20,101 nt of DNA from an uncultured bacterium (GCA_964573245.1 CAZNJA010000022.1:1-20101); one strand, 5' to 3'. Counted from the stretch's first letter, positions 1-20,101 are shown. Notes: generated by a model not told the origin, from the sequence alone. Numbers and translations are program-made.

Positions 1-316
1 TTTCGGTCTTAAAATGAATACTCCCTGCAGGATGAGTATAAATAGTGCTGGTATTGGGCCCTTGAGCGGATTCTCCGTGAGAGTTAAATTGAAATTTCCC
101 AATTTGGCAGGGAAATGTTTCGTTTTTGGGAAGGAAATAAATATCAATCCAACGGATATGATGCTCGGTAGTATTCGGATGCGGTATTTCTTTACCTATC
201 TCCACTTTTATATTGAAGAATTCGCCTTTTTTTACTTTATCGGGAGTATCGATAACAGGAACATGCTTCTCTTTTTTCCAATCTGCGCTTTGAAACAAAT
301 CCTTTATATTTTTCAT
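1..316 (-). CDS. Class II superoxide reductase (neelaredoxin/SORL-type), 3' end beyond window
   Basis: Not in ORF track; translated manually from ATG at 316: MKNIKDLFQSADWKKEKHVPVID...EIPHPNTTEHHIRWIDIYF... with the EKHVP and HPxxxxH iron-ligand motifs; AAGGAG RBS upstream. Confidence 0.9.
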   Translation of the reverse strand, partial: MKNIKDLFQSADWKKEKHVPVIDTPDKVKKGEFFNIKVEIGKEIPHPNTTEHHIRWIDIYFLPKNETFPCQIGKFQFNSHGESAQGPNTSTIYTHPAGSIHFKTE

Positions 317-318
317 TT

Positions 319-795
319 TCACATCTCCTTTTTACCCTCGGAAGTTTTTTCTTCAAGATGTTCCACCATATTTATAAGATAGTCTTTCTGTTCTATTTCT
401 TCCTCCAAAATATTGGCTATGATTTCATGCTCAAAGGACGTTTTGCTCTTTGCAAAACTTATCAATTTTTTATAAGCATCGACAGCACACTGCTCCCTTT
501 TTATGTTTTGAAAAAGTATCGCTTTCACGGAAAAATCTTTTGGCTTCTCATATCCGCAATTGGCTGTTTTGTGCCAATCTTTAGGCGCAAGAACCGGCGT
601 CCCGCCCAACCCTATTATTTTATCGACCAATATTCCCGCATGTTTAAGTTCTTCCGTAGCCATTTCATCCAACTCCTTGGCTATCTCATCACGCATAGGT
701 CCGACCATAACCTTTGCCCCAATCCAAAAACAATAGTAAGAAAGCCATTCATCCGCAAGAGTTTGATTGAGCAGTTCGATAAGTTTTTTTTCCAT
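319..795 (-). CDS. Ferritin-like protein, DPSL/bacterioferritin-related
   Basis: LADEWLSYY...EELKHA...IIGLGGTP...EQCAVDAY...ILEEE ferritin-superfamily pattern. Confidence 0.8.
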   Translation of the reverse strand: MEKKLIELLNQTLADEWLSYYCFWIGAKVMVGPMRDEIAKELDEMATEELKHAGILVDKIIGLGGTPVLAPKDWHKTANCGYEKPKDFSVKAILFQNIKREQCAVDAYKKLISFAKSKTSFEHEIIANILEEEIEQKDYLINMVEHLEEKTSEGKKEM

Positions 796-811
796 TATCC
801 GACTCCTTGTG

Positions 812-1291
812 TTATAGAGTTTCCTTTAAGTTAGACAATTTCAAAAAATGTTTTCTTTCTTCCTCTGTTATTCTATCAATTACATTTTTTTGGTTGTCAG
901 GCACGAGATTTTTGATTTCCTGATAATATAATATTGAGTCAAGCTCTATCCTTATTCCAAAACCTATTATGGACATAGCATCGGGGTTTTTTCCTAATTC
1001 ATCCCCCATGCCCTTTTTAAATATGACATTGTCAGCATAAGCCTTTAAATAAGCAAAATATTCGGGGGGATAAACTTCCTGTGGTTCGTATTTTTCTATT
1101 TCTGGAAGCATAGATTCAAATATTTCTTTATGTTCGAGTTCATCATCGGCAAGCAAAACAAATAATTGCTTTACTTTTTCGTTCTCTACTAAATCCGCAA
1201 ACTTTCTGTAAAATTCCCATCCGTTCTCTTCTATTTTAATTGCAAATTGCAAAACCTCGCTTGCTCCGATGTTTATTTTTTCAGGATTCAT
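812..1291 (-). CDS. Rubrerythrin-like ferritin family protein (no rubredoxin domain)
   Basis: Duplicated AIxxExxGxxFY...LAxDExxH and IxxExxSxxYY...EExxH helix-pair motifs. Confidence 0.85.
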   Translation of the reverse strand: MNPEKINIGASEVLQFAIKIEENGWEFYRKFADLVENEKVKQLFVLLADDELEHKEIFESMLPEIEKYEPQEVYPPEYFAYLKAYADNVIFKKGMGDELGKNPDAMSIIGFGIRIELDSILYYQEIKNLVPDNQKNVIDRITEEERKHFLKLSNLKETL

Positions 1292-1394
1292 ATTCCGCCT
1301 CCTTTAAAAGTTATTGAAACAACTCTAACACATATTTTCATGTTATTTCAATTCCTTGATAACAACTTATATCAGTCGTTATCAAACTCCTTTT

Positions 1395-2135
1395 TCATTT
1401 GATTATCACTTCAGCATTCGGATTAAAAGGATTTGTTCTTAAAGCCAATGAGAAAAGATACGGATATTTTCTCTGTAGATGTTTCATATAGTCAAGCCAT
1501 TCTTCGATCAAAAGAACATATACCCTTTTCATATCTCCCGACAGGTGTTCATAATCGGAATCCGGTAAACTTTCCATATCTTTTCTATGTGCTAATTCTT
1601 CGGTAAAATGAAACACAGCCCACAGAAGATTTGAAAAATTCTGACGTTCTAGAAGAACAGGGTTCTCCAGTAAACGCAGTAAAAATACTCTTCTGTCTTT
1701 AAGAAAAATGCTGAGTTTCTCCAAATCACCTTTTTTTCTGTCAATTATATAATCATGGTTCTTAAACTCTTTCTTAGCATGAAGAAAATCTTTATTTGTC
1801 CATTCCTTATCTACAATAAGATTACTTCCTATTTTAGCCAAATTGCTGTCAAATTCTATTAAGTATTCAATTAACTGCGAACCGACTTCACTAAAAAACG
1901 CGCCGATTACCATATTCATCTTTTCCAGAATGTTGTGCTTTTCTCTTTCAACAAGCACCTTATGAATAATCAACGTAACAATAAGAACATCAATGGGGAT
2001 GAATGCGATATCGCCTAAAAGATAAATAAAAATATGATGTGCATCTTTAAAAATGACAAAATGCGCAAAATATAGAGCGATAGACGAAATTATCAATACG
2101 ATTCCTAAAACGATTTCCCAACTTGGTTTTTTCAT
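1395..2135 (-). CDS. Conserved hypothetical membrane protein (2 N-terminal TM helices plus soluble domain)
   Basis: 246-aa ORF, hydrophobic N-terminus, co-oriented in the cluster. Confidence 0.75.
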   Translation of the reverse strand: MKKPSWEIVLGIVLIISSIALYFAHFVIFKDAHHIFIYLLGDIAFIPIDVLIVTLIIHKVLVEREKHNILEKMNMVIGAFFSEVGSQLIEYLIEFDSNLAKIGSNLIVDKEWTNKDFLHAKKEFKNHDYIIDRKKGDLEKLSIFLKDRRVFLLRLLENPVLLERQNFSNLLWAVFHFTEELAHRKDMESLPDSDYEHLSGDMKRVYVLLIEEWLDYMKHLQRKYPYLFSLALRTNPFNPNAEVIIK

Positions 2136-2151
2136 AAATTACATTATCTTC

Positions 2152-2484
2152 CTAATGTATTATTATTGTTTTTTTCTGGCTTCCACCTATATTGCAAAAA
2201 GCTTCAACTGTAACAGTATCGGAAATTTTCAAAGAAGGGATATGATATATTACTTCCTGGGAATTTCCTTCTTGAAGAGAAAATTTCTGTTCAATTATTT
2301 TTTGCCCATTTAACATCACTTCTACCCTTTTTACATAGTGATTTTTAGGATTTGACACCCCATGAGAAATGCTCACGGATATATTTTTTTCTGATACTGT
2401 TATTTCGACGCTTTTGGGAGAATGTGCAAAGACAGGAGAAACAACAAAAAGCATAATAATTAAAGATAATATTAAATATTTCAC
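2152..2484 (-). CDS. Secreted putative metal-binding protein, SOR/desulfoferrodoxin-like pattern
   Basis: Signal peptide ending VFA-H; HSP...HGVSNPKNHY...AFCNIGG; GTG start overlaps the upstream stop. Confidence 0.65.
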   Translation of the reverse strand: MKYLILSLIIMLFVVSPVFAHSPKSVEITVSEKNISVSISHGVSNPKNHYVKRVEVMLNGQKIIEQKFSLQEGNSQEVIYHIPSLKISDTVTVEAFCNIGGSQKKTIIIH

Positions 2485-2693
2485 TTACCCCTCCTTTTCT
2501 TTATTAGTTTTATCCTGCTATAAATAGTCGGAGATATATGTACTAAAGCAAATACTAAAGTAGCAAGTCCGCTTATTTTATGAAGATTGAAATTTGCGCC
2601 AGTAATACCCAAAATAACAGTTACAATCAATGATAACAAAGCAAGAATACCGGAATATGCGATTAAACGATAAGGTGTAAACAATCTTCCCAT
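2481..2693 (-). CDS. Small two-TM membrane protein
   Basis: 70 aa, two hydrophobic stretches with two His residues, tightly packed in the operon. Confidence 0.65.
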   Translation of the reverse strand: MGRLFTPYRLIAYSGILALLSLIVTVILGITGANFNLHKISGLATLVFALVHISPTIYSRIKLIKKRRGK

Positions 2694-2702
2694 ATCTTCA
2701 TT

Positions 2703-3317
2703 TTAGTTTTTACTCATCTTCTTGGCAATTCTTGTCAACCTTTTACCCAGTTCTTCGGCAATTTTCAAATCTGTATCAGTTGGGGGTTGGTCTGCCGAAG
2801 TACTCACCACAGCAGTGGGACCATAAGGAGTCCCTCCTCTCGTGGTTTCCATAAGTTCCTTAACGCTATAGGGGACACCCATAACTATCGCCCCGTGATG
2901 TAGGAGTGTAAACATCATAGATATAAGCGTTGTTTCTTGCCCGCCGTGTAATGAAGCAGTACAACAGAATACTCCCGCTGGTTTATCAATAAGAGCGCCC
3001 TTCATCCAAAGCTCTCCCGTTTGGTCAAGAAAATTCCTAAGCTGAGAACACATATTTCCGAATCTTGTCGGCGAACCCAAAATTATACCGTCAATATTTT
3101 CCAGTTCATCTAATTTAGCTATAGGAATATCTTTCTGGAGTTCTCTTGCCTTTTTAATTCTCTCGTCTTTATCAATTACGCTCTGCGGCACCAATTCGGG
3201 CACAGTGCGTAAAACAGGCTCTCCACCCTCTGTTTTTACTCCCTTATAAACTGCTTCTGCCATTTTATAAGTGTTACCGAACATACTGTAAAATAAAACC
3301 ATAATTCTGGAATTCAT
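2703..3317 (-). CDS. wrbA: NAD(P)H:quinone oxidoreductase, WrbA family flavoprotein
   Basis: YSMFGNT, GSPTRFGNM, HGGQETTL and GGTPYG motifs. Confidence 0.95.
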   Translation of the reverse strand: MNSRIMVLFYSMFGNTYKMAEAVYKGVKTEGGEPVLRTVPELVPQSVIDKDERIKKARELQKDIPIAKLDELENIDGIILGSPTRFGNMCSQLRNFLDQTGELWMKGALIDKPAGVFCCTASLHGGQETTLISMMFTLLHHGAIVMGVPYSVKELMETTRGGTPYGPTAVVSTSADQPPTDTDLKIAEELGKRLTRIAKKMSKN

Positions 3318-3331
3318 AGTTCACTCCTTCC

Positions 3332-5470
3332 TTACTTATAAGAAATCAATTTCGCATTTAAAGCAACTATAATAGTGCTTAACGACATTATGACAGCGCC
3401 GAGCGCGGGAGGCAAAATTATTCCCTGATAATATAAAACACCCGCAGCCAACGGAATTGCGATAACATTATAGCCCGCAGCCCAAACAAGATTCTGCGTC
3501 ATTTTTTTCTGCATGATTCTTGAAAGAGATATAACATCCACTACATTATGCGGATTATTTTTTACAAGAACGATATCCGCCGTCTTAATCGCTATATCCA
3601 TTCCCGCACCAATGGCAATTCCTACATCTGCTTGAGCTAAAGCCGGGGCATCGTTTATTCCGTCGCCTACCATTGCGACTTTTTTGCCTTGTTTTTGTAA
3701 CTGCCTAATCTTCCTCGCTTTTTTGTCGGGCAAAACTTCCGCAAAGTGAACGTCAATTCCAAGTTCTTCAGCCACATATTCAGCCGTTGCTATATTATCC
3801 CCTGTAATCATTGTAACTTCAAAACCTAAGTTTTTAAGTTTTCTAACCGTTTCTCTGGATTCGTTCCTAATTATATCCGCAAGAGCGATTATGCCCTGAA
3901 CTTTGTCGTTGGAAACAACAATCGCTATCGTTTTTCCCTGAGAAGTTATTTGGTTTACTTTTTCGTTTATTTGTCCCCATCCAACTTTGGTTTGTTTGAG
4001 TATCCTTTCGTTTCCGATATAGATTTCATCGCCTTCTATTTTAGCTTTTACACCCTTGCCGTGAAGTGATTTAAATTGCTTTACATCAAGAAAAATAAGG
4101 TTTTTTTCTTTGGCGTCTTTTACTATGGCTTTACCGACAGAATGTTGCGAATTGATCTCTACCGAAGCGGCTTTGCGCAACAAATCCGATTCCGTCCAAT
4201 CTCCCAAACTTATAACATCCGTTACCCCGAATTCCCCTTTCGTCAATGTTCCCGTTTTGTCAAAAACAATCGTATTCAATTTGTAGGCGTTTTCAAAAGC
4301 GGTTCTGTTCTGTATCAAAAGCCCTCTTTGCGCCAATAATCCTGTAATAACGGCAACCACCAAAGGAATAGCCAAACCTAAAGCGTGCGGACAAGTGATA
4401 ACCATAACCGTTACCATCCGTTCAAGCGCAAACACAAAATCTTTCTCCAGCATAAGCCAAACAGCAATTGTAGCCAATCCAGCGGTTATTGCTATTAACG
4501 TAAGCCAAAAAGCGGCTTTATCGGCAAAATCCTGGGCTTTCGATTTACTTTGTTGAGACTGTCTTACAAGTTCAACCACTAAAGAAAGGTAAGAATCCTT
4601 TCCCGTTTTTACAACTTCAATAGTTAAAGAACCTGACCCGTTAAGAGAACCCCCTATAACAGTATCGTTTTTCTTTTTGTCAATGGGGTTAGATTCACCT
4701 GTCAATAACGCTTCGCTAATGTCGGACTCACCGTCGAGAACCTTTCCGTCCGCCGGAACTTTCTCCCCCGGCCTTACAAGAATCCTATCTCCTTTTTCCA
4801 ATTCCCCGACTTTGATATCCTTTACGGACTTATCTTTTAAAATCAGGTGCGCTTCCAAAGGCATAAGCTCCGCCAGTTTTCCCAAAGCGTCTGACGCGCC
4901 CATAACTGAACGCATCTCAAGCCAGTGTCCCAAAAGCATAACATCTATCAATGTAACCAGTTCCCAGAAGAATATCCCCCCCTTAAGCCCAAAAACCACA
5001 GAAGCGCTGTAAAAATAAGCAACCGAAATCGCCACAGCGATAAGCGTCATCATTCCGGGCTGTTTGATTTTTAATTCTCCGAAAAGTCCTTTTAGAAAAG
5101 GAAATCCGCCATAGAAGTATATAAAAGTGGAAATCGCAAGCAGTAAAAACATATCATAGGGGAACCGAACCGAGAAGTGAAAAACAGATTGAATAAACGG
5201 CGAGAGAATTAGGACGGGAATCGTAGCTGCCAAAGAAACCCAAAACCTTCTTTTGAAATCTTCAATCATGTGAGCATGATGCCCCCCGTGTCCTCCCGCA
5301 TGATGTTCATGCGATTTGAGCATTTCATGCTCTTGTGCTTTCCGTCCATCGGCAAGGAAGGCATTTTTGCAATGTTCACTGCAAAAATAATAAGTTTTCC
5401 CGTCTTTTTTTAACTTTACGGATTTGGCTTTATCAACACGCATCCCACATATATGGTCTTTTACTATCAT
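3332..5470 (-). CDS. copB: Copper-translocating P1B-3 ATPase (CopB-like) with N-terminal YHS domain and His-rich linker
   Basis: TGES, CPHALG, DKTGT, GDGINDAPAL, YN and MSLST motifs; N-terminal DHICGM...YYFCSEHC; HEHHAGGHGGHHAH. Confidence 0.9.
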   Translation of the reverse strand: MIVKDHICGMRVDKAKSVKLKKDGKTYYFCSEHCKNAFLADGRKAQEHEMLKSHEHHAGGHGGHHAHMIEDFKRRFWVSLAATIPVLILSPFIQSVFHFSVRFPYDMFLLLAISTFIYFYGGFPFLKGLFGELKIKQPGMMTLIAVAISVAYFYSASVVFGLKGGIFFWELVTLIDVMLLGHWLEMRSVMGASDALGKLAELMPLEAHLILKDKSVKDIKVGELEKGDRILVRPGEKVPADGKVLDGESDISEALLTGESNPIDKKKNDTVIGGSLNGSGSLTIEVVKTGKDSYLSLVVELVRQSQQSKSKAQDFADKAAFWLTLIAITAGLATIAVWLMLEKDFVFALERMVTVMVITCPHALGLAIPLVVAVITGLLAQRGLLIQNRTAFENAYKLNTIVFDKTGTLTKGEFGVTDVISLGDWTESDLLRKAASVEINSQHSVGKAIVKDAKEKNLIFLDVKQFKSLHGKGVKAKIEGDEIYIGNERILKQTKVGWGQINEKVNQITSQGKTIAIVVSNDKVQGIIALADIIRNESRETVRKLKNLGFEVTMITGDNIATAEYVAEELGIDVHFAEVLPDKKARKIRQLQKQGKKVAMVGDGINDAPALAQADVGIAIGAGMDIAIKTADIVLVKNNPHNVVDVISLSRIMQKKMTQNLVWAAGYNVIAIPLAAGVLYYQGIILPPALGAVIMSLSTIIVALNAKLISYK

Positions 5471-5488
5471 ATTATTTTGACCAGATTT

Positions 5489-6445
5489 CTAAAATCCGAC
5501 TTCTTTAATGACTTTCCGTACCACAGAAGCAGAATTTTTAAAGGACAGCTCCTCTTCAAGATTCAATTTGATGTTCAAAACTTTTCTTGTGCCGTTTCTA
5601 TTTACAATAGCAGGCAAACTTAAATACACATCATTTATTCCCAAGTATCCGTCAACCAAAGATGAAACCGGCAAAATCGCGTTTTCATCGCGCAGTATTG
5701 CGCGGGTTATTCTTACCAAGGCAAGTCCTATACCATATGATGTTTCGCCTTTTTTCTCGATTATTTCGTAAGCAGAATTTTTTACTTCAAGAAAAATATT
5801 GCCAAGTTCTTTATCGCGCTCACATTCAGCAAAACGCTCGCACATAGGGCAATACTCTTTAAATAATATCCCGCCAATCATGGCTCTACTCCATACAGGA
5901 AATTCGCTGTCGCCATGCTCACCAAGCACATACGCGTGGATATTATGAGGGTCAATATTGCAATGTTTGGCAAGTAAAAATCTGAATCTTGCCGTATCAA
6001 GAACTGTCCCCGAACCGATTACTTTTTCAACAGGCTTGGAAGATAATTTATAGGCGGCATAGGCAAGAACATCCACGGGATTGGAAACAACCAGAAGAAT
6101 CGCATTCGGGCTAAACTTTGAAATTTGCGGAATTATCGTTTTGAAAATTTCTATATTGTCTTTCACTAAATCTATGCGCGACTGTCCCGGTATTTGTTTT
6201 TTACCGGCGGTAACAACGATTAAGTCGGAATCTTTCGTGTCGGGATAATCTCCCGCGATTATCTCCACGGGAGAAACATAGGGAGCGGTATGTGAAAGGT
6301 CCAACACCTCCCCCTCAACCCTTTTTTTATCCTTATCGACAAGAACTATTTGGCGCGCAAGCCCGCTCATAATCAAAGCATAGGCATAACGCAGCCCCAC
6401 ATTCCCGCAACCGATTATAGATATTTTGGGACTCAAGTTTTCCAT
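5489..6445 (-). CDS. ldh: L-lactate dehydrogenase
   Basis: GCGNVG Rossmann motif, TAGxxQxPGQSR, SNPVD, GTVLDTARFR, GEHGDS. Confidence 0.92.
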   Translation of the reverse strand: MENLSPKISIIGCGNVGLRYAYALIMSGLARQIVLVDKDKKRVEGEVLDLSHTAPYVSPVEIIAGDYPDTKDSDLIVVTAGKKQIPGQSRIDLVKDNIEIFKTIIPQISKFSPNAILLVVSNPVDVLAYAAYKLSSKPVEKVIGSGTVLDTARFRFLLAKHCNIDPHNIHAYVLGEHGDSEFPVWSRAMIGGILFKEYCPMCERFAECERDKELGNIFLEVKNSAYEIIEKKGETSYGIGLALVRITRAILRDENAILPVSSLVDGYLGINDVYLSLPAIVNRNGTRKVLNIKLNLEEELSFKNSASVVRKVIKEVGF

Positions 6446-6450
6446 AATTT

Positions 6451-6960
6451 CTACTTGATTATTTGTTTTATGCTCTCGAAAACATTCTCATAATCAGGTT
6501 GATTAGTCAATTCTTCAACAACTTGTATGTATCTTACGATATTGTCTTTGTCCAAAATGATTACTGCCCTTGCCAAAAGCTGCAATTCTTTTATTAGTAG
6601 GCCATAGTTTTTACCGAAGGAAGAATATTTATAATCGGAAAGGACCGTTACATTTTTTATGCCGTTCATCTCGCAGAATTTTTTCTGCGCAAAAGGCAAA
6701 TCTTTGCTTATGCCCAAAACTACTATATCGGAAGAAAAATTAGTGGATTTTTTGTTGAATTCCCTCACCTGCAAATCGCAAACGGGCGTATCCAAAGAAG
6801 GGAATGAAGTGATGATTTTTAATTTTTCTTGAAAGTCCGAAAGACTCATATCTTTCATTTCCTGTGAAACAACTGTAAATTCCGGGGCTTTATCTCCAAC
6901 ATTTAAAATTTCCCCTTCCAAAGTTACCGGACTTCCCTTAAACGTTATATTTTTCCCCAT
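6451..6960 (-). CDS. tpx: Thiol peroxidase (atypical 2-Cys peroxiredoxin)
   Basis: PSLDTPVC, SKDLPFAQKKFC, LLARAV. Confidence 0.95.
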   Translation of the reverse strand: MGKNITFKGSPVTLEGEILNVGDKAPEFTVVSQEMKDMSLSDFQEKLKIITSFPSLDTPVCDLQVREFNKKSTNFSSDIVVLGISKDLPFAQKKFCEMNGIKNVTVLSDYKYSSFGKNYGLLIKELQLLARAVIILDKDNIVRYIQVVEELTNQPDYENVFESIKQIIK

Positions 6961-7000
6961 GTCATCCTCCCTTATTTCCGAAACAACTTTACAGACGGTT

Positions 7001-7126
7001 TTAGCCTTCTATCTTTTCCATCGGCTTGCCGCAACATACAAGCTCTCCACCGCCTACTTCGGTCACAACAACCGTATTTCCACAAACACTGCACTCATAC
7101 TTTTCCCCTACTTTCTCTACTGCCAT
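7001..7126 (-). CDS. Stand-alone desulforedoxin-like Fe(Cys)4 protein, 41 aa
   Basis: Below ORF-track cutoff; [41 protein letters not shown], CxxC...CCG motif, GGAGG RBS upstream. Confidence 0.9.
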
Positions 7127-7147
7127 AAGAAACCTCCTTTACTTATA

Positions 7148-8023
7148 TTAATATCCAGTAAAACTTTCCGTTTTTATTTTGTCCGCCGTAACAGATAATT
7201 TATCTTTAAGAATCTCCACCAAACCTTCAACCATTGTGGGGGGTCCGCAAATATAAAAAACCCTTTCTTTGAAATCAGGAATTTCCCCCGTTATCATATC
7301 GTCATTTATATGACCTGTCCTTCCTTCCCATTTTTCAGAAGCATTATCCAACGTATAGATTACGCGTATATTTTTGTTGATTTTCTGCATTTCGGTAAAA
7401 TCATCCCTAAATGCGATATCTTCTTCTGTTCTATTTCCATAAAGTAAAATTATGTCAGCCGGTAATTTCTTATCTGTTGCAAATTTACATATACTTCTTA
7501 TAGGAGTTATGCCTATACCACCGGATATAAATGCTATTTTGGGATATTCTCCTTCGAAAGTTAACCCCGTTAGAGATAAATCTCTAAACGGGGTGAATTT
7601 GCCGAGTGGCATCCTCAACTTTGCCCAGTCTCCGGCTTTTAACTTATCTAAAGCTTTTGAATAGTCGCTTTCCGTTATTCTTTTGGTAAATTCAAGATAA
7701 CCCATTTCCGTAGGTGAATTAGAAAAAGAGAAATGTTTTGTCTTTTCTTCGCCGTTAATTTTTATAGTCACAAAAAAGAACTGTCCGGGTTTAAAATCTG
7801 CATTTTCTTTTGTCTTAAACCCCGTTAGAGATAATCCCGACTTTATGTCGGGATGTAACTTATTTGCAAAGCTTTCTGCCTTGCTTTTAGATTTTACACT
7901 TTTATTGGGAGCTAATCTTCCTGTTAAATCAGAATCTCTAAACGGGGTAAAACGGAAACTTTTTACGTCATGAGTCCTTTGGATAACATCCAACACTTCC
8001 GTTTCAAAAGTAATCGTATCCAT
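7148..8023 (-). CDS. FNR-like FAD/NAD(P)-binding oxidoreductase with two in-frame palindromic insertions
   Basis: FKPGQF, HFSFSNSP, GGIGITP, YGNR, YICGPPTM; start taken as ATG at 8023, just past the upstream gene's stop. Confidence 0.88.
   Translation of the reverse strand: MDTITFETEVLDVIQRTHDVKSFRFTPFRDSDLTGRLAPNKSVKSKSKAESFANKLHPDIKSGLSLTGFKTKENADFKPGQFFFVTIKINGEEKTKHFSFSNSPTEMGYLEFTKRITESDYSKALDKLKAGDWAKLRMPLGKFTPFRDLSLTGLTFEGEYPKIAFISGGIGITPIRSICKFATDKKLPADIILLYGNRTEEDIAFRDDFTEMQKINKNIRVIYTLDNASEKWEGRTGHINDDMITGEIPDFKERVFYICGPPTMVEGLVEILKDKLSVTADKIKTESFTGY
7564..7594. repeat. Short palindromic element ACCCCGTTAGAGAT-AA-ATCTCTAAACGGGGT, in-frame coding insertion
   Basis: Imperfect hairpin; same ends as 7819-7948; adds 11 aa. 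Confidence 0.85.
7819..7948. mobile_element. MITE-like element with terminal inverted repeats, in-frame coding insertion
   Basis: ACCCCGTTAGAGAT (7819-7832) ... ATCTCTAAACGGGGT (7934-7948); TAAA on both sides of the CCCCG..CGGGG core; adds 44 aa. Confidence 0.8.
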
Positions 8024-8027
8024 ATGT

Positions 8028-8897
8028 CTACACATCCACTCCCAAGAATATCCTAACAAGAAAACCTATGCCAAATGATAGAGCTGCAATTCCCAGACTG
8101 ACCATTGCCATCTCGGCAAACCGCGACCTGAACGGAATATCCTGTGCAATCGATACATAAAAAGTGAACATAGCTATTATCAAAACCGCATTAAAAAGAG
8201 TCAGGCCCAGACAAAAATAGAAATTAGAGAAGAGTAAATACGGAAATATCAGAAAGAACACCGTCAGGATATAAGCCGTTCCCGTATAAACAGATGCCTT
8301 AATCGGATTTTTTGCGCCTGCTTCTGTTTTTGTAGAAAGATATTCTGACGCCGCCATTGATAAAGATGCAGCAATACCCGTAATCAAACCCATTGCCGCA
8401 ATCAATCGCGTGTTCTGAAGAGCAAGTGTAAATCCTGCCAAAGCACCTGTAAGCTCTACGAGAGCATCATTCAAACCGAGAACCATTGAGCCGACATATT
8501 TAAGCCGCTCTTCATCTATTAAATCTATAAGCTCTCTTTCGTGTTTATCCTCATCTTCTTCAATTGCTTTTGCTTCGGGGGCAAACTCGTAAAAATCCGC
8601 ATAAGAAACCTGCGCTTTCTGTTCGCCTTTTTCCATGAGTTTCATGCCAAAGGTTATACCGAATATTTTCGCAATAAATAAATATTTCCATAAATTCAGC
8701 TTGCTTGGTTTTATATCTTTCTTTGTATAACCTTTCCAGACATGATAATGCTTCAGCTCATCCTCAGAGATGTTCTTCAATACTTCCCTATTCTTAGGAT
8801 TTTTTGCTGATTGTGAAAGCTTTCTGTAAATAAAATGCTCTGTTATCTCATTTCTCTGAGCAGTTAAAATCCTATTTTTTATTTTTTTAGGTAACAT
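8028..8897 (-). CDS. Rubrerythrin-domain plus VIT1/CCC1 iron transporter (MbfA-like)
   Basis: N-terminal ExxH pairs (EDELKH, EDEDKH); C-terminal LGLNDALVE...SMAASEYLS VIT1 motif and TM helices. Confidence 0.9.
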   Translation of the reverse strand: MLPKKIKNRILTAQRNEITEHFIYRKLSQSAKNPKNREVLKNISEDELKHYHVWKGYTKKDIKPSKLNLWKYLFIAKIFGITFGMKLMEKGEQKAQVSYADFYEFAPEAKAIEEDEDKHERELIDLIDEERLKYVGSMVLGLNDALVELTGALAGFTLALQNTRLIAAMGLITGIAASLSMAASEYLSTKTEAGAKNPIKASVYTGTAYILTVFFLIFPYLLFSNFYFCLGLTLFNAVLIIAMFTFYVSIAQDIPFRSRFAEMAMVSLGIAALSFGIGFLVRIFLGVDV

Positions 8898-9008
8898 TAT
8901 TGAATATCGTTATTCGGTTAGGGTTACGATGCCCGTTTCGTCATTGGGTTACGTCTATCGTCTTTTAAACGTAACCTTTACCGTCAAACGATACGGGCTT
9001 CATTGCCG

Positions 9009-9323
9009 TTACCCATTACCCTTTTTCAGCTTCTCAATCATTTCTTCTACTTCTTTTGCTCCTTTAGTATAGAATCCTTCTTCATCAGGAGCAAGTTGTT
9101 TTAAAAGCGTTAAGAACTCTCCCGCGTGAACACGTTCCTCATCGGCTATATCCACCAACACATCCTTAGCCAACTTATCGTCTGTTGATTCTGCAAGCTG
9201 TGTATAAAGCTGGACCGCCTCATATTCCGCAGCAATTAAAAACCTTACCGCGCGAATCAACTCCTCTTTTGTAAGCTTGCGGTCATTCTTTAATCCCGAA
9301 AACGATGTCCCGAAATCCGGCAT
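9009..9323 (-). CDS. Short ferritin-like protein (EncFtn/Flp-type)
   Basis: EELIRAVR...AEYEAVQLY...IADEERVHAGEF; GGAGG RBS. Confidence 0.8.
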   Translation of the reverse strand: MPDFGTSFSGLKNDRKLTKEELIRAVRFLIAAEYEAVQLYTQLAESTDDKLAKDVLVDIADEERVHAGEFLTLLKQLAPDEEGFYTKGAKEVEEMIEKLKKGNG

Positions 9324-9351
9324 AACACACCTCCTTTTTTAGGTTAGCGAC

Positions 9352-9448
9352 GGACGATGGACGTCCGCTCATTTCATTCGCTTGGACGAAGGATGTAATT
9401 TTCTTCTATTTTTTCGTCCCTCGTCTCTCATCCTTCATCCCTCATTTT
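9352..9448. repeat. Inverted degenerate heptamer arrays (GGAYGWW / TCRTCCY)
   Basis: GGACGAT, GGACG.., GGACGAA, GGATGTA versus TCGTCCC TCGTCTC TCATCCT TCATCCC. Confidence 0.7.
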
Positions 9449-10201
9449 TCACTTAAAAATCTCTCCCGTTTCTTTATACCAAAACACCAAATCAAGATGG
9501 TCAATAGGTATATTAGCACTTACTGAAAATTCTTTCATTTTGCTTTCAATTTCCATATATTTTTTCTTTGATATTGAAGATGGGATTTCATCTATTACAC
9601 CGAATTCTTTCAAATTTTTCAGTATGTGTCGGTCAAGAATTGCGAGTTCCTCACCAAACCCTATGTTCCTTAAAAAATGGCTCGCTTCCTTATATCCCAT
9701 TCCTTTTACCCCGTTAAAAGTAAGTCTCGACTTTACCTGCCTCGCCTTTGTCTCATCAAGGCAGGTGTTGGGACTGCCATCCGACGTTACGTCGGAGGGA
9801 CTTCTAACGAGGCGAGTACCATTAACCAGCCACTCCCTCGCTTCATGCGCATTTTTAAACTGTTTAAGCTTAGATTTGATATTCAATTTCCCACCTGACA
9901 TAAACTTCTCTCTCGCCAATATTATGTACTGTGCTTTTTTGTTTTTAAACCGCGCCCTGTTCAGCTCTTTAACAATATTTTTCCAGTTGCCTTCAAACAT
10001 TAAATTTTTCTTATTTAACTCCTCTACACAACACCAGCATGATTGAGCTTTGGATTGTGGGGTGAGTATGCAGAATGCCAGTTCCGAGAATATGTCTTTT
10101 TCTGTCCCTTCTTGAAAAAGCTTCTTGAATTCAGCCAGACGGGCTTCTATTTTTTTGTGGATTTTATGGTAGACTTTTTTTATATCCTTTGTAGAAGACA
10201 T
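9449..10201 (-). CDS. ogg: 8-oxoguanine DNA glycosylase/AP lyase (Ogg2/Thermotoga-type) with ~36-aa insertion
   Basis: FSELAFCILTPQS, KGMGYKEASHFLRNIG, AILDRHIL, LDLVFWY..TG..K motifs. Confidence 0.9.
   Translation of the reverse strand: MSSTKDIKKVYHKIHKKIEARLAEFKKLFQEGTEKDIFSELAFCILTPQSKAQSCWCCVEELNKKNLMFEGNWKNIVKELNRARFKNKKAQYIILAREKFMSGGKLNIKSKLKQFKNAHEAREWLVNGTRLVRSPSDVTSDGSPNTCLDETKARQVKSRLTFNGVKGMGYKEASHFLRNIGFGEELAILDRHILKNLKEFGVIDEIPSSISKKKYMEIESKMKEFSVSANIPIDHLDLVFWYKETGEIFK
9708..9813. mobile_element. Composite palindromic element inserted in frame in ogg
   Basis: Ends ACCCCGTTAAAAGT / ACTTCTAACGAGGC (11 of 14 complementary); nested hairpins at 9735-9766 and 9780-9796. Confidence 0.75.
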
Positions 10202-10251
10202 ACCTCATTATTATACAAAACTTCCATTATTTCTTATAATAAGCACTATGA

Positions 10252-12432
<2,181 letters not shown>

Positions 12433-12446
12433 AAGTTTAAGAAACG

Positions 12447-12533
12447 GATACTAGATGCTGGATACTTGATACTTGTAAAAAACATAAAAAAGAGAATCTG
12501 TTAACTAGCATCAAGAATCTAGTATCTAGAATC
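12447..12533. repeat. Inverted degenerate heptamer arrays (GATRCTD x4 / WAGHATC x4)
   Basis: GATACTA GATGCTG GATACTT GATACTT ... TAGCATC AAGAATC TAGTATC TAGAATC. Confidence 0.8.
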
Positions 12534-12559
12534 AATACTCTTGTATAAAAAAACTTATT

Positions 12560-13315
12560 ATGAGCAATAGGAAACAGAAGATGGTGGAGAAAACAGAACT
12601 TAAAAGAGTTGCAAAAGAATGGATTCAGTCTATATTAATTGCTTTTATCGTTGCTATGTTCATCCGCACTTTTTTCATTCAGCCGTACCGTATCCCTTCC
12701 GGCTCGATGCTGCCTACATTAAAAGTAGGTGACCATCCTTTAGTCAATAAACTCATTTATAAAATAAGAGAACCCCAGCGCGGAAACGTAATTGTGTTTT
12801 TATACCCTGTTGTAGAATACGGGTGCACAGAGTGTATGTATAAATATAAATTTTTAGGATTATTTAATAGATACGAATATAGATATACTTATGAATATCG
12901 GGAAGATTACGATAAAGTTCAATACGGGAATATCCCTTTTGATAGATTACCGGACGACTGGATTTGCCCCGCATGCGGAGCGCCTAAGAGCAGTTTCAGG
13001 AAACTGCCGAGGAAGCCGTTTATAAAAAGATTAATCGGCTTACCCGGAGAAACCGTTAAAATAAGCGATGGGGAAATTTATATAAATGGAAAACCGTTGG
13101 AAGAGCCATTTAGCATAACGCAAAGACACTATATCTCCGAAAAAAACTTTGCAACTGAGGAAATAAAAATTCCTCTTGATAGTTATTTCGTTCTCGGTGA
13201 TAATACGGGCAATTCAAAAGATAGCCGTTATTGGGGTTTTGTTCCAAAAGAAAATTTAATAGGTAAGGCAGAGGTCATTTATTGGCCCCCGCACAGAATA
13301 AGAAAAATAAGATGA
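12560..13315 (+). CDS. lepB: Signal peptidase I with inserted rubredoxin-like domain
   Basis: One TM helix, IPSGSMLPTL..GD, FIKRLIGLPGE, GDNTGNSKDSRYWG; internal CTEC...LPDDWICPACGAPKSSF. Confidence 0.92.
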   Translation: MSNRKQKMVEKTELKRVAKEWIQSILIAFIVAMFIRTFFIQPYRIPSGSMLPTLKVGDHPLVNKLIYKIREPQRGNVIVFLYPVVEYGCTECMYKYKFLGLFNRYEYRYTYEYREDYDKVQYGNIPFDRLPDDWICPACGAPKSSFRKLPRKPFIKRLIGLPGETVKISDGEIYINGKPLEEPFSITQRHYISEKNFATEEIKIPLDSYFVLGDNTGNSKDSRYWGFVPKENLIGKAEVIYWPPHRIRKIR

Positions 13316-13357
13316 ATTGCAAAAAATATATATAGAAAAAATTAGGAGGAACAAGCA

Positions 13358-14017
13358 ATGGAAGTAGCAAGAGTAGCTGATACATATTTCAAAACAAGAC
13401 ATTTAGTATTTAAAAGACGCTGCGAGTTAGCTATAGCAGACAAAATAGTCTTGGCATTTTTAATGGCAGGATTTACGGGAATTATGGCTCAGACAAGAGT
13501 ATATCTTCCCTTTACTCCCGTTCCGATTACGGGACAAACGTTTGCGGTTTTGATGGCGGGTGTTCTGCTCGGTAAAAATTGGGGCGGAATAAGCCAGGCA
13601 ATATATGTGCTCTTGGGCGCGGCGGGAATACCGTGGTTCGCCGGAGCGCAAGGCGGATATGCCTACCTCGCAGGTCCAACAGGAGGATATTTGATAGGAT
13701 TTATACTCGCCGCCCTTTTTGTAGGACATTTCACTGATAAATATGTAAGGATGAGAAGTTTTAAATCGATGTTCTTCCTAATGCTTTTTGCAAATTTCGT
13801 TTTCATTTACGGTTTAGGATTATTTCAACTGGGAATTTGGTTTAAAGTCGTAAAAGGCACTTTCCCTACTTTTAAACAATTGCTTTTAGCAGGGTTCCTT
13901 CCCTTCGTTGCAGGCGCCATAATCAAAACCATACTGGCTGCAACAATAGCTGACGGAATTACACCCAAAAAAGCATTCAACAATGAAGCAGACACTGAAG
14001 TGAGAACAGTTTCATGA
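13358..14017 (+). CDS. bioY: Biotin transporter (ECF S-component)
   Basis: PVPITGQT, G..P.FAG, GPTGGYLIGF. Confidence 0.93.
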   Translation: MEVARVADTYFKTRHLVFKRRCELAIADKIVLAFLMAGFTGIMAQTRVYLPFTPVPITGQTFAVLMAGVLLGKNWGGISQAIYVLLGAAGIPWFAGAQGGYAYLAGPTGGYLIGFILAALFVGHFTDKYVRMRSFKSMFFLMLFANFVFIYGLGLFQLGIWFKVVKGTFPTFKQLLLAGFLPFVAGAIIKTILAATIADGITPKKAFNNEADTEVRTVS

Positions 14018-15441
14018 AAATCCAGAATACTCTCACAAAAGAAAAAGAAGTTTTCGAACCCATTAATAAACAGCAGGTCGGTTTTTACACCTGCGGGCCG
14101 ACTGTTTACAACTACGCGCACATCGGCAATTTGAGGACTTACATCTTCGAAGATATTTTAAAAAGAGTTCTCTTATACAATAACTACAATGTAAATCATG
14201 TGATGAATATTACCGACGTGGGGCATCTCACTTCCGACGAAGACGAAGGCGAAGACAAGATGGATTTGGCGGTCAAACGCGAAGAAAAAACCCCCGAACA
14301 AATAGCCGATTTTTACACAAAAGCATTCAAAGAAGACCTTTCTAATCTAAATATCCTGGAGCCGAATATCTGGTGCAAAGCAACGGAACATGTCGCGGAT
14401 ATGATTAAATTAATCCAAAGAATAGAGAAAAACGGTTATTCTTATATCGGCAAAAACGGGAATGTATATTTTGACACGGGCAAATTCGCCGATTACGGAA
14501 AGTTTGCGGGGCTTGATTTGGAAAACCTTCAAGCAGGAGCCCGAACCGAAATAGACGAAGAAAAAAGACACCCGAGAGATTTTGTCTTATGGTTTTCTAT
14601 CAAGGGTTCGAAATTCAAAGGACATATCTTGAAATGGAACTCTCCGTGGGGAGAAGGATGGCCCGGCTGGCATATAGAATGCTCGGCAATGTCAATGAAA
14701 TACCTCGGAGAACAATTCGATATACACTGCGGAGGAGTCGACCATATTTCTATTCATCATACAAATGAAGTTGCTCAAGCAGAAGCGGCAACAGGTAAGA
14801 AATGGGTCAACTACTGGCTTCACGGCGAATTTCTCATTATGAAAGAAGGGAAAATGGCCAAGTCCAAAGAAGAATTTATCACATTAAAAACCCTAATCGA
14901 CAAAAATTACGACCCGTTGGCTTACAGATATATGTGTTTCAATACGCATTACAGAAAAAAGCTGAATTTTGACTGGGAAGGATTGGACAGCGCGCAAAAA
15001 ACCTTGTTGACTTTGAGAGAAACCGTAAAAATTATAAAAGAACCCGCCACAGAAGATTCGGCGGGCAGGGAAACAAAAAAAGATAAGGTTGAAACTTATA
15101 TTGAAAGATTCCGCGAAGCGGTAAACAACGATTTAAACATGCCGAAGGCTTTAGAGGTTATATGGACACTCTTAAGGAATGAAAAAGATATAAGCAATCA
15201 AGATAAATATAAGTTATTGCTCGAATTCGATAAAGTGATGGGATTAGACTTGGACAAAATCGAAACGACCGCAAAAATACCCAAAGAAATAAACAATTTG
15301 ATACAGAAACGCGAAGAATACAGAAAGCAAAAAAATTGGGCAAAGGCGGACGAAATGCGGGACAGACTACTTGAAAAAGGAATTGTTTTGCAGGATACTG
15401 CTGAAGGGGTAATCTGGAAAAGAAGACGAAAATCCGAATAA
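14014..15441 (+). CDS. cysS: Cysteine--tRNA ligase
   Basis: CGPTVYNYAHIGNLR, PGWHIECSAMS, DIHCGG.D...HH.NE, KMAKS. Confidence 0.97.
   Translation: MKIQNTLTKEKEVFEPINKQQVGFYTCGPTVYNYAHIGNLRTYIFEDILKRVLLYNNYNVNHVMNITDVGHLTSDEDEGEDKMDLAVKREEKTPEQIADFYTKAFKEDLSNLNILEPNIWCKATEHVADMIKLIQRIEKNGYSYIGKNGNVYFDTGKFADYGKFAGLDLENLQAGARTEIDEEKRHPRDFVLWFSIKGSKFKGHILKWNSPWGEGWPGWHIECSAMSMKYLGEQFDIHCGGVDHISIHHTNEVAQAEAATGKKWVNYWLHGEFLIMKEGKMAKSKEEFITLKTLIDKNYDPLAYRYMCFNTHYRKKLNFDWEGLDSAQKTLLTLRETVKIIKEPATEDSAGRETKKDKVETYIERFREAVNNDLNMPKALEVIWTLLRNEKDISNQDKYKLLLEFDKVMGLDLDKIETTAKIPKEINNLIQKREEYRKQKNWAKADEMRDRLLEKGIVLQDTAEGVIWKRRRKSE
15043..15069 (+). repeat. 27-bp palindromic element in cysS (PATEDSAGR)
   Basis: CCCGCC-N11-GGCGGG-CAGG, flanked by GAA on both sides. 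Confidence 0.75.
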
Positions 15442-15467
15442 GTTATTCTTAAGAGGAGGATAAACAC

Positions 15468-15743
15468 ATGAACGGACAAGGCACAGGCAAAGGCGCTGCG
15501 TTCTTTATCGCAATAGTAATTCTTGGCGCTATTTTAGGAGGCGTTTTTGGCGAAATCCTGGGGTTAATAGTCACCGGCGGAGTGTTGAACAAAATACTAG
15601 TGACGGGAATATCGCTTTCTTTAAGCCCTGCCACGACGCTGGACCTGGCAGTGTTAAGTTTTACTTTCGGGATAGGAATGAAACTGAATCTGCTTTCTGT
15701 GTTTGGAATCGTTGGCGCCATATGGCTCTATTATAAGATATAA
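15468..15743 (+). CDS. DUF4321-like small membrane protein
   Basis: GAILGG..GE.LG...LDL.VLSFTFG...KLNLLSVFG pattern; GAGGA RBS. Confidence 0.75.
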   Translation: MNGQGTGKGAAFFIAIVILGAILGGVFGEILGLIVTGGVLNKILVTGISLSLSPATTLDLAVLSFTFGIGMKLNLLSVFGIVGAIWLYYKI

Positions 15744-15822
15744 CAAAGGTGTAAAATCTTTCCGGTCAAAGAAGACCAACAAAGTTACCAAACAATTACA
15801 AAATAACTTTTTTATGGTTTAA

Positions 15823-15861
15823 CCCGCCAGCAATTGCTGGCGAGGTCTCGCCGTAGGCGGA
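15823..15861. repeat. Intergenic GC-rich palindromic element
   Basis: CCCGCCAGCAATTGCTGGCGAGGTCTCGCCGTAGGCGGA; perfect palindrome CGCCAGCAATTGCTGGCG. Confidence 0.6.
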
Positions 15862-15942
15862 TATAATTCTGTTTTGCCAAAGCGACAAGAAAAGTACGAA
15901 TCCATAGAGCTTCGATATTGTTATTAAAGGTTGAAAAAAAAC

Positions 15943-16770
15943 ATGAAACAAAACGAAATAATAAATAAAAAAGAAATTGCTCCGGGCATTAAATTATTTG
16001 ATATCTATGCTCCCGACATCGCAAAAAAATGCCTGGCGGGTAATTTCGTCATATTGATGGTCTCCGAATACGGGGAGAGAGTACCTCTTACAATAAATAA
16101 TTGGGACAGGGAAAAAGGCACTATAAGAATTATCGTTCAGGAAATAGGCAGAACAACAAAAGAACTCGGCAAGATGAATGTCGGCGATATAATATCCAAC
16201 CTAATGGGCCCGCTCGGCCATCCGTCCGAAATAGATAAATTCGGCAAAGTAGTATGTATCGGCGGCGGGGTGGGAACCGCCGTAATGTATCCGATTGCAA
16301 AAGCGCTAAAAGAAAAAGGAAACGAAGTCATAACAATCATCGGCGCAAAAACGAAAGAACTTTTAATCCTTGAAAATGAACTAAAAAAGATAAGTGCATC
16401 AGTTCACATAACCACCGACGACGGCAGTTACGGAAAGAAAGGATTTGTAACGGATAAGTTGAAAGAAATTTTGTCATCGGGGCAACAAATTAACAGAGTC
16501 ATTGCAATAGGCCCGCTTATCATGATGAAGATAATAAGTGAAATAACAAAACAAAAAGCGATACCTACAATAGTCAGCCTGAACCCGATAATGATAGACG
16601 GCACGGGTATGTGCGGCGGTTGTCGTGTGAGGGTGGGAAACGAAACAAAATTTGCCTGTGTTGACGGGCCCGAATTTGACGGCCACAAAGTTGACTTTGA
16701 CGAATTGATACATAGAAACAACAGATTCTTGGAAGAAGAAAGGCATAGTTGTAAACTTTTAGAAAAATGA
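15943..16770 (+). CDS. nfnA: NfnA/SudB-type FAD/NAD-binding [2Fe-2S] subunit
   Basis: GERVPLT, GPLG, GGGVG, TDDGSYG, DGTGMCGGCR...CVDGPEFDG; ATG at 15943 (TTG at 15931 also possible). Confidence 0.85.
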   Translation: MKQNEIINKKEIAPGIKLFDIYAPDIAKKCLAGNFVILMVSEYGERVPLTINNWDREKGTIRIIVQEIGRTTKELGKMNVGDIISNLMGPLGHPSEIDKFGKVVCIGGGVGTAVMYPIAKALKEKGNEVITIIGAKTKELLILENELKKISASVHITTDDGSYGKKGFVTDKLKEILSSGQQINRVIAIGPLIMMKIISEITKQKAIPTIVSLNPIMIDGTGMCGGCRVRVGNETKFACVDGPEFDGHKVDFDELIHRNNRFLEEERHSCKLLEK

Positions 16771-18116
16771 CAAAAAGACCTGTAAAAGAAAGAATTAAAA
16801 ACTTTGAGGAAGTTGCTTCGGGCTACAGCAGACAGGAAGCAATAGCCGAAGCAAAGAGATGCCTGCAGTGCAAAAAACCTCTTTGCGTTAACGGATGCCC
16901 TGTCCAGATAAACATTCCAAAATTCATAAAAGAAATTTCCGAGGGCAAATTTGACGAAGCGATAAAAACACTGAAAGAAGCCAATAACCTGCCGGGAATA
17001 TGCGGAAGAGTATGCCCGCAGGAAATCCAATGCGAAGCGCTCTGCGTATTAGGCAAAAAAGGTAAACCCATTGATATCGGAACGCTCGAAAGATTCGCTT
17101 CGGATGAGGGACAATCCCCCCTTGTTTCCTCCGGAAACACGCAGGGGGGACAGGTGGCGGTTGTCGGCTCGGGGCCCGCGGGTTTAACCTGCGCAGGCGA
17201 ACTTGCAAAAATGGGATATGACGTAACAATATTCGAAAGTTTGCACAAAGCAGGCGGGGTCCTGCGATACGGCATACCGGAATTTCGTATGCCCCGCGAT
17301 ATTCTTGACAGTGAAATTCAATATGTCAAAGATTTGGGAGTTAAAATTAGGTGCGATGTATTAATAGGAAAAACTTTTACGATAGACGAACTTTTTAAAG
17401 CAGAATATAAAGCAATATTCATCGCAAGCGGCGCAGGCGCTCCGCAGTTTTTGAATATAGAAGGGGAAAATGCAAACGGCGTATATTCGGCAAACGAATT
17501 CCTAACCCGCGCAAACTTAATGAAAGCGCACGACGAAGAGTATCACACCCCCATAAAAGTCGGCAAAAAAGTCGGAGTAATAGGCGGAGGAAATGTTGCT
17601 ATGGATTCAGCGCGCGTAGCAGTTAGGTTAGGCGTGGAAGTATATCTAATCTACCGCCGCACCGAAAAAGAAATGCCCGCAAGAATAGAAGAAAGAGAAA
17701 ACGCAAAAGAAGAGGGAGTGAAATTCAAAATCCTCACACAACCCGTAAAAATAAAAACGGATAATGAAGGATGGATAAAAGAATTAGAGTGTCTACAGAT
17801 GCAGCTCGGCAAACCTGACGAATCCGGCAGAAGAAGACCAATACCGGTGAAAAATTCCGATTTTTCCATTCCTCTGGACACACTGATTATAGCAATAGGG
17901 CAAAAGCCAAATCCTCTCATAGCATCTTATACTAAAGGCCTTAAAACACGCGAAGACGGGACCATAATCGCGGACGGAAAAACAGGCGCAACATCCATCA
18001 AAGGCGTCTTCGCAGGTGGTGATATCGCAACCGGCGCCGCAACAGTCATAGAAGCAATGGGCGCGGGACGCAGAGCAGCGAAGGCAATGGATGAGTACAT
18101 CCGGAATAAGAATTAA
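16767..18116 (+). CDS. nfnB: NfnB/SudA-type (GltD-like) flavo-iron-sulfur subunit
   Basis: RCLQC....C..GCP, CGRVCPQE.QC...C, GSGPAG, GGGNVAMD, GGDI.TG; overlaps the nfnA stop (ATGA). Confidence 0.85.
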   Translation: MTKRPVKERIKNFEEVASGYSRQEAIAEAKRCLQCKKPLCVNGCPVQINIPKFIKEISEGKFDEAIKTLKEANNLPGICGRVCPQEIQCEALCVLGKKGKPIDIGTLERFASDEGQSPLVSSGNTQGGQVAVVGSGPAGLTCAGELAKMGYDVTIFESLHKAGGVLRYGIPEFRMPRDILDSEIQYVKDLGVKIRCDVLIGKTFTIDELFKAEYKAIFIASGAGAPQFLNIEGENANGVYSANEFLTRANLMKAHDEEYHTPIKVGKKVGVIGGGNVAMDSARVAVRLGVEVYLIYRRTEKEMPARIEERENAKEEGVKFKILTQPVKIKTDNEGWIKELECLQMQLGKPDESGRRRPIPVKNSDFSIPLDTLIIAIGQKPNPLIASYTKGLKTREDGTIIADGKTGATSIKGVFAGGDIATGAATVIEAMGAGRRAAKAMDEYIRNKN

Positions 18117-18168
18117 GTAGTAAGTATTAAGTCAAAAACCATAAACAGCAACCAAATTTCAAAATCAA

Positions 18169-18197
18169 TTGCCAATCCGTTTTTGTGAGGATATAAT
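18169..18197 (+). promoter_or_regulatory. Putative sigma70 promoter
   Basis: TTGCCA-N17-TATAAT upstream of a GGAGG RBS and the ATG at 18231. Confidence 0.6.
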
Positions 18198-18230
18198 CAG
18201 TTTCAATTATTTAGAGGGAGGTGATTTGTA

Positions 18231-19133
18231 ATGGAAATATCACAAAGTAATAAACCTGAAAACAGGAAAGATACAATCTCGACAAATGAATATGTAAAAC
18301 TCTCAGAGCATGCTTCTAACCAAATAGATAGAACTTGGGATGCATACCGTCGGCTTGGAACACTCATAACGATATTATTTGCAGTAGGTCTGGGTATAGG
18401 AACTTTTTTGCTTTTTGACACAAGGCAGGGTATTAATGACGAACTCGATATAGTCAAAGAAAGAGTTGAGAATAGAATTGACGAAGAATTTAGAAAAGAA
18501 AATATTGCCAAATTAGTTGAAACCAAAGCGGTAGAAAGAATAGACAAAGTTGCAGATGAAATTATAGAAAAACGTATAACTGAAAAAACCGTACCAATAG
18601 TCAATAGTGTTGATAATATTAAGGACAACATCGAGAATTTTAAGGAGGATTTCAATAAAAAAGCAGAGGTTTTACCTGCTTTGCTACTAGTAGCAAAAGC
18701 TCAATCAGATGACAGGGGAGCATATGAGGAATTAAAGAAATCGGAAAGTAGTTCTAATCTAGAAATAGCAGAGCTAGCTAAAACTACGATTTCCAAAATT
18801 ACAGAATCGTATCAATCCGTAGGGTTCTATCTTGCAGGAAGTGTTACTATAGGCACGAAACCTGGTATTGAGGCTGATGTCGAGGAACTCATTAATGGAT
18901 TATCTCACTCAGATCCAAGAATACGCAAAGGCATAATGGATACGCTTTACGAAAAAGATGATAAGAGTGCAATTCCACAAATTATCGAGAGACTAAGGAA
19001 GGACGATAGTTTAGCAGTATGCGCTGCTGCATTTAGAACATTAAATAAATTAACAGAACAGAAAATCCAACCCTTTGATTTTGAGTCTTGGTACTCATGG
19101 TGGGAGAAGAATAAAGTAGATTTCAAGGATTAA
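18231..19133 (+). CDS. Membrane-anchored coiled-coil protein with C-terminal HEAT-like repeats
   Basis: One TM helix, charged helical region, LINGLSHSDPRIR...LRKDDSLAVCAAAFRTLNKLT...W..WW. Confidence 0.7.
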   Translation: MEISQSNKPENRKDTISTNEYVKLSEHASNQIDRTWDAYRRLGTLITILFAVGLGIGTFLLFDTRQGINDELDIVKERVENRIDEEFRKENIAKLVETKAVERIDKVADEIIEKRITEKTVPIVNSVDNIKDNIENFKEDFNKKAEVLPALLLVAKAQSDDRGAYEELKKSESSSNLEIAELAKTTISKITESYQSVGFYLAGSVTIGTKPGIEADVEELINGLSHSDPRIRKGIMDTLYEKDDKSAIPQIIERLRKDDSLAVCAAAFRTLNKLTEQKIQPFDFESWYSWWEKNKVDFKD

Positions 19134-19182
19134 CATAAATTCATTAACGAGCATCTAAAATTTAGCATCTTTTAAAAAGCAT

Positions 19183-19211
19183 TTGACATTTTATTGAATT
19201 AATTTTAAATT
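19183..19211 (+). promoter_or_regulatory. Putative sigma70 promoter of the TA-like operon
   Basis: TTGACA-N17-TAAATT. Confidence 0.45.
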
Positions 19212-19226
19212 AGCTATTAAAGCCAG

Positions 19227-19796
19227 ATGAAAATCATTGATGTTGGAGAAAAGAAAGCTGTAAACGCTTTGCTTTATTTCATACCTAAAGTCAAATATCC
19301 CTATAAAACAAAGCTCTTTAAACTGTTATACTTTTTGGATTTCATGCACTTTAGGGAAGTTGGAAGACCAGTTACCAATTTTGAATACTTTACATTGAAA
19401 AAAGGTCCGGTACCGCTAAAACTGCATAACGCAATCAAAGATAATAAATTGTCGAATGAGTTTAGGGATAATATTGCAATATTAGAAGAAACAACAGATT
19501 CAGGGATAAGGATTACTAACTTTATTCCTAAAAATAAGTGTGATTTAACAATCTTTTCTGAAAGAGAAAAAAGATTACTAGAGAAAGTAGCTATTATTTT
19601 TAGAGATGCCAAAGCAGATATGATGATAGAGGTAACACATTTAAAAAATACACCTTGGGAGAAAACTCTAAAAGAGAAAGGATTATACAAGAAAATAGAT
19701 TTTTATCTTGCTTTGGATGATAAAGCTAAGATAGATGAAGATACGGCAAAAGAACGTATACATTTAAGAGAAGAAATGTTTAAACTATTTTCTTAA
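19227..19796 (+). CDS. Panacea-domain (DUF4065/SocA-like) antitoxin
   Basis: KLFKLLYFLD...GRPVT...Y.....GPVP...THLKNTPW. Confidence 0.85.
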   Translation: MKIIDVGEKKAVNALLYFIPKVKYPYKTKLFKLLYFLDFMHFREVGRPVTNFEYFTLKKGPVPLKLHNAIKDNKLSNEFRDNIAILEETTDSGIRITNFIPKNKCDLTIFSEREKRLLEKVAIIFRDAKADMMIEVTHLKNTPWEKTLKEKGLYKKIDFYLALDDKAKIDEDTAKERIHLREEMFKLFS

Positions 19797-19808
19797 ACTT
19801 CTGATATT

Positions 19809-20101
19809 GTGGACCGGGGAACTATTCTTTTTCATAAAAAATTCCAATTTACAGACGGAGAGACTGGCGAGAAACTGCTCATTATTTTAAATGAGCCTGA
19901 TTATAAGAAAGAAGAACCCTATCTAATTGTCAGAACCACTACTCAAACTAAAAATAAACCTGATATTTACGGCTGTCATAAAAACTCGTCTTTGTTTTTT
20001 ATTCCTACGAATAAAGATTTTTTTAAAAAAGACACCTGGATACAACTACATGAGGTATTCCCAATTGATTATAAAAGCTTCTTGCAAAACAGATTGGAGT
20101 A
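19809..20101 (+). CDS. Putative toxin, PemK/MazF-like, truncated by window end
   Basis: Not in ORF track; GTG start, open to the end: MDRGTILFHKKFQFTDGETGEKLLIILNEP...YLIVRTTTQ...FFKKDTWIQL... Confidence 0.55.
   Translation, partial: MDRGTILFHKKFQFTDGETGEKLLIILNEPDYKKEEPYLIVRTTTQTKNKPDIYGCHKNSSLFFIPTNKDFFKKDTWIQLHEVFPIDYKSFLQNRLE

Follow-up and report, generated by a model that had tools for sequence, protein, structure and literature searches.

The window analysed here, a stretch of 20,101 nucleotides from an uncultured bacterium, carries an FNR-like gene, ogg, ligA, cysS and nfnB, each of which contains at least one hairpin. The source genome (G000) is a metagenome-assembled genome (MAG) of 110 contigs, 93% complete. 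A reading made from the sequence alone had proposed that palindromic units of several families were inserted in frame in these genes, and every hairpin it described was found where it had been placed. The features are listed below, with positions counted from the first nucleotide of the window.

7561-7597, minus strand: 33-nt insert in the FNR-like gene, made up of a 29-nt mini palindrome (7565-7593) and a 4-bp duplication
7816-7951, minus strand: 132-nt insert in the FNR-like gene, a 128-nt element (7820-7947) of the 125-nt class
9705-9816, minus strand: 108-nt insert in ogg, a 104-nt terminal-inverted-repeat (TIR) element (9709-9812) of the AGT subtype
9735-9766, no strand assigned: nested hairpin unit ACCTGCCT..AGGCAGGT, which occupies the first inner hairpin's loop in the ogg element
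9780-9796, no strand assigned: hairpin TCCGACGTTACGTCGGA, the second inner hairpin of the ogg element
10252-10330, no strand assigned: 79-nt palindrome TGTCATTGCGAG..CTCGCAATGACA, intergenic, in the ogg/ligA spacer
10663-10719, plus strand: 57-nt insert (19 aa) in ligA, a CCTGCC..GGCGGG unit
11575-11605, plus strand: 27-nt insert in ligA in the TTTLAGKPE region, a decayed CCCGCC..GGCGGG hairpin
15043-15069, plus strand: 27-nt hairpin CCCGCCACAGAAGATTCGGCGGGCAGG in a variable linker of cysS, a family member
17115-17150, plus strand: hairpin TCCCCCCT..AGGGGGGA in the hypervariable NfnB linker, with no net insertion

Hairpins in the individual genes

Folded as single-stranded DNA, the hairpin stretches perform better than their shuffles (z -2.5 to -5.5; -4.8 for the 33-nt insert of the FNR-like gene, -4.7 for the 79-nt palindrome and -2.8 for the cysS hairpin). 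None of 200 shuffles was equally good for seven of the eight stretches, and four of 200 were for the 57-nt stretch of ligA. Alignment with orthologues bore out five of the six proposed insert sizes, namely 33, 132, 108, 57 and 27 nt.

Both inserts of the FNR-like gene are missing in G001 and G002, two genomes of the same genus whose FNR-like proteins are 82-84% identical. The 33-nt insert is translated as TPFRDLSLTGL (11 aa) and is bounded by the duplication TTCA/TTAA on the coding strand; the empty site reads AATTCA-CTTT. The 132-nt insert adds 44 stop-free residues, is flanked by TAAA duplications (plus strand) at a site that is CGC-TTTA-AAAC when empty, and has a subterminal hairpin ATCCCGAC..GTCGGGAT followed by TGTAA. 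Among the other homologues aligned, 24 of 25 are without either insert. The exception, P0002, is a protein from an independent assembly (88% identical) with both inserts at the same sites and 6 of the 44 residues changed.

In ogg, 38 residues separate conserved anchors that are two residues apart in G004, which corresponds to the additional 108 nt. The site is empty in G004 and in eight more distant orthologues, and in G001 and G002 it is occupied by a 71-nt element of a different subtype. The ogg element, which has a sister copy at C3:11003, holds two inner hairpins with a nested unit in one of them, which bears out the nesting that the sequence-only reading had described; the 23-nt left part of this unit recurs in ligA at 10662 (96% identity) and at C3:11029, and 62-nt elements are without the unit. 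We also note that ACCTGCCTCGCCTT(T/C)GTCTCATC is found on the plus strand both in ogg, a minus-strand gene, and in ligA, a plus-strand gene, in agreement with the proposal that units are read on either strand. The 79-nt palindrome between the two genes has perfect 12-bp arms and occupies four loci in the genome, all intergenic. Structure models of the two host proteins examined are confident apart from the inserts, which form low-confidence loops of coil, with pLDDT below 50 at residues 29-75 (132-nt insert) and 140-154 (33-nt insert) of the FNR-like protein and at residues 131-161 of the ogg product.

The 57-nt insert of ligA contains the inner hairpin CGCTTCGC-CC-GCGAAGCG and has an intergenic sister copy at C5:18262. 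It is missing in all seven relatives aligned (G001, G002, G004, G009 and three distant LigA proteins); a related-locus search with LigA returned distant relatives only. The 27-nt insert, whose boundary is ambiguous by the 4-nt CCCG, is shared with G001, which has CCCGCCTGCC..GCGGGCAGG at the same site; five others (G004 and four more) are without it, and the G002 fragment stops before the site. The remaining two sites conformed less well to expectation. The cysS hairpin is present as described, whereas the 27-nt insert claimed for it amounts to a net gain of 15 nt: the gene is 5 aa longer than in four close relatives (G001-G004) and equal in length to that of G009. The probable seventh insert, in nfnB, is no net insertion: the linker, which carries a different short repeat in each species, is shorter here than in five of five relatives; the hairpin itself is there and has one related copy, at C1:27355.

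The terminal-inverted-repeat family and the small hairpins

A genome-wide scan confirmed that several repeat families are present in genes, between genes and within one another. The main family is MITE-like, with ends CCCCGTTAGA..TCTAACGGGG, terminal inverted repeats of 10-16 bp (CCCCGTTAGA(R)AT..ATYTCTAACGGGG) and a 4-bp target duplication (TTTA, TAAA, TGAA, TTCA or TCAA). The source genome has 59 properly nested pairs of these ends, counted with no more than one error allowed in the 10-nt core, and ACCCCGTTAGAGAT is its commonest 14-mer (41 occurrences). Close relatives supplied the empty sites, and the duplication is directly visible in two empty/filled site pairs. Of the 59 elements, 18 have identical 4-nt flanks and another 14 have flanks with a single mismatch; when the pairing of the 62 unfiltered pairs was permuted 2000 times, identical flanks averaged 4.6 and never exceeded 12. 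End pairs up to 175 nt apart occur 53 times in left-to-right order versus once in reversed order. At 180-3000 nt there is no excess (3 versus about 9 reversed), and nothing in the 11 unpaired exact half-sites pointed to a larger element where contigs end.

Since 4 bp of target are duplicated, an insertion adds L + 4 bases, where L is the length of the element measured across both inverted-repeat ends, outermost bases included. The suggestion that coding copies would be enriched for lengths that keep the frame held up: with genes called by a crude longest-ORF method, L is 2 mod 3 in 22 of 23 intragenic copies versus 18 of 36 other copies (Fisher p = 1.8e-4). The one exception, copy C42 in uvrC, has an L of 1 mod 3. 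Two of the three reading frames of the family are open on either strand (PVR..SNG and PLE..LTG), and the third has TAG/TAA. Among 25 intragenic pairs, 17 use frame a (two of these being cross-pairs at a single nested locus), seven use frame b, one is mixed and none uses the stop frame. All 19 spanning ORFs tested were recognised by Pfam, for example TruB, IleRS, PanC, NadA, UvrC, Mfd, PurH and GpsA.

The four genomes of the genus have 29, 13, 28 and 15 exact end pairs, and a control pattern gave 0 everywhere. The remaining five genomes of the phylum have none, yet 22 additional genomes, from other families, do have them; the ends occur in 21 genera of many families. A search of Rfam with the window and 17 element loci matched a neighbouring tRNA only.

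The small hairpin families CCGAC..GTCGG and CCYGCC..GGCRGG occur alone and nested inside TIR elements, with no definable duplication or ends. A loose CCGAY..RTCGG pattern for the TCCGACGTTACGTCGGA family gave 71 matches in the genome, many of them weak (59 alone, 12 within TIR elements), and CCGACGTTACGTCG is among the top 14-mers. For CCYGCC..GGCRGG there are 59 matches, summed over three overlapping patterns.

A longer form with a GIY-YIG nuclease gene

The sequence-only reading had called for a transposase or nuclease gene flanked by the same ends. Such a nuclease gene was found in other genomes and in metagenomes, while G000, G001 and G002 have none within these ends. The full-length copies are 276-286 nt long, have the ends of the main family and carry a single gene, for an 86-aa GIY-YIG nuclease. 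Nineteen copies, 16 of them distinct, are bounded by the ends of the dispersed copies, and 14 of the 16 retain an ORF of 85-86 aa with the conserved Y, Y, YxG, R, H and E. In metagenomes, 17 of 74 end pairs at 80 loci are 276-286 nt apart and enclose a GIY-YIG ORF (PF01541, E 2e-16 to 6e-18). Intact copies occur in the congeneric G003 and the distant G018, and the latter holds all four of the end pairs 151-300 nt apart in other genomes. Among the 22 other genomes with ends, three have a nuclease copy (24 loci examined), one of them with an internal TGA. PF01541 was matched in four of four nuclease proteins tested (86-93 aa). The best solved relative is UPF0213 BH0048 (1zg2, E = 4e-4), and NCBIfam gave a weak match to a group I intron endonuclease.

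The nuclease gene has the terminal repeat itself as its final six codons (FLSLTG). A profile built from full-length copies matches six 125-nt copies in G000 (E 7e-10 to 9e-4) over model positions 187-279, with a start at 186 or 188 in two. On this sequence evidence, the TIR family probably derives from the GIY-YIG element.

Other candidate movers were sought in the source genome. Six transposase Pfam families gave nothing except one degenerate Y1 relative. DDE, IS110 and TnpB enzymes were set aside as no family member was found. A RAYT was rejected as mobiliser because the sole RAYT-like gene is degenerate (PF01797, 32.7 bits; NCBIfam RAYT, 33 bits against a cut-off of 80; HUH motif unrecognisable by eye), has no repeats in its flanks and has an orthologue in G003 only. 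An integron attC reading was discarded, as the core motifs stand in reversed order.

Origin of the inserts and relation to known systems

We regard it as highly probable that mobile repeats have genuinely inserted in frame here. The best explanation, to which we give a probability of about 0.72, is that the inserts are in-gene copies of small non-autonomous mobile repeats derived from the GIY-YIG element. Such repeats would have landed within genes, and the inserts would have survived because they add whole codons, have no stop in the frame used and are located in loops. The interior of the main family is modular, with one or two hairpins whose loops have been entered by further small hairpin repeats; in ligA and cysS such small repeats stand by themselves. 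The 125-nt copies probably arose from the 276-286-bp element by deletion between an internal inverted repeat, and the copies of 29-104 nt by further loss. The sequence-only interpretation is supported to this extent; movement by the nuclease, and like movement of the small families, we infer.

The nuclease, supplied in trans, would cut ends and targets. As the mover of the repeats it is a tentative candidate, with the odds slightly against it: we know of no strand-transfer activity for a lone 86-aa hydrolytic nuclease, and duplications of 4 bp usually point to DDE transposases. The genome encodes five paralogous small GIY-YIG nucleases, which might move the small hairpin families. It is conceivable, at slightly lower odds, that the 276-286-bp unit is a self-contained transposable element with the nuclease as its sole protein, which would cut TNNA targets with a 4-nt stagger, spread across phyla and shed gene-less copies that become protein loops; it would then be among the smallest autonomous mobile elements. 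The element may borrow host expression by read-out through its end into a host gene. The G003 copy lies exactly at the G-F cleavage site of a pseudopilin, and therefore prepilin peptidase could release both the nuclease and the mature pilin.

The duplications and short terminal inverted repeats, typical of DDE elements, would also suit ordinary MITEs of an unassembled DDE insertion sequence, the GIY-YIG gene being cargo or a secondary invader. Repeats may be missing from a 93% complete MAG in 110 contigs, and most genomes with the ends are without a nuclease copy bounded by them. We nevertheless consider this unlikely. PF01609, PF00665, PF13701, PF01548 and PF07282 are unmatched in G000 and also in G001, an assembly of 10 contigs, and the rve gene of G002 is without such ends. 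Beyond the lack of excess pairs at 180-3000 nt in G000, the sole larger class within 2 kb at the 80 metagenome loci is the 276-286-nt GIY-YIG form. The nuclease ORF, moreover, terminates inside the terminal repeat, and its coding sequence supplies the hairpin retained in short copies.

That the hairpins never moved, and are lineage-specific loops or regulatory nucleic-acid structures arisen in place by slippage or selection, is very improbable. The nfnB and cysS sites are indeed hypervariable linkers with a different short repeat in every species, and intergenic copies, none matched by Rfam, may have a structural RNA role. Formation in place is difficult to reconcile with the recurrence of the same ends in unrelated genes and spacers (59 places), where target duplications and clean empty sites accompany them, with their presence in the 21 genera, or with one ogg site whose interiors differ between two species. 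Artefacts of a fragmented metagenome bin are scarcely credible. Both FNR inserts and the 57-nt ligA insert are specific to G000 among the genomes searched, but P0002 comes from another assembly, the ogg site is filled in G001 and G002, the 27-nt ligA insert recurs in G001, and all inserts keep the frame.

In the literature consulted, neither in-frame palindromic repeats in Omnitrophota-like bacteria nor a GIY-YIG gene bounded by TIRs with a target duplication was found described, and the supplements of PMC11893778 and PMC3733652 may list related repeats. Inserts of this kind inflate gene lengths and may mislead the annotation of genomes from uncultured bacteria. They also show an origin for new surface loops in essential enzymes (LigA, IleRS, UvrC, Mfd).

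Bacterial insertion-sequence MITEs, as outlined in the relevant passages of PMC10969869, resemble the present family in having TIRs, a target duplication, small size, many gene-less copies and a longer counterpart that has identical ends. The longer form differs here in encoding a GIY-YIG nuclease rather than a known transposase, and in being only about 280 bp. The intragenic GTAG- and CGTC-tagged REPs (Di Nocera, De Gregorio and Rocco 2013, PMC3733652, main passages) are likewise small GC-rich hairpins, single or grouped, in genes whose products serve in DNA repair or are RNA enzymes, DNA ligase, tRNA synthetases and truB among them. In G000, the CCGACGTWACGTCGG hairpin often has CGTC beside its stem. 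In contrast to REPs as portrayed there, the main family has bounding inverted repeats and a target duplication.

The Ssn nucleases with NTS/SRM repeats (Chenal et al. 2025, PMC11893778, in excerpt) share a small single-domain GIY-YIG gene with copies of a repeat on either side, the repeat itself being scattered in many copies. The excerpt remarks on the IS-like layout, counts Rickettsia and Wolbachia among repeat-rich hosts, and has the Ssn relatives cutting single-stranded DNA, with no demonstration there that they move their repeats. By comparison, the flanks in our family are two arms of one terminal inverted repeat, one of them entered by the ORF, and the whole unit is 276-286 bp, makes a 4-bp duplication and has gene-less derivatives inserted in frame. 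What moves such repeats can be asked experimentally with a single small protein and a substrate of 30 bases.

In behaviour the inserts are like the Rickettsia palindromic elements (RPE; Ogata et al. 2000, outlined in part of PMC10969869), families of palindromes that stand in frame in unrelated housekeeping genes of a genome in which no transposase was found. The present elements belong to a host of another phylum and are shorter (29-128 nt versus about 150). They differ further from RPE, as summarised there, in having defined TIRs, a 4-bp duplication, a modular nested interior and a gene-bearing full-length form. They constitute a second, richer case of selfish DNA within protein-coding genes, a long-standing puzzle known from Rickettsia, to which they add clean empty sites, a well-defined rule of insertion and a specific enzyme as candidate.

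In-frame hairpin inserts in the genes of the window

The window (contig C22, CAZNJA010000022.1) belongs to a metagenome bin, here G000, of 1.46 Mb with 38% G+C in 110 contigs and 93% completeness. Its phylum comprises only nine species in the genome library used, and close named relatives of its proteins carry the label Omnitrophica or plain "bacterium". Positions 7148-18116 code for an FNR-like flavoprotein, a VIT/rubrerythrin protein, Ogg, LigA, a signal peptidase, BioY, CysS and NfnAB. The hairpins that the sequence-only reading named in these genes are all found in the sequence and fold better than shuffled sequence. The in-frame hairpin inserts are real, and five of the six insert sizes proposed in that reading are borne out.

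Alignment of orthologues, proposed there as a search for empty sites, reveals that the same-genus genomes G001 and G002 lack both inserts of the FNR-like protein (44 and 11 additional residues). Among the best 120 homologues listed, 118 have 233-256 aa; longer are only the protein of the window (291 aa) and P0002 (292 aa), a homologue from another assembly, 88% identical, in which both inserts occupy the same positions. They are absent in 24 other aligned homologues. Ogg has 38 residues where the relative G004 has 2, a gain of 108 nt, and the extra segment is also missing from eight more distant orthologues. The 19-residue insert of LigA is present in none of seven relatives; the 9-residue insert is common to G001 and missing in five others, while the G002 fragment stops before the site. 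For CysS the claim stands in part: the 27-nt hairpin is present, but the protein is just 5 residues longer than in four close relatives. The "probable seventh" insert, in NfnB, turned out to be a hypervariable repeat site, where the hairpin lies within a linker shorter than in all five relatives and each species has a different heptamer or hairpin repeat. We also note, for window 16767-18116 and the orthologues L047-L051, that this linker precedes the GxGxxG motif and is made up of species-specific tandem heptamer/octamer repeats, such as AGTCAAA x4 in G004 and GGACGAG x4 in G002.

In AlphaFold models, residues 29-75 and 140-154 of the FNR-like protein and 131-161 of Ogg fall below 50, and the remaining folds are confident; the inserts are predicted to sit in low-confidence coil. 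At window positions 12447-12526, 3' of ligA, a 25-nt inverted repeat (80% pairing) with GATACT-like units is observed, and similar text occurs at C14:22826.

A terminal-repeat family with target duplication

The most frequent 14-mer in G000 is ACCCCGTTAGAGAT. Terminal inverted repeat (TIR) half-sites containing one error or none total 179, compared with 39-71 in five Markov shuffles, and left-to-right end pairs at most 175 nt apart number 53, compared with 1 in reversed order; 59 properly nested TIR elements are present. Comparison of G000 with G001/G002 provided two clean empty sites, in which CGC|TTTA|AAAC became TTTA[element]TTTA and AATTCA|CTTT became TTCA[element]TTAA. The 4-nt flanks are identical in 18 of the 59 elements and differ by one base in 14 more, while permuted flank pairing (62 unfiltered pairs, 2000 trials) gave a mean of 4.6 identical and a maximum of 12. 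Given the 4-bp target duplication, the gain per insertion is the length L, from the first to the last base of the ends, plus 4. The exact end pair occurs 29, 13, 28 and 15 times in the four genomes that represent the genus. The phylum's five remaining genomes lack it, yet it turns up in another 22 genomes, from other families (401 searched; control matches 0). A subfamily of ~100 nt with the same ends and a conserved interior, GATTTAAAAAACG..TTATTAAATC, is found in G000 (C7:38200, C95:2450, C47:7021, C34:3699 and C70:5238) and in G001-G003; it is intergenic only and matches neither the full-length profile described below nor Rfam.

Between their ends, the short copies within genes (29-104 nt) have one or two GC-rich hairpins, the stems of which vary in sequence among copies with pairing maintained. 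Nesting of the units, as proposed from the sequence, is evident in ogg, where the 104-nt element consists of a 62-nt double-hairpin element whose first hairpin carries a 42-nt unit in its loop. Recurrence between genes and reading on either strand also hold: the 42-nt unit is also present in ligA, with the DNA strand unchanged although the two genes are in opposite orientation. The suggested genome scan for hairpin patterns showed that three small families are also free-standing, outside TIR elements. The loose pattern CCGAY..RTCGG gave 71 matches, many of them weak, 12 being within TIR elements; CCYGCC..GGCRGG gave 59 over three overlapping patterns; and the 57-nt unit of ligA has a sister copy at C5:18262. 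At the ogg site, the element of G001/G002 is 71 nt long, belongs to the GAT subtype and has exactly the same flanks as the 104-nt AGT subtype of G000. Either a single insertion later had its interior swapped, or two insertions struck this site; exchange is favoured because the decayed left flank is common to the species.

Enrichment of coding copies for lengths in multiples of three, a test suggested in the sequence-only reading, is observed, since L equals 2 mod 3 in 22 of 23 intragenic elements versus 18 of 36 others (Fisher p = 1.8e-4), where intragenic denotes at least 20 codons inside a gene called by a crude longest-ORF method. All 19 spanning ORFs searched against Pfam are real genes: 17 encode enzymes or other cellular proteins, including TruB, IleRS, PanC, NadA, UvrC, Mfd, PurH, ProB, LipB and GpsA, and two encode DUF1559 pilin-like proteins. 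The palindromic TIR ends leave two frames open on either strand, and the third contains TAG/TAA. Intragenic pairs use the open frames 17 (two of these being cross-pairs at one nested locus) and 7 times, one pair is mixed and none uses the stop frame; the third-frame stop codon terminates several genes. Two elements of 104 nt are also located in G000 at ATGAA directly after the start codon, in nadA and a membrane protein gene (C21:16682-16785 and C3:37437-37540). As an internal GTAAGGAG..ATG of the nadA element is kept in both G000 and G001 (G001:C11:57788-57890), the true nadA start may lie inside the element.

The gene-bearing full-length form

A nuclease gene flanked by the same ends, which the sequence-only reading proposed to look for, was found in metagenomes and in the genomes G003 (same genus) and G018, not in G000. 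A metagenome scan with CCCCGTTAGAGATAG listed 80 loci with 74 end pairs, 17 of which are 276-286 nt, each with an ORF on one strand. Fourteen of 16 distinct full-length copies (metagenomes, G003 and G018) retain 85-86 codons, and all four ORFs tested match PF01541 GIY-YIG (E 2e-16 to 6e-18), with UPF0213 protein BH0048 as the best solved relative. Tyr, Tyr, YxG, Arg, His and Glu are conserved in the 14 intact ORFs. The C-terminus reads ..KRFLSLTG, in which FLSLTG is coded by the terminal repeat and the stop codon is supplied by the flank. Copies in G003 and G018 are intact or nearly so, and G273 holds a decayed variant.

Inside the full-length form lies an inverted repeat, AGGAAACGCTT..AAGCGTTTCCGTAAAT; at this place the G000 copies of 122-131 nt show a short hairpin and then CGTAA. 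The full-length profile matches six of these copies from this point to the far end, at about model positions 187-279 (E 7e-10 to 9e-4). This match, from the hairpin/CGTAA to the far end, indicates that the 122-131-nt copies are probably internal-deletion derivatives of the full-length form.

One full-length element (L231:1501-1780; G003:C13) is positioned precisely at the G|F cleavage motif in a pseudopilin gene. The fusion is in frame, MFYTY..KRFLSLTG|FTFLEISLV, with 245 aa open, and two neighbouring pilin-like genes (L231:807-933 and 2248-2375) have ~125-nt copies at the same motif. In G000, 5 of 62 TIR pairs adjoin the prepilin motif G|F(T/S)..E (C4:23505, C13:1166, C17:24155, C53:8880 and C80:2931). 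The favoured target TTTA sits within GG-TTT-AC and the GGGG end of the element remakes the Gly codon, which places the insert in the leader that is cleaved off.

The candidate mobiliser and known systems

Several points count against the nuclease as mobiliser of the repeats. A 4-bp duplication is classically a signature of DDE enzymes. No nuclease gene with these ends is present in G000, G001 or G002 despite many short copies, and among the other 22 genomes with the ends a nuclease copy was seen in just 3 (24 loci listed). The Ssn relatives are known as single-strand nucleases only (PMC11893778). G000 itself holds five distant small GIY-YIG genes:

C27:11428-11823, between 21-nt inverted repeats TTTTAAAAGATGCGGGATTTA / TGAATCCCGCATCTTTGAAAA (19 of 21 positions pairing), unlike the TIR ends
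C14:12800-13600, flanked by CCGACGT..GTCGG hairpins and adjoining tRNA-Val(GAC)
C1:9940-10450, an insertion into the anticodon loop of tRNA-Gln(CTG)
C1:26111-26344, a further copy
C23, adjoining tRNA-Ser

These genes fit the presence of several nuclease-repeat pairs in G000, without amounting to proof. The C1 insert at tRNA-Gln duplicates the 5' half of the tRNA (38 nt), and an intact tRNA-Gln(CTG) is therefore restored downstream. The C27 ORF ends in ..GEGAG within GGTGCGGGGTGAA, resembling the end ..AACGGGGTGAA. On C14, partial tRNA copies carry a CTCCGACGTAACGTCGGAG hairpin instead of the anticodon arm, in a region with N runs and unsure assembly. We also note a 436-aa protein on C12 of G000 (L004:1429-2739) with a degenerate RAYT-like N-terminal domain and a C-terminal part like the neighbouring 202-aa ORF.

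A literature search found no published account of the terminal-repeat-plus-duplication build, of a 280-bp gene-bearing form whose ORF runs into the end, of a deletion series down to 29 nt or of nested modules of such elements. Palindromic repeats in frame within genes are described for the Rickettsia RPEs (PMC10969869), and intragenic REPs are reported in several phyla (PMC3733652). The Ssn/SRM system likewise combines small GIY-YIG genes with dispersed hairpin repeats on their flanks (PMC11893778). The candidate mechanism, in which the GIY-YIG nuclease would act as mobiliser, is open to direct test.
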